From contig JACOWZ010000003.1 of assembly GCA_016176525.1 (NCBI GenBank), positions 256,001 through 320,000 of the forward strand: a stretch of 64,000 bases of DNA, given 5' to 3'. The position numbers and the translations under genes were made by a program. This stretch comes from Candidatus Colwellbacteria bacterium (GTDB lineage: Bacteria > Patescibacteriota > Minisyncoccia > UBA6257 > Colwellbacteraceae). Shown one piece after another: positions 1 through 64,000 of this stretch (within the stretch, counting starts at the first letter, position 1; each line of letters opens with the position of its first letter). The notes under the pieces are model-generated. The model ran no database searches, was not told where the DNA came from, and worked only from the letters and a program-made list of their open reading frames with translations.

Positions 1-321
1 CTTAAATACAGCTGGGTGTTTTTGGGCTATCTCGGCGAGAGTTTTGCGGTTAAGTTTAACGCTCTGTTTTTTTAGCGCTGCGGCAAACTTTGAATAAGTT
101 GTGCCTTCTTTGCGCGCAGCAGCGTTAATTTCTGCTTGCCATAACGTGCGGAAGTCTCTTTTTTTAACTTTACGCCCGCGAAAAGCGTGGGACCAGGCGT
201 GTAAAAGCGCTTCTTTTGCGGCGCGCTCATGGGTTTTGCGCCTCCATTTGTACCCCTTTGTGTATTTTAATATTTTTCCTCTTTTCCGGGTTGCTACAAC
301 CCCGCGTTTAACTCTTGGCAT
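1..321 (-). CDS. rplT: 50S ribosomal protein L20 (C-terminus runs off the window edge)
   Basis: Reverse-strand translation from the ATG at 321 reads MPRVKRGVVATRKRGKILKYTKGYKWRRKTHERAAKEALLHAW..., a typical L20 N-terminus. It lies downstream of rpmI and infC in the conserved operon order. Confidence 0.85.
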   Translation of the reverse strand, partial: MPRVKRGVVATRKRGKILKYTKGYKWRRKTHERAAKEALLHAWSHAFRGRKVKKRDFRTLWQAEINAAARKEGTTYSKFAAALKKQSVKLNRKTLAEIAQKHPAVFK

Positions 322-334
322 TTGTTATTTGTTT

Positions 335-544
335 CTAGTTGCCTCTTTGTTGGCCTTTTAAAAATACTCGCATATTTTTATGGTCGGATTCAGACATTTT
401 TATGGATCCTCTCTTGTCGCGGATTTGTTTGCCGCTTTTTGAGGCCCTAAAGTGGCCTTGCGCCATCTTGCGGCGTAGGATTTTGCCTGTTTTTGTTATC
501 CTTATTCTCTTTGATACGCTCTTTCTGGTTTTCATTTTCATCAT
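335..544 (-). CDS. rpmI: 50S ribosomal protein L35
   Basis: The 69-aa basic ORF MMKMKTRKSVSKRIRITKTGKILRRK... resembles the L35 family. It sits between infC and rplT. Possible starts are 544, 541 or 535. Confidence 0.8.
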   Translation of the reverse strand: MMKMKTRKSVSKRIRITKTGKILRRKMAQGHFRASKSGKQIRDKRGSIKMSESDHKNMRVFLKGQQRGN

Positions 545-1073
545 GTTTTGGTTTTATACTTGTATCAATCTGTGTTACAAGCGCCCTGCCCTCAAAATGC
601 ACATCTTGTATAAGTTTATATTCAAAAGGTATAAGAGTTAAAAATTCATCCATTTTTTGGCGGGCCCAGTCTTTCATATAGTTTTCTCTGCCTCGGAGGC
701 GCATATGCACCTCTACCCTGTGGCCGTCTTCCAAAAAGCTTTTAAGGCGCTCTATCTTCATTAAAAGGTCGTTTTTCGCTTCCCGCGGGCTTATTTGCAC
801 CCGCTTCATCTCCGGCGCTTTTTGAGCAAGCCTTTGTTTCTTAGCTTCCTTCTCTTTTAAATATCTAAACTTATCAAAACTTATAACGCGTGCAACGGGT
901 GGCACCACCAACGGTGCGATTAGCACCAAATCCAACCCTTTTTCTTTAGCAAGACTCCTGGCTTTAGCAAGTGTGAGCACCCCCAGATTTTGCCCGTCAT
1001 CGCCTATAACCCGAAGCTTTTCCGCGGTTATCTCCTCGTTCTTTTTTACGTTTAAGTTTTGGATAGGTTGAAT
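447..1073 (-). CDS. infC: translation initiation factor IF-3, probably with a non-AUG (ATT) start
   Basis: The ORF ...ITAEKLRVIGDDGQNLGVLTLAKARSLAKEKGLDLVLIAPLVVPPVARVISFDKFRY... is IF-3. The frame stays open upstream of the first ATG back to an ATT at 1073..1071, and IF-3 classically starts at AUU. The C-terminus has a Lys/Glu-rich extension overlapping rpmI by 98 nt. Confidence 0.75.
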   Translation of the reverse strand: MQPIQNLNVKKNEEITAEKLRVIGDDGQNLGVLTLAKARSLAKEKGLDLVLIAPLVVPPVARVISFDKFRYLKEKEAKKQRLAQKAPEMKRVQISPREAKNDLLMKIERLKSFLEDGHRVEVHMRLRGRENYMKDWARQKMDEFLTLIPFEYKLIQDVHFEGRALVTQIDTSIKPKHDENENQKERIKENKDNKNRQNPTPQDGARPL

Positions 1074-1094
1074 ATTATATTAACTATATAAATA

Positions 1095-1412
1095 GTGCAA
1101 GCCCAGAAAGTTAAAGGCCGCTGGAGTGGGGAGGCCCTACTCCAGCGGCTGATTGTTAGTCGCGGTATGCGACCTTGGTTAGGACGGCGTTCACCTCCTT
1201 CGTCCTCTCTTGGTGGTTACATTCCCTCTTGTGGGATGTACCTTGCGTTCATCGTGTGGCGTGGTCTGATCTACTCGCGAGGTTCAAACCAAAGCCTTGC
1301 ACGTCTTCTGTGCGGCGTTCGACGGCGCGAACTTTTCCACCTTCATAACTGTGTTTCACACCTCCTCCTAACCCGAAAGGTACTCGCCAGACCTTTTAAG
1401 GTTTGGTATTAA
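1095..1412 (-). ncRNA. GC-rich structured non-coding region upstream of infC; candidate L20-type autoregulatory leader or unknown ncRNA
   Basis: About 320 nt are much more GC-rich than their surroundings. The + strand ORF translates to a Trp/Arg/Cys-rich nonsense protein. A 10-bp perfect hairpin (1117-1126 with 1140-1149) followed on the minus strand by a U-rich tract lies just 5' of the infC start. There are further local hairpins, such as aggacg...cgtcct. Strand assignment is tentative. Confidence 0.35.
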
Positions 1413-1487
1413 ATAGAATAGTTAATTGTTGAGAAAAGTCAATTTAAACAGATTGAACCCGGATAATGGGTTATACTTACAAGAATA

Positions 1488-1934
1488 ATGGCAGAACTAG
1501 TTAAAAACAAAAAGGTTTTTTTTGATTATTTTGTAGTAGCTTCATATGAAGCCGGCATTGAGCTGCGCGGGCACGAAGTAAAATCCGTAAAAAAGGGACA
1601 AATCAGTTTGCAGGGCAGTTACGTTATTGTGAGAGGCAATGAGGCATTTCTTCTGAATTCAGACATTCCACCATACCAACCCCTTAATGTGCCGGATGGC
1701 TACGACCCAAAGCGAACACGTAGGCTGCTCCTGAAAAAAGAAGAATTAAAAGAGTTAATCGGCAAAAGCAAAGAGGCGCGCTTGACAATAGTACCTTTGA
1801 GTGTTTATACTAAAGGTAAGAAACAGCTTATAAAAGTTTCTGTCGGCCTCGTTCGCTCCAAGCGCAAACACGATAAGCGTGAAGTAATAAAAAAGCGCGA
1901 AACCGAGCGGGAAATCCGGCGTTCAATTAAGTGA
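1488..1934 (+). CDS. smpB: SsrA-binding protein SmpB
   Basis: MAELVKNKKVFFDYFVVASYEAGIELRGHEVKSVKKGQISLQGSYVIV... is SmpB. The TGA stop at 1932-1934 directly abuts the tmRNA 5' end. Confidence 0.9.
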   Translation: MAELVKNKKVFFDYFVVASYEAGIELRGHEVKSVKKGQISLQGSYVIVRGNEAFLLNSDIPPYQPLNVPDGYDPKRTRRLLLKKEELKELIGKSKEARLTIVPLSVYTKGKKQLIKVSVGLVRSKRKHDKREVIKKRETEREIRRSIK

Positions 1935-2260
1935 GGGAGTGCAAGTATCGACGAATGTACATTTCTATAGTTTGCAAGCCGAGAAGATTCTCTCGTAAAA
2001 CAGATCAAAAATATAACTGCTAAACAAAATTTAGCTTTCGCTCCTAGAGTTCCAGCTTTTGCTGTAGCCTAGCCGAGCGCATCAGCCCGTGAGTCTCCAT
2101 AGCGGACAACTGGTGTAATAATTGGAGAGTAGTTTTTCGGAAATGTTCTGCGGCCGATAAACGAAACAAAGTGGAACAAAACTGTTACATTAGTAACTAA
2201 GCTTGTAGATAATTATGGACTTTACTTTCGGACGGGGGTTCAATCCTCCCACTTCCACCA
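1935..2260 (+). ncRNA. ssrA: transfer-messenger RNA (tmRNA)
   Basis: The 3' end ggacgggggttcaatcctcccacttccACCA is the canonical tmRNA T-arm plus acceptor plus CCA. The 5' gggagtg (1935-1941) pairs with cacttcc (2250-2256) as a 7-bp acceptor stem. A 5' gUAUCGACGaaug matches the conserved tmRNA motif. An internal tag-like ORF ...AKQNLAFAPRVPAFAVA ends in TAG. The gene sits immediately after smpB. The 5' boundary is approximate. Confidence 0.75.
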
Positions 2261-2263
2261 ATA

Positions 2264-2295
2264 AAATATGCCACCCGGTTGGCATATTTTCTGTT
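2264..2295 (+). terminator. rho-independent terminator of ssrA
   Basis: A perfect 10-bp inverted repeat aaatatgcca-cccggt-tggcatattt is followed by a T-rich tract. Confidence 0.6.
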
Positions 2296-2309
2296 ATACT
2301 TATCTTGTT

Positions 2310-2897
2310 ATGCCAAAAAGGGTTAAAAGTAATAATAAAAAATACAACAAAGTTGCGGATTTTCTTTTTGAGGTTGGCATGCTCTCTAAAACCCCGCGCA
2401 GTTTTAGCCCGTTTTTGGGCGGCGGCGAGCAGTCTGTAGCAGACCATCTTAATCGCACGTCTTACACTGCAATGTGCCTCGGCTACATGACTCACGGGGT
2501 AGACATTGATAAAATTGTAAAAATGGCACTTTTTCACGACTTAACAGAAGCGCGTATTTCGGACCTAAACCACGTTCACCAAAGATATGCTGCAAGAGAC
2601 GAGCATAAAGCTCTAACAGATTTAGCTCGCGAGATTCCTTTCGGCGAAGAGATTAAAAAAATAATTCTTGAATATGAAAAACGCCAAACAAAAGAGGCGA
2701 AAATTGTAAAAGATGCAGACATCTTGGATTTTTTAATCACCCTAAAAGAAGTTGGAGACACAGGCAATATTCGCGCCAAAAACTGGGCACCTAAACTGCA
2801 AAGCAGGCTAAAAACAAAAGAGGCAAAGATGCTTGCAAAAGCGGTTTTGCGTTCCAAGTCTGACAGTTGGTGGTTTACTGCATCTAATAAGAAATAA
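2310..2897 (+). CDS. HD-domain phosphohydrolase (YfbR-like 5'-deoxynucleotidase family)
   Basis: H..D-type motifs (DHLNRTSY..., ALFHDLTEARISDL, KDADILDFL). The start is moved to ATG 2310 because the upstream 14 codons overlap the tmRNA terminator hairpin. Confidence 0.6.
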   Translation: MPKRVKSNNKKYNKVADFLFEVGMLSKTPRSFSPFLGGGEQSVADHLNRTSYTAMCLGYMTHGVDIDKIVKMALFHDLTEARISDLNHVHQRYAARDEHKALTDLAREIPFGEEIKKIILEYEKRQTKEAKIVKDADILDFLITLKEVGDTGNIRAKNWAPKLQSRLKTKEAKMLAKAVLRSKSDSWWFTASNKK

Positions 2898-4591
2898 TGC
2901 TTTCTGCAAAAATAAAAGAGTTTTTGTCCGAAAGTTTCCCGGGGCTTGATGTGCAGGTGTCACAGCCAGACAACTACTTGCATGGGCACTATGCTACAAA
3001 TCTTGCTTTTGCGCTTGGCGCAAAAGAGAAAATTTCTCCAATGGAGGCGGCGAAGAAGATAAAAGAAACCGCCGTAGAGGTTGCGCCTTGGGGTTTGTTG
3101 GAAAAAGTTGAAGTTGCGCCTCCCGGCTTTGTAAATTTTTTTGTTAGCGTATCTGCAATTCAAAACGAGCTTTCAATCATATCAAGAAATAAAAACTGGG
3201 GTGCGCCTCAGCCGGATGTGTTAAAATCCCGCAAAGGCAAAACTGCAATAATTGAATATTCTTCGCCTAATATTGCAAAGCCGATGCATATTGGCCATCT
3301 GCGTTCAACTATTATCGGCGATGCGCTTGCCAACATCTACCTATTCTCGGGCTACAAAGTTATTAGATGGAATTATATTGGTGATTGGGGCACCCAGTTT
3401 GGCAAGCTTATTGCCGCTTACAAAATGTGGGGTGATAAAAAGGCGGTTTTAAAAGACCCTATAAAAGAGCTTGTAAAACTTTATGTCCGTTTCCACCAAG
3501 AGTTAGAGAAAAACCCCGAGCTTGAAGAAAAAGGCCGCGAAGAGTTTAAAAAATTAGAAGATGGAGAGAAAGTTAATAAAAAACTTTGGGCTTGGTTTCG
3601 CAAAGAATCGCTAAAAGAGTTCGAAAAAATCTATCGCATACTCGGCATTAAGTTTAATGTCTCTAAAGGCGAATCTTATTACGAAGGCAAGCTCGGCAAT
3701 TTAGTAGAAGAGCTCTTAAAAAGAGGCATTGCAAGGCCAAGTATGGGCGGGGTGATAGTTGAAACCGGCCAAAAAGTGCCGGCACTTATTCAAAAATCAG
3801 ACGGTGCGAGCTTGTATCTTACAAGAGAACTTGCGAACTTACAGTACCGCGCCAAAAAATATAAACCCGCAAGGATTTTATATGTTGTTGGCAGCGAACA
3901 GTCGTTTCATTTTGAACAGCTTTTTATAATCGGCAAAATTTTGGGGGTTAACGGAACGAGACTTTTCCATATTGGCCATGGTCTGGTGTTGGGTGAGGAC
4001 AATAAAAAACTTTCAACGCGCGAAGGTAAAACAGTAGAGCTTAACGATGTTTTAATGGAGAGTATCTCCCGCGCTGGAGAGACCCTAAACACTAGGCAAA
4101 TGGGTTTAAAACCAAAAGAGAAAGTAAAAATAGCACAAGCTGTAGGGGTGGGCGCAATAAAATATAACGATTTGAGTATGGGGCGAGAGAGCGATATAAA
4201 ATTTGATTGGGACAAGATGCTGGATTTTCAAGGTAACTCCGGCCCATATATACAATATACTTACGCGCGGTTAAAGAGTATTTTGCGCAAAGCGCCCGCA
4301 CGTAAGTTTGATTCTAAGGCGTTATCCAATGAGGCAGACTTAGAGCTGGTTTTGATTTTGGATTCATATCCCATGGCAGTTGAGGAGGCGTTTACTGCAA
4401 ACTCACCGCAAAAAATTGCGAGCTATATCTACGAGCTTTCAAAAGCTGTAAACGGCTTTTATCAGTCAAACCCGGTTTTGCAGTCTGAACGCGGGGTTCG
4501 CGAGGCTCGCTTAGCGCTGATTTCCGCATGCGCAAGCACCCTAAAGAGGGGTATGGAGCTCTTAGGCATTACCCCTTTAGAGAGAATGTAG
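2897..4591 (+). CDS. argS: arginine--tRNA ligase
   Basis: HIGH motif in PNIAKPMHIGHLRSTIIGDALANIY, length 564 aa, class I ArgRS architecture, and a TAATG overlap with the upstream gene. Confidence 0.9.
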   Translation: MLSAKIKEFLSESFPGLDVQVSQPDNYLHGHYATNLAFALGAKEKISPMEAAKKIKETAVEVAPWGLLEKVEVAPPGFVNFFVSVSAIQNELSIISRNKNWGAPQPDVLKSRKGKTAIIEYSSPNIAKPMHIGHLRSTIIGDALANIYLFSGYKVIRWNYIGDWGTQFGKLIAAYKMWGDKKAVLKDPIKELVKLYVRFHQELEKNPELEEKGREEFKKLEDGEKVNKKLWAWFRKESLKEFEKIYRILGIKFNVSKGESYYEGKLGNLVEELLKRGIARPSMGGVIVETGQKVPALIQKSDGASLYLTRELANLQYRAKKYKPARILYVVGSEQSFHFEQLFIIGKILGVNGTRLFHIGHGLVLGEDNKKLSTREGKTVELNDVLMESISRAGETLNTRQMGLKPKEKVKIAQAVGVGAIKYNDLSMGRESDIKFDWDKMLDFQGNSGPYIQYTYARLKSILRKAPARKFDSKALSNEADLELVLILDSYPMAVEEAFTANSPQKIASYIYELSKAVNGFYQSNPVLQSERGVREARLALISACASTLKRGMELLGITPLERM

Positions 4592-4650
4592 ATATCCACA
4601 GAAATTAGCCATCTTGAAGCTAATTCGTTAATATAGGATTCTAAGTCTGT

Positions 4651-7600
4651 ATGCTTAAAATCATTAAAGAATTCAAACTTCCAGAACTTGAGGAAAAGAT
4701 TTTGGAATTTTGGAAGAAAAACACTATTTTCCAGAGGTCTTTGTCTGAAAAAGCCGGCAAAGAGCCATTTACTTTTTACGAGGGTCCGCCTACCGCAAAT
4801 GGGCGGCCGGGGTTGCACCATATCTTGGCGCGCAGTTTTAAAGATGTTATATGCCGCTATAAAACAATGCGCGGATATTTTGTGCCCCGCCGCGCCGGGT
4901 GGGATACACATGGTCTTCCTGTAGAAATTGAGGTTGAAAAGTCGCTTGGCTTAAAGTCGAAGAAAGATATAGAAAAATATGGCATAGCGGAGTTCAATAA
5001 GAAATGTAAAGAGTCTGTTTGGGAATACAAAGACGAGTGGGACAAGATGACGGATCGCATGGGCTATTGGCTGGATTTAGAAAATCCCTATATAACCTAC
5101 ACACCTGGCTATATAGAAGCGTTATGGGGAATTTTTGCAAAAGCTTGGAATAAGAAACTGCTCTACAAAGGGCACAAGGTTGTGCCATGGTGCACGCGCT
5201 GCGGCACAGGCCTTTCGTCGCACGAAGTCTCCCAAGGCTACAGCGAGTCTACAGACACTGCGGTTTATGTAAAATTTAAATTAAAAAAGGGCCAAAAAAT
5301 AGGTGCGAAGTTTAAAACAGACGACTCCACTTATATTCTTTCTTGGACTACAACTCCGTGGACATTGCCTGGCAACGTTGCCCTTGCTGTTGGGCCACAA
5401 ATAAAATACGCCATATTTAAGAAGAAATCCGGATCTGTAGAAGAACGCTATATTGTTGCGAAGAAAGTTGTGGGTTCGGATCCGCTAAATAATTTAGGAG
5501 ATTTAGAGTTGGAAATAAGCGGTAAAAGCTTAGTTGGGCTAAAATACGAGCCGCTTTGGAATATAAGCCCGCTTCAAACCCCGGCTGCGTATAAAGTTTA
5601 CCCGGCAGATTTTGTAACAACCGAAGACGGCACGGGTGTTGTGCATACCGCCGTAATGTACGGTGAAGATGATTATAAATTAGGAGAGAAATTAAACTTG
5701 CCAATGCACCACACTGTTGATGAATCCGGCGAGTTTACTGGAGATGTTGCCGGGTTTAAGGGTATGTATGTTAAGTCTAATGAAGCTGAGAAAAAACTTC
5801 TGGAATATCTAAATAAAAAAGATTTATTATTCCAAAAAGAATCATACACGCATGAATATCCGTTTTGCTGGCGTTGTAAAACCCCTCTTTTATATTATGC
5901 AAGGCCCAGCTGGTTTATATCAATGTCTAAGTTGCAAGAAAAGCTAGTTAGAGAAAACCGCAAAATCAATTGGATTCCGGAGCATGTAAAAACGGGTCGG
6001 TTTGGTGAGTGGCTGAAGGATGTTAGGGATTGGGCGGTTTCGCGCGAGAGATATTGGGCAACGCCATTGCCAGTTTGGCAGTGCAGTAGAGGCCATACAA
6101 AAGTTGTAGGGTCGCTAGATGAATTACAAAAGTTAGTTGTGCCAAATAATAATTACTTTTTATTGCGGCACGGCGAAGCAGAGCACAATTTAGATGGCAT
6201 TATTGCCTCCGGTCCCGAGTCTAAAAACCGAGCGCCGGAGTTGACTGAAAATGGCAAGAACCAGATAAAAGTTGCAGGGCAAGAGCTTGTAAAACACAAA
6301 ATTGATTTAATATTCACTTCTCCTTATAAGCGGTGCTTGCAAACTGCAAAGATTGTCGCCAAACCCAAAAAAATCCAAATTACTAAAGATGCGCGCCTTA
6401 GCGAATTGAACGCTGGGATATTCAATTGGAAGACAATAAGCGAGTACAAAAATTTTTTTGATAACCCGATGGATAGGTTTAAACGTGCTCCATCTGGCGG
6501 AGAGACTTTGCGCGAACTACGCCGGCGCATGTTTGAATTCTTAGAAGAAATTGACAGCAAATATTCCGGCAAAAATATACTTATTGTAAGCCATGGCGAC
6601 CCGCTGTGGATGCTGGAACTCGCCGTAAAAAGAACCGATGAAGAAGATGCAAAGAAAGACTTGCAATATTTGGAGCCCGGCAAATGGAAGGAGCTTGAGT
6701 TTAAGAATATTTCTTACAACTCGGAGGGCGAGCTGGATTTGCACAGGCCTTATATAGATAAGGTTGTAATAAAGTGCGGGACATGCAAAAAACCTGCCCG
6801 CGCAGGCGGGGACATGCGCCGCGTGCCGGAGGTAGTGGACGCCTGGTTTGACTCCGGCGCAATGCCTTTTGCTGCAGGCGGGTTGGAATACCCTGCGGAC
6901 TATATTTGCGAGGGTATGGACCAAACGCGCGGGTGGTTTTACACCCTACTTGCAGTTGCTTCAGTTTTAGGCAAGGAGCGGCCTTATAAAAACGTTATTA
7001 CGCTTGGGCTTATTCACGATAAGCTTGGGCAAAAGATGTCTAAGTCGCGCGGCAACACAGTTGATCCGTGGGAGATGATGGGCAAATACGGCGCAGACGT
7101 TGTGCGCTGGTATTTCTACACCGTAAATCCGCCAGGTGAGGCTAAAAATTTTGACGAAAACGACCTAGCAAAAGTCTTTAGGAGATTTTTCGGCACGCTC
7201 TATAACTCTTATGTTTTCTACGACACCTTTAGAGAGAAGTTGGAGGCGGGCCCGCTTCATGTAAAAAATATTTTAGATAGGTGGATTGTCGCGCGCCTTA
7301 ATGAAACGACAAAAATTGTTACGGAAAATATGGATTCTTACAATATAATAACCGCAACGCGCGAGATAGAAAATTTAGTTGACGATTTATCGCGGTGGTA
7401 TATAAGGCGCAGCCGCGGGAGGAGCGATATGGTAAAAACTTTGGGTTATATGTTGCGCGAAATATCAAAACTTACGGCACCGTTCACGCCATTTTTCTCC
7501 GAAGCTCTCTACAAATCGCTTGAAATGAGCAAAAACCTCTCTGTGCATTTAGAAGATTACCCGGAGATGCAGAAAGATTATCTGGAAAAAGATTTAATAA

Positions 7601-8091
7601 CTGCAATGCGCGAGGTAAGGCGAATCTCAACCCTAGCTCTTTCAAAAAGGGCCGAGGTTGGCATAAAAGTGCGCCAGCCGCTTTCAACATTAACCATTAA
7701 AGAAACTAAAGTGCCACTTGCAGGCGATCTGTTAGACCTTATTAAAGAAGAAGTTAATGTAAAAGAGGTTATTATAAGCCCTAAGCTAAAAGATGAGCTT
7801 GAGTTAGATGTTGTGATCTCGCCCGCCCTAAAAGAAGAAGGTTTGGCGCGCGAATCTATTAGAATTATTCAAACTTTAAGGCAAAAACTTCAGATGAAGC
7901 CTGTAGAAAAAATAGAAGTAAATATCCATGCGCCACAGGGTATAACTGAAGCCATAAAAAAACACGAACGAATTTTGCGCCAGACTGTTGGCGCCTCGGC
8001 TGTAAATTATCGCCAATCCGAAAAGTTTGACGCAGAAGAAACCGCAGAGCTTGACTCACAAGAGGCACAAATAAGCATAAGAAAACTATAA
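4651..8091 (+). CDS. ileS: isoleucine--tRNA ligase carrying an inserted histidine-phosphatase (phosphoglycerate-mutase-superfamily) domain
   Basis: IleRS signatures: PTANGRPGLHHILARS (HIGH region), editing-domain motifs, WAVSRERYWATPLPVW and KMSKSRGN. The ~200 aa at about 6136..6735 carry LRHGEAEHN, TSPYKRCLQTA and VSHGDPL histidine-phosphatase motifs. Confidence 0.9.
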   Translation: MLKIIKEFKLPELEEKILEFWKKNTIFQRSLSEKAGKEPFTFYEGPPTANGRPGLHHILARSFKDVICRYKTMRGYFVPRRAGWDTHGLPVEIEVEKSLGLKSKKDIEKYGIAEFNKKCKESVWEYKDEWDKMTDRMGYWLDLENPYITYTPGYIEALWGIFAKAWNKKLLYKGHKVVPWCTRCGTGLSSHEVSQGYSESTDTAVYVKFKLKKGQKIGAKFKTDDSTYILSWTTTPWTLPGNVALAVGPQIKYAIFKKKSGSVEERYIVAKKVVGSDPLNNLGDLELEISGKSLVGLKYEPLWNISPLQTPAAYKVYPADFVTTEDGTGVVHTAVMYGEDDYKLGEKLNLPMHHTVDESGEFTGDVAGFKGMYVKSNEAEKKLLEYLNKKDLLFQKESYTHEYPFCWRCKTPLLYYARPSWFISMSKLQEKLVRENRKINWIPEHVKTGRFGEWLKDVRDWAVSRERYWATPLPVWQCSRGHTKVVGSLDELQKLVVPNNNYFLLRHGEAEHNLDGIIASGPESKNRAPELTENGKNQIKVAGQELVKHKIDLIFTSPYKRCLQTAKIVAKPKKIQITKDARLSELNAGIFNWKTISEYKNFFDNPMDRFKRAPSGGETLRELRRRMFEFLEEIDSKYSGKNILIVSHGDPLWMLELAVKRTDEEDAKKDLQYLEPGKWKELEFKNISYNSEGELDLHRPYIDKVVIKCGTCKKPARAGGDMRRVPEVVDAWFDSGAMPFAAGGLEYPADYICEGMDQTRGWFYTLLAVASVLGKERPYKNVITLGLIHDKLGQKMSKSRGNTVDPWEMMGKYGADVVRWYFYTVNPPGEAKNFDENDLAKVFRRFFGTLYNSYVFYDTFREKLEAGPLHVKNILDRWIVARLNETTKIVTENMDSYNIITATREIENLVDDLSRWYIRRSRGRSDMVKTLGYMLREISKLTAPFTPFFSEALYKSLEMSKNLSVHLEDYPEMQKDYLEKDLITAMREVRRISTLALSKRAEVGIKVRQPLSTLTIKETKVPLAGDLLDLIKEEVNVKEVIISPKLKDELELDVVISPALKEEGLARESIRIIQTLRQKLQMKPVEKIEVNIHAPQGITEAIKKHERILRQTVGASAVNYRQSEKFDAEETAELDSQEAQISIRKL

Positions 8092-8094
8092 ACA

Positions 8095-9669
8095 ATGGCT
8101 AAGAAAACCGTTGTAATGGTTATATTGGACGGTTGGGGCATAGGCAAGCATGATGCCTCAAACCCAATATACGAGTTAAATCCCAAGAATATTGATTTTA
8201 TAAAACACAATTATTCTATTGGTTCTTTGCAGGCTTCTGGTATTGCAGTCGGCTTACCGTGGGAAGAAGAAGGCAACTCGGAGGTTGGACACCTTACACT
8301 TGGTTCCGGCCGCGTTATATACCAGCACTACCCAAGAATAAGCATATCTCTGCGCGACGAAAGCTTTTATTCTAATAAAGTTTTACTAGGGGCTTTTAAC
8401 CATGCAAGGGAGCATGGCGGCGCAGTTAACTTGATAGGCATTTTAACCGGTGGCAATGTGCACGCGGCACTCGAACACTTAGAAGGCCTTTTAAAACTAG
8501 CGGAGCGGCAAAAGGCAGGTGCAGTAAATTTGCATTTATTTACAGACGGCAAAGACTCGCCGCCAAAATCCGTTTTGAGGCTGTTGCAAAAACTAGATAT
8601 TGAGTCATATAAGGCAAGGGGACTGAATGTTAGGATTGCGAGCATTGCAGGCAGGTACTACGGGATGGACCGCGACTTACATTGGAAAAGAACAGAGAGA
8701 GCATACGCGGCCATTACCGGCGCGTCATCAACGAATAACGAATCCAATACGAATATACGAATGGGTGCAGCCGAATATATTGAGTTGCAATATGCGCAGG
8801 GCTTAACAGATGAGTTTATCGAACCCAAAATTATAGACCCATCAGGCGCGCTAAAGAGCGGAGATGCAACGATATTTTTTAACTTTAGAGAAGATAGCAT
8901 CAGGCAGCTCACGGAGATGTTTATAGAAAACATCAATTCAGGCAATTTAAAAGACCTGAATGTCGCAACTTTTACAGAATACAACAAAAAATTTCCGTTT
9001 CCGGTTGCATTTCCGCCTGAGGATGTTGTAAATTCGCTCGGCAAGGTCTTGTCGGATGAGGGTTTTACGCAATTAAGAATCGCCGAGACTAATAAGTACG
9101 CACACGTTACTTATTTTTTTAACGGTTATTTAGAAAAGCCTTTTAAAAACGAATACAGGGTTTTAGTGCCGTCTAAAAATGTTCCGCGTTACGATGAAGT
9201 GCCGGAGATGAGCGCGCGCGATATTACTGCTCGCGCCTTAGAAGCAATAAAAGAAAGAGCCTACGATTTTATCCTTATAAACTATGCAAACGCAGACATA
9301 GTGGCTCACACCGGAAATTTTGACGCAACCGTAAAGGCGGTTTCGGTTGTAGACGAGCAAATTGGTATTTTAATGAAAGAGGTTTTGCGCACAAAGGCAG
9401 TGATGCTGATTACCTCCGACCACGGTAATGCCGAAAAAGTGTTGGACCTTGCAACCGGTTTACCGGAGACCCAGCACGACCCTTCGCCTGTGCCGGTATA
9501 TGTTATAGGCGAGGAGTATAAAAAACCGAAAGGTGAGGCCGAAATAAGCGAGTCAGAAAAATTAAGCACAGGGCTTATATCGGATGTCGCCCCTACAGTG
9601 CTAGACATTATGGGCGTTCAACAACCGCCCGAGATGACCGGCGTTAGTCTGCTACAATCATTAATATGA
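8095..9669 (+). CDS. gpmI: 2,3-bisphosphoglycerate-independent phosphoglycerate mutase
   Basis: N-terminus VVMVILDGWGIG, 524 aa, metalloenzyme-family motifs throughout. Confidence 0.85.
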   Translation: MAKKTVVMVILDGWGIGKHDASNPIYELNPKNIDFIKHNYSIGSLQASGIAVGLPWEEEGNSEVGHLTLGSGRVIYQHYPRISISLRDESFYSNKVLLGAFNHAREHGGAVNLIGILTGGNVHAALEHLEGLLKLAERQKAGAVNLHLFTDGKDSPPKSVLRLLQKLDIESYKARGLNVRIASIAGRYYGMDRDLHWKRTERAYAAITGASSTNNESNTNIRMGAAEYIELQYAQGLTDEFIEPKIIDPSGALKSGDATIFFNFREDSIRQLTEMFIENINSGNLKDLNVATFTEYNKKFPFPVAFPPEDVVNSLGKVLSDEGFTQLRIAETNKYAHVTYFFNGYLEKPFKNEYRVLVPSKNVPRYDEVPEMSARDITARALEAIKERAYDFILINYANADIVAHTGNFDATVKAVSVVDEQIGILMKEVLRTKAVMLITSDHGNAEKVLDLATGLPETQHDPSPVPVYVIGEEYKKPKGEAEISESEKLSTGLISDVAPTVLDIMGVQQPPEMTGVSLLQSLI

Positions 9670-9769
9670 TTGTATAATTTCCAATTTTCCAATTTTCATT
9701 GAATTTAAAAATTTAAATGTTTAAAACATTGAAAATTCATTGCAAAATTTTAAATTGTAAAATTTTTCT

Positions 9770-10114
9770 ATGTGGCGCTACATAATAATTCCAATTTCTG
9801 TAAACGTTTTTGGCATTTGGGCGGCGGGGAAATATGTTGAGGGTTTTATGGTTCCAGAGAGTATATGGGCACTTATCGTAGCAGGGGTGGTCTTATCTCT
9901 CATTAATCTGGCGGTTCGGCCGTTTTTAAGGCTCATTTTTAGCCCGCTGATACTTCTAACAATGGGTTTGGCGCTTATTGCAGTAAATATGCTTGTTTTA
10001 TATCTCCTTGACTACCTCTTAACTTCCATTACAATAGACGGGCTACTTCCACTACTCTTAGGTACGTTAATTATCTCGGCGGTGAATGTAGTTTTAAGAT
10101 TTATATTGTTATAA
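9770..10114 (+). CDS. small 4-TM membrane protein (DUF360 / holin-superfamily-IV-like)
   Basis: 114 aa with four hydrophobic segments and a pattern typical of the YvlD/DUF360 family. Confidence 0.5.
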   Translation: MWRYIIIPISVNVFGIWAAGKYVEGFMVPESIWALIVAGVVLSLINLAVRPFLRLIFSPLILLTMGLALIAVNMLVLYLLDYLLTSITIDGLLPLLLGTLIISAVNVVLRFILL

Positions 10115-10122
10115 TTACTTTT

Positions 10123-10332
10123 ATGTTAACTTTTGCAATAATTGTAGTTGCCGTAATCATAGTAATTCTAGTTGCGGTGCAAAACCGCTCTGCTGGTATT
10201 GGCGTTTTCGGCGGTGCAGGCGGGGACTCTGTATATCAAACACGCCGCGGCCTTGAGAAGTTTTTGTTTATACTAACAGTTGTGTCCATAGCTGTTTTTG
10301 CACTTTTGGGCATTGCAAATTTGATCTTGTAA
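10123..10332 (+). CDS. secG: preprotein translocase subunit SecG
   Basis: 69 aa with two TM segments flanking a Gly-rich loop (QNRSAGIGVFGGAGGDSVYQTRRG), the SecG signature. Confidence 0.8.
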   Translation: MLTFAIIVVAVIIVILVAVQNRSAGIGVFGGAGGDSVYQTRRGLEKFLFILTVVSIAVFALLGIANLIL

Positions 10333-10335
10333 TAA

Positions 10336-11907
10336 ATGTTTCTCAAAAAACTTTTTAATTCCTTTTCAAGGTTAGAAAAGATTATTTTAATAGGCGCTAT
10401 TGCCGTTTTTGTTTTGTCTGGCTCGGTTAAGGCTGCTATATATGTCGTCTCTGAGGGTGAGCTTTTGCCGGAGCGCGGTGGCAGATTTGTAGAGGGTGTA
10501 GTTGGCCAGCCGGTTTTTATAAACCCGATTATTCCCACAAGCCGCGTGGATAGGGATATTGCAGAACTTGTGTTCTCGAGTGCCAAAGATTTGGCAGACA
10601 GCATAAAAATGGAAGAAGATGGCAAGGTTTGGACCCTGCGCCTTAAAGAAGGTGTGCTCTGGCACGACGGAGCGCGCGTAACATCCGACGACATACTCTT
10701 TAGCTTAGAAGTTTTACAGGATGTGGAGGCGCGTTCTCCATATTTTGCATCTTTCCAGGGCGTTGCAGCCGAGCGTATAAGTGAGTTGGAAATTAAGTTT
10801 GCACTGCAATCTCCTTATGTTTTTTTCGGCGAAGAAAATCTAAAACTTCTTGGTGTTATCCCAAAACACATTTTTGGAGACATTCCGGTGCAGAATTATA
10901 AGCTTTCTGCGCTTGGGTTGCGGCCTGTTGGCTCCGGCCCGTACAAAGTTGCGGGTTTGCAGCAGGATTCGCGCGGCGTGATAAGCCAAATGGAACTTGT
11001 GGCCCATGACAAGGGTGTGGAAGCCCCAAACATAACGAATTTTGTTTTTAAGTTTTTTAAATCCGACGAAGAATTGGTGCAGAACTACAACCGAGGCGCA
11101 ATTGATGGGTTTGGGCTGAGCATTGCACACGGTCAAGATTTGTCAGAAGGCGGGGATATAAAAATACGCCGCGTGGTAGAGCCAATTAGGTCTCTGCGCC
11201 ACTATGCGATTTTTATAAACAATTCTTTAGAAATTGATGCGCTTGAAGACGGCGATGTGCGGCGGGCGCTCTCCAGTACAGTAGATAGAGATCGCATTAT
11301 AAAAGAAGTTTTTGGGGGCGAGGCTGCGCCTATCTATGGGCCTACTACATTTGTGGCGTCCGATACCGAAGAGGTGGATTTGTCGGTTTTAGAAGGTTTG
11401 GAGTTTAACATTACCGTGCCTGACGAAGATTTTCTTGTAAAGACCGTAGAAATTATAGAAGAAAATTGGGAGGCCTATGGAGCACAGGTGAATCTATTAG
11501 TTTTGCCCCTAAAAGATATTCAAGAGGTAACATTAAAAACCACAAATTACGAGATGCTTGTTTTTGGCAATGCCGTTGGCGAGAGTTACGATTTGTTCGC
11601 TTTTTGGCATTCGCTAAAACGGTTTTATCCGGATCAAAATCTTTCGCAATATCAGAGTAAGAAAATAGATGAATTACTTGAGCTATATCGCAGCGAGCCG
11701 GACAAGGAAGCGCGTCATGAAATGCTCTCTGAAATTGGCGACCAGATTGCCGCGGATTACCCCGCTATTTTCTTGTATGTGCCAAACTATATGTATGTGC
11801 ACGCGCCGCGCTTAAAGGGCTTTGACTCTAACTTTACAATCAATTCGCCGCCGGACAGATTTGGCGCTGTTGGAGAGTGGTATGTAAAAACACGCCGGGA
11901 GTTTTAG
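10336..11907 (+). CDS. ABC transporter substrate-binding protein, family 5 (peptide/nickel type)
   Basis: N-terminal signal anchor, a GSGPYKV motif and other SBP_bac_5-like segments, 523 aa. Confidence 0.65.
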   Translation: MFLKKLFNSFSRLEKIILIGAIAVFVLSGSVKAAIYVVSEGELLPERGGRFVEGVVGQPVFINPIIPTSRVDRDIAELVFSSAKDLADSIKMEEDGKVWTLRLKEGVLWHDGARVTSDDILFSLEVLQDVEARSPYFASFQGVAAERISELEIKFALQSPYVFFGEENLKLLGVIPKHIFGDIPVQNYKLSALGLRPVGSGPYKVAGLQQDSRGVISQMELVAHDKGVEAPNITNFVFKFFKSDEELVQNYNRGAIDGFGLSIAHGQDLSEGGDIKIRRVVEPIRSLRHYAIFINNSLEIDALEDGDVRRALSSTVDRDRIIKEVFGGEAAPIYGPTTFVASDTEEVDLSVLEGLEFNITVPDEDFLVKTVEIIEENWEAYGAQVNLLVLPLKDIQEVTLKTTNYEMLVFGNAVGESYDLFAFWHSLKRFYPDQNLSQYQSKKIDELLELYRSEPDKEARHEMLSEIGDQIAADYPAIFLYVPNYMYVHAPRLKGFDSNFTINSPPDRFGAVGEWYVKTRREF

Positions 11908-11911
11908 TAGA

Positions 11912-11940
11912 TTGACAATTATTAAGCCTTAATATAAGAT
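11912..11940 (+). promoter_or_regulatory. sigma-70-like promoter candidate upstream of tRNA-Leu and rnj
   Basis: TTGACA at 11912-11917, then TATAAG/TAAGAT -10 candidates 15-17 nt downstream. Confidence 0.4.
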
Positions 11941-11996
11941 TAGTTCAATTAAGAAGCCTCTTTATTATGCAGATTTGCCTCCTATCCGTGATTGAT

Positions 11997-12078
11997 GCCG
12001 CGGTGGCGGAATTGGCAGACGCACTGGCTTCAGGAGTCAGCGACGAAAGTCATGGGAGTTCAAATCTCCCCCGCGGCA
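11997..12078 (+). tRNA. tRNA-Leu (anticodon CAG)
   Basis: Acceptor stem gccgcgg pairs with ccgcggc. The anticodon stem-loop is ctggc-ttCAGga-gtcag. There is a long variable arm (class II) and a T-arm gggag-ttcaaat-ctccc. No CCA is encoded. Confidence 0.8.
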
Positions 12079-12088
12079 CAAACAAGTT

Positions 12089-13765
12089 ATGAAATCTAAA
12101 CACGAAGATACAGTTCGCCTAATCCCCCTTGGGGGCCTAGAAGAGGTTGGCCGGAATATGGCCTATATTGAGTATAAAGACGAAATTGTAATTATAGATA
12201 TGGGCATACAGTTCCCCGAAGAAGCAACTCCGGGCGTGGATTTTATTATCCCAAACATAGAGTCTCTAATCCCAAAACGCGAAAACATCCGCGCAGTTGT
12301 TTTAACCCACGGTCACTTTGACCACGTTGGAGCAATACCCTACCTTATGGGCAAGCTTGGCAACCCGCGCATTTACACCACAAAGCTTACAAAGGCCCTT
12401 ATCGAGAAGCGCCAAGAAGACTTTGTTAATGCTCCCAAACTAAAAATAGAAGTAATAAATGTTTGGGACAAAGTTAAAGTCGGCGACCATATAGAGTTGG
12501 AGTTTTTTGGCGTTTACCACACAGTGCCGGACACCGTAGGTGTGGTAGTAAAAACTCCGGCGGCAAACATTGCACACTATGCGGATTTTAGAATTGAATA
12601 CGACGCAAAAGGCAATGCGCAAGATTTAGATGTATTTGAGCGCGTATCAAAGTTAGACATTCACACATTTATGGTGGATTCCACAAACGCAGAAGAGGAG
12701 GGGCGCACTGTTTCGGAAAAAATAGTGGAGCAAAATTTAGAGGAGCTGTTTAAAGCCGCCAAAGGCAGGGTAATACTCTCAACTTTCTCTACTATGCTGA
12801 CTCGCATTGCAGAGATTATAAAAATATGCGAGCGATTGGGCCGCAAAGTGATAATAAATGGCCGGTCTATGAAAGAAGCAATCCAAATTGCGCGCAATCT
12901 TGGCTATATGAAGGTTAAAAAAGAAACAATTGTAGGCGTTGAGGATATGAAAAAGCTTAAAGATAACCAGATTATGATTATTACTACCGGCGCCCAAGGC
13001 CAAGAAAATGCAGGACTCTCGCGCATAGTAAACGGGGAGCACAAGCACATTACAATTAAACCCGGCGACACAATGATATTTTCTTCTTCTGTAATACCTG
13101 GCAACGAGCGTAGCGTGCAAAACCTTAAAGATAATCTTACTCGGCAAGGGGCAATAGTGCACACATCTAAAGTTATAGACATTCACTCCAGCGGCCATGC
13201 GCCGGCAGACGACCTTACAATGACAATAAAGCTAACTAAGCCTAAGTTTGTTGTGCCCGTGCACGGGTATTACTTTATGCGTTCTGCAAACGGGCAGAAT
13301 GCAGTTAAGGCCGGCGTGCCTGCAGAAAACATTCGCCTTATGGACAACGGCCAGGTTGCAATTTTGAGTAAAGACAAGTTTGAAATAACCAAAGAGACTG
13401 TGCCGGCGAACTACGTTATGGTAGACGGGCTTGGCGTGGGTGATGTGGGCGAGATTGTGCTCCGCGACAGGCGAATTTTAGCCCAAGAAGGCATGGTGGT
13501 TGTTATTACCACGATTGACCGCCGAACAGGCAAGCTATTAAAGAACCCGGATATTATCTCTCGCGGGTTTATATACCTTAAAGAAAACCAAGACTTGCTA
13601 AACGAGGTGCGTAAGAAAATTCGCACTCTTGTAGGCAAGATTCCGCGCAAACAATCGCCGGATATTGACTACCTAAAAAATATCTTCCGCGACCAGATTG
13701 GGCAGTTTTTGTACAACAAAACCTTTCGTCGCCCGATGGTTTTGCCAGTAATAATAGAGATCTAG
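12089..13765 (+). CDS. rnj: ribonuclease J (metallo-beta-lactamase / beta-CASP)
   Basis: VRLIPLGGLEEVGRNM..., VLTHGHFDHVGAIPYL (HxHxDH) and a beta-CASP region, 558 aa. Confidence 0.85.
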   Translation: MKSKHEDTVRLIPLGGLEEVGRNMAYIEYKDEIVIIDMGIQFPEEATPGVDFIIPNIESLIPKRENIRAVVLTHGHFDHVGAIPYLMGKLGNPRIYTTKLTKALIEKRQEDFVNAPKLKIEVINVWDKVKVGDHIELEFFGVYHTVPDTVGVVVKTPAANIAHYADFRIEYDAKGNAQDLDVFERVSKLDIHTFMVDSTNAEEEGRTVSEKIVEQNLEELFKAAKGRVILSTFSTMLTRIAEIIKICERLGRKVIINGRSMKEAIQIARNLGYMKVKKETIVGVEDMKKLKDNQIMIITTGAQGQENAGLSRIVNGEHKHITIKPGDTMIFSSSVIPGNERSVQNLKDNLTRQGAIVHTSKVIDIHSSGHAPADDLTMTIKLTKPKFVVPVHGYYFMRSANGQNAVKAGVPAENIRLMDNGQVAILSKDKFEITKETVPANYVMVDGLGVGDVGEIVLRDRRILAQEGMVVVITTIDRRTGKLLKNPDIISRGFIYLKENQDLLNEVRKKIRTLVGKIPRKQSPDIDYLKNIFRDQIGQFLYNKTFRRPMVLPVIIEI

Positions 13766-14742
13766 ACAAGCCCTACTTTTGCGCGAACTTCTTCCATTGT
13801 CTGTGTCGCTATTTTTTGCGCTTTTTTTGCCCCTGCTTGCAACGCGCGCAATATCTCACTTTTTTTCTTTAAGAGTGCCCTGCGCTCTTTTTGTAAAGGA
13901 GCAAGCGCGTTTATTATTACTTCCGCTAGCTCGCGCTTAAAGTCCGCGTATCCGATATCGGCATATTTTTTAACCACTTCTTGTGGCGTTAACCCTGTAA
14001 ATTCGCTGTATATCAAAACCAAATTTGATATCCCCGGTCTTTTTTCGGGGTCATAACCAATACCAGAGAAAGAATCTGTCGTGGCAGACATTACCTTTTT
14101 GCGCATCTCGTCTGCCGAATCGTGCAAAAATAGGCACCCGGAGGGGATAGATTTAGACATTTTCTTCTCTGGGTTATCCAAACTCATAATCCGCTCTGCC
14201 TTAGCTGTTATTGTGCGAGGCTCTTTAAAAGTTTTGCCAAAAGCGCTGTTGAACTTGCGCACAATTTCGCGGGCAAGCTCTATGTGCTGCCTTTGGTCAT
14301 CGCCAACCGGCACTGCCTCTGCTTTGTAGAGTAAAATGTCTGCTGCCATAAGCACAGGGTATGTAAAAAGGCCTACATTCGGCGTCTTGCCTTCCGCAAC
14401 CTTCTCTTTATACGCTGTCATTCTCTGCAAATCCCCCATAGATGTTATTGTGCCTAAAATCCAAGCAAGGTTTGTATGCTCGGGTACGTGCGATTGCACA
14501 AAGAGTATGGATTTCTTTGGGTCAATACCGGCTGCGAGCATATCTATTGCTAAATCCAGGGTTTGCGCTGCGCGTTCTTTTGCGGGTAAGAGCCCAGTCA
14601 TCGCGTGGTAGTCTACTATTGAATAAATACACGTGTAATGCCCTGAGTTTTGCAGCTCCACAGCTTGGCGCAGCATGCCCAAGTAATTCCCAATATGCAA
14701 TTCCCCAGATGGCTGTATACCGCTTACAATTACAGGTTTCAT
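13762..14742 (-). CDS. trpS: tryptophan--tRNA ligase
   Basis: VSGIQPSGELHIGNYLG (HIGH) and KMSKS-like (KMSKS at ...EKKMSKSIP), 326 aa. Confidence 0.9.
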   Translation of the reverse strand: MKPVIVSGIQPSGELHIGNYLGMLRQAVELQNSGHYTCIYSIVDYHAMTGLLPAKERAAQTLDLAIDMLAAGIDPKKSILFVQSHVPEHTNLAWILGTITSMGDLQRMTAYKEKVAEGKTPNVGLFTYPVLMAADILLYKAEAVPVGDDQRQHIELAREIVRKFNSAFGKTFKEPRTITAKAERIMSLDNPEKKMSKSIPSGCLFLHDSADEMRKKVMSATTDSFSGIGYDPEKRPGISNLVLIYSEFTGLTPQEVVKKYADIGYADFKRELAEVIINALAPLQKERRALLKKKSEILRALQAGAKKAQKIATQTMEEVRAKVGLV

Positions 14743-14760
14743 AATTTTAATTTCTAATTT

Positions 14761-15204
14761 CTAAGTTTTAATTTCTAATCAAGTTTTATTGTTTAAAGTT
14801 CTAAGGGTTTTAGCAAAAATTAGTGTCAACTCTTGAGTTTCTTTCCATAGAGCACTAATTTTATCCTTATATTCAGGATAACACTTAGCCAACATTCTAA
14901 GCCAGTGTTTTGTTTCTTCGGATTCTTTCTTCGTAATATGAATTTTATTCTTAAAATCTTTTTTAGAACTCGCTCCATTAGCTTCCGAATAATTAGCGCC
15001 TATACTTGTTCCAGATCTTATTAATTGGTTAATAATTGGTTGAGAAATAGAATTAATTTTTATTTTTTGACATAGATCTATAATATTTTCTCCGAATCGT
15101 GCCGTCCGCTCTTGTAGATCAAACTTATCTTGGACCATGTTATAAACGCATTATACCTAATTAAGCCTTATAACTTAATTCTTGGATAGAAATTAGAACT
15201 TAGG
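14761..15204. mobile_element. inverted-repeat-flanked cassette (MITE-like) carrying a four-helix-bundle protein gene
   Basis: A 23-bp terminal inverted repeat ctaagttttaatttctaatcaag (14761-14783) matches the reverse complement of 15181-15204 (cctaagttctaatttctatccaag) at 20/23 positions. A cargo-less copy of both repeats occurs at 48474-48558. Confidence 0.5.
14779..15138 (-). CDS. four-helix-bundle protein (23S rRNA intervening-sequence protein family)
   Basis: 119 aa, MVQDKFDLQERTARFGENIIDLCQKI...SIGANYSEANG...ETKHWLRML matches the family signature. The stop codon lies inside the left inverted repeat. Confidence 0.75.
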   Translation of the reverse strand: MVQDKFDLQERTARFGENIIDLCQKIKINSISQPIINQLIRSGTSIGANYSEANGASSKKDFKNKIHITKKESEETKHWLRMLAKCYPEYKDKISALWKETQELTLIFAKTLRTLNNKT

Positions 15205-15227
15205 CCTTAAAACTTCCGGATTTGCCT

Positions 15228-15279
15228 TAACGTGGCAATTTTGGTATTCTAAGCGGCAAACGTGTTTTGCCACATGGCA
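15228..15279 (+). promoter_or_regulatory. operator-like palindromes (TTGCCA-N2-TGGCAA and repeated TGGCAA half-sites) over the start of the HTH gene
   Basis: The perfect inverted repeat ttgccaCAtggcaa at 15266-15279 overlaps ATG 15274. There are additional gtggcaa / ggcaaacgtgttttgcc half-sites just upstream. Confidence 0.4.
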
Positions 15280-15987
15280 ACCGCATTTATCTTTATGAAT
15301 TCCACTTCTCAAAAAGCTCACGATATAGCGTTTGCCACATTCCGTGTGGCGGCTCTTGTTGGTCACAGAAAACTTCGCGAAGAACTCCAGAATTCAGCAG
15401 TGGAGCTTGCGGTAAACTACGAGGCAGTTGCAAACCCGGCGCTTGCAAAAAGTGCTACCGTAATCAGCATTTTGGAGCGCCTTATAACTTTGGGCGAATC
15501 AATAAAAGAGATCGGTCCAATAAGTGCAAGGGTTCTAAAAAGGGAACTCGGCAATCTTCAAACGGCAATTAAAGAGGCAAATGCGGCAATTCAAGTGGCA
15601 ACAAGTGGCAAAAAAGAACCTCAAGAGGCAAATTTGGACGACATTTTTGGCTCAAGTGGCAATCTAAACGGCAATCCGCCAGCTGGCGGAGAAGCTAAAA
15701 AATCTGAAGAAACTAAAGAAGCTAATACAGCTAGTCTAGAAGCAACCAAAGAAGCTCTAAGTAGTGTTTCGGAACGGCAAATGGCAATTTTGGAATCCAT
15801 TCGGCAAAACGAATTTTGCCGTTTGCGCAACATTGTAGATGATGTAGACGGCGTAAGCCCCCGCACTATAAGAAACGACATACAAGACCTTATAAATATG
15901 GGCCTCGTAAGGCGCGTAGGCAATGGCGGCCCAGCTAGCTACTTCCAGTTAACGGGCATAAAAACCTCATCTACTGCCCAACTGTAA
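15262..15987 (+). CDS. hypothetical protein with C-terminal winged-helix (DeoR-like) HTH
   Basis: C-terminus ...VSPRTIRNDIQDLINMGLVRRVGNGGPASYFQL looks like a DeoR/HTH_11-type DNA-binding motif. The ORF-track start at 15262 is GTG, and an ATG at 15274 is an alternative. Confidence 0.5.
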   Translation: MFCHMATAFIFMNSTSQKAHDIAFATFRVAALVGHRKLREELQNSAVELAVNYEAVANPALAKSATVISILERLITLGESIKEIGPISARVLKRELGNLQTAIKEANAAIQVATSGKKEPQEANLDDIFGSSGNLNGNPPAGGEAKKSEETKEANTASLEATKEALSSVSERQMAILESIRQNEFCRLRNIVDDVDGVSPRTIRNDIQDLINMGLVRRVGNGGPASYFQLTGIKTSSTAQL

Positions 15988-16027
15988 CTATACGGTCGCA
16001 CCCCTCGTTTTATTAACAGTATCGGGA

Positions 16028-16056
16028 TTGTGTTAAAATTACAGAAAGGATAGAAT
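16028..16056 (+). promoter_or_regulatory. sigma-70-like promoter candidate (TTGTGT-N17-TAGAAT)
   Basis: A -35 ttgtgt at 16028-16033, a 17-nt spacer and a -10 tagaat at 16051-16056. Confidence 0.4.
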
Positions 16057-16072
16057 ATCTGCTATTGGTTCC

Positions 16073-16160
16073 GAAGTGAGGCGGAGCCAGTTACGCAGTT
16101 ATGTGGTTGCAAGTTATGTTGTTATCCAATCGCCTCACTACGAGGTTTTTTGTTTTGTTA
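16073..16160 (+). ncRNA. candidate small RNA or attenuator hairpin ending in a U-tract
   Basis: A 12-bp stem (ccgaagtgaggcg pairs with cgcctcactacgagg, one mismatch) encloses a ~47-nt loop and is followed by ttttttgttttg. It lies downstream of the promoter candidate at 16028 and upstream of the secreted-protein gene. Confidence 0.3.
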
Positions 16161-16346
16161 TTAGAACCTTCCCATAGGCATCAGCTTGCCGCCTTAGACT
16201 AAACCTCCGCCCAACCTCACGAGGGCGAGAGAAAATCGCCCCAGGAGGGGCGGAATAAGGGCTTAAGGCAGTTGGTCGATGGTGTTAACCTTGTGGAGGC
16301 GTTACCCAAATTACAAATAAGAAATAAATTAATTACAAATTACAAA

Positions 16347-18353
16347 ATGAGTAAAACACTAAGATTAGGTGTTTTGAGCTCTGCTGTCATTTTGGCTGCA
16401 GTCTTATTGGCTGCTCCAACATTTGCCGCTTACACCCGCGACCTCACTGTGGGTTCAACTGGCACTGACGTAACAGATCTCCAAAACTTCCTAATTTCAA
16501 AATCGGCAGCTATGTGGCCAGCAGGCCAAGCGGCTACCGGTTACTTTGGTCCAATAACTCAAGCCGCTTTGGCAAAATACCAGACTTCGGTCGGTATTAG
16601 CCCAGCAGCCGGTTACTTTGGCCCAATAACACGTGCCCACATGGCCTCAATCGGCCAAACAGGCACAACAGGAACAGGTACAACGACAGAAGCTCTTTGC
16701 CCGAACGGTATGACAATTGCAAGCAATTGTATGACTGCTCCGGCAGGCGCAACTGGCGCAACCTGTCCTAATGGAAACCTAGTTTCCAACAACTGTATGG
16801 CAGCTGGTACAACCGGTTTGAGCGGCACTGTAGGTTCAATAACCATTAACGGTCTTTCAACCTACTCTGCTGAACAAGTTGGCGAAGGCGAGACTGATCA
16901 AAAGGTTATCGCTTTTGAAATTGAGGCAGGCAGTGAGTCCGACATAGAGTTGGTTTCAATGCAAGTTGAGGCCTTCCAGATATCAACAGGAGATGACAGA
17001 GATATGGATGCTTACATGAAAGATGTCTCAATCTGGCTTGGTTCCACAGAAGTTGGCCGGGATAATGTAAGCGCTTTCTCAGAGCCTACTACGAACGACT
17101 TCCAAAGGAACATGGTTTTGAGCGGCGCAAGAATCAATGCTGGCGAGACCAAAACTGTTTACATCGCGGTTTCATCGCTTGACAATATTGACACCGGAGA
17201 CAGCGACACAGATGACTGGGCTGCTGGTGTTGCTACAATTAGGTTTAGAGATGGTTCTGGTGTAACAACCACAAACACCTACACTCTTGATCTAACTGAT
17301 AACGTTGTTGACGACACCATTGAGCAGCAATTTGACTTTGGTTCACTTGCAACGGTTGCTAGCGTTGAGCTAGAGGTTTCTTTGAACACAGCCGATGACG
17401 AAATCAACGAAGCTCACCTTATAAAGGTAAACGCTGGCGCGTCAGACACAAACGACATAGAGCTTCTTTCGTTTAAGATGAAAGCTGAAGGTTCAGCCCT
17501 CCAGGTTACAGAGGTTCCTGTTACACTTACTGTAACTGGTGGTTCAACTACCGAGTCTGACATCTTCAAATCCGCTCACCTTTACAGGGAAGGCGTTAAG
17601 ATTGGCTCGGAAACTGTTGCCGATGGCGGCGCGGTAACTTTTGACAACCTTGATTTCACCATTGCTAAGAACGACACAGAGGACTTCAAGATTCTTGTTG
17701 ATATTCAAGACATTGACGGCAATCTTACTGTGGGCGACACACTTCAGGCTCAAATTACTGCAACCAACGTTAACAACATAACGGTGGAGGACTCGTCTGG
17801 ACAACAGCTTTCCGACGATGATGCAACAGGCACTGCTTTAGCTGAGGCTTCTGAAGTCCGAGTTATCGGATTTGACTTTAGCCTCATAAGCGCGACAGCT
17901 TCTATAACTTCCCCCAGTGATGGAGCGACTGCTGGGTCTAGGGACACTGGTACATATACCATCAAGTTTAACCTTACCGCTTGGGGTGGAGACATCTCTA
18001 TTGACAGGAGTTGTGAAGAGGCTGATGCAGATACGGCTGACCAGGGTATAGAGTTTACTGTTACCAACAACGCATCTAACACCTCCACATGTACGTTTGC
18101 GTCAACTGCTGATGACAACACAGATGACACTGGAGCAGCTTGGTTGATTAGTGAAACCGAAACTAATGAGTTTACTCTTACGGTTGCCTTGCAACCAAGT
18201 ACTGAAGCTGCAGATGATCACTTCTCAAAGGTGTATCTCACTTCAATCAACTGGGATGATGTTGTAACCGACACCTCGCCTGACATCTTTACAACTGCAG
18301 GTTTGGGTGAAGCGGACACATCAACTCCGGAACTCTTCTTGCAAGCTATCTAG
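16347..18353 (+). CDS. large secreted protein with two peptidoglycan-binding-like repeats, a C(P)NGxTxASNC motif pair and a Thr/Asp-rich region
   Basis: Signal peptide MSKTLRLGVLSSAVILAAVLLAAPTFAAYT. PG_binding_1-like repeats (GSTGTDVTDLQNFL...GYFGPITQAALAKYQ, repeated twice). CPNGMTIASNC and CPNGNLVSNNC. The start is moved to ATG 16347, because the ORF-track start at 16272 lies in the leader. Confidence 0.6.
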   Translation: MSKTLRLGVLSSAVILAAVLLAAPTFAAYTRDLTVGSTGTDVTDLQNFLISKSAAMWPAGQAATGYFGPITQAALAKYQTSVGISPAAGYFGPITRAHMASIGQTGTTGTGTTTEALCPNGMTIASNCMTAPAGATGATCPNGNLVSNNCMAAGTTGLSGTVGSITINGLSTYSAEQVGEGETDQKVIAFEIEAGSESDIELVSMQVEAFQISTGDDRDMDAYMKDVSIWLGSTEVGRDNVSAFSEPTTNDFQRNMVLSGARINAGETKTVYIAVSSLDNIDTGDSDTDDWAAGVATIRFRDGSGVTTTNTYTLDLTDNVVDDTIEQQFDFGSLATVASVELEVSLNTADDEINEAHLIKVNAGASDTNDIELLSFKMKAEGSALQVTEVPVTLTVTGGSTTESDIFKSAHLYREGVKIGSETVADGGAVTFDNLDFTIAKNDTEDFKILVDIQDIDGNLTVGDTLQAQITATNVNNITVEDSSGQQLSDDDATGTALAEASEVRVIGFDFSLISATASITSPSDGATAGSRDTGTYTIKFNLTAWGGDISIDRSCEEADADTADQGIEFTVTNNASNTSTCTFASTADDNTDDTGAAWLISETETNEFTLTVALQPSTEAADDHFSKVYLTSINWDDVVTDTSPDIFTTAGLGEADTSTPELFLQAI

Positions 18354-18400
18354 CTTAGCTAAACTTCCAAGCAACTTGAGCTTTGCTTAGGAGTTAATGA

Positions 18401-18430
18401 AAACCGCCCCGTAAGGGGCGGTTTTCTGTT
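18401..18430 (+). terminator. rho-independent terminator
   Basis: aaaccgcccc-gtaa-ggggcggtttt followed by ctgttt. Confidence 0.75.
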
Positions 18431-18452
18431 TGTGATCTGTTATAATTATTGT

Positions 18453-19715
18453 ATGAAAACAAAATTAGTCTTTTTGGCGGCACTTGCTGTTTTTGCAGGT
18501 AGTTTATTGGGCGTCGGAATTTCATACGCCGTGCCCGGCTTTTTCACCCAAGGCGGGAATTCATTCTTAGAAACAGCGGTTCTAGGCACAACAGACAACT
18601 TTGATTTATCTATAATCACAAACAACACAGAACTTGCGCGTTTTGATACGAGCGGGACTTTTAATGTTAATGGTGATGCAGATATTTCAGGGTCGCTTAT
18701 TAACGCACTGCACAATCACGAGAATAACACTGGCGGTAGTCAGCTAAATGCCACAAACGTTTTTAGCTCTGGCATTGTACCAACAGCGCGCTTAGGTAGT
18801 GGCACAGCTGATTCAGCTAAGTTTTTGAGAGGTGATCAAACTTGGGCTACGCCTCCTAGTCCTGCAAATATGCAGATTTTTACATCTGACGGTACATGGA
18901 TTAAACCCACTGGAGCGAAACTCGTGTTGGTTGAAATGTGGGGCGGCGGCGGTGGTGGGGGTCGCCAAGACCCCAACATAATTGGATCGGGCGGTGGAGG
19001 CGGCGGAGGTGCTTATTCCACAAAGCTCTTTAGAGCTGATGATTTAGGATCTACTGAATCTGTTCTTGTTGGCTCCGGGGGTCTGGCTGGTACAACTGGA
19101 AATCCTCCTGGAGAAGTGGGTGAAAAATCTAGTTTCGCTGGATTAGAAGCATATGGTGGAGGAGGCGGCGGTGGGGGCGATGGTAATTCTACTACACACC
19201 ACGGCGGAGGTGGAGGTGGCGGCACACGTTCCGCTGGGAGTGTTGGGGGAGTAGGCACTAATGCTAGTGGCGGCGACGGCGGTGCACCTAATTATGCTTT
19301 TGGAACTACTAAGTTGGGTGCTGGTGCTCCCGGTGGTTCTGATGTTGATGCAACTGCCAATATAGAAGGTGGTGGAGGTGGTGGTGGAGTTAATGGAGGT
19401 AATCTTACTGGCGCAGCTTCTGGCGCTACATTTGGTGGAGGTGGTGGAGGGGCTGGCGGAGGGACTGGCGGTGAACAATTAGGAGGAGCTGGAGCCTCAT
19501 CGCAATATGGTGGAGGTGGTGGTGGAGGAGGTCATCGTGGTTCTTCGGCAGCGTACTCCGGCGGTTCTTCGATAAACGGTGGTAGTGGTGGAACTGGTTC
19601 TAAAATTGGCGCCGATGCAACTCCTGGTAGTATTCCTGGAGGTGGCGGAGGCGGAGGCGGTGCCCAAGATCCAGCTGCCGGCGCTCGCGGCGAAGTAAGG
19701 GTATATTCGTGGTAG
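18453..19715 (+). CDS. glycine-rich secreted protein with a phage-tail-fibre-like motif
   Basis: Signal peptide MKTKLVFLAALAVFAGSLLG. The motif TARLGSGTADSAKFLRGDQTWATP resembles tail-fibre/collar motifs. There are long poly-Gly runs (GGGGGGG repeated at least 8 times). Confidence 0.5.
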   Translation: MKTKLVFLAALAVFAGSLLGVGISYAVPGFFTQGGNSFLETAVLGTTDNFDLSIITNNTELARFDTSGTFNVNGDADISGSLINALHNHENNTGGSQLNATNVFSSGIVPTARLGSGTADSAKFLRGDQTWATPPSPANMQIFTSDGTWIKPTGAKLVLVEMWGGGGGGGRQDPNIIGSGGGGGGGAYSTKLFRADDLGSTESVLVGSGGLAGTTGNPPGEVGEKSSFAGLEAYGGGGGGGGDGNSTTHHGGGGGGGTRSAGSVGGVGTNASGGDGGAPNYAFGTTKLGAGAPGGSDVDATANIEGGGGGGGVNGGNLTGAASGATFGGGGGGAGGGTGGEQLGGAGASSQYGGGGGGGGHRGSSAAYSGGSSINGGSGGTGSKIGADATPGSIPGGGGGGGGAQDPAAGARGEVRVYSW

Positions 19716-19768
19716 GTGAATTTTCTCTAAATTATAACGACTAGCGATTTGAGTTATAATACTTAGGT

Positions 19769-21670
19769 ATGCAGAACGCGATTAGGAACATCTTTGTAGT
19801 TGCGGTTTTTTTGTTTCCTCTTTTGTATTTTAAGGCGTTTTTTTTCCCCGCTGTGTATTCCCACGCGGTTTTTATATATTTTATTGCCGAGCTGCTTTTT
19901 CTTTTGTATCTATGGCACGATTTTGGGCGAGGGAAAATTACTTTCAAAAAAAGCTATATAACTATTGCACTTGCGATTTACATAGCCGTTTTGTTTTTAA
20001 CCGCCTTAACGGGCGTTGATTTTGGTAAGTCGTTTTGGTCCAGCTACAACCGAATGACAGGTATTATCACTTGGCTGCACTACTTTGCGCTTTTCTTTGT
20101 GGTTTCTGCGGTTTCTAAGCGTGAGGATTGGAAGTATGTTTTCCGCGCCATAATGCTCTCCGGTGCAGTATTGGCTCTAGTTTCTTGGGTTGGCGAGGAC
20201 GGTTTTAATACGGGGCTATTTCCATATCTTAAAGATGGATCATTTTTGGGCAACAACTCTTACAGTGGTGCATACTTTTTACTAGCATTCTTCTTATCTC
20301 TAATAGGCGTTGTGTTTGAAACTAAGAAAATCTGGAAATGGGTTTATACTGCTGGGCTAGCGGTTATTTTCTTTAATCCGGATATGTTTAATTTTGATGT
20401 TTGGTCCGGAAAAACTTTTAATCTTATTGGCGAGGCCCGAGCATCGTCGGCTGTGGTTTGGATTGGGCTTGCGGTGTTAGGCGCGATTTTTGCGGTATAT
20501 AGATTCGCAAAAAATAAAAAACTTGTAGCCGGCATAGCTGCATTTCTCTTTATAGCTATATTAGGTGTTTACGTATATGGGTTTACATCAATACTCTCCG
20601 GCAAAGGTGTTTTGTATGACAAGTTTTTGGAGATAGATGGACCTGTGCGGCTCACAGTTTGGGATAGCACTATTCAGGGCATTAAAGAACGCCCTATACT
20701 TGGCTATGGGTCAGGAAACTTTGACTATATTTCTGATAGACGCCTTGATCCAAAATTACTAGCACTAGACGAAGATTTGTTCTTTGACCATCCACACAAT
20801 CTTACGCTTGATGTGTTTATTAGTGCAGGTGTTTTGGGAGCTTTGGGAATGTTTTTGATTTTTGCCGCCGCGGCGCATAAGAGTATCAAACTCTATCTAA
20901 AAGAAAATAAATTCTACTTTTTAGTAATTCCACTTGTATTAGTATTGCATTTTCTGCAACTGCAAACATTCTTAGAAGGTCCTGGCTCGCTGCTTCTAGT
21001 TTTTATAATGCTTGCGTTTCTTGCCTCGCGTGAGCCGGATTTAGAGTTGAAAGTTTCCATTCTTAGATTGCGAAATTTATTAAAAACAGGTGCGGTTGTC
21101 GCCTTTATAGTAGCTTCTTATTTGTGGGTATTTGTGCCTACAGAGCAAAATTTGCTCTATATAAAACTGACTTCTGGCGCGACGGTAGAAGAAAGACAGC
21201 AGTTACTACCAAAACTTAAAGAGATTAAAGTTGACCCGCTATATATTATTAATTTGTTGAGTGACGGTTTTATGCGTGGCGCTATGCACTACAGAGACAG
21301 ATTTGACGAGCCTGCTATCAAAGGAGTGCTACAAGGAGAGTTTAAAATGTTTTTGGATACTTACGAAAGTTTTGAGTCGAGATACAAAGATAATTTTAAG
21401 TTTAATTTCCAGTATGGGAAAGTAATAAATGCCGCAAATGCCGTTGGTGTTAATAAATTAGAAAAAGGCGAGGAGATTATACGTAGAGCTATTACCATCT
21501 CCGACCTCTATCCGCACCCATACGCGCTTTTGGCTTTTAATCTTTATTTTCAAGAGAGATACGACGAGGCACTAGAGGTTGCAGAAACGGCTATTACTAA
21601 AGATCCATCGGACAGCAGAGCGCAAACGTTGCGCGATTTGATTATCTCTCGAGCTTTACAACCCCTTTGA
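19769..21670 (+). CDS. O-antigen ligase/polymerase-family (Wzy_C) membrane protein with C-terminal TPR region
   Basis: About 10 TM segments, a DHPHNLTLDVFISAGVLG motif typical of Wzy_C/WaaL, and a soluble TPR-like C-terminus. Confidence 0.6.
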   Translation: MQNAIRNIFVVAVFLFPLLYFKAFFFPAVYSHAVFIYFIAELLFLLYLWHDFGRGKITFKKSYITIALAIYIAVLFLTALTGVDFGKSFWSSYNRMTGIITWLHYFALFFVVSAVSKREDWKYVFRAIMLSGAVLALVSWVGEDGFNTGLFPYLKDGSFLGNNSYSGAYFLLAFFLSLIGVVFETKKIWKWVYTAGLAVIFFNPDMFNFDVWSGKTFNLIGEARASSAVVWIGLAVLGAIFAVYRFAKNKKLVAGIAAFLFIAILGVYVYGFTSILSGKGVLYDKFLEIDGPVRLTVWDSTIQGIKERPILGYGSGNFDYISDRRLDPKLLALDEDLFFDHPHNLTLDVFISAGVLGALGMFLIFAAAAHKSIKLYLKENKFYFLVIPLVLVLHFLQLQTFLEGPGSLLLVFIMLAFLASREPDLELKVSILRLRNLLKTGAVVAFIVASYLWVFVPTEQNLLYIKLTSGATVEERQQLLPKLKEIKVDPLYIINLLSDGFMRGAMHYRDRFDEPAIKGVLQGEFKMFLDTYESFESRYKDNFKFNFQYGKVINAANAVGVNKLEKGEEIIRRAITISDLYPHPYALLAFNLYFQERYDEALEVAETAITKDPSDSRAQTLRDLIISRALQPL

Positions 21671-22522
21671 TACCTTTTTAAGGTATTTGCGGAAGTCTTT
21701 GCCCACGGTTTTGTGCTTTAGGCCGAAGTCCACTGTGGCTTTGAGTAAGCCAAGTTTACTGCCACAGTCGTATCTTTTGCCCTCAAACTTTAGACCGTAA
21801 ACCGGCATTTTACCGATTATATTTTTTAGCGCATATGCCAATCGTATCTCGTCTTTAGAATTATCGAGCTTTTTAAGCTCGTGGAACACATGCGGAGTAA
21901 TAATGTATTTACCGGCTATTACAAGGTTGGAAGGTGCGTCTTTTGGGTTTGGCTTCTCTACGATGTCTTTAATTTCGTAAACATTCCCGGAGATTTTCTT
22001 TGCATCCACAACGCCGTAGCGATGTACCTCCGAACGTGGCACTGTTTCAAGCGCTATAACAATACCGCCGTGTTTTTTAAATACCTCGCCTAGCTGGGCA
22101 AGGCAGGGCACAACACTGTCCACTATATCGTCTCCGAATAGCACACCGACCGGTTCGTCGCCGTGCACCAAGTGTTCTGCAGAGAGTATTGCATGGCCGT
22201 CGCCTAACGGAGCACTTTGTCTTACAAAAGAAAACCGCGCGAGCTTTGCTATATTCCTTACCTCATCAAACATTTCTTTTTTGCCGTTTTTACTAAGGTG
22301 GGACTCAAGCTCGGTGGAAAAATCAAAATGATCTTCAATAGCGCGTTTAGTGCGACCTGTTATAAAAATAACGTCTTCAACGCCGGAGGCAACCGCTTCT
22401 TCTACCAAATATTGGATTATCGGTTTGTCTATAATGGGCAGCATTTCTTTTGGTTGGGCTTTTGTCGCGGGCAGAAATCTAGTGCCCAACCCGGCTACCG
22501 GGATGATTACTTTTTTAACCAT
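21656..22522 (-). CDS. galU: UTP--glucose-1-phosphate uridylyltransferase
   Basis: KKVIIPVAGLGTRFLPATKAQPKEMLPIIDKPIIQY, 288 aa. Confidence 0.85.
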   Translation of the reverse strand: MVKKVIIPVAGLGTRFLPATKAQPKEMLPIIDKPIIQYLVEEAVASGVEDVIFITGRTKRAIEDHFDFSTELESHLSKNGKKEMFDEVRNIAKLARFSFVRQSAPLGDGHAILSAEHLVHGDEPVGVLFGDDIVDSVVPCLAQLGEVFKKHGGIVIALETVPRSEVHRYGVVDAKKISGNVYEIKDIVEKPNPKDAPSNLVIAGKYIITPHVFHELKKLDNSKDEIRLAYALKNIIGKMPVYGLKFEGKRYDCGSKLGLLKATVDFGLKHKTVGKDFRKYLKKVSKGL

Positions 22523-22598
22523 GTAGGTATATATTTCAATAATTTCCGACTGTTGTAAAGCTCGCTGTTTTTGTGATAATATTCTTACTCCACGATAA

Positions 22599-23513
22599 AT
22601 GAAAAAAGTATTAGTAACTGGCGGGGCAGGGTTTATAGGTAGTCATTTGGTTGATAGATTACTTAATGAAGGCTATGAGGTTTTTGTTGTAGATAATCTC
22701 TCAACAGGCAAGCGCGAGAACCTAAACCCTGAAGCAGGATTTTTTGAAGTGGATATTACAGATTTCGATGCATTAGATAAGGTTTTCTCAGAAACAGAAC
22801 CCGAATATGTATTCCACCAAGCGGCAATCCCGCGGATGCCGATTTCTATAAAAGACCCGGTTGGCACATCTAAGACTAATATTTTGGGTACAATTAATGT
22901 GCTAAAAGCTGCTCACGATGCCGGAGTTAAACGGGTTGTTTATGCCGCTTCTTCTTCTGCTTACGGCGAGCAAGAAACATTGCCGCTCCACGAAGATATG
23001 GTGCCGAATCCTTTGAGTCCATATGGTTTGCAAAAATATGTTGGGGAGTTGAAACTTCGCTTGTTTTCATCGCTCTATGGTTTACCCACTGTTTCTCTGC
23101 GTTATTTTAATGTGTATGGGCCGAGGATTGATGTTAACTCCGATTACAGTTTGGTTGTTGGGAAATTTCTTAGGTTAAATAAGGAAGGTAAACGACTTCC
23201 AATATTTGGTGATGGTAAGCAGTCTAGAGCATTTTGCTATGTCGGCGATGTGGTGGAGGCAAACATCAAAGCTATGCTATCCCCAAAGGTTGGCAAGGGA
23301 GAGGTGATAAACATTGGCGCAAAAGACCCTGTTTCTGTGGAAGAGATTGCAGAAGCTATAGGCGGAGAAAAAGAGTACTTGCCGCCGAGAGCCGGCGACC
23401 CGATGCACACAGCTGCAGACTTGACTAGGGCTATAGAACTTTTAGAATGGGAACCTAAGGTAGACTTTGTGGAAGGTCTTCGCATGACCAAAGAATGGTT
23501 TGAAAGTTTATAA
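22599..23513 (+). CDS. NAD-dependent epimerase/dehydratase (UDP-glucose 4-epimerase family)
   Basis: VLVTGGAGFIGSHLVDRL Rossmann motif and YxxxK (YGLQKYVGE). Confidence 0.75.
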   Translation: MKKVLVTGGAGFIGSHLVDRLLNEGYEVFVVDNLSTGKRENLNPEAGFFEVDITDFDALDKVFSETEPEYVFHQAAIPRMPISIKDPVGTSKTNILGTINVLKAAHDAGVKRVVYAASSSAYGEQETLPLHEDMVPNPLSPYGLQKYVGELKLRLFSSLYGLPTVSLRYFNVYGPRIDVNSDYSLVVGKFLRLNKEGKRLPIFGDGKQSRAFCYVGDVVEANIKAMLSPKVGKGEVINIGAKDPVSVEEIAEAIGGEKEYLPPRAGDPMHTAADLTRAIELLEWEPKVDFVEGLRMTKEWFESL

Positions 23514-24354
23514 AATGAACAATAAATCTATAAAAGATATTACAGTAGCGGTTGTGGGTGTTGGCATGGTGGGCGGCGCTATGCAGAGGTATTTTGAAAA
23601 AGCTGGCAGGACTCACTTTCTTTACGACCCATATAAAAAATTAGGTTCCAAAGGAGAAGTAAACAAGGCAGATGTTGTTTTTGTGTCGGTGCCTACCCCA
23701 TACAAGGTAAAAGAGGGTGGGTTTGATCTCTCGTATGTAAAAGAAACTTGCGAATTTTTAGACGACGGCAAGGTTGTTGTAATTAAATCCACTGTTGTGC
23801 CGGGCACTACACAGAAATTACAGGATGAGTATCCAAACCTAAAGTTTCTATTCAACCCAGAGTTTTTAACAGAGCTTACTGCCGACCAAGATATGAATTA
23901 TCCCGACCGCCAGATTATAGGCCACACAAAAGAGAGTTATAACGTTGCCGGCCATGTTATGCGGCTACTGCCCTTAGCGCCTTATGAGCGCATAATGCCA
24001 GCGACTGCGGCAGAAACTGTTAAGTATTTCGGCAATACCTGGTTTTCTACAAAGGTAGTATTTGCCAACCAAATGTATGATCTGTGTGAAAAGCTGGGTA
24101 TTGATTACGATATAGTAAAAGAAGCCGCTGCAGGCGACAAGCGTATAGGCCCATCGCACCTGGAGATTTTCCATAAAGATTATCGTGGTTATGGTGGAAA
24201 GTGTTTGCCAAAAGACATTCGTGCTTTGATTCAGCTTGCCGAATCTTTGGGTGTGGAATTAAAGCTCCATAAAACAGTTGAAGAGATCAATAACAAAATG
24301 ATTGCCGACCAAGGCATAGACGACCACGAGACTTTCGGAACAAAGAGAGAATAG
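23500..24354 (+). CDS. UDP-glucose/GDP-mannose dehydrogenase family protein, short form lacking the C-terminal UDP-binding domain
   Basis: VAVVGVGMVGGAM NAD motif, NPEFLTELTADQDMNYPDRQIIG and the catalytic-cysteine motif YGGKCLPKD. Only 284 aa, whereas the family is usually about 430 aa. Confidence 0.6.
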   Translation: MKVYKMNNKSIKDITVAVVGVGMVGGAMQRYFEKAGRTHFLYDPYKKLGSKGEVNKADVVFVSVPTPYKVKEGGFDLSYVKETCEFLDDGKVVVIKSTVVPGTTQKLQDEYPNLKFLFNPEFLTELTADQDMNYPDRQIIGHTKESYNVAGHVMRLLPLAPYERIMPATAAETVKYFGNTWFSTKVVFANQMYDLCEKLGIDYDIVKEAAAGDKRIGPSHLEIFHKDYRGYGGKCLPKDIRALIQLAESLGVELKLHKTVEEINNKMIADQGIDDHETFGTKRE

Positions 24355-25599
24355 TTAGAGTTTTAGAAAATAATACAGAGATGTGCCTACGCGAAATATT
24401 TCTGATACAAGCAGCGCCCCCGCTACGCCGAATATTCCATAGAATGGGGTTAGAACTAGAAACAGTCCGACTCGGAGTATAACTGACCCGACGCGCACAA
24501 CGTACAATTCTTTTTTACGAAGATCGCTTATAAGCGCGGCCACAAGCAAGTTAAATGGCAGTATTGCTATTATAAGAGACAATATCTGGAAGTATATTAC
24601 CGATTCCATATATTGAGGAAAAAGTATTTTATATGCAACTGGGGCTGTAATAACTGCTAAAATTGTCGCTGGAATTGATAATAAAAATAGTAGACGGAAC
24701 TTATACAATAAACCGTGTTTTATATCTTTTATGTTTTTCTCGCCAAGCTTTGGTAAGGCGAGTGCCTGTACGGGGACAATATCGCTTAGCGACTTTATTG
24801 GAAACAGCGCGAATGAATAGATTGCAACTTGGATCGGTCCTAGGAATTTCCATAAAACAACTTTGTCCATATGGGCGCCTAATCTAACAATCCCGTCCAT
24901 TATGGTTAAATTTTTCCCAAACTTCACAGCTTCTGTGTCTCTCTCATTATTTTTTGTTTTTTTAATTGTTTTCCAGAGAAAGAGCCCGTCAAACAATACA
25001 CGAGAACCAAGGGTAATTGAGATAATCCACAATATACTGTCGGTTAAATATATCGCTGGTAAGATAATAAGAAAAGAAAGCGCGGCAGGTGCAACTTTGT
25101 AAAATCCCTCAATATCAAAGCGTTTTTTACCATTCCAGAAGACTGGTGCTAGAGCAAATGCCTCTATAAGAGGCAGGAATATTGCTGTCAGAGCAAAGCC
25201 GCCAGCAAGTACTAAATTTTTGTTTAAAAGGTACCAGATAGAAACCAGGAAAAGTCCCAAAGATCCTAATAGACCCCACCTTATCTTTTCTTTAACCACT
25301 AATGTTAGAGTTCCTTCTTTGCCGCGGGCGATACTTTTGATAAGGGCTGTGTTCATTCCAGATAGAGCGAATATACCAGCGATGCCGAGCCCAGCGAGTA
25401 CAAATTGGTATGTTCCGTATATTTCCTTTGGAATCCAATAAGCAAAAGCAACCATGGTTGCGAGAGAAATTAAGAACTTGCCTCCTTTTCCCAAAAGTAT
25501 CCAAAAAGTTCCCTTAACCGCATATGTCATATCGGTTTTGGTATAGCGTTCGGACCATTTAAGAAATCCCAGGATTTTACGGGTTATTGTTTGTCGCAT
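24355..25599 (-). CDS. polysaccharide biosynthesis flippase (Wzx / MOP superfamily)
   Basis: 414 aa, about 12 TM segments, N-terminal polysaccharide-biosynthesis-protein pattern. Confidence 0.65.
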   Translation of the reverse strand: MRQTITRKILGFLKWSERYTKTDMTYAVKGTFWILLGKGGKFLISLATMVAFAYWIPKEIYGTYQFVLAGLGIAGIFALSGMNTALIKSIARGKEGTLTLVVKEKIRWGLLGSLGLFLVSIWYLLNKNLVLAGGFALTAIFLPLIEAFALAPVFWNGKKRFDIEGFYKVAPAALSFLIILPAIYLTDSILWIISITLGSRVLFDGLFLWKTIKKTKNNERDTEAVKFGKNLTIMDGIVRLGAHMDKVVLWKFLGPIQVAIYSFALFPIKSLSDIVPVQALALPKLGEKNIKDIKHGLLYKFRLLFLLSIPATILAVITAPVAYKILFPQYMESVIYFQILSLIIAILPFNLLVAALISDLRKKELYVVRVGSVILRVGLFLVLTPFYGIFGVAGALLVSEIFRVGTSLYYFLKL

Positions 25600-25655
25600 G
25601 TTCTATAGCATACCTTATTGTGTACAATAAGCTGAAATCAAATATAATTTAAAAT

Positions 25656-26570
25656 ATGAAAAAATTCGGTTTTATAACTATAGGCAATCAGGCTTATTTC
25701 CACACAATTTACTACTCTATAGAGAACATTAATTCTTTGTATCCGGATGTTTCAATATACATATACGATTGCGGGTTTACCCCTGCTCAAAGGCAGAAAT
25801 TTAGAGAGCAAAAGAACGTGACTCTTGTTCCTTGGGAAGACCGATTTTTTGATATTTCTATGCATTTTCGTTCTTTGCGGGAAAAGTTAAGTTTGGTATA
25901 CAACATTAGAAGGTTAAAAGATTTTCTTCCTTATATAAAGAATCTACTCCGTATTGTTAACGACCAGTCATATGCGTTGTTTTTAAAGCGGGAAATGCGT
26001 TTTGCAAACAAGCCATTGTGTATTCTGGATTGTATAAAGCGCTATGAGGAAAATGTTGTGTTTTTAGATGGTGATGCGGTTGTTGCCCAAAAATTTGATG
26101 AGCTTCTCAGGGATTCTTTTGATGTCGGAGTAACACTTAGAGAGCAAGGAGAAATAAGTATCAATAAAAATTCTTGTTCGGTACTTAACTCGGGTGTGCT
26201 TTTTTTCTTGGGCGGAAGAGAGAGAAATACATCTTTTTTAGGATATTGGATAGATTTTATGAAGAAAACGCATGAGCGATATATAGAGCAAAGCGCTCTT
26301 ACTCGTTTACTTGAGAATGTTGGCAAAGATGTGTTCACTAACTATAATGAGGTTTTAGTGCGTCTTTCTCAGGGAGAGATACGGGTTAAAATATTGCCAT
26401 GCAGAGTGTATAACCATTATCGCGCACGGCGATATGGTGTGACTAAAGAAAATAAGATTGTGCATTTTAAATCCTTGAATTATAGAAAGGAAGTGTTTTA
26501 CGACTTTTTACGAGAGTTGGGAATGTCTATTCCTGAAGCGGTCAATGCGGTCCGAAAAGAAGATTTATAA
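25656..26570 (+). CDS. hypothetical protein, possible nucleotide-diphospho-sugar transferase (DxD motif)
   Basis: VVFLDGDAVV DxD-like motif, and it sits inside the glycan locus. Confidence 0.35.
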   Translation: MKKFGFITIGNQAYFHTIYYSIENINSLYPDVSIYIYDCGFTPAQRQKFREQKNVTLVPWEDRFFDISMHFRSLREKLSLVYNIRRLKDFLPYIKNLLRIVNDQSYALFLKREMRFANKPLCILDCIKRYEENVVFLDGDAVVAQKFDELLRDSFDVGVTLREQGEISINKNSCSVLNSGVLFFLGGRERNTSFLGYWIDFMKKTHERYIEQSALTRLLENVGKDVFTNYNEVLVRLSQGEIRVKILPCRVYNHYRARRYGVTKENKIVHFKSLNYRKEVFYDFLRELGMSIPEAVNAVRKEDL

Positions 26571-26573
26571 AAT

Positions 26574-27356
26574 ATGCCTATTACTATACATTGTGAAAGA
26601 GACGCCGTATCTGGTTTTTGGGAGAATTTTTGGAAAGAAAAGTTTGATAGAGCATCGCTTGAGACATACTACAAAAGTTTTCGCAAGACACCTCGCGTGC
26701 AAAAGATTTTGATAAAATATTTACCCAAAGACGGCAAGATTCTTGATTCCGGATGCGGTTCCGGAATCTGGACGCATTGGTTAAAAGAAAAAGGTTATAA
26801 CGTGGAGGGCATTGATATTTCTAAGAACACCATATCATTTATAAAAAAAAACTTACCGGATTTGCCAGTTAGAACCGGAACAGTTTTTGCACTAGATTAC
26901 CCCGACAAGTCGCTTAAAGGATATTTGTCTTTTGGTGTTATTGGATACTTCCTGCCCGATAAGATTCTTAATGAAGCAGCCCGCGTTTTAGATAAAGAAG
27001 GTGTTGTTATATTGCGCGTTCCGTATGCTAACCCTTTGAGAAAGTTTAAGAGCCGTTTAGGGTTCTACAGCAGAAAGCGAGATTATTCCCAGTATGCGTT
27101 TACATCTGCCGAGCTTGCGAGTGAATTGAAGGCTCGGGGTTTTAAGTTTATAAAGTCGGATTTTTTTGATAGTTTGTACGGCTTTTACACAGAGATCTCT
27201 GGTGCGACTACAGTCCCTTTGTTATCTACTAAGAAAACAGCCGGTAAACTGCGCGGCGAGAGTTTGTTGCGTAATTTTATGAAAAGCATTTTTGAATTTC
27301 TACCAATTAGGTTTCTTTTTTCACACAATCTTATCGTTGTTGCAAAGAAACTATGA
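26574..27356 (+). CDS. class I SAM-dependent methyltransferase
   Basis: ILDSGCGSGIWTHWLKEKGYNVEGIDIS (motif I). Confidence 0.7.
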   Translation: MPITIHCERDAVSGFWENFWKEKFDRASLETYYKSFRKTPRVQKILIKYLPKDGKILDSGCGSGIWTHWLKEKGYNVEGIDISKNTISFIKKNLPDLPVRTGTVFALDYPDKSLKGYLSFGVIGYFLPDKILNEAARVLDKEGVVILRVPYANPLRKFKSRLGFYSRKRDYSQYAFTSAELASELKARGFKFIKSDFFDSLYGFYTEISGATTVPLLSTKKTAGKLRGESLLRNFMKSIFEFLPIRFLFSHNLIVVAKKL

Positions 27357-28159
27357 TAGAAGCTTTAAAAAACTGGCTAAGACATAAAGTACATGTGGGC
27401 GGGTTTCTATGGCATATACTAGTCTTTCCGCAAAGGTTTAAACGGCACGGCTTTAGAATTTTTAAGGGTATTTGGGAGGCGCGCGAAACAAAAGCTATGG
27501 TCGCTCCCCTAAAAACTCGGGAGTTTTTAAAAGATCATGTTTCTATCATTATTCAAAGTGCCGGGCGCGTGGAATATTTGCGCAAGACCATTCAGGCGCT
27601 GCGCAAAAATTTTAACTACGATCCAGTAAAGACTCACTGGCTTATAATTGATGATTACCCGGCATCATATGAAACAAGAGATTATATAAAAAGCTTAGAT
27701 TTCTTTGAGAAAGTTATTTTAAACGAGCGCAACCGCGGCATTGGATACTCAATCAACAGAATTTTCGCAGAAGTAAAAAGCGAGTTTGTGTTTTACTGCC
27801 AAGAAGATTTTGAGATTTTGCGCTCTGTGCCTATTGCCAGAATGATTCGAATTATTCGCGAGAATCCTCATTTGAGCCAATTAATGCTACTTGGTGATGA
27901 TATTAAAAAGTTCTCTGGGGCTCGGCAAGTTTCGGTAAGCCATCGCGAAACTTCTGAAATGTTTGGTTTTTGGCCATATCTTGCTTCTATAAAGTTTTTT
28001 AGAGAAAATCTCCCATTTCCTTTTTACTTTACTAACGTGGAATTTAGTTTTAAAGTGCACAGACGAGGTTGGTTAATCTCTGGAGTTTACGCAGAGGAAC
28101 AAGACGCGCCTTATGTAAGACATATTGGAGAAGAAAGAAAAGTATTGGTAGTCAAATGA
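27353..28159 (+). CDS. glycosyltransferase family 2-like protein
   Basis: VSIIIQSAGR...LIIDDYP...NRGIGYSINR...CQEDFE pattern. Confidence 0.45.
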   Translation: MIEALKNWLRHKVHVGGFLWHILVFPQRFKRHGFRIFKGIWEARETKAMVAPLKTREFLKDHVSIIIQSAGRVEYLRKTIQALRKNFNYDPVKTHWLIIDDYPASYETRDYIKSLDFFEKVILNERNRGIGYSINRIFAEVKSEFVFYCQEDFEILRSVPIARMIRIIRENPHLSQLMLLGDDIKKFSGARQVSVSHRETSEMFGFWPYLASIKFFRENLPFPFYFTNVEFSFKVHRRGWLISGVYAEEQDAPYVRHIGEERKVLVVK

Positions 28160-29046
28160 TTATTAGTGCACTTGTACATGCCAATAAAAGATATAACGCC
28201 TATTATAAAGGCGGCATTTTAACCGAGATTAAGCGACTTTTACGCTATCCTGTAAAATATGTGTGTCGGGGACTCGCTGTAAAATTTGGGTTGTTTGGTA
28301 AAAAACCAGTTTCTACACATACCTGTTGGGGCGGGGAGCTTTTTATTCTTCTTCCGGATAAAAACGCCGGTTCTTTGTATTATTTTGGGTTATTGCCAAA
28401 ACAGGAATATCCGCTTTCGTTATATTTGGCAAAGACTTTAAAAAGTAGCGATATCTTTTATGATGTCGGCGCAAATTACGGATTTTATTCTGCTCTTGCT
28501 AAAGCTTTGGTTAGGGATGGGGAAATCCACGCTTTTGAGCCGCATCCATTACTTACCGAGTGTCTCAATAAATCTTTTCCAAGCGGCGTCTTTATTAATC
28601 AAGCTGCGCTCGCGGATAAGGTTGGTGAGATTACTTTATACGACAAATATGTGAACGGCCACAGCGGAGGCAGCACTATTTTAGAAGGAGTTGGAGAAAT
28701 TAGTGCGAATCGGTCTCATGCACTAAAAATTTCTGCGATTTCGCTTGACGATTATGTTAAAACGCGTAGGCCACCAACAATTGTAAAAATTGATGTTGAG
28801 GGAGCTGAGAGTCTAGTGATTAGGGGAGGCGCGCAGACACTAAAGAAACACAAACCTGTAGTTATTATGGAGGTGTGGGGTAAAGACTTGTGGAACAAAT
28901 ATTCGCGCTCCGCAGCCGGTATGCTTTTCGAGTTTGGTTATTCCGCGAATGAAATTAGTTCTGAAGGCGAGCTCCTTCCTGTTTCAAAACGTGACTTAGA
29001 ACGAATAAGTCTTGGACGCAAATATGCTAATGTTGTTTTCTCTTAA
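28156..29046 (+). CDS. FkbM-family methyltransferase
   Basis: DVGANYGFYS...EPHP...IVKIDVEGAE signature. The start is set at ATG 28156, giving an ATGA overlap with the upstream gene. Confidence 0.7.
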   Translation: MIISALVHANKRYNAYYKGGILTEIKRLLRYPVKYVCRGLAVKFGLFGKKPVSTHTCWGGELFILLPDKNAGSLYYFGLLPKQEYPLSLYLAKTLKSSDIFYDVGANYGFYSALAKALVRDGEIHAFEPHPLLTECLNKSFPSGVFINQAALADKVGEITLYDKYVNGHSGGSTILEGVGEISANRSHALKISAISLDDYVKTRRPPTIVKIDVEGAESLVIRGGAQTLKKHKPVVIMEVWGKDLWNKYSRSAAGMLFEFGYSANEISSEGELLPVSKRDLERISLGRKYANVVFS

Positions 29047-29068
29047 CAAACCTATAAAATAGTAAGTT

Positions 29069-29917
29069 ATGAAAGCTTTTGTAATAGGCGGGGCCGGCTT
29101 TATCGGGTCGCATCTTGTAGTTGCTCTTAAGAGAGAGGGGCACGAGGTTTTTGTTGTGGACAAGCGTAACGGTTTAGATATGCAAAGCCTTAGGTTTCAA
29201 GAGCTCTTTCAGAAAGAGCGGCCAGAGGTTGTATTGCACCTTGCTGGGCCGATTGGCTTGCGAAACCCCAATGCAGAAACAGTTTTTGAGGATTGCGTAT
29301 CTATTCTTTTGGGTACAAAGAATGTACTTGAGGCGGCTCGTGTATCCAGCGTTAGAAGAATTATTTTTTCTTCCTCAAGCGCAGTTTATGAGAACGCCAA
29401 AGAGGTTCCCACTCCAGAAACTTATACAACAAGTTCTTCTTCACTGTACGGTATTATGACAATCTTGATGGAGAAGTTGATTCTAGACTATAGCGCTGTT
29501 TCTAAAATCTCTACTGTGATTTTGCGTTTAAGCAATGTGTATGGGCCAGGACAGTGGCGTAATGTTGTACGGATTTTTGCAGAAGATATGCAAAAAAATA
29601 TTTCTCCAAAAATTGCCGGGGATGGCAGTTCCACAAGAGATTTTGTGCATGTCGGCGATGTGGTGGATGCGTTTATTAAAGCTGCCAACTCTAATGCAAC
29701 TGGGATTTTTAACATAGGGAGTTCAAAAGAGACAAGTTTAAAAGAGCTTTTTGAAACTCTGGCAAATACACTACAATGGAATGGAGCGCCGGAGTATGTT
29801 TCTGCGCCCCAAAGTGGTGTATCAAGAAGTGCGCTAGATTGTACAAAAGCCAAAAAAGATTTAGGATGGCGAGCAAAAACTACACTTAAAGATGGACTCA
29901 TTAAAACATTTATTTAA
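29069..29917 (+). CDS. NAD-dependent epimerase/dehydratase
   Basis: AFVIGGAGFIGSHLVVAL, 282 aa. Confidence 0.7.
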   Translation: MKAFVIGGAGFIGSHLVVALKREGHEVFVVDKRNGLDMQSLRFQELFQKERPEVVLHLAGPIGLRNPNAETVFEDCVSILLGTKNVLEAARVSSVRRIIFSSSSAVYENAKEVPTPETYTTSSSSLYGIMTILMEKLILDYSAVSKISTVILRLSNVYGPGQWRNVVRIFAEDMQKNISPKIAGDGSSTRDFVHVGDVVDAFIKAANSNATGIFNIGSSKETSLKELFETLANTLQWNGAPEYVSAPQSGVSRSALDCTKAKKDLGWRAKTTLKDGLIKTFI

Positions 29918-30911
29918 AGACAAGAATATTTTTGTAACAGGTGGTTTGGGCAGTATTGGCTCTGCCATTGTAAAAGAAGTATTGCAATATGAACCAAAGT
30001 CGGTGGTTGTTGGAGACAATCGTGAGACAGCGATGTTCTACGGTGTTTGGGAGAATAAAGACCCGCGGTTGAAATATGTGTTTATGGATGTGCGAGATCG
30101 CGAAAGATTGCACGAGGTTTTGCGGGGTATGGATATTGTTTTCCATGCTGCCGCGATGAAACATATTTTGGTCTGTGAGCGTAACCCGTCGGAGGCCGCT
30201 GCAACGAATGTGACCGGCACCCAAAATGTGATTGATGCCACTATTCATAATAATTTAGATAGAATGGTTTTTATAAGCACTGACAAGGTAGTTAACCCCA
30301 CAAACGTTTTGGGTATGACAAAACTCCAAGCAGAGAGGTTGGTGGAGGCAACTTGTATGTCAAGAACCAGAAACCACACAAAGTTCGGCGTGGTGCGTTT
30401 CGGAAATGTTTTGTACTCCCAAGGGTCTGTTTTAGAGATTTGGGAGCGACAACTAAAACGTGGAGAAAAAATTAGCATTACCGACCCCAAAATGACGCGC
30501 TTTATAATGTCCACGTCGCAGGCAGCTGGCCTTATTTTTGCTGCGAGCCGGTATATGCAAGATGGCGAGATATTTATATTCAAAATGCCATCTTGCACGA
30601 TTGATACGCTTGCTAAGGCCTACCTGGAGCTCCGCGGCTACAAACCCGACCGCTTTGAGGTTATCGGAGCACGTGAAGGAGACCGCCAAGACGAAGAATT
30701 GCTCTTAGAAGAAGAAACAAAATTGCTTATGGAAAATGACAGATTTTTACTGTGCCCGCCCGTGGGTTTGCTAGAGAAAGATATTCAACGCTATCAAGAA
30801 TTAGGCTTCAAGAAATCGCAGCGCAAGCTTTTCTCTTCGAACAATCCGGAATATCTACTTGAAAAAGGTGCAGTAAAAAAAATCCTCGCGCGTTATTTTA
30901 AAGAAGAATGA
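29892..30911 (+). CDS. UDP-GlcNAc 4,6-dehydratase-type polysaccharide biosynthesis protein (CapD/PseB/FlaA1 family)
   Basis: IFVTGGLGSIGSAIV, FISTDKVVNPTNVLGMTKLQAERLV (Polysacc_synt_2 signature). Confidence 0.7.
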   Translation: MDSLKHLFKDKNIFVTGGLGSIGSAIVKEVLQYEPKSVVVGDNRETAMFYGVWENKDPRLKYVFMDVRDRERLHEVLRGMDIVFHAAAMKHILVCERNPSEAAATNVTGTQNVIDATIHNNLDRMVFISTDKVVNPTNVLGMTKLQAERLVEATCMSRTRNHTKFGVVRFGNVLYSQGSVLEIWERQLKRGEKISITDPKMTRFIMSTSQAAGLIFAASRYMQDGEIFIFKMPSCTIDTLAKAYLELRGYKPDRFEVIGAREGDRQDEELLLEEETKLLMENDRFLLCPPVGLLEKDIQRYQELGFKKSQRKLFSSNNPEYLLEKGAVKKILARYFKEE

Positions 30912-31549
30912 TGCAGGAGAAAGATTTCGGACAATCGCAGCGTCAATATGAACAGGGTCGTATTCAATATCGCTTGGCTCTTGAGTTGGTGAAGAATAGG
31001 GGTTTTGGGAAAGTAGTTCTCGATATTGGTGCCGGCAAAGGAGAATTTGCCGATATACTTTCAGAACGCGGGTATAAAGTAAGTTGTGTAGATGGAACAA
31101 AAGAGCTCTGTAAAGAACTTGAAGAAAAAGGATATGAAACAGCGTGTATTGATTTAGAAGAAGAACGTCTGCCTTTTCCAGATAATTCCTTTGATTTAGT
31201 TGTTTCGCTGGAAGTTATAGAGCATCTTTGGAATACAGAGCATTACCTAAAAGAACTGTGGCGAGTTCTGCGCCCAGATGGATATGTGATTCTTACTACT
31301 CCTAATTACAACTTTTGGAGTTTTCGTATACTTTCTTTCCTAGGCTTAGCAGAGAGGTTTCTGACACAGGACTACCATAAGAAACTCTTTACAGCGCATT
31401 CGCTCTCCAAAAGGTTGGGGCCATATTTTACTGTTGAGAAAATTGCGGGACGGGGTATGGTTCCCAAGCTTGGCTTGCACTACCCCGCTCCGGTTTTCCG
31501 CAATTTGTTAGCTATGCATATAGGAGTTCTGTGTAAGCCTAAGAAGTAA
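30908..31549 (+). CDS. class I SAM-dependent methyltransferase
   Basis: VLDIGAGKGEFADIL, LRPDGYVILTTPN. Confidence 0.7.
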   Translation: MMQEKDFGQSQRQYEQGRIQYRLALELVKNRGFGKVVLDIGAGKGEFADILSERGYKVSCVDGTKELCKELEEKGYETACIDLEEERLPFPDNSFDLVVSLEVIEHLWNTEHYLKELWRVLRPDGYVILTTPNYNFWSFRILSFLGLAERFLTQDYHKKLFTAHSLSKRLGPYFTVEKIAGRGMVPKLGLHYPAPVFRNLLAMHIGVLCKPKK

Positions 31550-31561
31550 TTTCTAATTTCT

Positions 31562-32635
31562 ATGAAATTTCTATTTATTGCCCCGCGTTTTCACACAAAC
31601 CAGCATTTTTGGGTGAAAATGCTGGTTGAGCGCGGCCATAAAGTAGAGTTTTTTGTTTGGAGAATAGAAAAAACAGAGAATCATAGCGTGGTTGCCCCCG
31701 AGCTTATTGATTCATTATTCGGAAAGCATAGAAATATGGCAAAAGAGGATATTCGCTGGGAAATTCCAAGCCCAGCGCGTTTTTGGAAGAAAATGCGAGC
31801 TTTTAATCCTGATGTTGTGGTAGTACGCGACCCATTCTTTTACATTTTCGCCTTTTTAGCCATGATTCTGGCGCGTTTTCAGAAACGCAAAGTTGTTATT
31901 TACTCCCAGACGCTGCTCCATAAACCCGTGTCTTGGGCGCGTTCTTTTGTGGTTAGGGTAATAATGAGGCTTCTCGCCGATTTATGGATTACACCGGTTA
32001 AAGGAGATAATAAGAAATTTAATAAGTTTCATCCCAAGGCTTTTTATGTGCCGCTTGCAGTAGAGCCGCTCATTAACAATAAACATACGACTAGCAAGAT
32101 GTTGAAGATTATTTCTGTTGGGAAACTATATCTTCCTAAAAAGCGCAATCTTATGCTGCTTGAGGCGATTAAGGATATGAAAGATGTGCATGTTACGTTT
32201 GTTGGTTTTCTGGGATCGAGAGATCAGACTTATCTCTCAGAAATGCGGGAATATATCGCGAAGCATGGAATGGAGAAACGAGTAGAGATATATGCAGATA
32301 TGTCACATCAAGAAACCTTGGGAGAATATGGAAAGCACGATCTATTCGTTCTTGCGGGGTCTGAACCGTTGGCATATTCAGTACTTGAAGCAATCGCGAC
32401 CGGTTTGGCTGTTATCTGCAGTACGGGCAATGGTGCGAGATGGTATGTAGAAGAAGGACAAAATGGATATGTGTTCAAAGAAGACAATGTTCAAGATTTG
32501 CGAGAGAAAATACTTATTCTAGCCTCTGATCGCAAACTACTTATTAGTATGCAAATAAAGAGCCAAGAGCTTGCAAAAAATAAGTATGCTCCTGATGCGG
32601 TTTATAAAAAGTTTATAAGTGCAATTGGTAGTTAA
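31562..32635 (+). CDS. glycosyltransferase family 4
   Basis: C-terminal GT1 motif AGSEPLAYSVLEAIATGLAVICS. Confidence 0.7.
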   Translation: MKFLFIAPRFHTNQHFWVKMLVERGHKVEFFVWRIEKTENHSVVAPELIDSLFGKHRNMAKEDIRWEIPSPARFWKKMRAFNPDVVVVRDPFFYIFAFLAMILARFQKRKVVIYSQTLLHKPVSWARSFVVRVIMRLLADLWITPVKGDNKKFNKFHPKAFYVPLAVEPLINNKHTTSKMLKIISVGKLYLPKKRNLMLLEAIKDMKDVHVTFVGFLGSRDQTYLSEMREYIAKHGMEKRVEIYADMSHQETLGEYGKHDLFVLAGSEPLAYSVLEAIATGLAVICSTGNGARWYVEEGQNGYVFKEDNVQDLREKILILASDRKLLISMQIKSQELAKNKYAPDAVYKKFISAIGS

Positions 32636-33087
32636 CTAAACGTATATCGTAACCCCCAAAAAGGCCGCCCTTCCGCCTTATCTTTAAAGCCGCACTTTTC
32701 AATATAAAATCTGCGTGCATTTTCTTTTCTGGTTGTTAAGTCAACACATCTTGCTCCGCCTTCGCGCGCGTCTTTTAGCATTTGTTCTGTAAGTTTTTTA
32801 CCTATTCCCTTACCTCGCATAGATTCGTTTACTATAACATCTTCAATAGTCCATACTTCTCCTCCAAGTTTTTCGTAAGAGGCGAGTTGGGATGTGCCAA
32901 CTATTTCCCCGTCAACTGTTGCAATATATACCCCTACGTTTGGGCTATTTACCACTCTTTGGAATTTCTCAAACTCCAAGGGTGGCCTCTCCGGATATAA
33001 CTGGGCAAGCAAATCTCGGATTGCGTTGTATGCTTTTTCGTCCGCGGTCCTTACCTTGTCTATACGCGCTTTGTCCATATTTAGCAT
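32632..33087 (-). CDS. GNAT-family N-acetyltransferase
   Basis: 151 aa, RGKGIGKKLTEQML...RFYIEKCGF (acetyl-CoA binding motif A). Confidence 0.7.
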   Translation of the reverse strand: MLNMDKARIDKVRTADEKAYNAIRDLLAQLYPERPPLEFEKFQRVVNSPNVGVYIATVDGEIVGTSQLASYEKLGGEVWTIEDVIVNESMRGKGIGKKLTEQMLKDAREGGARCVDLTTRKENARRFYIEKCGFKDKAEGRPFWGLRYTFS

Positions 33088-33118
33088 TATACAAGACTCG
33101 TATAATTTGTTAATATAA

Positions 33119-34120
33119 ATGCAATTTTCAGCTAATTTTATGCCAAATCAAGAGACTGTATTTATCACAGGAGGCGCTGGTTTTTTGGGATCTTACATAA
33201 CCCGCAAGCTTTTGCAACAAGGATATAAGGTTGTTGTATATGATGCGTTTGTTCAATATTCAAACCCTATTGATGGGTTTAATACAGAAGCACAAATTCA
33301 GCGTCGTTTTGATGGAATTAAAGATAAAGTGGTTTTTGTAAGGGGGGATACTACGCATAAATCGTTCTTACAAAAAGCTGTACTTCAGCACAAGCCGTCT
33401 GTAATTATTCATTTGGCGGCACTGCCCATAGCCGACATCGGCGACAAAAATCCTGACGAGGCCAATTCAAGTATTATTGAAGGTACAATTAATATTTTAA
33501 ATATCATGAAAGACGTAGATTTTGTTAAGCGCTTTGTCTATACCTCGTCAAGTATGGTTTATGGGGATTTTGAATACAGCCCCGCCGATGAAGAGCATCC
33601 TAAAAAACCCAAAAGCATATATGGGGCAACAAAATTTGCCGGAGAGATTCTTACAGAGGCATATGGAAGGCGATATAAAATTCCTTATACGATTATAAGA
33701 CCTTCTGCTATTTATGGCCCGGGCGATGTAAATAGGCGTGTTGTGCAAATGTTTTTAGAGAATGCTTTTGTGGACAAGCCGATTAAACTCCACAACGGCG
33801 GCACATCTAAACTAGATTTTTCTTTTGTGGAGGATGTTGCAGATGGTTTTATTCTGGCTGCGTTCCACCCCAAAGCAGAGGGGCAGATTTTCAACATTAC
33901 TAGGGGCGAGGGTAGGCAGCTAAAAGAGCTTGTAGATATTATCCAGAAACTTGTCGGGCATCCGCTAAAAGTTGAAATAACTCCGCCGGATTTTCACCGC
34001 CCGGAGCGTGGAGCATTGAGTATTGAGAAAGCTAGAAAGCTTATCGGATACAATCCGCAGTATTCTCTTGAGCAGGGAGTGGAAAAATATTATAAATTTC
34101 TCAAGCAATTTTATGCGTAA
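33119..34120 (+). CDS. NAD-dependent epimerase/dehydratase
   Basis: VFITGGAGFLGSYITRKL, YGATKFAGE (YxxxK). Confidence 0.7.
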   Translation: MQFSANFMPNQETVFITGGAGFLGSYITRKLLQQGYKVVVYDAFVQYSNPIDGFNTEAQIQRRFDGIKDKVVFVRGDTTHKSFLQKAVLQHKPSVIIHLAALPIADIGDKNPDEANSSIIEGTINILNIMKDVDFVKRFVYTSSSMVYGDFEYSPADEEHPKKPKSIYGATKFAGEILTEAYGRRYKIPYTIIRPSAIYGPGDVNRRVVQMFLENAFVDKPIKLHNGGTSKLDFSFVEDVADGFILAAFHPKAEGQIFNITRGEGRQLKELVDIIQKLVGHPLKVEITPPDFHRPERGALSIEKARKLIGYNPQYSLEQGVEKYYKFLKQFYA

Positions 34121-35216
34121 GATTCCACTTTCCAAGGCAAGAATTGGCAAAGAAGAAGAAAGCTCTATGGTTGAGGCTCTACGCTCCGGTTGGCTAACCC
34201 ACGGTCCTAAGAATAAAGAATTTGAAGAGGCATTTGCCTCTTATATAGGCACTAAATATGCAATTTCAATGAATTCTTGTGCCTCGGTGTTGTTTGCGGT
34301 TATAAAAGCTGCTGGAATTACTGGTGAAGTTATTTTGCCAAGTTTTACGTTTACTGCTTCAGCAAACGCTGTTGTAAATGCTGGCGCAAAGCCAGTTTTT
34401 ACGGATGTTGATTATGATACTTGTATGCTAGATCCCAAAAGTGTTGAAGAAGCCATTACGCCGAAAACCGAAGCTATTATGGTAGTGCACTTTGCTGGGC
34501 AAGCTGGGCCGCTAAAAGAACTTAAAGAAATAGTGGATAAACACGAACTTTTACTTATTGAGGATTCCGCTGAAGCAATAGGGGCGGAATATAATGGCAA
34601 AAAAACAGGTTCTTTCGGCGAAGGGTGTTTTTCGTTTTGGCCAACAAAAAATATGACAACTGGAGAAGGAGGTATGCTTACCACAAATAACCAAAAACTT
34701 GCAGAGCAGGCATCGCTGTTCGTCGCGCACGGCATTAAAAAAGCAGTAAACCCTCCACACGTTGGATATCGCTCGGCAGTTCTACCAGGGTTTAACTTTC
34801 GTTTAAGTAATATGCTCGCGGCTATTGGTGTTGAGCAGCTCAAAAAATTAGATGCTATGAACGAAAGTAGAAGAATTGCAGCTGGTTGGTACAACGATCG
34901 TTTATCTAAAATACTAGGAATTACCCTGCCAGTAGAAAAGCCTGGTAGGAAACATGTGTACCAAATGTACACAATAAAAGTTGCGGTCGACAAAAGAAAC
35001 ACTTTAGTTTCGGCGCTAAATAATGCTGGAGTAGAGGCTTCGGTGCATTTTAATCCGCCAGTGCATTTGCAGGATTATTACAAAAAAAAATATCCAGCTC
35101 ATTTGCCTATTACCGAGAAGATTGCCGAGGAGATTGTTACACTGCCGATGTATCCGGATATTACCAAAGAGGATATATCTTATGTATGTGATACTATACG
35201 GGCAAATTTGGCATGA
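34113..35216 (+). CDS. DegT/DnrJ/EryC1/StrS-family PLP-dependent sugar aminotransferase
   Basis: MRKIPLSKARIGKEEESSMVEALRSGWLTHGPK..., FSFWPTKNMTTGEGGML (lysine motif region). The start at 34113 overlaps the upstream stop (ATGCGTAA). Confidence 0.75.
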   Translation: MRKIPLSKARIGKEEESSMVEALRSGWLTHGPKNKEFEEAFASYIGTKYAISMNSCASVLFAVIKAAGITGEVILPSFTFTASANAVVNAGAKPVFTDVDYDTCMLDPKSVEEAITPKTEAIMVVHFAGQAGPLKELKEIVDKHELLLIEDSAEAIGAEYNGKKTGSFGEGCFSFWPTKNMTTGEGGMLTTNNQKLAEQASLFVAHGIKKAVNPPHVGYRSAVLPGFNFRLSNMLAAIGVEQLKKLDAMNESRRIAAGWYNDRLSKILGITLPVEKPGRKHVYQMYTIKVAVDKRNTLVSALNNAGVEASVHFNPPVHLQDYYKKKYPAHLPITEKIAEEIVTLPMYPDITKEDISYVCDTIRANLA

Positions 35217-36328
35217 AAAGAATAAAAGTCTTTATATTTATTCCATCTTTGGTCGGCGGAGGAGCCGAACGAGTATCATCTAGAATTGCATCGTGTCTTA
35301 ACCCAGAATTATTTGATACTATGCTTGTTGTTGGTAAAAAAGAAGGCGAATATGTCTCTCAACTTCCACCGACTCTCGCCGTACGCGATCTTAACAAAAA
35401 GCGTGTGCGCAGCTGCATAATTCCACTTGCGCGTCTTTTTAGGCAGGAGAAGCCGGATGTTGTAATTTCTTTTATGCACCACAGTAATATTGCAGTGCTT
35501 ATGGCTAAAGTTTTGAGTATAAGTAAGGTTAAAGTCATTACGGCCGAGCGAAATGTTATGGAAAGCGCTTATAAGGGTTTCAGGCGTTTTTTTCTGCCGC
35601 TTACGCGCTTGCTGTATCGTTTTTCTGATGCTTCTTTGGCGGGTTCGGAAGGATTAAAAAAGAATATTATGGAGTTTTTGCATATCTCCGAAGAGAAGTT
35701 CCGGGTAATTTACAACCCAATTGATTTTGGGTTTATTCGCACAAAAAGTAGAGAAAGACCCAACCATCCTTGGCTCAGGAGCAAGGAACACCCATTGGTT
35801 TTAGGCGTGGGCAGGCTTGTACCCCAAAAGGATTTTGCTACTCTTATCCGCGCGTTTGCGCGCGCCAAAAAACCCAAGGACACTCGCCTTATTATTCTCG
35901 GGCAGGGACCGCTTCGCGAGGAGTTGCTTGGTTTGGCGAAAGAACTTGGAATTGCTGATTCCGTTGATTTTCCCGGGTTTCAAGAGAATCCGTATGTTTT
36001 TTTTGCAAATGCGGATGTGTTTGTGCTCTCTTCCATTTGGGAAGGATTTGGCAATGTAATCCCAGAATCTTTTGCGTTAAGAGTTCCAGTTGTAAGCACC
36101 GACTGCAATTATGGTCCGAACGAAATTATTGAAAATGAGGCAAATGGCATATTGGTGCCGCCTGGCGATCCAGAAGTAATGGCTAAAGGCATAGAGCGCA
36201 TGCTAAATGATAGAAAATTTGGCACGCAGTGCGCGGCAAATGCACAGAAAGACGCCGAACGCTTATCTATAGAAAAGATTACAGATCAATATCAAGATTT
36301 TATTCTTTCTGTAATTAAAAAGAAATGA
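35213..36328 (+). CDS. glycosyltransferase family 4
   Basis: SLVGGGAERV N-terminus, EGFGNVIPESFALRVPVVSTD. Confidence 0.7.
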   Translation: MKRIKVFIFIPSLVGGGAERVSSRIASCLNPELFDTMLVVGKKEGEYVSQLPPTLAVRDLNKKRVRSCIIPLARLFRQEKPDVVISFMHHSNIAVLMAKVLSISKVKVITAERNVMESAYKGFRRFFLPLTRLLYRFSDASLAGSEGLKKNIMEFLHISEEKFRVIYNPIDFGFIRTKSRERPNHPWLRSKEHPLVLGVGRLVPQKDFATLIRAFARAKKPKDTRLIILGQGPLREELLGLAKELGIADSVDFPGFQENPYVFFANADVFVLSSIWEGFGNVIPESFALRVPVVSTDCNYGPNEIIENEANGILVPPGDPEVMAKGIERMLNDRKFGTQCAANAQKDAERLSIEKITDQYQDFILSVIKKK

Positions 36329-37452
36329 AAGTTTTTCACATTATAACGGGTCTAAACACAGGTGGTGCAGAGATGATGTTATATAAGCTAATTCAGTATT
36401 CCTCTGGAGAGAATTTTCAGCACGAGGTTGTGTCTTTGACGGATATAGGTCCGGTTGGAAAAAAAATACAGCAACTTAGTGTGTCGGTGCGCGCTCTTCA
36501 TATGAGGGGCATTGATTTCCCGATTGCAGTTTTGCGCCTTGCGCTGTGGTTAAGGAGAAGCAAGCCAGATATTGTGCAAACTTGGATGTACCACGCAGAC
36601 TTGGTAGGCGGACTTGCGGCAAAACTTGCGTTTTCTGGTGCGCCGATTGTTTGGGGTATTCGTCAGACAAATTTACATACTAAGCTAAGTAAGCGGCGCA
36701 CTAGGTTGGTTGCGCGTTTTTCGGCTTTTCTTTCGCGGTGGGTTCCAGAAAAAATTATTTGCAATTCGTATTCTGGCAGAGATGTTCATATAAAAATGGG
36801 ATATGATAGCAAGAAGATGGTAGTTATTCCTAATGGCTTTGATATATCTAGGTTTCGTCTGGATTCAGAGGCAAGAATTTCAGTTAGAAAAGAACTCGGA
36901 GTTGCTCCAGACTCATTGCTTATAGGATATATTGCTAGGTTTGACCCGCAGAAAGACCATAAAATATTTATTGAAGCAGCTCGCATACTTAATGCTAATT
37001 TTAAGGATGTACATTTCGTTTTATGCGGACGTGGGGTCAATTGGGAGAACAAAGAACTTGTGTCATGTATTAAAAGAGCTGGACTTCAAGATAGATTTTA
37101 TTTACTAGGTGAGAGAGATGATATTCCTACGATTACAGCGGCACTGGATGTTGCTAGCCTTACTTCAGCTTATGGAGAGGGGTTCCCGAATGTGGTGGGT
37201 GAGGCGATGGCAAGTGGGGTGCCGTGTGTGGTAACAGACGTAGGGGATGCGGCGGAGATTGTGGGAAATACCGGTATAGTGACAGGTATAGGTAGCGCGA
37301 AGGATATCGCTGATGGTTGGGCGGAATTTTTGGCAGTGCCAAAACAGGAACGCATACAGCTCGGGCAACGGGCCCGTGAACGAATAGAGAAACATTATGC
37401 TCTTAACCGGATAGTACAGGAGTATATGTCACTATATAATAAACTTTTATGA
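36325..37452 (+). CDS. glycosyltransferase family 4
   Basis: GLNTGGAEMMLYKL, EGFPNVVGEAMASGVPCVVTDVG. Confidence 0.7.
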   Translation: MKVFHIITGLNTGGAEMMLYKLIQYSSGENFQHEVVSLTDIGPVGKKIQQLSVSVRALHMRGIDFPIAVLRLALWLRRSKPDIVQTWMYHADLVGGLAAKLAFSGAPIVWGIRQTNLHTKLSKRRTRLVARFSAFLSRWVPEKIICNSYSGRDVHIKMGYDSKKMVVIPNGFDISRFRLDSEARISVRKELGVAPDSLLIGYIARFDPQKDHKIFIEAARILNANFKDVHFVLCGRGVNWENKELVSCIKRAGLQDRFYLLGERDDIPTITAALDVASLTSAYGEGFPNVVGEAMASGVPCVVTDVGDAAEIVGNTGIVTGIGSAKDIADGWAEFLAVPKQERIQLGQRARERIEKHYALNRIVQEYMSLYNKLL

Positions 37453-38783
37453 ATGTAGTAATCGGACTCTTTTTTATTCTTATACTTTCTGTAATTTTTG
37501 CATTTGTCTTATGGAAGTTTGGTATACGGGATAAGCGTGTATATATTTTTTTTGCGTTTACTCTTTTAATACATATTTCTGCGGTGCTTTTTATCGATCT
37601 TACAGACTTCCAACCATTTAGCGGAGGCGGTGGGGATTATAATAGTTATCACAAGGCGGCTGAATCTATCTCACGCGATATTAGACAATGGAATGCTTTT
37701 CCAGAACGTGATGAGCTGGGCGGCGTTAGCCATTATTATCCAGTGATCATTGGATATGTTTATTTCCTTACAGTTCCATCTATGGTAGTCGGCCAGCTTT
37801 TCAACGCTTGGATTGCTTCTATTGCTGTAATATTGTTGTACTTTATAGTTCTTGAAGTTACGCAATCGCCTAAATGGGCATTTAGTATTGGCTTGGGCGC
37901 AAACTTTTATCCTAGTTTTCTTTTTTATTCAAGTCTTCTTTTAAAAGATGTTTTTGTTATTGTGTTTGCTCTTGCCTCTGTGCTACTAATACTCCATCTT
38001 TTAAAGCGTTTTTCTTGGCGGTTATTTGCCTTGTTTTACGTTTCTATCATTTTACTTACGCATTTCCGTTTCTACGAGGGGTTTATTATGCTCGTAGCCT
38101 TTGTTGTTTCTTGGTTCTTGCTCTCGCGCGAACCGATTAAAGCACGTTTTACCAATGGCGTTGTATTACTTGTTTTATTGGGTTTTATTCCGCAGATGTT
38201 TGGGATGGGGTACTATGGGCTTGCAACGTTACAGCATTACGCAAATCCAGTAATAGTCGATTATTACCAAGATATAGCCTACACGGGTAAAGATGTAGCT
38301 CCTGCGCCAGTTACCCAAGAGCCAGTTAGCCAAGATCAAATTACCCAAGAGCCAGTTATCCAAACGGGTTTTGCTTCTACAACAGATGTAAAGGTTGATT
38401 TTTCAAGTCCCAAGGCATTTTTAACGAGTTTCCCTAAGGCTTTAACATTTGTTTCAATTGGGCCATTTCCTTGGCAGTTTAAGGAAGCGCGGCACTACTT
38501 TGCTTTGTTGGAAACAATTCCCTGGACAGCTTTGAGTGTTTTGATTTTGCTGGGCATTGTATATGCTATCAAGCAGAGGCACCCCGTGCTTTCTATAACA
38601 TTTTTTAGTTTAGGCTTATTTCTAATGCTTATGATTTATATAAGTAATTTTGGTATAACAATGCGCATCCGCATACCGGTATTTTTGCTACTTTCCGCTT
38701 TTATTCCGTTTGGTGTTGTTGAATTAAATTATTTGAAATCCCGATTCGTTGTTTTTATCAAAAAGAAGAACGCTATTTCATGA
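37449..38783 (+). CDS. polytopic membrane protein (possible GT-C-type glycosyltransferase or O-antigen polymerase)
   Basis: 444 aa with at least 10 TM segments, a first-loop DLTDFQPF acidic motif, and an internal PVTQEPVSQDQITQEPVIQ repeat. Confidence 0.4.
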   Translation: MNVVIGLFFILILSVIFAFVLWKFGIRDKRVYIFFAFTLLIHISAVLFIDLTDFQPFSGGGGDYNSYHKAAESISRDIRQWNAFPERDELGGVSHYYPVIIGYVYFLTVPSMVVGQLFNAWIASIAVILLYFIVLEVTQSPKWAFSIGLGANFYPSFLFYSSLLLKDVFVIVFALASVLLILHLLKRFSWRLFALFYVSIILLTHFRFYEGFIMLVAFVVSWFLLSREPIKARFTNGVVLLVLLGFIPQMFGMGYYGLATLQHYANPVIVDYYQDIAYTGKDVAPAPVTQEPVSQDQITQEPVIQTGFASTTDVKVDFSSPKAFLTSFPKALTFVSIGPFPWQFKEARHYFALLETIPWTALSVLILLGIVYAIKQRHPVLSITFFSLGLFLMLMIYISNFGITMRIRIPVFLLLSAFIPFGVVELNYLKSRFVVFIKKKNAIS

Positions 38784-39601
38784 AATTGCCCCTTGTGTCA
38801 GTGGTCCTACCAACCCGCGATCGTCTAGAAACACTAAAAAATGCGCTCACGACCGTGCTTAACCAAACATATCCAAATATGGAAATTGTGTTGGTTGATG
38901 ATTATTCGGACGAGAAAGCTAAACAGGGCATTGAAGAAATGGCGAAGAAAGAGCCGCGCATTCGTGTTGTCAGAAACGAGGTTAACCTTGGATTTGTTCG
39001 CTCTTTGAATAAGGGTATAAAAGAAGCAAAGGGAGAATATATCGCGAGGATTGATGATGATGATGCTTGGATTGATAAAAATAAATTAAAAAAGCAAGCA
39101 GAGTTTTTAGATAAACACCCAGATTGTACGGTTGTTAGTGGCGGCATTATTAGGATTGACGGCGATGGCAAGGAAATTTCGCGTGAACTTTTGCCGGAAA
39201 CCGATGAGAAAATTAGGAATATCATGCTTATAACCGACCCGATAGTGCACGTGGCTGCAATGTTTAGAAGGAAAGACTGGGAAATTGTTGGTGGGTATAA
39301 TGAAAGATTTCACTACTCACAGGATTGGGAGCTTTGGATGAGGTTGGGAAAACGAGGCAAGTATTATAACTTCCCGGAATATTTTGTGCGTTCTATTTTT
39401 TCAAGCGAGGGGCGGTCCAGCAAAAATATGCGCTATCATTTGTCACTTAGCTTAAAAGCTAGAGAGATACACAAGAATGAATTCCCCAACTTTTGGAAGG
39501 GATATATACTCGGCTGGGTGTCGTATCTATTTTCTTTTATACCTATTCGTCTCCGAGTACGTCCGTTTTTTATTAAAATAAAGAAATTGATTTTAAAATG
39601 A
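38780..39601 (+). CDS. glycosyltransferase family 2
   Basis: VSVVLPTRDRLETLKNALTTVLNQTYPNMEIVLVDDYSDE. Confidence 0.75.
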   Translation: MKLPLVSVVLPTRDRLETLKNALTTVLNQTYPNMEIVLVDDYSDEKAKQGIEEMAKKEPRIRVVRNEVNLGFVRSLNKGIKEAKGEYIARIDDDDAWIDKNKLKKQAEFLDKHPDCTVVSGGIIRIDGDGKEISRELLPETDEKIRNIMLITDPIVHVAAMFRRKDWEIVGGYNERFHYSQDWELWMRLGKRGKYYNFPEYFVRSIFSSEGRSSKNMRYHLSLSLKAREIHKNEFPNFWKGYILGWVSYLFSFIPIRLRVRPFFIKIKKLILK

Positions 39602-40752
39602 TAAGAATTTGCCATATTGCCACCTCGGACATCGCGCTTAGATTTTTAACGTTTAACCAGCTCCGCCACTTTAAAAGTGAGGGATACGAAGTTACGGTAG
39701 TCTGTTCGCCAGGAAATTGGACGAGCGACATTGAAAAGGCAGGTATTAAAGTAAAGACAATTCCAATGGCAAGAAGTATAACTCCTTTAAAAGATGTTGT
39801 TTCTTTTTGGAAGCTCTACAAATTTATTAATAAGGAGAAATTTGACATAGTGCATACCTATACGCCAAAGGCTGGTCTTTTGGGTTCATGGGCGGCAAAG
39901 TTCGCTGGGGTCCCCATTATAATCCACTCTAATTTGGGGCTTTATTTTCATGAACACTCTTCGCGGCTTAGAAAATTGGTTTTTGGTTGGGTTGAGCGCT
40001 TGAGTGTTTTATCCGCCGATATTATTTTTTCGGTTGATAGAGAAGATATAGAGATAGCAAGACAGAAACACATTGGCAAACCTGATGCATGGCGATATCT
40101 TGGCGGCTGGGTAGATTTAGAAAGATTTAATCCTGACAAGTTTTCTTCGACTTTTAAGAATAAGAAGAAAAAGGAACTTAGGATAGATGAGTACAAAAAA
40201 GTAATCGGCATTGCAGCAAGGCTCGTTGCAGAAAAGGGGTATTTAGAGCTTTTTGATGCATTTAAAAAAGTCTTAGAGAAGCATCCAAACACAACTTTAC
40301 TTGTTATTGGGCCTGAGGAGAATAAAAAAGATGCTGTTAATCCTTCTGTGGCGAAGAAGTATGATATTCAGAACTATGTTAAATTCTTAGGCGTGCGTAC
40401 TGATATGCCAGAGCTATATAGTGTAATGGATGTTTTTACACTCCCTTCGCACCGTGAGGGCATAGGCATTTCCATTCTTGAGGCCTCTGCAATGGGATTG
40501 CCGTCTGTATCTACGAATGTACGCGGATGCCGCGAGGCAGTTGATGATGGCAAGACCGGCATTCTTGTGCCACATAAAAATTCAGAGAAACTTGCAGAAG
40601 CCCTGCTTTGGGTGCTCGAGCACCCCGAAGAAGCAAAACAGATGGGCAAGGCTGGTAGAGCTAAAGTTGAGCGTGAGTTTGACGAAAAACTTGTCTTTGA
40701 GCGTTTGGACAGAGAGTACAAAAGATTAATTGAGGAGAAACTTAAGAAATGA
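39598..40752 (+). CDS. glycosyltransferase family 4
   Basis: REGIGISILEASAMGLPSVSTNVRG. Confidence 0.7.
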   Translation: MIRICHIATSDIALRFLTFNQLRHFKSEGYEVTVVCSPGNWTSDIEKAGIKVKTIPMARSITPLKDVVSFWKLYKFINKEKFDIVHTYTPKAGLLGSWAAKFAGVPIIIHSNLGLYFHEHSSRLRKLVFGWVERLSVLSADIIFSVDREDIEIARQKHIGKPDAWRYLGGWVDLERFNPDKFSSTFKNKKKKELRIDEYKKVIGIAARLVAEKGYLELFDAFKKVLEKHPNTTLLVIGPEENKKDAVNPSVAKKYDIQNYVKFLGVRTDMPELYSVMDVFTLPSHREGIGISILEASAMGLPSVSTNVRGCREAVDDGKTGILVPHKNSEKLAEALLWVLEHPEEAKQMGKAGRAKVEREFDEKLVFERLDREYKRLIEEKLKK

Positions 40753-41333
40753 CATATCTGTTTTTAAAAAGACTAATTGATGTTGTGGTTAGTATTGTTA
40801 CTATTATTTTGCTTGCCCCGCTTTTTTTAGTGATTGCGATATTTATTAAGTTGGATTCACCTGGGCCGGTATTTTACGCGCAGAGGCGTTTAGGGTATAA
40901 GCAAAAGATCTTTAAGATTTTTAAGTTTCGCACAATGGATAAAGACGCGGACCAGATAAAAGTTTCTATAGAACAAGTTAGAAAGTGGGAGGATGAACGC
41001 AGTGATCCGAGAGCGACACGGATAGGAAGGTGGTTGCGTAGAACCGGCATTGATGAGCTACCCCAACTTTTAAATGTTTTAAAGGGCGATATGAGTTTTG
41101 TGGGCCCGCGGCCGTATTATCAACTACGGATAGATGCTGACCCAAGCCTAAAAGAGCGACTCGGAATTAAACCCGGATGTGTTTCTTTATCGCTGGTTAA
41201 GGGTGGAGTGCATCTAACTGACGAAGAGATTAAAAAAATAGACAGAGAATATGAGGCAAAGCGCAATTTGTGGCTGGATATAAAAATTTTACTTAAGTTT
41301 ATATATCTGGTAATTTCTGGTAAGGGTTTTTAA
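40749..41333 (+). CDS. small phosphoglycosyl (sugar-1-phosphate) transferase, PglC/WbaP C-terminal-domain type
   Basis: 194 aa, a single N-terminal TM segment, KRLIDVVVSIVTIILLAPLF...GPVFYAQRRLG...MSFVGPRP motif. Confidence 0.8.
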   Translation: MTYLFLKRLIDVVVSIVTIILLAPLFLVIAIFIKLDSPGPVFYAQRRLGYKQKIFKIFKFRTMDKDADQIKVSIEQVRKWEDERSDPRATRIGRWLRRTGIDELPQLLNVLKGDMSFVGPRPYYQLRIDADPSLKERLGIKPGCVSLSLVKGGVHLTDEEIKKIDREYEAKRNLWLDIKILLKFIYLVISGKGF

Positions 41334-41339
41334 TTATAT

Positions 41340-41735
41340 ATGGCAGATAGATTTGATAATTGGCAAAAACCGGATATAGAAGACGGTAAACCTACTAAAT
41401 GGAACTGGGTTGTTCGCGGCGTTAATGGGCTTACCCTTGGCGAGAAAACAGATATAGGTGCGTTTACTTATATTCAGGCTCAAGAAGGGGTTGTAATAGA
41501 AGACGAAGTGCAAATTGGTGCACACTGCTCTATCTATTCTGTCTCTACTATAGATGGCGACAAAGGCAAAGTAGTTTTAAAAAAGAACTGCAAGATAGGA
41601 GCAAACAGCGTTATTTTGCCCGGCGTGACTATTGGAGAAAATGCAGTGATTGGAGCGATGTCTTTGGTTAAAAGCGACATTCCGGCAAATTCGGTTGCGT
41701 TTGGCATCCCCGCCAAAGTACAACGTAAAATATAA
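41340..41735 (+). CDS. hexapeptide-repeat (left-handed beta-helix) sugar N-acetyltransferase, PglD-like
   Basis: Tandem hexapeptide repeats (IGAHCSIYSVSTIDG..., IGANSVILPGVTIGENAVIGAMSLV). Confidence 0.7.
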   Translation: MADRFDNWQKPDIEDGKPTKWNWVVRGVNGLTLGEKTDIGAFTYIQAQEGVVIEDEVQIGAHCSIYSVSTIDGDKGKVVLKKNCKIGANSVILPGVTIGENAVIGAMSLVKSDIPANSVAFGIPAKVQRKI

Positions 41736-41741
41736 AACAAA

Positions 41742-42881
41742 ATGACTTGGAGAGTACCACTTTTTAAAATTTTGTCGGACGAGGCGGACGTTAAGGCAGT
41801 TTCCCAGATTATTAAGAGTGGCCTAAATTGGGCAACCGGCAGCGAAGTGGCTGATTTTGAGAAAGAACTCGCAAAGTATGTGGGCGTAAAATATGCGGCT
41901 GCATTTAACTCTGGCACTTCTGCACTACACGCCTTACTCTTGGCACTTCACATCGGCAAGGGCGATGAAGTTATAGTGCCATCTTTTACTTTTATAGCTA
42001 CTGCAAATGCGGTACTTTTTGTGGGCGCTAAACCTGTTTTTGCCGAGATTGAAGGCGAAACTTATGGGTTAGATCCAAAAGATGTTGAGAAAAAAATAAC
42101 CAAGCGAACCAAAGCAATAATGCCGGTGCATTTTGGCGGCGGCGCTTGTAAGTACATACTCGAATTAAGAAAACTAGCCAAAAAACATAAATTGCTTCTT
42201 TTGGAAGACGCAGCCGAATCTTTGGGGGCAACCGTTGGCGGGAAATATGTTGGGTCTTTTGGTTATGCCGCAATGATAAGCCTTTGCGCTCCAAAAGTTA
42301 TTTCTACCGGCGAGGGCGGTGTAATAGTTACAAACTCGCGGGACTTATACGAAAAACTAAAACTTCTCCGCTCACACGGCAGGGCAGACACCAAAGATTA
42401 TTTTGCAACCACAGAGTATTTAGATTATATCCAGCTTGGGTATAATTTCCGCCTCTCAAATATTTTAGCGGCACTCGGCAGAACGCAGTTAGAGAAAATC
42501 GAAAAGTTAATTGCAATGCGCCGCAAAAACTCCGCTTATCTTACAAAGCAACTAAAAGGTGTCCCTGGAATTTCATTGCCTATAGAGCCTAAGGGTTATC
42601 GTCATATTTACCAGATGTATACAATTCAAACAAAGAATAAAAAGGTGCGCGATGCCCTACAAAAGCACTTAAACCAAAAAGGGATTATGGCTAAAGTGTA
42701 TTTTCCGTCAATTCATCTATCAAAGTTTTATCGCAAAATGGGGCATAAGAGCGGCAGTTTGCCTAAAACAGAGGGTTTATCTAATATTGTGCTAACGCTT
42801 CCAATGTACCCGGAGCTCACAAAGAGCCAGATGGATTTTATGGCAAAAGAGATTAAAAGTTTTTTTAATGGACAAGAATAA
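41742..42881 (+). CDS. DegT/DnrJ/EryC1/StrS-family sugar aminotransferase, PglE-like
   Basis: 379 aa, GTSALHALLLAL...PSFTFIATANAV..., ISLCAPKVISTGEGGV. Confidence 0.75.
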   Translation: MTWRVPLFKILSDEADVKAVSQIIKSGLNWATGSEVADFEKELAKYVGVKYAAAFNSGTSALHALLLALHIGKGDEVIVPSFTFIATANAVLFVGAKPVFAEIEGETYGLDPKDVEKKITKRTKAIMPVHFGGGACKYILELRKLAKKHKLLLLEDAAESLGATVGGKYVGSFGYAAMISLCAPKVISTGEGGVIVTNSRDLYEKLKLLRSHGRADTKDYFATTEYLDYIQLGYNFRLSNILAALGRTQLEKIEKLIAMRRKNSAYLTKQLKGVPGISLPIEPKGYRHIYQMYTIQTKNKKVRDALQKHLNQKGIMAKVYFPSIHLSKFYRKMGHKSGSLPKTEGLSNIVLTLPMYPELTKSQMDFMAKEIKSFFNGQE

Positions 42882-44355
42882 GTTTCTTAAAGCTATTAAA
42901 CGCTACAGAACCCTCATCACTCTCTTATTAGATGTGACTCTGGTTTTTCTTGCATTATATTTCTCATTTCTTTTGCGTTTTGACGGAGTAATACCCGCAG
43001 ACAGAGTAAGCGGTTTCTTGTGGTTTACAGGCGCGGCTATGCTTTTAACGCCAGTTGTATTTTATTTTTTTGGGTTATACAAAATTCCGTTTTCGTATGT
43101 AAGCCTTTCGGATATTCCCTCTATTGCAAAAGGAGTGCTGATGTCTGTGTTTATTTTGGGCACGGGGCTGTGGCTTATGCGCTTTGCGCCACAGCTTTTT
43201 GGTTTCCCGCGCTTAGTGATATTTCTCTACGCAATAATGCTATTTATATTTGCTGTTGGAGTGCGCTTTGCAAAAAGAATATATTGGCAAATCATAAGAA
43301 GCAACCCGGATGCATTGCGCATAAAAACACGGGAGACGCTTTTGCCTCTTACATCCAAATTTTTAAAAGACGGCAAGCCCGAGACAGTGCTCGTAACAGG
43401 TGGGGCGGGCTATGTAGGTTCTGTTTTGGTTAGAGAGCTTTTAGAGAATGGCTACAAGGTTAAGGTTTATGACAAAATGCTTTTTGGGACTAGTTCTCTT
43501 GCCTCTATAAAATCTACAAATTTGCAGATTATTGAAGCAAATATTTTAGACACCGGCAGTTTGGAGCGGGCGATGGCCGATGTACAGGCCGTGGTGCACT
43601 TGGCGGCAATTGTGGGCGAGGCCGCCTGCGCTGCAGACCAAGAGCTTGCAATACGTACAAATTATTTAGCGGCGGTAAATGTTGCACGCATGGCAAAGTC
43701 TTACGGAATAAAGCGATTTATATTTTTCTCAACGTGCAGCACTTATGGCAAGGCCCATAATGAGGACGTTGTAGACGAAAGTTCACCACTTCATCCGGTT
43801 GATTTTTATGGCGAGACAAAAATTTATGCAGAACGCGACATAATGCGTTTAGCAGACCACAATTTTTCTCCAACCATTTTGCGGCTCTCCACAGTTTACG
43901 GCCTTTCTCCGCGGATGAGGTTTGATCTTGTTGTAAACACATTTACTAAAAAAGCCGTGCGTGAAGGCAAAATTATGATTTTTGGCGGCAATCAGTGGCG
44001 GCCGCTTGTGCATGTTAAGGATGTTGCCCGCGCGGTGCTCTCTGTGCTCTCTGCGCCCTTGTCTAAAGTTGGAGGTGTTGCGTTTAATCTTGGAGGGAAT
44101 TCAGAAAACTATCTTATCTCAACACTTGGGGAATTGGTGAAACAAATATTCCCGGAAATAGAGGTAGAAACTCTAGAGAGCATAACAGACCAGCGCAGTT
44201 ATAAGGTAAAGTTTGATAAGATTGCAAAAGAGTTGGGTTTTAAGCCGTCTAAAACTGTTCGCGACGGCATAAAAGAGATTAAAGCTGCGTTTAAGGAAGG
44301 AGCTTTTCCAAATCCAGACGAGAAGAACTATTATAACCACTTGGTAAAGCAATGA
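42868..44355 (+). CDS. membrane-anchored NDP-sugar 4,6-dehydratase/epimerase (WbpM/PglF-like)
   Basis: Four N-terminal TM segments, then a Rossmann motif VLVTGGAGYVGSVLVREL and an extended-SDR catalytic region (YGETKIYAE). Confidence 0.7.
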   Translation: MDKNKFLKAIKRYRTLITLLLDVTLVFLALYFSFLLRFDGVIPADRVSGFLWFTGAAMLLTPVVFYFFGLYKIPFSYVSLSDIPSIAKGVLMSVFILGTGLWLMRFAPQLFGFPRLVIFLYAIMLFIFAVGVRFAKRIYWQIIRSNPDALRIKTRETLLPLTSKFLKDGKPETVLVTGGAGYVGSVLVRELLENGYKVKVYDKMLFGTSSLASIKSTNLQIIEANILDTGSLERAMADVQAVVHLAAIVGEAACAADQELAIRTNYLAAVNVARMAKSYGIKRFIFFSTCSTYGKAHNEDVVDESSPLHPVDFYGETKIYAERDIMRLADHNFSPTILRLSTVYGLSPRMRFDLVVNTFTKKAVREGKIMIFGGNQWRPLVHVKDVARAVLSVLSAPLSKVGGVAFNLGGNSENYLISTLGELVKQIFPEIEVETLESITDQRSYKVKFDKIAKELGFKPSKTVRDGIKEIKAAFKEGAFPNPDEKNYYNHLVKQ

Positions 44356-45143
44356 TTCTTTTACTTATAGCTTTGGCACAAGGCCTAGTGTGGGATGCGG
44401 ACCAAACAATAAATCTTACAGGCCCAAACGTAGAACTAACTATACTTTCGGGTTCGGAGGCAGATAGTTTAATTGTGCGAGATGATGATATCCAAGTTGT
44501 GGTTGCTAACCAAGATGTTTTTGAGGTACAGTCGGCGGGTGGAGAGTTATCTGTAGGCGGGGCGACAAGCGCGAATATTACTAAAACTTGTTCTAGCGGC
44601 AGCGTTTCTAAAATTAGCATCTCCGGCGGAGGTGACGGCGAAACAATAACTATTGCTCCAGGAGAGAATGCTTGTTCCAGCGGCGGTGGAGGCGGTGGTG
44701 GACGCCGCAGTGTTGTGCCTCCACCGGCTCCGGTACCGCCTCCTCCGGCCGTTTCGCCAGTGCCTGCGCCGTTTTTGTGCCCAAACGGCAACACAGTTGC
44801 TTCTAATTGTTTAGAGGCGCCAGTGCAGGAAGATTTACCTTTAGTTTGCAGCGATGTAGCTTTTGTTCGCAACCTTAATTTTGGTTCTGTTGGCGAGGAT
44901 GTGCGCTGCCTACAAGTATTATTTAACTTGAACCCGGCTTACAAAGTCGCGGACTCCGGCCCTGGCTCGTGGGGTTTAGAAACCGCTTATTTCGGGCCAC
45001 TGACAGTCACTGCCGCTATAAAATTCCAAGAATTTTATGCAAGTGATATTCTTACTCCAATTGGACTTATACACGGCACGGGCTTTATAGGCCCTATAAC
45101 CCGCATAAAGCTTAATACGCTTTTCCCCTTGCCCGTATTATAA
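44352..45143 (+). CDS. secreted protein with a CPNGNTVASNC motif, a Pro-rich linker and a peptidoglycan-binding-like C-terminal domain
   Basis: FLCPNGNTVASNCLEAP, and a PG_binding_1-like GSVGEDVRCLQVLFN...GYFGPLTVTAAIKFQ. Confidence 0.55.
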   Translation: MILLLIALAQGLVWDADQTINLTGPNVELTILSGSEADSLIVRDDDIQVVVANQDVFEVQSAGGELSVGGATSANITKTCSSGSVSKISISGGGDGETITIAPGENACSSGGGGGGGRRSVVPPPAPVPPPPAVSPVPAPFLCPNGNTVASNCLEAPVQEDLPLVCSDVAFVRNLNFGSVGEDVRCLQVLFNLNPAYKVADSGPGSWGLETAYFGPLTVTAAIKFQEFYASDILTPIGLIHGTGFIGPITRIKLNTLFPLPVL

Positions 45144-45163
45144 GGTTTGATATAATTCTTCTT

Positions 45164-45583
45164 ATGAACAAAAATCTATTAAGTACTGCAGGTTTGGTTA
45201 TTTTAGTTATTATTGGCGTTTTGTTTGTGCCATTGCCTTCGCCAGGGTACACGGCGGTTACAACAATATCCGGCGAATTCTTTGTAGGTAAGGCGCAAAA
45301 GGCTCTGCTCTCTCATTATATTGAGCTTAAACAGCCGTTTGTATTACAAAGCATAGTTGGAGAAAACCAAACCCCTACCCCGCAGTTGTTTAATTTAGGC
45401 ACGGATTCTTACTGGCTGCCCACTTCGGTAAAAATAAATATTAAAAATATAGTTATAAAGGGCAAAGTAAACCCAGAGAGCCCTATAGCCCAAGCATTGG
45501 ATGCGTTTAATGCCCCTGCACCAGCACCTGCGCCGGTAGAACAAGAAACTACAGAAACTACAACTCCTCCTTCAAGTGAATAA
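45164..45583 (+). CDS. hypothetical membrane-anchored protein
   Basis: N-terminal TM anchor and an Ala/Pro-rich C-terminus. Confidence 0.4.
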   Translation: MNKNLLSTAGLVILVIIGVLFVPLPSPGYTAVTTISGEFFVGKAQKALLSHYIELKQPFVLQSIVGENQTPTPQLFNLGTDSYWLPTSVKINIKNIVIKGKVNPESPIAQALDAFNAPAPAPAPVEQETTETTTPPSSE

Positions 45584-46970
45584 AGTTGTGTATAGCCCTT
45601 TCTTTTAGGGCGTAGAGCATGCCGAAGTATATAGCGGCAGAGAAGACCACGTTTACCATTACGTGCACTCCAAACGTTTGCATAAGGATTATTCCCGCGG
45701 TCATAATTGCCGAGGAGAGTAGAATTTTCGGCATATGCGGCAAGATTCGGAAATAATTTATTCGCTTCATCTTCCACCACCCCCAACCTACTATTATCAG
45801 TTGGTTCGCAAGCGTAGAAACTGCTGCGCCAACTATCCCAAGAATCGGAATAAATAAGATATTAAAGATAATATTGCCCACCATTCCAGCGGTTGCATAA
45901 ATCAAAAATGCACGCTGTTCATTATGGGCAAAAACAGCATTGCCTATAAGTATAGCTGGGAAGACTATTAGCATTGTTGAGGATAAAATTAGAAATGAAG
46001 TTGCGCCCTCCAGGTATTCTGCGCCATAGACTAGGTCTATTATCGGACCGGCTAGTAACACGCTGCCTATAGAGAGCGGTAAGGCCGCCATAAAAATAAT
46101 TGTTAGAGCAGATTCAAATGTTTTGCGGAATTGGTTTGTGTCAGTTACAAGTTTTGCAAGGCGCGGGAAAAAAGCTGTTGCAAGGAGCGTCGGCAGCATA
46201 TACAAAAGTTGCACTATTTTTTGGCCAGCGGCGTACAAGCCCACATCGCGCGCATCTAACATCCAGCCTATCATTAGAATATCTGTGTTAATCATTACAA
46301 CAGACATTATTGATAGAATTCCAAAGGGCCATGCTGTTTTTAGAATCCATATTGCAAGGCCTTTATCAAAATGCGTAAAAATGCCTTTAATGTGGTGCCG
46401 CAGATCTATGGCGATTGAAAGAAGACCTAGTAGAACTCCAAGCGTATAGCCGAACATCAAAGAGCCAGATGTTGGATTAAATATTAAAAACGCAAAGCCT
46501 AAGGCGGCGATCAAGGCGTTTGTAAGCACATTGTTGCGTCCCTCAATCTCCATTCTCTCCAGAGCACGTGAGATTGCCGCGCCCATATCTCGCAGAGCGT
46601 CAAATACGAATATAAAAACTACGTAGGGCAAAAGTGTGGCGACCTCTGCTATGTTTGTAAGCTTAGCGCCGAACAAAATTATTATTGCACCAAAGCCCAA
46701 AAGGAGAGCTCCTTTTACAAAAAGCGAGGCGGAGATGTAGCGGGAGCGCAACTCCGGGTTTTTGGTTGCCTCGCGGGTTAGTAGCGCGTTTACGCCAATG
46801 TCTGAAAATACGGTTAAAAATGTGGCAAGGGCTAGCGCGTAAGAAAAAGCGCCCCAGCTTGCGGCGCCCAAGATGCGGGCGGAGTAGATTATTATAAGAG
46901 TACGTAGTGTGCGGCCTACGGACTGGCCAATAAATAGCCAGATGGCGTTTTTGCGGATAGTACGGTCCAT
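45558..46970 (-). CDS. MOP-superfamily flippase (Wzx/MurJ-like)
   Basis: 470 aa, about 12-14 TM segments, N-terminal pattern of the polysaccharide-biosynthesis/MviN family. Confidence 0.6.
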   Translation of the reverse strand: MDRTIRKNAIWLFIGQSVGRTLRTLIIIYSARILGAASWGAFSYALALATFLTVFSDIGVNALLTREATKNPELRSRYISASLFVKGALLLGFGAIIILFGAKLTNIAEVATLLPYVVFIFVFDALRDMGAAISRALERMEIEGRNNVLTNALIAALGFAFLIFNPTSGSLMFGYTLGVLLGLLSIAIDLRHHIKGIFTHFDKGLAIWILKTAWPFGILSIMSVVMINTDILMIGWMLDARDVGLYAAGQKIVQLLYMLPTLLATAFFPRLAKLVTDTNQFRKTFESALTIIFMAALPLSIGSVLLAGPIIDLVYGAEYLEGATSFLILSSTMLIVFPAILIGNAVFAHNEQRAFLIYATAGMVGNIIFNILFIPILGIVGAAVSTLANQLIIVGWGWWKMKRINYFRILPHMPKILLSSAIMTAGIILMQTFGVHVMVNVVFSAAIYFGMLYALKERAIHNFIHLKEEL

Positions 46971-46977
46971 TTATGTG

Positions 46978-47006
46978 TTGATATACAAAAAAGGATAGCA
47001 TATAAT
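46978..47006 (+). promoter_or_regulatory. near-consensus sigma-70 promoter (TTGATA-N17-TATAAT)
   Basis: ttgata at 46978-46983, a 17-nt spacer and tataat at 47001-47006. The -10 ends about 10 nt before ATG 47016, which implies a leaderless or near-leaderless mRNA. Confidence 0.55.
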
Positions 47007-47015
47007 ATAGCTATT

Positions 47016-47243
47016 ATGGTAAAAATTTACACAACTCCTTCTTGTGTTTATTGCAAACAAGCAAAAGAATACTTCCAAAAAAATGGTGTTGAGTACACCG
47101 AGGTAGATGTTGTGCGCGACGAGGCCGCTCGAGACGAGATGATTAAAAAGTCCGGCCAAATGGGGGTGCCGGTTATAGACATCAACGGCCAAATTGTAAT
47201 TGGCTTTAACCAAAAACAAGTCGAAAAAGCATTAAAGAAATAA
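47016..47243 (+). CDS. glutaredoxin-like protein (NrdH/Grx family, CVYC active site)
   Basis: MVKIYTTPSCVYCKQAKEYF..., 75 aa. Confidence 0.8.
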   Translation: MVKIYTTPSCVYCKQAKEYFQKNGVEYTEVDVVRDEAARDEMIKKSGQMGVPVIDINGQIVIGFNQKQVEKALKK

Positions 47244-47251
47244 TTCATATT

Positions 47252-47539
47252 ATGTTTGAGAAATTTAAAAATGTGTTTGAGAGCGAAGAGGCTAAGGTTG
47301 AGCGTGAAGCTGAAGAGAAAAGGAAACAGGATGCAGTTAGGGCGCGTAGAGAGAAAGACAAACTTGAAGCAAAGAAACTTCTCTCTGAATTTAGCATTCA
47401 TGCAGCTAAAAAGAGATTATCAGAAGGAGAAGATCCTACTGACTCAGCAATGTTAAATTGGGAGAAGAAAAATTTGGAAGACACGAAATCTAAGCTTGAT
47501 CTAGCCAAAGAGCTAGAAAAAAACAAACCCGATAAGTAA
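47252..47539 (+). CDS. hypothetical Lys/Glu-rich coiled-coil protein
   Basis: 95 aa of charged, low-complexity sequence. Confidence 0.35.
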   Translation: MFEKFKNVFESEEAKVEREAEEKRKQDAVRARREKDKLEAKKLLSEFSIHAAKKRLSEGEDPTDSAMLNWEKKNLEDTKSKLDLAKELEKNKPDK

Positions 47540-47549
47540 TAGATAAGTT

Positions 47550-48470
47550 ATGTACGATTTGATAATTATAGGCGCCGGGCCGGGTGGTGTCGCCGCAGGC
47601 ATTTACGCTGCACGCAAGAAGATTAAAGTTGCACTTATTGCAGAGAGTTTTGGTGGGCAATCTTTGGTCTCCGCTGATGTTCAAAACTGGATTGGCACAA
47701 AGTCTGTTTCTGGCTATGACTTCGGCAAAATGCTAGAAGAGCATCTTAAAGCATATAAAGACGATATAGAAATTATTGAAGGTGAAAGAGTAAACGGTGT
47801 TGAAAAACTTGATAGTGGTTTTAAGGTTAAAACTAACGCCGGCAAAGCATTAGAAACCAAGGCAGTTTTGGTTTTATCCGGAAGTCGGCGCAGAAAACTT
47901 GGCGTGCCAGGGGAGAAAGAACTGGATGGAAGGGGCTTGGCATATTGCTCTATTTGCGATGCGCCGCTTTTTGGGGGTAAGGATGTTGCTGTTATTGGCG
48001 GCGGAAATGCCGGATTAGAGGCAGTGCTAGATTTAGACCCGTATGCAAAGAAAATTTATTTGCTTGAATACAGTGATTCTTTAAAAGGGGATCCTGTTAC
48101 GCAGGAAAAAATTAAGAAAAACTCGAAGGTAGAAGTTTGGACCAATATTAAAACAACAGAAATTTTTGGGGACAAATTTGTTGAAGGCATAAAGTATGAA
48201 GATTTAAAGACTGGGGACAAAAAAGAGTTGAAACTAGGGGGAGTGTTTGTAGAAATAGGCGCTATTCCAAACACAGAGTTTGTTAAAGATTTAGTTGCTA
48301 CAAACAAGTATGGTGAGATAGTTGTTGACCACAAAACACAGCGCGCGTCCGTGGAGGGCATTTGGGCGGCGGGGGACGCCTCCGATGTGCTCTACAAACA
48401 AAACAACATCTCTGCTGGAGATGCTATAAAGGCAGTCTTAAATATTTACGACTATTTAAGTAAGTTATAA
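47550..48470 (+). CDS. trxB: thioredoxin-disulfide reductase
   Basis: LIIIGAGPGGVAAGIYAAR (FAD), CSICDAPLF redox-active site, VAVIGGGNAGLEA (NADPH). Confidence 0.85.
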   Translation: MYDLIIIGAGPGGVAAGIYAARKKIKVALIAESFGGQSLVSADVQNWIGTKSVSGYDFGKMLEEHLKAYKDDIEIIEGERVNGVEKLDSGFKVKTNAGKALETKAVLVLSGSRRRKLGVPGEKELDGRGLAYCSICDAPLFGGKDVAVIGGGNAGLEAVLDLDPYAKKIYLLEYSDSLKGDPVTQEKIKKNSKVEVWTNIKTTEIFGDKFVEGIKYEDLKTGDKKELKLGGVFVEIGAIPNTEFVKDLVATNKYGEIVVDHKTQRASVEGIWAAGDASDVLYKQNNISAGDAIKAVLNIYDYLSKL

Positions 48471-48473
48471 GCC

Positions 48474-48558
48474 CTAAGTCTTAATTTCTAATCAAGATCT
48501 AATCTCTTAAGACTTAAGTAAGTAAAACTTCAATAGAACTTAAAAATTAGAACTTAGA
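48474..48558. mobile_element. cargo-less copy of the inverted-repeat element (MITE-like)
   Basis: ctaagtcttaatttctaatcaag (48474-48496) matches the 14761 repeat at 22/23 positions. The reverse complement of 48544-48557 matches the right-repeat core ctaagttctaattt at 14/14. Confidence 0.45.
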
Positions 48559-48562
48559 AATT

Positions 48563-49468
48563 ATGTCTCTATGGTATAAGGTTGCCGCCGGTTTGCTTGC
48601 GAGCATGTTTTCTTTGTATGTGCTTTTTGGCCTTGCTATGCCGGCGGATGATTATCTTACTGCTTCTCTTTTTGGCCCCGCCGAGGATTTACAGTCTAGT
48701 ATTAGTGATGAAAGTTTAGACGAGGGTGTTATGATTAATCATAACACCGAGAATTTATCTGTTCAGCCACCTACACCTCCACCTTCTGCGCTAGCACCTC
48801 TTCCACCGCCGGTTTTTTGTCTAAACGGAAACACTGTTGCGTCTAATTGCACAGTTGTTCTTGTGCCGCCTACACCCCTGCCTCAAACTCAACCAACCAC
48901 TCCGCCACCAGTGCCAGTGCCTCCTCCGGTGCCATCGTCTCTTTCACCTCTATTATCACCACCTACCTCTGTATCCAATGAAACTATGATTAATCATAGT
49001 TACGGCGAAAAATGGTATGTAAGCTCGCACCCCTCTGCAAAATATTATTACTGCGAAGAGAGCGATGGATGGAAGAATTTATCAAAAGATTATTTGCAAG
49101 TTTATGATTCCGAGGAGGAATTACTTGAAGATTTTCCAAACCATACATTACACGGTTCGTGCGCTGGTGGCGAAGATGAATCAAAAGCCGAAATTGAAGC
49201 AGAAGTTTCTATAGAACAAAGCAGCGAGCCGGCTGCAGAGCAAGAACAAGGTGTACAAATTGAATGTATTGATATAAATTCTGCTACCAAAGAAGAGTTA
49301 ATGGATATTAAATGGTTAGGCGGACAAGGTATAATAGCGCAAAAAGTGATAGATTCTAGAGAAACTGAAGGTCCGTTTGCGTCAATTGATGATTTAACTC
49401 GTGTGAGTGGTATAGGCGACTCTAAACTTGATGATATTAAACAACAGGGTCTAGCTTGTGTACAATAG
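48563..49468 (+). CDS. secreted or membrane-anchored protein with a CLNGNTVASNC motif, a Pro-rich region and a C-terminal ComEA-like helix-hairpin-helix DNA-binding domain
   Basis: N-terminal TM segment. VFCLNGNTVASNCTVV. C-terminus IDINSATKEELMDIKWLGGQGIIAQKVIDSRETEGPFASIDDLTRVSGIGDSKLDDIKQQG resembles the ComEA HhH domain. Confidence 0.6.
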   Translation: MSLWYKVAAGLLASMFSLYVLFGLAMPADDYLTASLFGPAEDLQSSISDESLDEGVMINHNTENLSVQPPTPPPSALAPLPPPVFCLNGNTVASNCTVVLVPPTPLPQTQPTTPPPVPVPPPVPSSLSPLLSPPTSVSNETMINHSYGEKWYVSSHPSAKYYYCEESDGWKNLSKDYLQVYDSEEELLEDFPNHTLHGSCAGGEDESKAEIEAEVSIEQSSEPAAEQEQGVQIECIDINSATKEELMDIKWLGGQGIIAQKVIDSRETEGPFASIDDLTRVSGIGDSKLDDIKQQGLACVQ

Positions 49469-50652
49469 AGAGGATGAGAATAGGGTTATTTACAGACAGT
49501 TATTTGCCTATGCGGCATGGTGTGCAGGCGCATATTGATTCTCTGCGCGAAGGTTTGCAGCAGCTTGGCCACGAGGTTTATATTTATGCGCCGCGTGTGC
49601 CGGGCTATAAAGACGAAACGCAAAATATATTTAGGTTGAGTTCGTTTCGCGTTATAAAGAAACCGGATATGCGCATTGCTTTGCCGCACATAAAAGACGC
49701 CCATATACGCGATATTGTAAAAATGCCGCTTGATATTGTGCATACACATTCGCCTTTTAGTATCGGCTTTTTGGGTGAATATATTGCAAAGAAGCAGAAA
49801 ATCCCAATGTTTTATACGCACCACACAGACTACACACACTATGCAAGCGTTTATATGAAAGAAAAAGTGTTTTTGCCGCGTTTTGCAAAAAAATATATTA
49901 AGTGGTTTGCGGACAAAAGCACTGCGGTTATAGCGCCTTCGGAAAAGGTTAGGCAGATGCTTGTAAGTTATAATGTGACATCGCCGATACATATCTTACC
50001 CAGCGGCATAAATTGCAAAGAGTTTGTTTTGGACGAAGGCGATATAGCCAAAACCAAGGAGCTTAAAAAACGGCTTGGGTTTGGTATAGAGAACAAAATA
50101 ATTTTGTATTTTGGCAGAATAGGAGCAGAGAAAAATATAGATTTCTTGATTAAATCTTTCTCTGTGGTACAAGAAAAAATGCCACAGACAAGGTTTGTTG
50201 TTGCAGGTGATGGAAGTTATTTAAAGCATTTGCGCGCGCTTGCAAAAAAGCTTGGGCTGCAAGAAAAAGTGGTTTTTACGGGTTTTGTGCCCGAAGAAGA
50301 GAAAAAACTGTATTACGGCATGGCAGATGCTTTTGTATTCGCATCGCACACAGAAACACAGGGTTTGGTTATATTAGAAGCGCTCGCTAGCGGATTGCCG
50401 GTTGTTGCATTGCGCGATTCTGCAATAGAAGCTGCGGTTGCAGATGGCATAAGTGGTTTTCTCGTTGAGGGTGGTGAAACTGATTTTGCGGACAAGGTTT
50501 TACAAGTGCTAAAAAATCTAGAGCTTGCAGTAAGGTTGCGTGCGGGTGCGAAGCAAACTGCATTAAATTTTGATGAAAAGAACTCCACTCTAAAGATGTT
50601 ACAACTCTACGAGAATTATCGCGTGAGTTCTACTGTTCCAATTCAGAGTTAG
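49456..50652 (+). CDS. glycosyltransferase family 4
   Basis: RIGLFTDSYLPMRHGVQ, ETQGLVILEALASGLPVVA. Confidence 0.7.
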   Translation: MCTIERMRIGLFTDSYLPMRHGVQAHIDSLREGLQQLGHEVYIYAPRVPGYKDETQNIFRLSSFRVIKKPDMRIALPHIKDAHIRDIVKMPLDIVHTHSPFSIGFLGEYIAKKQKIPMFYTHHTDYTHYASVYMKEKVFLPRFAKKYIKWFADKSTAVIAPSEKVRQMLVSYNVTSPIHILPSGINCKEFVLDEGDIAKTKELKKRLGFGIENKIILYFGRIGAEKNIDFLIKSFSVVQEKMPQTRFVVAGDGSYLKHLRALAKKLGLQEKVVFTGFVPEEEKKLYYGMADAFVFASHTETQGLVILEALASGLPVVALRDSAIEAAVADGISGFLVEGGETDFADKVLQVLKNLELAVRLRAGAKQTALNFDEKNSTLKMLQLYENYRVSSTVPIQS

Positions 50653-50660
50653 GTGATAGA

Positions 50661-51410
50661 ATGGGCTCTATGATTTCTGTAATAATACCCACATTAAACG
50701 AGGAAAAATTTGTAGGCGGCATTTTGTCTGACTTAACTTCGCAATTATACAAAGACTTTGAGGTTATTGTGGCGGATTCTAAGTCCGAAGACCGCACACG
50801 TGAGGTTGTTAAGTCGTTTGAGGATAAGCTTAATGTAAAACTGGTTTTAGGCGATGCACGGGGGGTTGCGCTTGCGCGCAACCATGGCGCGGATGCTGCG
50901 AGCGGAGAGTGGCTTCTGTTTCTTGATGCCGATGTAAGAATTGGGCCAAATTTTCTAGAACGTTTTATAGTAGGGGCCAAAAAAAAGGGATTGGACGCCG
51001 CTTCTGCATACACTAAACCGCTGGATAAAAAGCTTATTTATAAGCTCGGCAACTGGCTTACTATGCGCTATATGCTTAGTTTCCAGCGTTCAAAATCTCC
51101 AATGGCTGGCGGCTATTGCATATTGGTTAAGAAAGTAATTCATCAGAAAATAGGCGGGTTTGACCCTAAACTAAAGTTGGCGGAGGACCATGACTATCTA
51201 ACAAGAGCCGTTAAAGCCGGGGCAAAATTTAGATATGTTAAGAGTGCCAGAATTGGCGTATCTATGCGCAGGTTTGAAGAAAAGGGAAGGTTTAAGTTGG
51301 CTTTTGATTACATTAAGTCCGAAATCTACAGGTTTGCGCATAAGGGCAGAATAGAGAAAGAAATAGTTAAGTACGAATTTGGAGGCCACGGTGAGAACAA
51401 TAAGAATTAA
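50661..51410 (+). CDS. glycosyltransferase family 2
   Basis: ISVIIPTLNEEKFVGGIL...FEVIVADSKSEDRT, LFLDADV. Confidence 0.75.
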   Translation: MGSMISVIIPTLNEEKFVGGILSDLTSQLYKDFEVIVADSKSEDRTREVVKSFEDKLNVKLVLGDARGVALARNHGADAASGEWLLFLDADVRIGPNFLERFIVGAKKKGLDAASAYTKPLDKKLIYKLGNWLTMRYMLSFQRSKSPMAGGYCILVKKVIHQKIGGFDPKLKLAEDHDYLTRAVKAGAKFRYVKSARIGVSMRRFEEKGRFKLAFDYIKSEIYRFAHKGRIEKEIVKYEFGGHGENNKN

Positions 51411-51413
51411 ATT

Positions 51414-51887
51414 GTGGTTGCAATTCTCCATAATATAAGAAGTCTCCATAATGTCGGCTCTATCTTCCGTACTGCAGATGGCGCCGGCGTAAAAAAGCTC
51501 TATCTGACAGGCTACACTCCCTCTCCGGTGGATAAATTTGGCAAAAAGATACCACAACTTACAAAAGTTTCACTCGGCGCCGAAGATAGTGTTGAATGGG
51601 AGAAAGTTTCTAATATCAGCTTTCTAATATCCCACCTAAAGCGCGATGGCTACAAAATCTATGCCGTAGAACAGTCCCCGCGCTCAATTCCCTATAATTC
51701 TAAAGGTGTTATGACGCATCATAACACCGCTAAGAAACTCGTTTTAGTTTTTGGTAATGAGGTGAGAGGATTATCTAAGGCGATACTCAAAAAATGCGAC
51801 AAAATCTTGGAAATCCCAATGCGCGGCAAGAAAGAATCCCTAAACGTATCTGTCGCGTTTGGAATAGTGGTTTATGGTATAATGTAG
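51414..51887 (+). CDS. SpoU/TrmH-family RNA 2'-O-methyltransferase
   Basis: ILHNIRSLHNVGSIFRTADGAGV, VFGNEVRGLS, ESLNVSVAFGIVVY (SPOUT motifs). Confidence 0.75.
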   Translation: MVAILHNIRSLHNVGSIFRTADGAGVKKLYLTGYTPSPVDKFGKKIPQLTKVSLGAEDSVEWEKVSNISFLISHLKRDGYKIYAVEQSPRSIPYNSKGVMTHHNTAKKLVLVFGNEVRGLSKAILKKCDKILEIPMRGKKESLNVSVAFGIVVYGIM

Positions 51888-51896
51888 TTGTAGCGA

Positions 51897-53243
51897 GTGG
51901 AAATATTATCTACTCGTTTTTTAAATCTCAATAATTCAATTATGGCTTTAAAAAGCAAAAGCGAGAAGCCTGCTATAGGTATTTTTCATTACTCCAGCCC
52001 GCCTAATACATCCGGGGTTGATGTTATTATAAGAGACCAAGCCAGATTTTTTAGGCAATATGGCTACAAAGTTTTTATAGTTGCAGGCGTTGGCAGGCAG
52101 TTCCGTAAAGATATACCCGTGCATATTATAAAGCGCATGAATCCGCGCCACCCGTTTGTTTTTCCTTTATTTGAGGAGTTAAGAAAAGGGATTGTTTCGC
52201 GCGAGTTTAAACAATTTGAGCGCAGCCTTTTTAACCAAATTAAGAACTATATTGTTAAAAACGACATAAAAGTTTGTATACTGCACAATTTATTTACGAG
52301 GCCGTATAACCCGGCGCTTGCTTCCGCGCTTGCGCGTTTGGTGCAAAAAATGCCGGAGGTTAAGTTTATCTCGTGGGTGCACGACACGGTTTTTTATGAG
52401 GAGCCAAATTCTGTGCTCGGCAAAGAGCTTGCGGATGTTTATCCATGGAAGCTATTTGCTAAACCTATCCCGGGGATAATATATATATGTGTTTCGCACT
52501 ACCTAAAAGGCAATTTACTTAAGGCTTTCGGTGAAAATTCCGGCGCGCGCATTGAGGTTATACCAAACGGCCACGACGTTGAAAAATTTTGGGGGCTTAG
52601 CCCAGTAATTAGGGCGTTGTACAAAGATATAGATGGTCTAGGTAGCGAGCTTATAGGTGTTGTGCCGGTTAGAGCAATCCCTAGAAAGAATCTTGAGCTT
52701 GCGCTTAATATTACCAAAGCGATGAACGACCATGGCACGGATTTTAAACTGCTTTTAACCGCAAAAATGGACTACAAACGGCAGATTAACATGGATTATT
52801 ACAAAAAACTAAAGCAGTTAGTAAAAGATTTAAAAATAAAAGATAAAGTTTTCTTTTTGTCTGAATATTTTGATAAGTTTTCTGATGAGAAAACCGGTGT
52901 TCCGGATATCGCGATTTCGGAGTTATACACCATATCTGACCTTTTGCTTTTAACGAGTAAAATGGAGGGTTTTGGTTTGCCGTTATTGGAGGCGGGCTTG
53001 ATGCGTTGCCCAATATTTGCGGCCGATATCCCGCCTCTGCGCGAGATAGGCACTACTAACATTAACTATTTTAACCTTGAAATGTCCTCATCAGAGATAG
53101 CGGACTTTATTTTGGAAAATATAAGAAGAATGCCGCAGGCATATTTCTACAGAAAAATTATAAAGAGATATTCCCTGCGTGGTATTTTTGAGAAGAGCGT
53201 CTTGCCGCTGGTAAACGAGAGTAATGCCAAGACAAAGGAATAA
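51897..53243 (+). CDS. glycosyltransferase family 4-like
   Basis: TSKMEGFGLPLLEAGLMRCPIFAADIP. Confidence 0.55.
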   Translation: MEILSTRFLNLNNSIMALKSKSEKPAIGIFHYSSPPNTSGVDVIIRDQARFFRQYGYKVFIVAGVGRQFRKDIPVHIIKRMNPRHPFVFPLFEELRKGIVSREFKQFERSLFNQIKNYIVKNDIKVCILHNLFTRPYNPALASALARLVQKMPEVKFISWVHDTVFYEEPNSVLGKELADVYPWKLFAKPIPGIIYICVSHYLKGNLLKAFGENSGARIEVIPNGHDVEKFWGLSPVIRALYKDIDGLGSELIGVVPVRAIPRKNLELALNITKAMNDHGTDFKLLLTAKMDYKRQINMDYYKKLKQLVKDLKIKDKVFFLSEYFDKFSDEKTGVPDIAISELYTISDLLLLTSKMEGFGLPLLEAGLMRCPIFAADIPPLREIGTTNINYFNLEMSSSEIADFILENIRRMPQAYFYRKIIKRYSLRGIFEKSVLPLVNESNAKTKE

Positions 53244-54351
53244 ATATCTTTTTATTGCAATGGGCCCTGGCGAAACTAGCCAGGCAAGGGCTCTTGCCAC
53301 GTATATTGCAGAGCAAGGCGAAGATGTTTATTTTGGCGTCAGACAAAAGGCAAATCTATGGTTTATTGAGTTAAACGGAACCCGCTTTAAACGCATTTTT
53401 ATAGCGCCCACCGCGGATAGATTTGCGAAAATCGCGCGCAGAATTAAGCCTGATGTTATAGTATTTTGCAATTCTAAAATATGGGAGCCTGATGAAAAAT
53501 TTCATCAGGCGCCGATATTTCCTGGCGCGATTAATGTTTGTTTAGACTCTAACTGGCTTTTTAACAAGAAGTTGTACCCGCCGAAGTTTAAATTTATATC
53601 TTGGGCTGACAAATATTTTATAACGTTTCCAAAACGAGTGTTCGAAAACGGCCTAAAGAAAAATGGCGGAGGGTTTGTTATAGGGCGCGAGATGAGAGAC
53701 AAAATCTTGCCAGTCGGCTTTATACCCTCTTACTCTTTAAGTGGTGCGCCAAGAGGCAACAAGGCAAGAGTCAGGCGCAAGTACAAAATTAAGCCTGGGG
53801 AGAAATTTATATTTTCTTACTTTAGCGGGCATGGCGCCACTCACCGAGTTTGGGCGTTTTATAATCTAATAAAGGCTGTAGATAAACTTATAAGCGAGGA
53901 TAAAAAAATTAAGGTTTTGTATGTTGGCAGAACTGATGATTTAGATCCGGAAATGTTACAGAGGCCTTGGCTTATAGCACCGGGCAGTATTGAGGCGGGA
54001 GATGAGTTTTTTTTAACGCTTGCTGCATCGGATTTGGTTTTTCAGCACCAAGGTTTAGCGACTTTATCGCAGGCGATTTCCGCAAGAGTGCCTGTTATAG
54101 CCAATATTGCTTACTTAAAGGACAAACCCTTACCGAGAATTCATTTTTGGGAAGTAGGCCCGTTTGAAAAGGCCGGCGTTTGCAAAATTCTTACAAAAAG
54201 CACGCTGACTGAAAAAGTTGCTTCAGAGATCAAAGCATTGCTTTACGATAAAAAGCAAATAAATGCAATTAAAACAAGACAACAGAAACTTTATGAAAGC
54301 GGAGAGAAGGAAGCTTATAGTATAATTAAAGGATTATTGGAAAAGAAGTGA
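53224..54351 (+). CDS. hypothetical protein, possible GT-B-fold glycosyltransferase
   Basis: N-terminal GPGETSQARALA loop, as seen in GT28/MurG-like enzymes. This is weak evidence. Confidence 0.3.
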   Translation: MPRQRNKYLFIAMGPGETSQARALATYIAEQGEDVYFGVRQKANLWFIELNGTRFKRIFIAPTADRFAKIARRIKPDVIVFCNSKIWEPDEKFHQAPIFPGAINVCLDSNWLFNKKLYPPKFKFISWADKYFITFPKRVFENGLKKNGGGFVIGREMRDKILPVGFIPSYSLSGAPRGNKARVRRKYKIKPGEKFIFSYFSGHGATHRVWAFYNLIKAVDKLISEDKKIKVLYVGRTDDLDPEMLQRPWLIAPGSIEAGDEFFLTLAASDLVFQHQGLATLSQAISARVPVIANIAYLKDKPLPRIHFWEVGPFEKAGVCKILTKSTLTEKVASEIKALLYDKKQINAIKTRQQKLYESGEKEAYSIIKGLLEKK

Positions 54352-55421
54352 GAAAACTTAGAATAGGACAAACCGGCCCGCTATTTTTCCCCGTTCCGCC
54401 TCCGAAATATGGAGGCGTAGAAAAGATTGTCTATTCGCTTTGTGAAAATTTAACAGATAAAGGGCACAAGGTTTTTCTTTTTGATACTGAAGATTCGAAA
54501 ACAAGAGCGCAGCTGGTTCCGGTAATTAAAAAAAGTTTATATAGATTTACAAAACCAGTGGAATATACTCCTTATTTTGCTTACGAAATGGCCTTGATTG
54601 CCAGAAAGGCAAAGGAGCTAAAGCTTGATGTTATCCATGACCATTTGGGGCCCTCATCACTCTCTCTTTATGGGCACCTAGATATTCCCATAATACACAC
54701 ACTGCATGTTCCGTTTAAGAAAGAGGGCAGGGCTTGGGCGTATGAAAAGCTGAATTCAAAATTGGTTTCTATTTCTCTTGCTCAGAGAAAATTAGCCCCT
54801 TATTTAAATTATGTTGCGAATATTTATAACGGAATAGATGTTGAAAATTATCCTTTTGGCCACAAGCCAGAAAATTATTTTGTCTGGGTGGGAGAATTGT
54901 CACCAAGAAAAGGAATTAAGGAAGTTATTAAAATTGCTAAAATACTTAAAATAAAATTGGTTATAATAGGCAGAATTCCACCACCCAGTCAGCCAGACGA
55001 TTATGCTTTCTTTAAAAAGTATATTTCTCCGGATCTAAATAAGGGAAATATTATTTATATTGGAGAGAAGTCTTCGGAGCAATTAAAAAGAATTTACAAG
55101 AAAGCTATAGCTTTCTTGTTCCCTTTGCAATGGGAAGAGCCTTTTGGCTTAACAATGATAGAAGCTCTGGCCTGCGGGACGCCTGTCGTTGCTTTTAAGA
55201 GGGGTTCGGTCCCAGAGATATTGAAAAATGGTAAAACCGGATTTATTGTTCCGCCTTTTAAGAATAATAAGGTAAATTATCAAGGATTTATCGAAGCAAT
55301 AAGAGATATTGGCAAGATTTCGCGCGCGGATTGCAGAAAGTGGGCAGAGGATAATTTTACTGCTGTAAGAATGATAGACGAATATGAAAAATTATATTAC
55401 AAAATCCTCTCAAAATCTTAA
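54348..55421 (+). CDS. glycosyltransferase family 4
   Basis: EEPFGLTMIEALACGTPVVAFKRG. Confidence 0.7.
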   Translation: MRKLRIGQTGPLFFPVPPPKYGGVEKIVYSLCENLTDKGHKVFLFDTEDSKTRAQLVPVIKKSLYRFTKPVEYTPYFAYEMALIARKAKELKLDVIHDHLGPSSLSLYGHLDIPIIHTLHVPFKKEGRAWAYEKLNSKLVSISLAQRKLAPYLNYVANIYNGIDVENYPFGHKPENYFVWVGELSPRKGIKEVIKIAKILKIKLVIIGRIPPPSQPDDYAFFKKYISPDLNKGNIIYIGEKSSEQLKRIYKKAIAFLFPLQWEEPFGLTMIEALACGTPVVAFKRGSVPEILKNGKTGFIVPPFKNNKVNYQGFIEAIRDIGKISRADCRKWAEDNFTAVRMIDEYEKLYYKILSKS

Positions 55422-56466
55422 AATTATAATTCTTTCCGACCAGCCGAAAGAGAGAATTAGCGGACCCAATGTTGTTATATCTAATATTTTTCCATTCTTG
55501 GAAAAACATCTAGATATAAAATGGAAAGTTACTCCGGCACTTGGTTTATATAAGATAAAAGGAGTCCCTCATTCTGTAAAAGCTGTTTTGTTTAGTGTTT
55601 TTTCTTTTTTTTGCCTCTTATTTGATAAAGAAATAAGAGATTCTCAAATTATAAATGGCCATGGGGTTAGTTCTTGGTTGATTACAATTTGGCTCTCGAA
55701 AATCTTTAAAAAGATATCCATAATTACTTCTCATGAGGTTTATGAATACACGAAACTTCCATGGTTCTTCGGCGGAAAGAAACTAGCTAAGTGGGTTTGG
55801 AATTACACTATGAAAAATGCCCAATATATTATTGATGTTAGCGGTACTATAAAATCTGAGAAAGCTTATTTTATTCCAAATGGGGTTGATATTAAGAAAT
55901 TTGCACCCGGAAAAGTTAAAATAAAAAAAGACAAAAAAACTGTTTTATTTGTTGGAAGATTATCTCCAGAAAAAGGGATTGAATATTATTTAGAGGCGTC
56001 CCAGATTATTAAGCATAGGCTTGGAGAAGGAGTGGGATTTGCGGCAGTTACTAATCTTAGTACGAAAACAAAAGATAAATTAAGAATAATGGATTTGATA
56101 CGAAAAAGCGGTGTTAATCTTATACCTGGGGCATTAAACATGCCGGAAATCTATCGAAAAGCGGATGTTTTTGTCTTGCCGTCTATTTCCGAAGCTTTTG
56201 GCCTTGTAAATCTGGAAGCAATGGCATCTGGTGTGCCGGTAGTTGCAACTAATGTTGGGGGGGTGCCTAATGTTGTGAAAGACGGCGTAGTTGGTTTTTT
56301 GGTGCCGCCTAAAGATTCACAAGCTATTGCTCAAGCAGTCATAAAAATTTTAGAGGATGACCAGTTAAGAGAAAAAATGAGAGAAAATTGTTTAGCTTGG
56401 GTGAAAAATTTTACTTGGGATAAAATTGCTAAACAATATTTAGAATTTTATCAGAAAGTTATCTAA
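55384..56466 (+). CDS. glycosyltransferase family 4
   Basis: SEAFGLVNLEAMASGVPVVATNVGG. Confidence 0.7.
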   Translation: MKNYITKSSQNLKIIILSDQPKERISGPNVVISNIFPFLEKHLDIKWKVTPALGLYKIKGVPHSVKAVLFSVFSFFCLLFDKEIRDSQIINGHGVSSWLITIWLSKIFKKISIITSHEVYEYTKLPWFFGGKKLAKWVWNYTMKNAQYIIDVSGTIKSEKAYFIPNGVDIKKFAPGKVKIKKDKKTVLFVGRLSPEKGIEYYLEASQIIKHRLGEGVGFAAVTNLSTKTKDKLRIMDLIRKSGVNLIPGALNMPEIYRKADVFVLPSISEAFGLVNLEAMASGVPVVATNVGGVPNVVKDGVVGFLVPPKDSQAIAQAVIKILEDDQLREKMRENCLAWVKNFTWDKIAKQYLEFYQKVI

Positions 56467-56471
56467 AAAAA

Positions 56472-57665
56472 ATGGAAAGTAATAAAAGCAAAGATAAAGT
56501 TTTTGGGCTTAAAAGGAATGTTTTTTATCTTGGCATAGTAAGTTTGTTTAACGATTTTTCTAATGAAATGGTCCAGTCGGTTGTACCAGTTTTTCTAGGC
56601 CTCCTTTTGGGCGGGCAGGCGGCGCTTGCAATAGGCGTTATAGAAGGCGTTGCGGATGCGCTTTCTAGTTTTATGAAGATCTTGTCCGGTGCGTGGTCGG
56701 ATAAAGTCGGCCGCAGAAAGCCGTTTGCTGTTGTGGGTTATACCCTCTCTGTTGCTGTTCGGCCCCTTTGGATGTTTGTTACAAGCTTCGCGGGTGCTAT
56801 GGGAATTAGGGCCGCAGATAGGTTCGGCAAGGGCTTGCGAGATGCTCCGCGCGACGCCCTTGTTGCATCTTCAGTTGAAGAGCAAGAGTTAGGCAAATCT
56901 TTTGGTTATCAGAGAGCAATGGACGCCTTTGGCGGCCTTTTAGGGCCGCTTGTGGCAGTGCTTGCTTTTCCGCTTTTGGAATTCGACTTTAAAAAATTGT
57001 TTTTCTTGGCTTTTATATTGGGGCTGCCGGCGATCTTTAGCTTTTTGGCAGTTCGCGAAGTGCGAACCGCACCGCCGACGGAATACGGCAAGTTTATGCG
57101 CGAAAATATGTTCCGCACGCACAAGCATTTTACACTTATGATTGCTACGATTTTTGTATTTGGCTTGGGCACACTGCCTGTAGCACTTCTCTTATTCCGT
57201 GCCTTTGAACTGGGTTTTAACGTTACCTCGGTTCCATTTTTGTATTTAATATACGGCCTTACATTTACACTGGCCTCCATACCGCTTGGCAAGCTATCGG
57301 ACAAAATTGGAATGGTTAGGGTTATAACTTTAGGGTTTATATTTGCGATTTCTGCTTATTTACTGCTTGCTTTTACTAATACGTTTGTTTGGCTCTTCGC
57401 AGGGCTTGTGTTTTTTGGGCTCTACTCTGCTTCAACCGATGGTGTTGAGCGAGCGCTTACCGCTAAGCTTGTTGGCCACGAGCTATTAGGAGCTGGCGAG
57501 GGAGTGCTCCACGCCGCTGTTGGAATTTCTGCTCTTTTTGCCGGCTCTATAGGCGGGTTTTTATGGTTTAAATTCGGGCATGCGGCGGCGTTTTTATATG
57601 CAATAACATTTGCGGTGATAGGCCTAGGAATGCTTTTGTATATTAGCAAAAAGCACCGGATATAA
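56472..57665 (+). CDS. MFS transporter
   Basis: 12 TM segments and a GRRKPF-type loop motif after TM2 (SDKVGRRKPF). Confidence 0.7.
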   Translation: MESNKSKDKVFGLKRNVFYLGIVSLFNDFSNEMVQSVVPVFLGLLLGGQAALAIGVIEGVADALSSFMKILSGAWSDKVGRRKPFAVVGYTLSVAVRPLWMFVTSFAGAMGIRAADRFGKGLRDAPRDALVASSVEEQELGKSFGYQRAMDAFGGLLGPLVAVLAFPLLEFDFKKLFFLAFILGLPAIFSFLAVREVRTAPPTEYGKFMRENMFRTHKHFTLMIATIFVFGLGTLPVALLLFRAFELGFNVTSVPFLYLIYGLTFTLASIPLGKLSDKIGMVRVITLGFIFAISAYLLLAFTNTFVWLFAGLVFFGLYSASTDGVERALTAKLVGHELLGAGEGVLHAAVGISALFAGSIGGFLWFKFGHAAAFLYAITFAVIGLGMLLYISKKHRI

Positions 57666-57684
57666 CTGTGTTATAATTCTTAGT

Positions 57685-58698
57685 ATGAAAAAGATAGCTA
57701 TTAACGGATTCGGTCGTATTGGCAGATTATTTTTGCGCCAATTTCTGGAGTCTAAGAGTAAGAAAGCGCAGATTATCGCTATAAATGATTTGGGTGATGT
57801 AGATAACCTTGCCTATCTTTTGAGATATGACACAGTCTACCGTCAATACCCCGGCACGGTAGAAGTTAAAAATGGTAATTTAGTTGTAGATGGCAAATTG
57901 ATAAAGTTTTTGCAGATTAAAGATCCAACCCAGCTTCCGTGGAAAGATTTGGGCATTGACGTAGTTGTGGAATCAACAGGTGTTTTTAATACTTTTGAAA
58001 AATCAAAAGCCCACTTGGATGCGGGCGCAAAAAGGGTGCTTTTAACCGCTCCGGCAAAAGACGAAGACAGTAAACTCGGCAAAACCGTTTTGGTTGGAGC
58101 GAACGACAAAGAAGCTAACGTTTGCCCTATAAATTCAAATGGATCGTGCACAACCAATGCTGGTTCGCCGGTTATTGCTATTATGAATGAGACGATTGGC
58201 GTTAAAAAGGCGCTTTTAAATACCGTCCATGGCTATACTGCAACACAGAGTCTTGTTGATGGCCCAACGCGCAGCTCGGATTATAGAAAAGGAAGAGCTG
58301 CTGCGCAAAACATAGTTCCAACAACAACTGGCGCAGCTATTGCAATAACCAGGGCTTTGCCAGATTTGAGGGGCAAGTTTGACGGCGTGTCTTTTCGGGC
58401 CGCGGTTGTTACTGGTTCGGCTGCGAACATAACATTTTTGGCAAAACGCAATACCACCGCGGAGGAAATAAACGATATTTTTCGCAAAGCTGCAAAAGAA
58501 AAAAGATGGAAAGGGGTGCTCGCAATTACCGAAAATCCGCTTGTGTCGTCTGATATTATAGGCAATCCGCATGGCGCAATAGTGGATTTGAAGTTTACTA
58601 AAGTTATAGATGGTGATTTAGTTAATGTGCTTTCTTGGTACGACAACGAGTATGGATATGTATCAACACTCTTAAAGCACCTAGAACTGATTTTATGA
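57685..58698 (+). CDS. gap: type I glyceraldehyde-3-phosphate dehydrogenase
   Basis: KIAINGFGRIGR, active-site SCTTN (NGSCTTNAGSPV), 337 aa. Confidence 0.85.
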   Translation: MKKIAINGFGRIGRLFLRQFLESKSKKAQIIAINDLGDVDNLAYLLRYDTVYRQYPGTVEVKNGNLVVDGKLIKFLQIKDPTQLPWKDLGIDVVVESTGVFNTFEKSKAHLDAGAKRVLLTAPAKDEDSKLGKTVLVGANDKEANVCPINSNGSCTTNAGSPVIAIMNETIGVKKALLNTVHGYTATQSLVDGPTRSSDYRKGRAAAQNIVPTTTGAAIAITRALPDLRGKFDGVSFRAAVVTGSAANITFLAKRNTTAEEINDIFRKAAKEKRWKGVLAITENPLVSSDIIGNPHGAIVDLKFTKVIDGDLVNVLSWYDNEYGYVSTLLKHLELIL

Positions 58699-59159
58699 AG
58701 GTATATATCGGTGCAGACCATAGAGGCTACAAATTAAAAGAGAAATTAAAGAAGTTCCTTCAAGGTAAGGGTTACGATGTTGAGGATTTGGGTAACTTGA
58801 GATACGACCAAAACGACGACTATACTGATTACGCGCGTTTTGTAGCAGAGACTGTTGCGGAGCGCGGTAATGATACGCGAGGGGTTCTTATTTGCGGTTC
58901 CGGTGTTGGAGTAGAAATTACGGCAAACAAATTTAAAAATGTGCGATGCGGGCTTGTTTTTAACGTTAAGCAGGCGGTTTTGGCAAAGCGCCATGATGAT
59001 ACAAATGTTATTGCCATTGCCTCGGATTTTATCTCTGCTTGGAAGGCAAAAAGAATAGTTAAAAAGTGGCTAGAAACAGAGTTTGACGGCAAAGAAAACC
59101 ATAAAAGGCGGCTAGACAAAATCCGCACGTTTGAGTCTAGGTGGAATATTTTTAGATAG
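58695..59159 (+). CDS. rpiB: ribose-5-phosphate isomerase B (RpiB/LacAB family)
   Basis: MKVYIGADHRGYKLKEKL...ICGSGVGVEITANK. The start is at ATG 58695, giving an ATGA overlap with gap. Confidence 0.8.
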   Translation: MKVYIGADHRGYKLKEKLKKFLQGKGYDVEDLGNLRYDQNDDYTDYARFVAETVAERGNDTRGVLICGSGVGVEITANKFKNVRCGLVFNVKQAVLAKRHDDTNVIAIASDFISAWKAKRIVKKWLETEFDGKENHKRRLDKIRTFESRWNIFR

Positions 59160-59249
59160 TAAGCAGGTGTAGTAGGGGGCTTGCAATAAAGCGCGGCGTC
59201 TTTTATACTACTATAAAAGTCATGATAAAAAATCTTATTTTAAACAAAA

Positions 59250-60749
59250 ATGCTACAGTCTTTACTTTTAGCGGCCCTAGGCTTAGGGGTTGGGCTTGCA
59301 GTTGGTTACTTTGTTCGCCAAGGGCTCTCAGGCAAGCTTAAAGAAGCCGAACTTAAAGCCAAACAAGAGGCTCAAAACTTAATATTAGAGGCGCAGAAGA
59401 AAGCGGTTTCTGTAATTGAAGAGGCAAAGAGCGAAGAGAAAGAGCGCAAAGCGGCATTGGATAAACACGAGGTGCGCCTTGTTTCTAAAGAGGAACTCCT
59501 TTTAAAGAAAGAAGGGGAGCTTGACTCCGACAAAACCAAACTCTCGAATGCTATGGAGGCCCTGAAGAAAGAGCGCGAAGAGCTTTTAAAGTCTAAAGAA
59601 GAGACAGCAGAAAAACTCTCTAAAATAGCGGGGCTAACCCAACAAGAAGCCAAAGACAGGCTAATTAAAGAGATTGAGGATAGGCATAAAGAAGAGCTTA
59701 CGGGCGCGCTTTTTAAACTAATGCACGAGCGTAAGGCGGAGATAGAGAAAAAAGCTCAAGAAATAATGACAACGGCAGTTCAGCGGATGGCAAGAACCCA
59801 GGTTTCCGACATTACAACTTCGGCCTTTACTCTGCCTTCAGAAGACCTTAAGGGCAAAATTATAGGCAGGGAGGGCAGGAATATTCGCGCACTAGAGCGC
59901 GCAACCGGCACGGAGCTTATTATGGACGAGAGCCCGGATACAATAATTATTTCTTCTTTTGACCCGATGCGCCGCGAGATTGCGCGCGTTACGCTGCAGA
60001 AACTTATTCAAGACGGCCGCATACAGCCGGCGAAAATTGAAGAGAAGGTACAAGAAGCAAAAGACGAAATTGACGAGAGAATTTATAAAATCGGTGAAGA
60101 GGCCGCGCACGAACTTAGTATTCTAAACCTGCCAAAAGAGATATTGCAGCTTTTGGGGCGGCTTAATTTTCGCACGAGTTTTGGGCAGAATGTGCTGACG
60201 CACTCAATAGAGATGGCTCATATTGCCGGTATGATGGCTTCTGAACTTGGCGCAAATATTGAAGTTGCAAAGCGCGGGGCGCTATTGCACGACATAGGGA
60301 AGGCCATAGACCACGAAGTGCAGGGCACGCACGTGGAATTAGGCAGAAAAATACTTAAAAAATATGGAGTTGATGAAGCGGTAATCCGCGCTATGGAGTC
60401 TCACCACGAAGAATATCCATTTTCTACGCCAGAGGCCTTTATTGTTACGGCTGCAGATGCACTCTCTGCCGCAAGGCCGGGCGCAAGGCGCGGAACACTG
60501 GAGACTTACATCAAACGCTTGGGTGACTTAGAGAAACTCGCATCTGGTTTTCCAGGTGTTAAAAATGCTTATGCAATCTCTGCAGGGCGTGAAGTACGCG
60601 TGTTTGTTGTACCGGAGCAAATAGACGACTTTGGTGCATTGCAGCTTGCCAAAGACATTGCTATGAAGGTGGAGTCTGACTTAAAGTACCCCGGCGAAGT
60701 TAAAGTTAACGTAATACGCGAAATGCGTGCGGTTGAGTACGCTAAATAG
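59250..60749 (+). CDS. rny: ribonuclease Y
   Basis: N-terminal TM segment, coiled coil, KH domain (KIIGREGRNIRALE) and HD domain (LLHDIGKA). Confidence 0.85.
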   Translation: MLQSLLLAALGLGVGLAVGYFVRQGLSGKLKEAELKAKQEAQNLILEAQKKAVSVIEEAKSEEKERKAALDKHEVRLVSKEELLLKKEGELDSDKTKLSNAMEALKKEREELLKSKEETAEKLSKIAGLTQQEAKDRLIKEIEDRHKEELTGALFKLMHERKAEIEKKAQEIMTTAVQRMARTQVSDITTSAFTLPSEDLKGKIIGREGRNIRALERATGTELIMDESPDTIIISSFDPMRREIARVTLQKLIQDGRIQPAKIEEKVQEAKDEIDERIYKIGEEAAHELSILNLPKEILQLLGRLNFRTSFGQNVLTHSIEMAHIAGMMASELGANIEVAKRGALLHDIGKAIDHEVQGTHVELGRKILKKYGVDEAVIRAMESHHEEYPFSTPEAFIVTAADALSAARPGARRGTLETYIKRLGDLEKLASGFPGVKNAYAISAGREVRVFVVPEQIDDFGALQLAKDIAMKVESDLKYPGEVKVNVIREMRAVEYAK

Positions 60750-61437
60750 CGAGCTCTAAAATTATTTCGTACGCGGTTTTTATATTGGCAAGTGCTTTGT
60801 CTAGTAATTCTTTTGTGGTCGGCGGTTGGTCGCTTTCTACTTCAATCGTGACTTCTTCTATTGGTTCTATGGATTCAAGCGGAGGCAAAATATTTGCTTC
60901 GGCTCCTGCGCGAAGTTCGCCAGCTTCTTTAATTAAAGCAGCTGTTTTATCAAGTTCTGTTTTGTATACTCCAGTCGCGTCTTCTTCGATTAATTTACTA
61001 AGAGTTTCTGATGCTTTTGTAATAACATCACCGCTGTATATAAAAGACACAAAATTCGAAACCTCTATGTCGGTTTCTATATATATTTTTTCTCTGTATT
61101 CTATAATCTGGAGCGCGAATGCTCTTACCTCTTCGGCGTCTTTAAATTCCGTTGTTTGCAAGCTGCCTAGTTTATTAAAATACCATTCAATATCGGAGTT
61201 TAAGAGGGCTTCTAACTGTGCATATTTTTGAAGTTCTCGTTTATCTTCGGATAGTGGTACAGCCTTAAATTCTTTTTGAAGTGTATTGGCTTCTTCAATT
61301 GAGAAGTAAAGCGCTGTTTCTACTTTAGCTGTGCGTTCGGCTATGTCTTCCTCTAAATTTTCTGCATACACAAAGCTAATCACACCAAACAGTCCGATTA
61401 TTACTAAGTTCAGAATTGTTAGCTTTATAAATTTCAT
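60742..61437 (-). CDS. hypothetical secreted protein
   Basis: Signal peptide MKFIKLTILNLVIIGLFGVISFVYA. Acidic. Confidence 0.4.
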   Translation of the reverse strand: MKFIKLTILNLVIIGLFGVISFVYAENLEEDIAERTAKVETALYFSIEEANTLQKEFKAVPLSEDKRELQKYAQLEALLNSDIEWYFNKLGSLQTTEFKDAEEVRAFALQIIEYREKIYIETDIEVSNFVSFIYSGDVITKASETLSKLIEEDATGVYKTELDKTAALIKEAGELRAGAEANILPPLESIEPIEEVTIEVESDQPPTTKELLDKALANIKTAYEIILELAI

Positions 61438-61862
61438 TATAGGGTTGCTTCTTTTAGTAGTTCGTCTATAGATTTAGACTCTTCTCTCTTGGGCTCTGTT
61501 TTTGGTTCTTCTTGTAGTTTGTAATCAATAGTTTCTATTATTTGTTTTGCCTCCGCCACCAAGCTTTGGTTAAGGCCTGCTATTTTTGGCTGTTTCGGCC
61601 CTAATAGCCCGGTGCCGCTTACTATAATTGCAAATAAAAGTGCAGCAAATGCAAGCGAGGGCACAAGTTTGTTAAATGCAAATATGCGTTTTGTAAATTG
61701 CGGCATAGCAAAAATAAGCCGCTTGGATTCATTTGCAAAGTTCTCGCGCGGAACTATTCTGCGGGCTTCTAGTATTGAGTTCTTAGAAAAAAGCGCGTAG
61801 TTCTTGTCAGGGCTTATTCCTTTAAACTGCGAGAATGCTTTTATAATTTTATCTTCTGTCAT
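61437..61862 (-). CDS. putative anti-sigma factor (single-pass membrane protein)
   Basis: Translationally coupled downstream of the ECF sigma factor gene, with one central TM segment. Confidence 0.4.
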   Translation of the reverse strand: MTEDKIIKAFSQFKGISPDKNYALFSKNSILEARRIVPRENFANESKRLIFAMPQFTKRIFAFNKLVPSLAFAALLFAIIVSGTGLLGPKQPKIAGLNQSLVAEAKQIIETIDYKLQEEPKTEPKREESKSIDELLKEATL

Positions 61863-62400
61863 GTTTTAGAATATCTTTTAGGTTTCTTATTGCTCTGTGT
61901 TGTATTAGTTTGGTTGCGCCTACGCTCTTGCCTATTACATTTGCAACTTCTTCGTGCGGCATATCGTCTACAAAGCGCATTAGTAGCACATCTTGTTCTA
62001 CTTCTTTTAGGCGGGGGATTGATTGCATTATTACTTCCAGCTGAAGCTTAGAATCAATTTTGGAGTCTTTGTTTTCCGAATCTGGCAGTTCAATGCCGGC
62101 GGATTCCAAACTTATTTCTGTGCCAACCCTGCCGGAGCTTCTGTAATGGTCTATTACTGAGTTTCTGGCTATTCTGTAGAGCCAAGAGCCGAACGGAAAC
62201 CCCCTATGATTGTAATCTGCTATCCCAGTCCAAGCTTTTAAAAAGACTTGATGGGTAATATCCTCAGCCTCCTCACGATGGCTTACTTTAAGCAGGACGA
62301 ACCGGTATATCTTTGGGAGATACCAGTCATAAAGCAAGCCGAAAGCGTGGGACTCCCCATCTTTAGCCTTTTTAATTAAATTTTTCTCGTCCTCTAACAT
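61849..62400 (-). CDS. RNA polymerase ECF-type sigma-70 factor
   Basis: Region 2 (YDWYLPKIYRFVLLKVSHREEAEDITHQVFLKAW) and region 4 (VLLMRFVDDMPHEEVANVIGKSVGATKLIQHRAIRNLK). Confidence 0.8.
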   Translation of the reverse strand: MLEDEKNLIKKAKDGESHAFGLLYDWYLPKIYRFVLLKVSHREEAEDITHQVFLKAWTGIADYNHRGFPFGSWLYRIARNSVIDHYRSSGRVGTEISLESAGIELPDSENKDSKIDSKLQLEVIMQSIPRLKEVEQDVLLMRFVDDMPHEEVANVIGKSVGATKLIQHRAIRNLKDILKHDRR

Positions 62401-62438
62401 ATTAAACGTTGCTTTTTATGCACCGTTACGATAGCACT

Positions 62439-63449
62439 TTATAGGCCTCTTTTCAATTTTCTAAAGCGCTCTATAGCATAATTTAGGTAGTATTTCGGGG
62501 TAATCTTTAAGTCTTGGGTGGGCACGTATTTTTCTGCCCTGCCTCCAAACCCGGTTTTAAATGTTGTTAGCCCCGCCCATGGATGGTTTTTCGCGTCTTG
62601 CGGCGCTATTCCCCAAAAATTGTAGAACTTTAGGCCTCTCTCTTGTGCGTCTTTTATAATTTGCCACTGTAAAAGATGCGAGGCGGGTATTTGTGCATGT
62701 TTTAGCGAAGATGCGCCGTGGTGGTAGAACACGCCGTGGTTAGTAGATATTATTATCGCACCAGAGATTAACTCATCTTGGTACTGGGCAAAGTAGAGTT
62801 CTGCATTTCCATTTACAGAGAATATTTCAAACTCTTTTTGCAAATATTCTTTTGAGAACGGCTTGAAATGTTTACGATTAACAGTTTTTTCATAAAGTTT
62901 GTAGAACTTTTCAATGTCTTCCGGATTTTTGCTTTTAGCTATTTTTACTCCCACACGTTCTGCTTTTCTTATTTCATTCCTAGTCGTTTTGCGCATTCCT
63001 TTTAAGAGTTCTTCTTCGCTTTTTTGCAAATCAAGAATCCATACAAGCTCGGCGTGTACATGTATTGGCGCATTTTTGAAACCAAGTTGTCTGAAAATCT
63101 GCTTGTTCTCTGGTGAATCTTCTAATATAGGCGCAACTCTTATAAAGTCGCATTTTTCTTGTTTAGCAAGCTGTTTTAAATGCTCTGTTAGTTCTTTTAT
63201 TGAAAATTCTTTATTTTTGAATATCGGTCCGTGGGGAATAAGCAAAAACGAGCCTCTTTTTGCGTTTACTTTTATTACCAAAGCAGCTCCAACAAGCTCG
63301 CTGCTATTGTAAACACCAAACCTCCAGATTTTTTCACCAGTTTCATTATTAAACTTACCCCACTCCCATGACTGCAAAAATGTGTGTGGCTCTACAGAGT
63401 CTATAAAATTATCCCAAACTATTTTCTCTTTTATTTCTTTAATCTCCAT
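62439..63449 (-). CDS. FemAB-family (tRNA-dependent) peptidoglycan interpeptide-bridge aminoacyltransferase
   Basis: 336 aa, FLQSWEWGKF..., a duplicated GNAT-like fold pattern typical of FemAB/FemX. Confidence 0.6.
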   Translation of the reverse strand: MEIKEIKEKIVWDNFIDSVEPHTFLQSWEWGKFNNETGEKIWRFGVYNSSELVGAALVIKVNAKRGSFLLIPHGPIFKNKEFSIKELTEHLKQLAKQEKCDFIRVAPILEDSPENKQIFRQLGFKNAPIHVHAELVWILDLQKSEEELLKGMRKTTRNEIRKAERVGVKIAKSKNPEDIEKFYKLYEKTVNRKHFKPFSKEYLQKEFEIFSVNGNAELYFAQYQDELISGAIIISTNHGVFYHHGASSLKHAQIPASHLLQWQIIKDAQERGLKFYNFWGIAPQDAKNHPWAGLTTFKTGFGGRAEKYVPTQDLKITPKYYLNYAIERFRKLKRGL

Positions 63450-63479
63450 CTTTAACCTTTATTTGGGTGTTATGATTGA

Positions 63480-64000
63480 TCATAACATCTTATCTTTAAT
63501 TATTTTTGTTATTTTTAGCGCGTCTTCTTCGGAGGTAAGTATATTTGTCGGCAGGTTTAGCGATTCGCTTGCGGCGCGTTCTGCTATGGGGCAGGCACCG
63601 GGGTTGTATTTAACTGCAGTAAAATCTACGCCTTTTGGCGCAATGCAGGGGTTATACCAGTCATCCAATATTATGCCGAGTTTTCGCCCTTTTTTTATTA
63701 GACGTTTTGCGATTGGAATTCTTATAGTGTAGCGCAGGTAGATGCTATTTGCCTCGGCGGTCGGTTCGGGCAATTTTATATTTGATACTTTACTTAATTC
63801 TTTTCTATAGATTTCTGCGAGTTTGCGGCGGTGAAGGTTAAAGCGTTCCAGTTTTTTAAATTGGTGCAGCGCAAGCTCTGCAAGTGTGTTGGGTATTTTA
63901 CCGAATGTGTCGCGCGCAACCTTGCCGCGGCGCTCTTCGCTTTGCACCGCTTTTGATATAAGGCCAAGTCTTTTTACAATTTCTAATACTGCTTTGCCTA
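63480..64000 (-). CDS. DegT/DnrJ/EryC1-family aminotransferase (C-terminal part; the 5' end lies beyond the window)
   Basis: C-terminal pattern ...IYLRYTIRIP...GIILDDWYNPCIAP.... The ORF stays open to the window end. Confidence 0.5.
   Translation of the reverse strand, partial: GKAVLEIVKRLGLISKAVQSEERRGKVARDTFGKIPNTLAELALHQFKKLERFNLHRRKLAEIYRKELSKVSNIKLPEPTAEANSIYLRYTIRIPIAKRLIKKGRKLGIILDDWYNPCIAPKGVDFTAVKYNPGACPIAERAASESLNLPTNILTSEEDALKITKIIKDKML

What the first reader, a model, noticed from the sequence alone, without database searches (positions are those of the whole stretch)
6136..6735. Histidine-phosphatase (PGM-superfamily) domain inserted inside the isoleucyl-tRNA synthetase catalytic core
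The ileS product aligns to type-2 IleRS across its whole length, except for about 200 extra residues between ...WQCSRGHTKVVGSLDELQKL and DLHRPYIDKVVIKCGTCKK.... In Thermus-type IleRS only about 12 residues separate these two segments, which form the two halves of the zinc knuckle. The insert carries the three hallmark motifs of branch-1 histidine phosphatases: LRHGEAEHN (catalytic His in RHG), TSPYKRCLQTA and VSHGDPL (second His). A dPGM-fold domain, apparently catalytically competent, is therefore grafted into a surface loop of an essential aaRS. I know of no described IleRS with such a module. It could act on a phosphorylated nucleotide/tRNA end or on a metabolite. The cofactor-independent PGM gene gpmI lies immediately downstream, which may be coincidence.
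Basis: partly seen in the sequence, partly recalled or inferred. Interest (0 to 1): 0.75.

Follow-up and report, generated by a model that had tools for sequence, protein, structure and literature searches.

The report
Phosphatase module inside isoleucyl-tRNA synthetase
The isoleucyl-tRNA synthetase of this tiny-genome (CPR/Patescibacteria) bacterium carries a complete, apparently active PhoE-type histidine phosphatase in a surface loop, and relatives keep the same phosphatase inside or right beside tRNA-charging enzymes, which points to an undescribed helper activity in translation.

Summary
ORF 4651-8091 is an IleRS. Residues 496-695 (nt 6136-6735) are a His_Phos_1 domain (Pfam E=7e-35) that replaces about 10 residues of Thermus IleRS at the tip of the CP3 zinc knuckle.

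It is not a misassembly. All 120 closest homologues carry it, as do 70 of 79 informative GTDB species loci, all apparently Parcubacteria/Paceibacteria. The catalytic Arg-His-Arg-Glu/Asp-His set is invariant, and dN/dS matches the synthetase core.

The domain is a small PhoE/PspA/CobC-like phosphatase, not a glycolytic dPGM. The gpmI adjacency is not conserved.

New findings:
- The nearest free-standing relatives (about 190 aa) lie in an argS-phosphatase-ileS cluster with an insert-less ileS in 9 of 9 cases examined (directly adjacent in 8). This is a split/fused pair.
- Peregrinibacteria IleRS carries 2-3 copies.
- Other IleRS carry copies in other loops.
- One ValRS carries four copies.
- ArgRS and TsaC carry C-terminal copies.
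- Near-identical IleRS pairs (89%) differ only by the module.

My reading is a dispensable, active phosphatase dedicated to adenylate-forming tRNA enzymes. I guess it clears a phosphorylated by-product (PPi or AMP). The substrate is inferred, not shown. I found no paper describing it.

The parts
4651..8091 (+). ileS, 1146-aa type-2 (Thermus-like) isoleucyl-tRNA synthetase carrying the insert
   Evidence: ORF. TIGR00392 834 bits above the 621 cut-off. tRNA-synt_1, Anticodon_1 and DUF5915. Best PDB hit 1ILE, E=2e-225. AF2 full-length model pLDDT 86.7, pTM 0.75.
4810..4821 (+). Class I signature motif in the non-canonical form G54-L-H-H57 (GXHH instead of HXGH)
   Evidence: Position. H56 and H57 invariant and G54 at least 90% conserved in homologues. 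Aligned to Thermus HVGH. G/AXHH described for IleRS2 in PMC10485003.
5344..5652 (+). CP1 editing-domain hallmark motifs (WTTTPWTLPGN 232-242, GTGVVHTA 327-334), intact
   Evidence: Sequence positions. Columns invariant. Matches to the isolated Thermus editing domain 1WK8/1WNY.
6076..6096 (+). First half of the CP3 zinc knuckle (W-Q-C478-S-R-G-H482). The second Cys of the Thermus CxxC is missing in this clade.
   Evidence: C478 is 99% conserved. Many relatives have WECxxCK.
6136..6735 (+). The insert: residues 496-695, an autonomous histidine-phosphatase module
   Evidence: Insert length is 196-217 aa in 120 homologues. Insert-only AF2 model pLDDT 91.2, pTM 0.89. In the full-length model the 10-residue blocks spanning the insert average 86-96, with one dip to 67 at 661-670.
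6157..6657 (+). His_Phos_1 (PF00300) core, residues 503-669
   Evidence: Pfam E=7.1e-35. Profile against PDB: PhoE 1EBB/1H2E 2.4e-27, PspA 4IJ5, CobC 6NRU. Foldseek: 1H2E TM 0.75, E=4.6e-15.
6166..6171 (+). Arg506-His507 of the RHG motif (His507 is the predicted phospho-acceptor)
   Evidence: Invariant in 120 of 120 homologues. Aligns to the RHG of PhoE.
6331..6333 (+). Arg561, second phosphate-binding Arg (S-x3-R-x3-T-A motif)
   Evidence: Invariant 120 of 120.
6403..6405 (+). Glu585, predicted proton donor
   Evidence: Glu in 113 and Asp in 7 of 120 homologues. Aligns to the Glu of PhoE 'LREIHLG'.
6592..6594 (+). His648, second catalytic His (S-H-G/E motif)
   Evidence: Invariant 120 of 120.
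6658..6735 (+). C-terminal extension and return linker of the module (residues 670-695), which brings the chain back to the IleRS DLHRPYID motif
   Evidence: Present in inserts, and in part in free-standing relatives ('...GELRKLN'). One short strand and a pLDDT dip to 67 at 661-670.
6736..6786 (+). IleRS resumes: DLHRPYID, then the second half of the zinc knuckle C709-G-T-C712
   Evidence: D696, H698, P700, D703, C709 and C712 are 98-100% conserved.
7033..7047 (+). KMSKS loop (residues 795-799)
   Evidence: Invariant columns.
2897..4591 (+). argS, the conserved upstream neighbour. In split-form relatives the free-standing phosphatase gene sits downstream of argS and, in most, between argS and ileS.
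   Evidence: ORF. argS-ileS synteny in many loci. An argS-phosphatase-ileS cluster in 7 cases (one interrupted by three extra genes, one with ileS convergent).
8095..9669 (+). gpmI (cofactor-independent PGM). Listed only because the finding mentions it. It is not part of the feature.
   Evidence: Metalloenzyme and iPGM_N. Immediate adjacency is not conserved.

Best explanation
SHOWN. Residues 496-695 are a self-contained PhoE-type histidine phosphatase (branch 1) grafted into the tip of the CP3 zinc-knuckle hairpin of an otherwise complete type-2 IleRS. The GXHH and KMSKS motifs, the CP1 editing motifs, the anticodon-binding domain and the type-2 C-terminus are all present. The module is ancient and class-wide in Parcubacteria/Paceibacteria. 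It is under the same purifying selection as the synthetase and keeps every catalytic residue.

SHOWN. It belongs to a phosphatase subfamily that is almost always tied to adenylate-forming enzymes of tRNA metabolism. The ties take these forms:
- a separate roughly 190-aa gene in an argS-phosphatase-ileS cluster with an insert-less ileS;
- a CP3 insert, as here;
- 2-3 tandem copies in Peregrinibacteria IleRS;
- inserts in other IleRS loops;
- four copies in one ValRS;
- a C-terminal fusion to ArgRS and to the TC-AMP synthase TsaC.

SHOWN. It can be lost cleanly without other change to IleRS.

INFERRED. The module is an active phosphohydrolase working in cis as an accessory to the synthetase, not part of the aminoacylation chemistry itself. 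The insertion site, the copy number and the host enzyme all vary. So what matters is probably physical and stoichiometric coupling to an ATP -> adenylate + PPi enzyme, not a precise geometry.

INFERRED, my preferred mechanism. The module locally hydrolyses a phosphorylated by-product of adenylate chemistry, PPi or AMP. This would relieve product inhibition or reversal in organisms with minimal metabolism.

Rough probabilities: active phosphatase functionally dedicated to these enzymes, about 0.6; by-product (PPi/AMP) clearance specifically, about 0.3.
For: Identity and fold:
- Pfam E=7e-35.
- PDB profile hits PhoE 2.4e-27, PspA and CobC.
- AF2 pLDDT 91 and Foldseek TM 0.75 to PhoE 1H2E.

Catalytic competence:
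- R506, H507, R561, E618, R626 and H648 are invariant, and E585 is E or D, in 120 homologues of 50-60% identity.
- dN/dS of the insert is 0.03-0.17 against 0.035-0.18 for the core.

Breadth:
- All 120 best homologues carry PF00300.
- 70 of 79 informative GTDB species loci carry it.
- 507 clusters at 50% identity score E<=1e-30.

Split/fused link:
- 9 of 9 free-standing close relatives lie in a gene cluster with an insert-less ileS. Seven are directly upstream and co-directional, often 1-10 nt apart or overlapping. One is convergent. One is separated by three small genes.
- In an NJ tree the split-form IleRS branch basally.

Other hosts, sites and copy numbers:
- Pfam and NCBIfam on P0121 (ValRS, 4 copies), P0133, P0166 and P0195 (IleRS, other loops), P0182 (2 copies), P0188 (ArgRS-C-terminal fusion) and P0189 (TsaC-C-terminal fusion).
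- All 120 Peregrinibacteria homologues carry 2-3 copies.
- P0270 is seen on 8 contigs.

Dispensability:
- L047 (with the module) and L076 (without) are 89.2% identical over 1000 core residues, and L046 and L075 are 72.5% identical. Eight complete insert-less IleRS are scattered through the tree.

By-product idea: PPi is the one product that IleRS, ValRS, ArgRS and TsaC all release themselves. This rests on established enzymology and is my inference.
Against: - No enzymatic or structural data exist, and the substrate is a guess.
- Branch-1 histidine phosphatases are phosphomonoesterases. As far as I know, PPi (an anhydride) is not a documented substrate of PhoE-like enzymes. Hydrolysing AMP would waste a purine nucleotide in organisms that cannot make purines.
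- The ArgRS fusion could arise trivially from stop-codon loss in the argS-phosphatase operon. The TsaC fusion rests on one representative on one 3.7-kb contig.
- I could not test whether genomes with the module lack a soluble pyrophosphatase or nucleotidase. A PPase-signature scan of the DNA I hold found nothing and is uninformative.
- Repeated clean loss shows the activity is not essential.
- The prediction tools return no coordinates, so the distance and orientation between the phosphatase pocket, the synthetic site and the tRNA path are unknown.
- The NJ trees have no support values.
Confidence: 0.55

Rival explanations
1. tRNA-end or protein repair phosphatase. The module removes a blocking phosphate, for example a 2'/3'-phosphate or pyrophosphate on the A76 end of tRNA, or an inhibitory phosphoryl group placed on the synthetase by a kinase toxin. 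It would act as a built-in counter-measure in a conflict with hosts, phages or toxins.
For: The module shows the accessory, patchy, multi-copy, quickly gained and lost behaviour typical of conflict systems. Nearly all partners are tRNA-binding enzymes. A toxin-antitoxin pair sits inside one phosphatase-ileS operon (L095). From my own knowledge, not tested here: the histidine-phosphatase superfamily includes protein phosphatases (SixA, PGAM5, Sts-1). Also from my own knowledge: HipA-type kinases inactivate aaRS, and toxSAS enzymes pyrophosphorylate tRNA CCA ends.
Against: Insertion sites are spread over CP3, the loop after WFDSG and the anticodon-binding region, not focused on the CCA-binding site. 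TsaC does not handle the tRNA 3' end. Four copies in one ValRS are hard to rationalise for a single tRNA end. No nucleic-acid-binding features were detected, and the insert pI of about 9 equals that of the rest of the protein.
Confidence: 0.15
2. Hitch-hiking housekeeping phosphatase. An ordinary PhoE-like metabolic phosphatase sat by chance in the argS-ileS operon of an ancestor. It was later captured into tolerant surface loops or termini. The linkage gives only co-expression, and the substrate has nothing to do with translation.
For: CP3 is a known hot spot of length and fold variation among IleRS (PMC7191050). The module is dispensable. The ArgRS fusion is what stop-codon loss in the operon would give. 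Streamlined genomes favour fusions.
Against: Internal insertion of a 200-aa domain, repeated at several different loops, in two deeply divergent IleRS subtypes and in ValRS, with up to 4 copies, is not what neutral operon neighbourhood predicts. 9 of 9 free-standing relatives have kept the ileS linkage across lineages whose IleRS cores are only 42-51% identical to the window's. An independent fusion to TsaC exists. More distant His_Phos_1 paralogues co-exist in some genomes that have the insert (L023, L025, L041).
Confidence: 0.2
3. Non-hydrolytic sensor or switch. The domain binds a phosphorylated metabolite, or becomes stably phosphorylated on His507, and allosterically tunes IleRS to the energy or glycolytic state.
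For: From my own knowledge: dPGM-type enzymes carry a long-lived phospho-His. The full catalytic and phosphate-binding set is conserved. The domain sits on CP3, which links CP2 to the second half of the Rossmann fold (PMC7191050).
Against: Conservation of the proton-donor Glu/Asp and of every turnover residue fits catalysis better than binding alone. Free-standing and C-terminally fused forms cannot transmit allostery through CP3. Variable insertion sites argue against one allosteric path.
Confidence: 0.07
4. Glycolytic cofactor-dependent phosphoglycerate mutase moonlighting inside IleRS. This is the reading suggested by the PGM-superfamily label, the neighbouring gpmI gene and JGI's product names.
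For: Superfamily membership. JGI names such as 'isoleucyl-tRNA synthetase/bisphosphoglycerate-dependent phosphoglycerate mutase'.
Against: Every dPGM equivalog model is far below its cut-off: dPGM_arch 90 against 225, pgm_1 31.8 against 81.7, GpmB 58.5 against 261. The nearest structures are the phosphatases PhoE, PspA, HFP, GpgP and CobC, and true dPGMs align with rmsd 5-8 A. The residues after the catalytic Glu are L-N-A-G, not the R-H-Y-G of dPGM (sequence, plus my own knowledge of dPGM). The genome has an iPGM. gpmI adjacency is not conserved.
Confidence: 0.02
5. Assembly chimera or frameshift artefact joining two genes.
For: None beyond the a priori possibility in a MAG.
Against: One uninterrupted frame with no GC break. 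The identical protein appears in independent NCBI and Logan assemblies. The same architecture occurs in hundreds of independent assemblies and in contigs up to 0.78 Mb.
Confidence: 0.01

Closest known systems
PhoE (YhfR) broad-specificity phosphatase of Geobacillus stearothermophilus (PDB 1EBB/1H2E), with the related PspA phosphoserine phosphatase (4IJ5) and CobC alpha-ribazole phosphatase (6NRU/6E4B)
   Same: Same fold and size class (about 200 aa). Same catalytic R-H...R...E...H set and 'LREIxxGxxxG' / 'GES' motifs. Profile E=2.4e-27. TM 0.75 and 30% identity.
   Different: Those are free-standing soluble enzymes with no link to aaRS. The module here has a C-terminal return extension and is embedded in, or encoded beside, a synthetase. 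It reaches none of the NCBIfam equivalog cut-offs: CobC 84.7 against 162.9, PspA 81 against 350.
Type-2 IleRS (IleRS2) of Thermus thermophilus (1ILE) and Priestia megaterium (8C8U-8C9D), including the G/AXHH signature-motif variant
   Same: Collinear over the whole length apart from the insert, with E about 1e-220. Same CP1, CP2, CP3, anticodon-binding and type-2 C-terminal organisation. The GLHH motif is the G/AXHH variant described in PMC10485003.
   Different: About 200 extra residues at the CP3 tip where Thermus has about 10. This clade has lost one Cys of the CP3 zinc site.
IleRS with an N-acetyltransferase domain (NCBIfam NF040702 'ileS_w_GNAT')
   Same: A precedent for an IleRS that carries an extra catalytic domain. 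It appeared among the NCBIfam hits.
   Different: A different accessory fold (GNAT) and a different IleRS lineage. The window protein scores 330 against a cut-off of 1999. I know nothing about it beyond the model's name.
Bifunctional RNase H / acid phosphatase (NCBIfam NF005567, Rv2228c type)
   Same: A PhoE/CobC-like histidine phosphatase fused to a nucleic-acid enzyme. The insert matches the phosphatase half at 82.5 bits.
   Different: That is a terminal fusion, not an internal insertion. The partner is RNase H, not an aaRS. The score is below the cut-off of 326.
Idiosyncratic CP3 and other connective-peptide insertions of class Ia synthetases (e.g. the differing CP3 folds of Candida, Thermus and S. 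aureus IleRS)
   Same: The same insertion hot spot. CP3 differs in topology and zinc content among solved IleRS (PMC7191050).
   Different: Known CP3 variants are small, non-catalytic helical or beta elements. Here a whole enzyme domain is inserted.

Membership tests
Isoleucyl-tRNA synthetase, type 2 (TIGR00392 / IleRS2) | Whole-protein HMM score above the curated cut-off | tested here: met
   834.4 bits against 621.4, in two stretches around the insert.
Isoleucyl-tRNA synthetase, type 2 (TIGR00392 / IleRS2) | Class I signature motifs HXGH (or the IleRS2 variant G/AXHH) and KMSKS | tested here: met
   GLHH at 54-57 and KMSKS at 795-799, conserved in homologues. The variant is documented in PMC10485003.
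Isoleucyl-tRNA synthetase, type 2 (TIGR00392 / IleRS2) | CP1 editing domain with the T-rich and GTGxVH motifs | tested here: met
   WTTTPWTLPGN 232-242 and GTGVVHTA 327-334. Matches to isolated editing-domain structures 1WK8/1WNY.
Isoleucyl-tRNA synthetase, type 2 (TIGR00392 / IleRS2) | Type-2 C-terminal organisation (Anticodon_1 plus DUF5915, no type-1 zinc-binding domain) | tested here: met
   PF08264 at 876-1012 and PF19302 at 1051-1145.
Isoleucyl-tRNA synthetase, type 2 (TIGR00392 / IleRS2) | Ile-tRNA(Ile) synthesis activity | not testable with these tools
   Needs an aminoacylation assay.
Histidine phosphatase superfamily, branch 1 (PF00300) | Pfam score above the gathering threshold | tested here: met
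   120.9 bits against 21.7, E=7.1e-35, residues 503-669.
Histidine phosphatase superfamily, branch 1 (PF00300) | Catalytic core: RHG Arg and His, second Arg, acidic proton donor, second His | tested here: met
   R506, H507, R561, E585 and H648 are present. They are invariant, or E/D, in 120 homologues, and they align to PhoE.
Histidine phosphatase superfamily, branch 1 (PF00300) | Alpha/beta fold of dPGM/PhoE type | tested here: met
   AF2 pLDDT 91.2. Foldseek TM 0.72-0.78 to PhoE, PspA, GpgP and CobC, probability 1.00.
Histidine phosphatase superfamily, branch 1 (PF00300) | Phosphatase activity through a phospho-His intermediate | not testable with these tools
   Needs enzyme assays and an H507A control.
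Cofactor-dependent phosphoglycerate mutase (dPGM: GpmA/GpmB/dPGM_arch equivalogs) | Score above the equivalog cut-off | tested here: not met
   dPGM_arch 90.2 against 225; GpmB 58.5 against 261; pgm_1 31.8 against 81.7; PRK14115 25.8 against 305.
Characterised small phosphatases CobC (TIGR03162), PspA (NF045917), SixA (TIGR00249) | Score above the equivalog cut-off | tested here: not met
   CobC 84.7 against 162.9; PspA 81.4 against 350; SixA 37.8 against 74.5. Only superfamily-level assignment is justified.
Intein or other self-splicing / mobile protein insertion | Hint/intein splicing domain or homing-endonuclease domain in or around the insert | tested here: not met
   Pfam at E<=0.01 finds only synthetase domains and His_Phos_1. 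The insert is retained and under purifying selection.

The most novel reading that the evidence does not exclude
CPR bacteria have made a phosphatase step a built-in part of tRNA charging. A dedicated PhoE-like enzyme, fused into or encoded beside IleRS, ValRS, ArgRS and TsaC, would carry out a reaction that other organisms either leave to soluble housekeeping enzymes or do not need. It could locally destroy PPi or AMP to drive adenylate chemistry. It could instead remove a blocking phosphate from the tRNA acceptor end or from the synthetase. Either way this would be a new accessory activity of aminoacyl-tRNA synthetases and a new functional class within the histidine-phosphatase superfamily.
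Probability: 0.35. Interest if true: 0.85.

Novelty: new variant of a known kind. Interest (0 to 1): 0.75.

Why it matters
Aminoacyl-tRNA synthetases are among the best-studied enzymes, and new catalytic add-ons in bacteria are rare. Here a second, apparently active enzyme is embedded in the catalytic body of an essential synthetase across a whole class of the Candidate Phyla Radiation.

Comparative genomics gives an unusually clean functional link:
- split and fused forms of the same pair;
- repeated independent insertions;
- several copies per protein;
- four different adenylate-forming host enzymes.

This gives a directly testable question, namely what phosphate ester has to be removed next to tRNA charging in ultra-small cells.

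It also has a practical side. Annotation pipelines name these proteins 'class I tRNA ligase family protein' or 'IleRS/phosphoglycerate mutase'. The insert could therefore be miscounted as a glycolytic PGM in metabolic reconstructions of CPR genomes, and IleRS could be missed as a marker.

Tried and rejected
- gpmI link. I tested it by tblastn in 80 related loci. gpmI is directly downstream only in the window. Elsewhere it is absent or lies 4-8 kb away on the other strand. Rejected as coincidence.
- HD_3 gene upstream of argS (2268-2897). An HD_3 gene also sits in the L095 operon, but tblastn found no homologue of the window's HD_3 protein in any of 95 loci. Not a conserved partner.
- The search for related loci with the insert alignment failed because no stretch was conserved enough. 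I re-ran it with the full protein.
- pI and charge of the insert, as a hint of RNA binding: the median pI of 8.95 equals the core's 9.06. Uninformative.
- A family-I pyrophosphatase signature scan of the window and all loci found nothing. This is uninformative because only about 2% of each genome is held.
- Geometry of the phosphatase pocket relative to the synthetic site, editing site or tRNA path: structure prediction returns no coordinates, so it could not be assessed.
- Nine literature searches and four paper look-ups found no description of the fusion. The library lacks most subscription journals, so absence is not proof.
- Taxon names on several MAG records (Saccharibacteria, Gammaproteobacteria, Verrucomicrobiia, KSB1) conflict with the placement of their IleRS among Parcubacteria. 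I did not rely on them.
- The NJ trees carry no bootstrap values. I use them only for the coarse pattern.


Full report
1. THE OBSERVATION

The window holds one long ORF at 4651-8091 (+), 1146 aa. It is an isoleucyl-tRNA synthetase: TIGR00392 scores 834 bits against a cut-off of 621. Its best solved relatives are Thermus thermophilus IleRS 1ILE (E=2e-225) and Priestia megaterium IleRS2.

Pfam splits the class I catalytic domain into two stretches and places His_Phos_1 (PF00300) between them, at residues 503-669 with E=7.1e-35. 1ILE aligns residues 2-477 to query 2-493 and 488-821 to query 695-1005. About 10 Thermus residues are replaced by about 200.

The flanks are the two halves of the CP3 zinc knuckle: W-Q-C478-S-R-G-H on one side and C709-G-T-C712 on the other. 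One structural paper defines CP3 as the subdomain that links CP2 to the second half of the Rossmann fold. It notes that CP3 differs in topology and zinc content among solved IleRS (PMC7191050).

There is no compositional break across the insert. The identical protein is on record from NCBI (a Candidatus Colwellbacteria MAG, contig 645 kb) and from an independent Logan assembly.

2. NOT AN ARTEFACT, AND NOT UNIQUE

All 120 best homologues (50-60% identical) carry PF00300. They are named Colwell-, Lipton-, Jorgensen- and Harrisonbacteria, Paceibacterota, Minisyncoccia and Parcubacteria.

Among 80 loci from GTDB species representatives, 70 have the module in frame inside ileS, 9 lack it and 1 is cut off before the site.

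A profile of the insert finds 507 clusters (50% identity level) at E<=1e-30 among 1.84 billion representative proteins.

3. WHAT THE MODULE IS

The insert profile matches the broad-specificity phosphatase PhoE/YhfR best (1EBB/1H2E, E=2.4e-27). The phosphoserine phosphatase PspA and the alpha-ribazole phosphatase CobC come next.

The insert alone folds with pLDDT 91.2 and pTM 0.89. Its nearest structures are PhoE (TM 0.75), PspA, the riboflavin-pathway phosphatase HFP, GpgP and CobC. True dPGMs align worse, with rmsd of 5-8 A. All dPGM equivalog models, and also those for CobC, PspA and SixA, stay far below their cut-offs. Only a superfamily-level assignment as a PhoE-like phosphatase is justified. 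It is not a mutase.

In the full-length model (pLDDT 86.7, pTM 0.75) the 10-residue blocks spanning the insert average 86-96, apart from one dip to 67 at 661-670.

Across 120 homologues the insert is 196-217 aa long. R506, H507, S557, R561, E618, R626 and H648 are invariant, and E585 is Glu in 113 and Asp in 7.

For nine closer pairs of species, dN/dS of the insert (0.03-0.17) is like that of the synthetase core (0.035-0.18). dS is high or saturated in several pairs.

The host enzyme looks complete. It has GLHH and KMSKS motifs, the CP1 editing motifs, the anticodon-binding domain and the type-2 C-terminus.

4. SURROUNDINGS

Upstream is argS (2897-4591). Downstream is gpmI (8095-9669, iPGM).

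The gpmI adjacency is not conserved. In 9 of 80 loci a gpmI lies 4-8 kb downstream on the other strand, and in the rest none is in range. argS-ileS synteny is common.

5. THE KEY COMPARATIVE RESULT

The profile search also returned many free-standing proteins of about 185-200 aa. They score as high as the inserts do (170-213 bits) and are 39-45% identical to the window's insert. I looked up nine of them. All nine lie in a gene cluster with an insert-less ileS:

- Directly upstream and co-directional in seven: P0148, P0154, P0174, P0156, P0146, P0490 and P0465. Five of these (P0148, P0154, P0174, P0490, P0465) show the full argS | phosphatase | ileS order. P0156 shows the end of argS before the phosphatase. 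The gaps are mostly 1-24 nt, and two pairs overlap.
- Convergent and 3 nt away in P0172.
- Separated from ileS by a toxin-antitoxin pair and an HD_3 gene in P0443.

This is the same argS-ileS neighbourhood as in the window, so the phosphatase and IleRS form a split/fused pair. The free-standing family is large, with at least 120 clusters at 90% identity, including Staskawiczbacteria.

In an NJ tree rooted on Peregrinibacteria IleRS, four of the five split-form IleRS branch below the fused clade. This suggests, without statistical support, that the adjacent-gene state is older.

6. MORE HOSTS, SITES AND COPIES

Peregrinibacteria IleRS, including closed Candidatus Peribacter genomes, belongs to the other type-2 subtype ('PPFATG..HYGH'). 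It carries two tandem copies in the CP3 region in all but three of the 120 listed homologues, and three copies in those three. One such protein is seen on 8 contigs from different samples.

Other IleRS have copies after the WFESGSMPYA motif and at the start of the anticodon-binding region (P0133, P0166, P0195).

P0121 is a ValRS (NF004349 411 bits against ileS 199) with four copies. P0188 is an ArgRS with the phosphatase fused at its C-terminus, in a locus where ileS is absent. P0189 is a threonylcarbamoyl-AMP synthase (TsaC; TIGR00057 above its cut-off) with the phosphatase at its C-terminus. Every copy I inspected keeps the RHG motif.

7. DISPENSABILITY

The eight complete insert-less IleRS in the species set are scattered among insert-bearing ones.

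L047 (with the module) and L076 (without, zero residues between the junctions) are 89.2% identical over 1000 core residues. L046 and L075 are 72.5% identical. No free-standing copy lies within the flanks of the insert-less loci.

The module can therefore be removed, or added, cleanly and recently. Aminoacylation as such does not need it.

8. MECHANISM

Shown: an autonomous, selected, catalytically equipped PhoE-like domain that is persistently linked to IleRS, ValRS, ArgRS and TsaC.

Inferred: the site, copy number and host all vary. Exact geometry relative to the synthetic site is therefore unlikely to matter. Coupling to an enzyme that turns ATP into an adenylate plus PPi is the common denominator.

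My preferred reading is local hydrolysis of a phosphorylated by-product, PPi or AMP. I put this at about 0.3, within about 0.6 for 'an active phosphatase functionally dedicated to these enzymes'.

Weak points: PPi is not a classical substrate of this fold, AMP hydrolysis would be wasteful, and the TsaC case rests on a single contig.

Rivals and my rough probabilities:
- a repair phosphatase for phosphorylated tRNA ends or phosphorylated synthetase (0.15);
- a hitch-hiking housekeeping phosphatase (0.2);
- a non-hydrolytic phospho-ligand switch (0.07);
- a glycolytic dPGM (0.02);
- an assembly artefact (0.01).

9. COMPARISON AND NOVELTY

Both parts are members of known families. The host is IleRS2, here with the published G/AXHH signature variant (PMC10485003). 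The insert is a branch-1 histidine phosphatase.

Extra domains on aaRS are a known theme. NCBIfam even has an 'IleS with GNAT' model.

The new elements are a phosphatase as the added enzyme, its internal position in CP3, and the family-wide split/fused/multi-copy pattern. I found no description in nine full-text searches and four paper look-ups, including two recent IleRS evolution papers and CPR metabolism papers.

Automated pipelines have noticed the architecture, for example JGI's 'isoleucyl-tRNA synthetase/bisphosphoglycerate-dependent phosphoglycerate mutase'. The sequences are therefore public but uninterpreted.

Verdict: real, widespread in CPR, a new variant of a known kind, interest 0.75.

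Noticed in passing
window 4810-4821 (IleRS residues 54-57): The class I 'HIGH' motif is G-L-H-H, with the first and third positions swapped. H56 and H57 are invariant and G54 is at least 90% conserved in the CPR homologues. This is the G/AXHH variant of IleRS2, which PMC10485003 links to mupirocin hyper-resistance.
   Followed up: partly
window 6076-6096 and 6775-6786: In this clade the first half of the CP3 zinc knuckle reads C478-x3-H482 and lacks the second Cys. Many insert-bearing relatives (L028, L042, L044-L047) keep CxxC...CxxC. Whether the site still binds zinc (Cys3His?) is open.
   Followed up: partly
window 6787-6804 (residues 713-718, KKPARA): A six-residue insertion just after the second CxxC. 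It is absent from 80-94% of homologues, depending on the column, and is the only segment of the full-length model with pLDDT below 50 (715-718).
   Followed up: no
L047 versus L076; L046 versus L075: Pairs of IleRS from different species are 89.2% and 72.5% identical in the core. They differ by the presence or exact absence of the whole phosphatase module, which means very recent clean loss or gain.
   Followed up: partly
P0182/P0270 and 120 homologues (L082 10001-14407): Peregrinibacteria/Peribacteraceae IleRS (1430-1650 aa) carry two tandem His_Phos_1 domains in the CP3 region (three in P0284, P0336 and P0349). The host is a different IleRS2 subtype from the window's.
   Followed up: partly
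P0121 (1161 aa, contig-truncated): A ValRS with four His_Phos_1 copies (residues 427-584, 695-882, 884-1043, 1072-1157), each with an RHG motif.
   Followed up: partly
P0133, P0166, P0195: IleRS with phosphatase copies in other surface loops: after the WFESGSMPYA motif and at the start of the anticodon-binding domain. This indicates several independent insertion events.
   Followed up: partly
P0188 (L097 6001-8070) and P0189 (L096 977-2140): The same phosphatase subfamily is fused to the C-terminus of ArgRS, in a locus where ileS is missing (smpB | argS::phosphatase | recO). It is also fused to the C-terminus of the t6A enzyme TsaC (L-threonylcarbamoyladenylate synthase).
   Followed up: partly
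protein names: NCBI names many of these proteins only 'class I tRNA ligase family protein' or 'hypothetical protein'. JGI names some 'IleRS/bisphosphoglycerate-dependent phosphoglycerate mutase', '/PhoE' or '/SixA'. The insert could be counted as a glycolytic PGM in CPR metabolic reconstructions.
   Followed up: no
L095 4652-5819: A RHH/ParE-YafQ toxin-antitoxin pair and an HD_3 phosphohydrolase gene are wedged between the free-standing phosphatase gene and ileS.
   Followed up: no
window 2268-2897: An HD_3/YfbR-like (5'-deoxynucleotidase family) gene ends exactly where argS starts. The window thus reads tmRNA - HD_3 - argS - ileS - gpmI. No homologue of this HD_3 protein was found in the 95 related loci.
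   Followed up: yes
window 1935-2260; L084, L086, L090, L094, L095, L097: tmRNA lies just upstream in the window. In relatives smpB, infC-rpmI-rplT, argS, (phosphatase), ileS and recO form a recurrent translation-related neighbourhood.
   Followed up: no
L025 816-1427, L041 3015-3782, L023 900-1559: More distant free-standing His_Phos_1 genes (60-72 bits against the insert profile) lie 1.3-4.2 kb from an ileS that itself carries the insert. The insert is therefore not the only histidine phosphatase of those genomes.
   Followed up: partly
L089 2682-5609: The ileS convergent to the free-standing phosphatase gene is called as two ORFs (412 and 554 aa), although tblastn aligns across the boundary. 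This may be a frameshift, a pseudogene or a sequencing error.
   Followed up: no
record titles of L001-L080: Many MAGs are labelled 'uncultured Candidatus Saccharibacteria', 'Gammaproteobacteria', 'Verrucomicrobiia' or 'KSB1', yet their IleRS nest among Parcubacteria sequences. These are probably mislabelled or mis-binned.
   Followed up: no
window 9770-10114 and L082 14541-14924: A PF04020 (Phage_holin_4_2-type small membrane protein) gene follows ileS or gpmI both in the window and in the distant Peregrinibacteria locus.
   Followed up: no

Follow-up and report, generated by a model that had tools for sequence, protein, structure and literature searches.

A PF05635 gene between inverted heptamer arrays: a probable intervening-sequence-type cassette in an mRNA spacer

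INTRODUCTION

Why does a gene of the PF05635 family, which is named after rRNA intervening sequences (IVSs) and whose function is called unknown (PMC11270868, PMC4990558), sit between two protein-coding genes, and what are the inverted repeats that bracket it? The locus occupies the mRNA spacer that separates trpS from a DeoR-like gene, in a window of 64 kb (the whole stretch of DNA analyzed here). An earlier note on this DNA had described it as a MITE-like, autonomous element with a miniature derivative elsewhere in the window, and had suggested that IVS-type cassettes are mobile beyond rRNA genes. Here, we examine how the unit is built, whether it is found elsewhere, whether it moves and what its arms may do.

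RESULTS

The four-helix-bundle gene and its arms

The four-helix-bundle (4HB) gene (14779–15138, minus strand; ATG 15138–15136, TGA 14781–14779) encodes 119 amino acids. Its product scores above both curated cut-offs of the family, for PF05635 (E 4.5e-15, 56.2 bits versus a cut-off of 33.8) and for TIGR02436 (E 1e-21, 77.1 bits versus 24), in agreement with the assignment in the earlier note. The conserved PF05635 motif, GxxRxxxSxxxNxxE (PMC3936711), is represented by R41-x3-S45-x3-N49-x2-E52, and all four residues are invariant or nearly so in a 20-sequence alignment. Among solved structures, the best match by sequence is 2RLD (E 5.6e-14), an entry with five chains. A homologue search with the protein found 5919 sequences, the top match naming a Candidatus Colwellbacteria MAG, and PADLOC annotation of anti-phage defence gave no meaningful match. 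This is the sole PF05635 gene in the window and the sole product of the cassette. As it has no known mobility activity, the term autonomous is not supported.

The gene is part of a unit of ∼470 bp in which the ORF stands between two inverted arrays of tandem heptanucleotide repeats. Two inverted 35-nt arms (14749–14783 and 15181–15215) bracket it, and a repeat search extends these to 40 nt (14749–14788 and 15176–15215, 75% complementary). Read directly, the terminal repeats first reported, 14761–14783 and the reverse complement of 15181–15204, are indeed identical at 20/23 positions. Each arm consists of four tandem heptads (AAnTTCT) and a closing heptad (A[A/T][T/C]CAAG). In gene orientation, the 5' arm (15181–15215, minus strand) reads AAGTTTT AAGGCCT AAGTTCT AATTTCT ATCCAAG. 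The 3' arm (14743–14783, minus strand) is the reverse complement of AATTTT AATTTCT AATTTCT AAGTTTT AATTTCT AATCAAG; it overlaps the 4HB stop codon, whose position inside the left repeat had been recognized, and runs right up to the trpS start codon (14742–14740), filling the entire spacer. The tandem-heptad make-up of the arms and the filling of the trpS spacer by the left array had both been overlooked.

Tandem Repeats Finder reports arrays of period 7 at 14737–14779, 15187–15215 and 48534–48563, with 6.1 copies in the 3' arm array. The sequence CTAAGTTCTAATTT, with at most two mismatches, has seven matches versus 1.2 expected, a number reached by none of 100 shuffles. A heptad-array detector found just four arms in the 64 kb, those of the cassette and of a second pair at 48.5 kb, versus ∼0.05 in shuffles.

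Between the 5' arm and the ATG lies a spacer (15139–15180, minus strand) with a TATAAT box at 15155–15150, 11 nt before the ATG and, as originally described, just inside the right repeat. To judge from the sequence, this box is probably the cassette's own promoter here, since the upstream gene is divergent and the cassette heads the trpS transcription unit. A consensus promoter scan misses the box because no –35 element reaches 4/6 matches. In most relatives, the corresponding spacer is just 12 nt long and holds no promoter. The trpS gene (13762–14742, minus strand; PF00579, E 2.6e-74) follows directly downstream and is probably co-transcribed with the cassette. The genes around the cassette are trpS, the genes for RNase J and the DeoR-like protein, and genes of the cell wall and of sugar metabolism. 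Two other ideas about the locus were rejected. As a sigma-70 promoter, the arms have misfitting hexamer spacing (hand check), and the consensus scan is at chance level; the N-terminal half of the neighboring DeoR-like protein is not a 4HB domain (hhalign probability 0.3%). An Rfam search over the whole window returned tmRNA and tRNA only: no known RNA family covers the arms, and there is no rRNA gene in the window.

ORF-less pairs and single arrays

Both arms recur 33 kb away, as had been claimed, at 48474–48496 and 48528–48562, with a gap of ∼31 nt rather than ∼45. The first arm reads CT AAGTCTT AATTTCT AATCAAG, and the reverse complement of the second reads AATTTCT AAGTTCT AATTTTT AAGTTCT ATTGAAG. 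This ORF-less pair (48474–48562, minus strand) fills the spacer between trxB-like and comEA-like genes. Like other intergenic tandem heptamers, which commonly end next to a start codon, arrays of the window end at the trpS ATG and at the comEA-like ATG. The arm duplex has a predicted energy of –18.5 kcal/mol on the minus strand (1/500 shuffles reach this) and –10.4 on the plus strand; the RNA fold of the hairpin on the latter strand, which also carries the flanking genes, is unexceptional (z –0.6). Its arms pair more strongly with those of the cassette (–30.2 and –27.8 kcal/mol). The interior is unlike that of the cassette (score 15 versus 15.6 in shuffles), and we therefore reject the idea of an internal-deletion derivative; the reading as a miniature derivative is not supported.

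A weaker ORF-less palindrome (9670–9769) is made of AT-rich units of 7–8 nt (AATTTCC AATTTTCC AATTTTC ATTGAA ...) and sits between the iPGM and holin_4_2 genes; its duplex energy is –12.5 kcal/mol versus –5.6 in shuffles (3/500 reach it). Single arrays also occur. One of CAAATTA-type heptads (16300–16347, plus strand) ends directly at a start codon (ATG 16348), and two heptads, TAATTTC TAATTTC (31546–31561, plus strand), fill a 12-nt stop-to-start spacer. Similar single arrays precede the start codons of ordinary genes in two other genomes, in the SecG-SBP spacer of genome B and the iPGM-holin spacer of genome A. These observations suggest that the arrays have a function for which no partner arm is needed.

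The earlier note would have been contradicted if the repeat were a motif present at most intergenic sites. This is only partly approached, as heptad-type arrays mark ∼5 of ∼25 such sites in the window, not most. In a search of species-representative genomes with the arm motif, two of five matches were examined: one is a real relative, in a nusB-rnc spacer of Saccharibacteria, and the other, in Woesebacteria, looked like chance.

The same layout in relatives and in other phyla

A heptad-built inverted repeat flanks the ORF in ∼70 of 75 testable metagenome relatives (60–73% amino acid identity), based on comparison of the 150 nt upstream with the reverse complement of the 150 nt downstream (z typically 5–24). 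The arms almost always comprise four heptads and a closing AAT[C/G/A]AAT; in the Patescibacteria subfamily, the number is fixed at 4+1. The AATTT core of the heptads is invariant, while positions 6–7 vary. In 17/48 cassettes, the distance from the end of the 5' arm to the ATG is exactly 12 nt. Between the upstream stop codon and the 5' array the median gap is 0 nt, and between the 3' array and the following ATG it is 8 nt; ∼88% of neighbors, as read from the neighbor table, are on the strand of the cassette. The contexts are very diverse and functionally unrelated, with 133 neighbor ORFs falling into 96 clusters. The scan of 78 related loci revealed no rRNA gene. The earlier statement that the family is usually embedded in 23S rRNA IVSs reflects the name of the family and not its distribution; no sampled relative lies in an rRNA gene. 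The ORFs as called are full length in ∼76 of 80 relatives (L037, L047, L079 and L081 were called truncated), and the family motif is intact, so the ORF family looks conserved. Many of the related genes are on short contigs, as would result from assembly-breaking repeats; this is weak evidence, since most metagenome contigs are short anyway. These data show that the arm-ORF-arm unit is a discrete, family-wide module of intercistronic spacers, usually co-oriented with the flanking genes, and that it begins at the upstream stop codon and stops just a few bases short of the following start codon.

We then considered PF05635 genes on plasmids of Cyanobacteria, Bacteroidota, Gemmatimonadota and Azospirillum. 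These are also accompanied by inverted period-7 arrays, of quite different sequence. Across 16 plasmid loci, 26 period-7 arrays were found near PF05635 ORFs and 36 elsewhere (P = 4e-19), where the near zone makes up only 4.5% of the sequence. Periods 5 and 9 showed no enrichment, and periods 6 and 8 a much weaker one (P = 0.03 and 7e-4). Arrays outside the Patescibacteria subfamily contain 5 to 17 units, and the idea that five heptads correspond to one pentamer is therefore valid only within that subfamily. Where the host uses Shine-Dalgarno (SD) sequences, purine-rich, SD-like units make up the 5' arrays (GGAGTAG, GTCAGGA, CAGGGAA), and the 3' arrays consist of the complement. Heptad units differ completely between cassettes whose proteins are 40–50% identical, even within one replicon. 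PF05635 genes were also found inside cas, ribonucleotide-reductase, partition and conjugation operons, where they are probably insertions.

Filled and empty sites

In related genomes, trpS is preceded by ileS or RNase J, with no cassette there. As the best trpS match of the window is only 66% identical, insertion at the window locus is inferred from more distant genomes. For the same reason, the empty-site test was moved to a synteny block shared with genomes A and B and to plasmids of Nostoc. Genome A has two cassettes inside the conserved block iPGM-holin-SecG-SBP-RNase J-trpS, and both genome B and the window are without cassettes at these two sites. Two Nostoc plasmids have reciprocal empty sites, "TAG GTT ATG" and "TAA TTT ATG", opposite filled sites, with flanking proteins that are 91–96% identical. 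In addition, two pairs of cassettes are nearly the same in unrelated flanks (L010/L013, 98% identical; L058/L083, 90% identical). In both pairs, similarity sets in at the outer edge of the 5' arm and stops within the 3' arm.

A 4HB gene also adjoins the orthologous DeoR-like gene in genome A. However, the window protein is 60–82% identical to proteins in unrelated contexts versus 53–59% to the DeoR-adjacent protein of genome A.

No target-site duplication was found at any boundary inspected (the window cassette, the 48.5-kb pair, the shared units and the empty/filled pairs). There is no transposase in the cassette and none recurrently beside cassettes, nor, within the searched loci, are the termini shared with a transposase-encoding autonomous element. 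Cassettes of a single genome or plasmid carry different arm sequences, as would not be expected if one transposase acted on shared termini. We conclude that the cassette occupies different sites in related genomes without target-site duplication and that both arms arrive with the ORF. Hence, the suggestion of mobility beyond rRNA genes is supported, given a discrete non-rRNA module in diverse contexts, near-identical copies in unrelated flanks, filled and empty sites, and ORF-less pairs of the same arms. The label MITE-like is not: duplications and a transposase are both absent from the loci inspected, and the arms differ within one genome.

Pairing of the arms

As in S23p-type IVSs, the inverted repeats at the two ends are predicted to pair into a long stem around the ORF. 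The arm RNA duplex of the cassette has a predicted energy of –23.5 kcal/mol, compared to –6.5 ± 2.2 in shuffles (0/500 reach it). In the minimum-free-energy fold of the 491-nt window transcript, the two arms pair (27 bp between flanks), and in 55 of 71 cassettes, 15 bp or more form between the two flanks in the corresponding fold. Across cassettes, pairing energies were –31.1 kcal/mol for cognate arms, –25.7 for non-cognate arms (P = 4e-6) and –17.4 for shuffled arms.

One caveat here concerns selection for pairing as RNA. A strand-specific wobble signature is absent, with 55 G·U-type versus 58 A·C-type mismatches in 2155 arm columns, and there is no register-specific covariation at the variable heptad positions (identity 0.606 in register, 0.617 out of register). 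Base-by-base selection for pairing is therefore not demonstrated, and the arms could be complementary simply because each is an array of the same unit. Moreover, a transcript that starts at the TATAAT box of the window, which is internal to the 5' arm, would lack that arm and form no stem.

DISCUSSION

The same design is seen in a proven IVS, that of 23S rRNA in Coxiella. It is 428–444 nt long, with a 28-bp terminal stem within which RNase III cuts (PMC4990558). Three tandem heptamers and a degenerate fourth lie directly before the S23p ATG, and the 5' RNase III cut is at the first heptamer repeat (PMC4990558). S23p-encoding IVSs of 23S rRNA genes are known from Coxiella burnetii and Leptospira (PMC4990558; Ralph and McClelland 1993, as cited there). 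The likeness to the cassette is close: 428–444 versus ∼470 nt, a single PF05635 ORF of ∼120 amino acids, a terminal stem of ∼28–35 bp, and tandem heptamers directly upstream of the ORF. Both also have a sporadic distribution, inferred horizontal transfer and an ORF long suspected of a link to mobility. There are differences as well. S23p IVSs occupy helix 25 or 45 of 23S rRNA, whereas the cassette is in an mRNA spacer. Its heptads are AT-rich, it has a promoter-like box of its own, and its processing by RNase III is predicted only. S23p is considered expendable by the Coxiella authors (PMC4990558), unlike the cassette ORF, whose family looks conserved.

By analogy, we propose that the cassette is transcribed by read-through or, in the window, probably from its own TATAAT promoter. 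The 5' array, rich in U, would then pair with the A-rich 3' array, and the resulting stem of ∼25–35 bp would loop out the ORF. RNase III may cut this stem, as in the Coxiella IVS, and so part the cassette RNA from the flanking cistrons, in which case operons would tolerate the insertion. At 48.5 kb and 9.7 kb, the pairs without an ORF would be the same stem lacking its cargo. Overall, we assign a probability of about 0.6 to this reading, an IVS-type cassette in mRNA spacers that follows the design of the S23p IVS, with arms that pair over a long range into a stem probably cut by RNase III.

REP/BIME and the Correia elements of Neisseria are likewise inverted-repeat units of intercistronic spacers, and ORF-less copies of these occur. 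Correia elements, which are RNase III substrates, have fixed terminal inverted repeats and show TA duplications; REPs rely on RAYT transposases. To our knowledge, neither is built of tandem heptads or carries a conserved ORF. The window has only 2–3 arm pairs, and the cassette itself is coding. A further relative by protein fold is Avd, the accessory protein of diversity-generating retroelements, which is related to PF05635 (bAvd, PDB 4DWL; PMC10053308) and belongs to a homologous 4HB fold family; in genome A, cassette #2 bears PF22296 (bAvd) according to precomputed annotation. Unlike Avd, the 4HB gene stands alone between heptad arrays: the genes called in the ∼10 kb on the DeoR side and those identified toward trpS include no reverse transcriptase, and no pair of template and variable repeats was noticed, so the locus does not qualify as a diversity-generating retroelement.

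Heptamers of the STRR type were reportedly described in Cyanobacteria by Mazel in 1990. In Beggiatoaceae, Cyanobacteria and Bacteroidetes, heptamer direct repeats with the unit TAACTGA end 1 nt before start codons, and a translational role has been proposed (PMC4679880). The intergenic repeats of Nostoc 7120 have the unit TTTTGAA/TTCAAAA (bioRxiv 10.1101/2022.06.06.494920), the same as that of most Patescibacteria arms. Like the cassette arms, these heptamers have period 7, are intergenic, lie near start codons and vary in copy number. Both studies describe arrays alone, without inverted pairs enclosing a PF05635 gene, and neither mentions the family.

These repeats bring up another view of the arms, namely that the arrays are cis-acting RNA or DNA sites for a protein, possibly the cassette's own 4HB oligomer, which would make the gene autoregulated. 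The arrays would then be part of a wider set upstream of start codons that controls translation or transcription, and the inverted layout would serve protein binding or occlusion of the ribosome-binding site rather than RNase III. Single arrays abutting ordinary start codons (16300–16347, 31546–31561 and the spacers of genomes A and B) are in line with this, as are the published heptamers 1 nt before start codons (PMC4679880), the shared Nostoc unit and the SD-like 5' arrays of SD-using hosts. An invariant AATTT core with variable positions 6–7 and no register-specific covariation is likewise in line with it, as are the fixed 4+1 heptads of the Patescibacteria subfamily and the five chains in the entry of 2RLD, the closest solved relative. 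However, units differ completely among cassettes, even in one replicon, which means that a single host factor cannot recognize all of them, and unit number ranges from 5 to 17 outside the subfamily. Nor do binding sites alone account for the joint insertion of both arms and the ORF. We regard this view as unlikely to be the main account, albeit one to be kept in mind; it is compatible with an IVS-type cassette and not exclusive of it. Less probable is that the arms are terminal inverted repeats for a trans-acting transposase, with the 4HB gene as passenger and the 48.5-kb element as its miniature derivative. Such an element would account for discrete units bounded by inverted repeats, for ORF-less pairs with the same arms in the same genome and, weakly, for the many short contigs. 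It is hard to reconcile with boundaries free of target-site duplication, including two clean empty/filled pairs, with the lack of a transposase gene in the cassette or recurrently adjoining it, and with arms that differ among cassettes of one genome or plasmid. Moreover, the arms are not fixed termini but tandem arrays with a variable unit and, beyond the Patescibacteria subfamily, a variable copy number. Insertions are in stop-to-start spacers, usually co-oriented with the operon, and the 48.5-kb interior is unrelated to the cassette.

Finally, the 4HB gene might be an ordinary resident, inherited vertically, and the similarity of its flanks no more than low-complexity intergenic sequence. 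This genome is AT-rich between genes, the 48.5-kb hairpin folds no better than shuffles on the plus strand, and the orthologous DeoR-like neighbor in genome A could mean old residence. But the shuffle statistics argue against chance, and the same architecture recurs in ∼70/75 relatives and, with unrelated units, across phyla. Near-identical cassettes in unrelated flanks, empty sites and the closer match of the window protein to proteins in unrelated contexts (60–82% versus 53–59%) all point the same way, and we consider simple residence very improbable.

Returning to the IVS-type cassette, the evidence connects the PF05635 family with the intergenic heptamer repeats, both of them so far unexplained in bacterial genomes. 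Speculatively, these may be one cross-phylum system, in which the heptamers, hitherto orphan features of Cyanobacteria, Bacteroidetes and Beggiatoaceae and now also seen in Patescibacteria, are the cis elements of IVS-type cassettes and an Avd-like oligomer is the trans partner. That oligomer might bind the arrays to control translation or processing or, by analogy with Avd as a reverse-transcriptase cofactor, might drive an RNA-mediated insertion that leaves no target duplication and falls precisely between a stop and a start codon. This proposal is a doubtful one at present. The standard transposition mechanisms we considered do not explain duplication-free insertion where only three bases separate a stop from a start codon.

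The IVS design, a 4HB ORF with inverted arms built of heptamers, is not specific to rRNA; it is how the PF05635 family is generally packaged, and the family's usual home is the spacer between protein-coding genes. A warning about guilt by association follows. PF05635 genes have been discussed as cas-associated (PMC3936711), and those inside cas and other operons are probably insertions. With the family and the heptamer repeats linked, both become experimentally approachable.

A four-helix-bundle gene between two arms of tandem heptads

In this window from a Candidatus Colwellbacteria (Patescibacteria) genome, the 119-aa four-helix-bundle protein encoded at 14779-15138 (minus strand) clearly matches PF05635 and TIGR02436, and its nearest solved structure by sequence is 2RLD from Bacteroides. 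The earlier note had described this gene as bracketed by 23-bp inverted repeats, and these are present (14761-14783 versus the reverse complement of 15181-15204, 20/23 identical); the stop codon falls within the left repeat, and a TATAAT box lies a little inward of the right one. The repeats can be extended to arms of 40 nt with 75% complementarity, and shuffling controls rule out a chance origin. Each arm is made of tandem heptads, AATTTCT AATTTCT AAGTTTT AATTTCT AATCAAG on the left and, as reverse complement, AAGTTTT AAGGCCT AAGTTCT AATTTCT ATCCAAG on the right. The start codon of trpS directly abuts the left array. As had been noted, both arms are found again 33 kb away; this pair lies at 48474-48562 and has an interior of 31 nt.

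In several genes, TATAAT lies 6-8 nt before the ATG, without a Shine-Dalgarno sequence (window 19769, 25656 and 45164; L096 5040-5054, a related locus). In this lineage, mRNAs may thus often be leaderless or nearly so.

The same layout across Patescibacteria

A scan of public metagenomes gave 80 loci encoding proteins 60-73% identical to that of the window. At ∼70 of the 75 loci with sufficient flank, a heptad inverted repeat is common to the upstream flank and the reverse-complemented downstream flank. The commonest heptads are AATTTTG, AATTTTC and AATTTCT, with AATCAAT or ATTGAAT as closing unit, and arms in these Patescibacteria relatives nearly always comprise four heptads and this closing unit. 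Of 48 cassettes (ORF plus both arms), 17 have a 5′ arm whose end lies exactly 12 nt before the ATG. The cassette fills its spacer wholly (the upstream stop codon and the 5′ array are a median of 0 nt apart, the 3′ array and the following ATG 8 nt), and ∼88% of upstream and ∼88% of downstream neighbours, as read from the table, lie on its strand. Contexts are very diverse, since the 133 neighbour ORFs split into 96 similarity clusters; no rRNA gene was found in the 78 related loci scanned. Of ∼150 arrays detected in 288 kb of related loci, ∼110 adjoin four-helix-bundle ORFs (read from the listing). The remainder include ORF-less convergent pairs (e.g. L029 1672/1812), some of which enclose GC-rich hairpins.

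In L039 (1490-1580), an additional 5′-arm-like array, followed by an ATG and a truncated stretch, separates the ORF from the 3′ arm and resembles what is left of a second, nested cassette. In L070 (1480-3400), and in L065 too, a ∼1.5-kb segment with a cassette is present in two copies, 100% identical; either the segment was duplicated in tandem or the assembly is at fault. GC-rich CCTGCCTGCCGGCAGGCAGG-type palindromes (L013 ∼2760-2785, L030 ∼1685-1705, L087 4990-5300) form a second small repeat family, which recurs in different Patescibacteria contigs; one of them breaks the 3′ arm of the L013 cassette.

Other phyla and the classical 23S intervening sequence

We also considered plasmid-borne PF05635 genes from Calothrix, Pseudanabaena, Anabaena, Stanieria, Nostoc and Geminocystis, and from Picosynechococcus, Aulosira, Riemerella, Gemmatirosa and Azospirillum. 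Nearly all those examined have arrays upstream and their reverse complements downstream, built of quite different units (e.g. GGAGTAG, ACAGGTG, CAGGGAA, AAAAGCT, TAGGGTG, AAGGTTC and CAGAGGA). Close to the ORF ends, within 200 nt, there is a strong enrichment of period-7 arrays (26 near versus 36 elsewhere, near being 4.5% of the sequence; P = 4e-19). Periods 6 and 8 are weakly enriched there (P = 0.03 and 7e-4), and periods 5 and 9 show no enrichment near these ends.

The intervening sequence (IVS) of the Coxiella burnetii 23S rRNA gene spans 428 nt and has a terminal stem of 28 bp. Three tandem copies of GACAGAT and a degenerate fourth heptamer lie immediately 5′ of the ATG of its PF05635 protein, S23p; copy number varies from strain to strain, and RNase III cuts the stem, on the 5′ side at the first repeat (PMC4990558). 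As published, this IVS shares the cassette plan, which makes the window element the counterpart, in an mRNA spacer, of a classical IVS.

Shared units, filled sites and empty sites

The L010 and L013 cassettes share 98% of their DNA sequence. The similarity begins precisely at the outer edge of the 5′ arm and stops within the 3′ arm, and their flanks are unrelated. L058 and L083 (90% identity) are likewise similar from arm to arm between unrelated flanks. In L020 and L021, which represent one locus, the cassette is 98% identical versus 68-78% for neighbouring genes, as after recent recombination.

The window block iPGM-holin-SecG-SBP-RNase J-trpS is kept in two other Colwellbacteria-like genomes, A and B. 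Genome A has two cassettes within the block, one with CTAATTT-type arms like the window's and one with a classical S23-type protein and TTAGCTTG-type arms; neither cassette is present at these sites in genome B or the window. In genome B the SecG-SBP spacer measures 26 nt and contains one single array. The cleanest filled/empty case is a pair of Nostoc plasmids with 91-96% identity between their flanking proteins. They carry two different cassettes at adjacent junctions of one operon (proteins 43% identical; GTCAGGA-type arms in one, AAAGGGG-type in the other), and each plasmid is empty at the other's site (TAG GTT ATG and TAA TTT ATG). ORF and both arms arrived together, and target-site duplication is absent at these sites. 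Judged from these comparisons, the cassette is a discrete, movable unit.

The proposal that such cassettes are mobile beyond rRNA genes is supported by related loci, shared units and filled/empty sites. The MITE-like label, taken strictly, fails because no target-site duplication was seen at the junctions inspected, no transposase gene was found within or repeatedly next to the cassettes, and arms differ within one genome. The element at 48.5 kb shares only arms with the cassette, and calling it a miniature derivative is therefore unfounded.

Other features of these genomes were recorded. In genome A, the RNase J-trpS spacer consists of TTAGCTTG-type units arranged as an ORF-less palindrome. 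Two related genomes (L096 9900-11000 versus L100 6600-8000) differ in the orientation of trpS alone, which lies between ileS and the RNase J gene. A conserved gene for a DeoR-type HTH protein (window 15262-15987; L096 2360-2962; L102 11239-11979) is orthologous in the window and genomes A and B. The N-terminal half of this protein is helical and uncharacterised; no four-helix-bundle domain was found in it. The gene is divergent to the adjoining cassette in the window and genome A, and adjoins an array-rich, ORF-less spacer in genome B. The DeoR-adjacent four-helix-bundle protein of genome A compares at 53-59% with the window's, to which proteins from unrelated contexts are more similar. Window segments 27357-28068 and 33088-34022 appear coding (glycosyltransferase-like, epimerase-like start), yet no ORF of at least 100 aa in them entered the non-overlapping gene map. 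Frameshifts, pseudogenes or an artefact of that map could be the reason.

A predicted RNA stem or possible binding sites

In 55 of 71 cassettes, both flanks are joined by 15 bp or more in the minimum free energy fold, and the two arms pair in the predicted fold of the window transcript. Arm pairing is stronger for cognate arms (−31.1 kcal/mol) than for non-cognate (−25.7; P = 4e-6) or shuffled ones (−17.4). Folding thus supports a predicted long-range stem between the arms. The arms show no G·U versus A·C asymmetry and no register-specific covariation. Since the Coxiella stem has been shown by experiment to be cut, we infer by analogy that the most economical mechanism would be excision of the cassette RNA from the read-through transcript by RNase III. 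Such excision would explain why insertion is tolerated inside tight operons and co-orientation is favoured.

The evidence for excision is limited by this lack of asymmetry and covariation, by the promoter-like box inside the window's 5′ arm and by single arrays that also precede start codons of ordinary genes. In the window, CAAATTA units at 16300-16347 end directly at the ATG at 16348, and two TAATTTC units at 31546-31561 fill a 12-nt stop-to-start spacer. These single arrays resemble heptamer repeats published as stand-alone features ahead of start codons in Beggiatoaceae, Cyanobacteria and Bacteroidetes (PMC4679880), which favours the main rival, that arrays are putative binding sites, which the four-helix-bundle oligomer itself may recognise. 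A binding-site role is compatible with, and not exclusive of, our main explanation, in which the cassette RNA would be excised.

ORF-less palindromes occur as well. One, AT-rich and built of 7-8-nt units (AATTTCC AATTTTCC AATTTTC ATTGAA ...), occupies the whole spacer between the iPGM and holin_4_2 genes (9670-9769), with a duplex energy better than that of 497/500 shuffles. Another, in a Saccharibacteria MAG of a different Patescibacteria class (CAZDDE010000004; L002 5910-6050), consists of CTAATTT heptads, as in the window arms, and contains an exact 21-mer of the window's arm. It lies between nusB and the RNase III gene's start codon; the two genes were identified by eye from the sequence.

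Implications

PF05635 is a functionally uncharacterised family borne by IVSs, including those in rRNA genes of CPR (Patescibacteria) (PMC11270868), and occurs in cas loci (PMC3936711). Heptamer-armed PF05635 cassettes in intercistronic spacers, with filled and empty sites, were not found described in a search short on subscription journals; an earlier description is possible. Cyanobacterial plasmid cassettes lie inside tight functional operons, namely cas6/cas4 (L104, L105), cas10/cmr3 (L110), ribonucleotide reductase beta/alpha (L109), parA-like/parB (L112) and conjugation genes (L113); in L110 and L114 the gap is ∼35-40 nt on either side. Cassettes wedged into operons could mislead function prediction from gene neighbourhood. 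The cassette ties together two orphan features, the PF05635 family and heptamer repeats, and poses a concrete mechanistic question.
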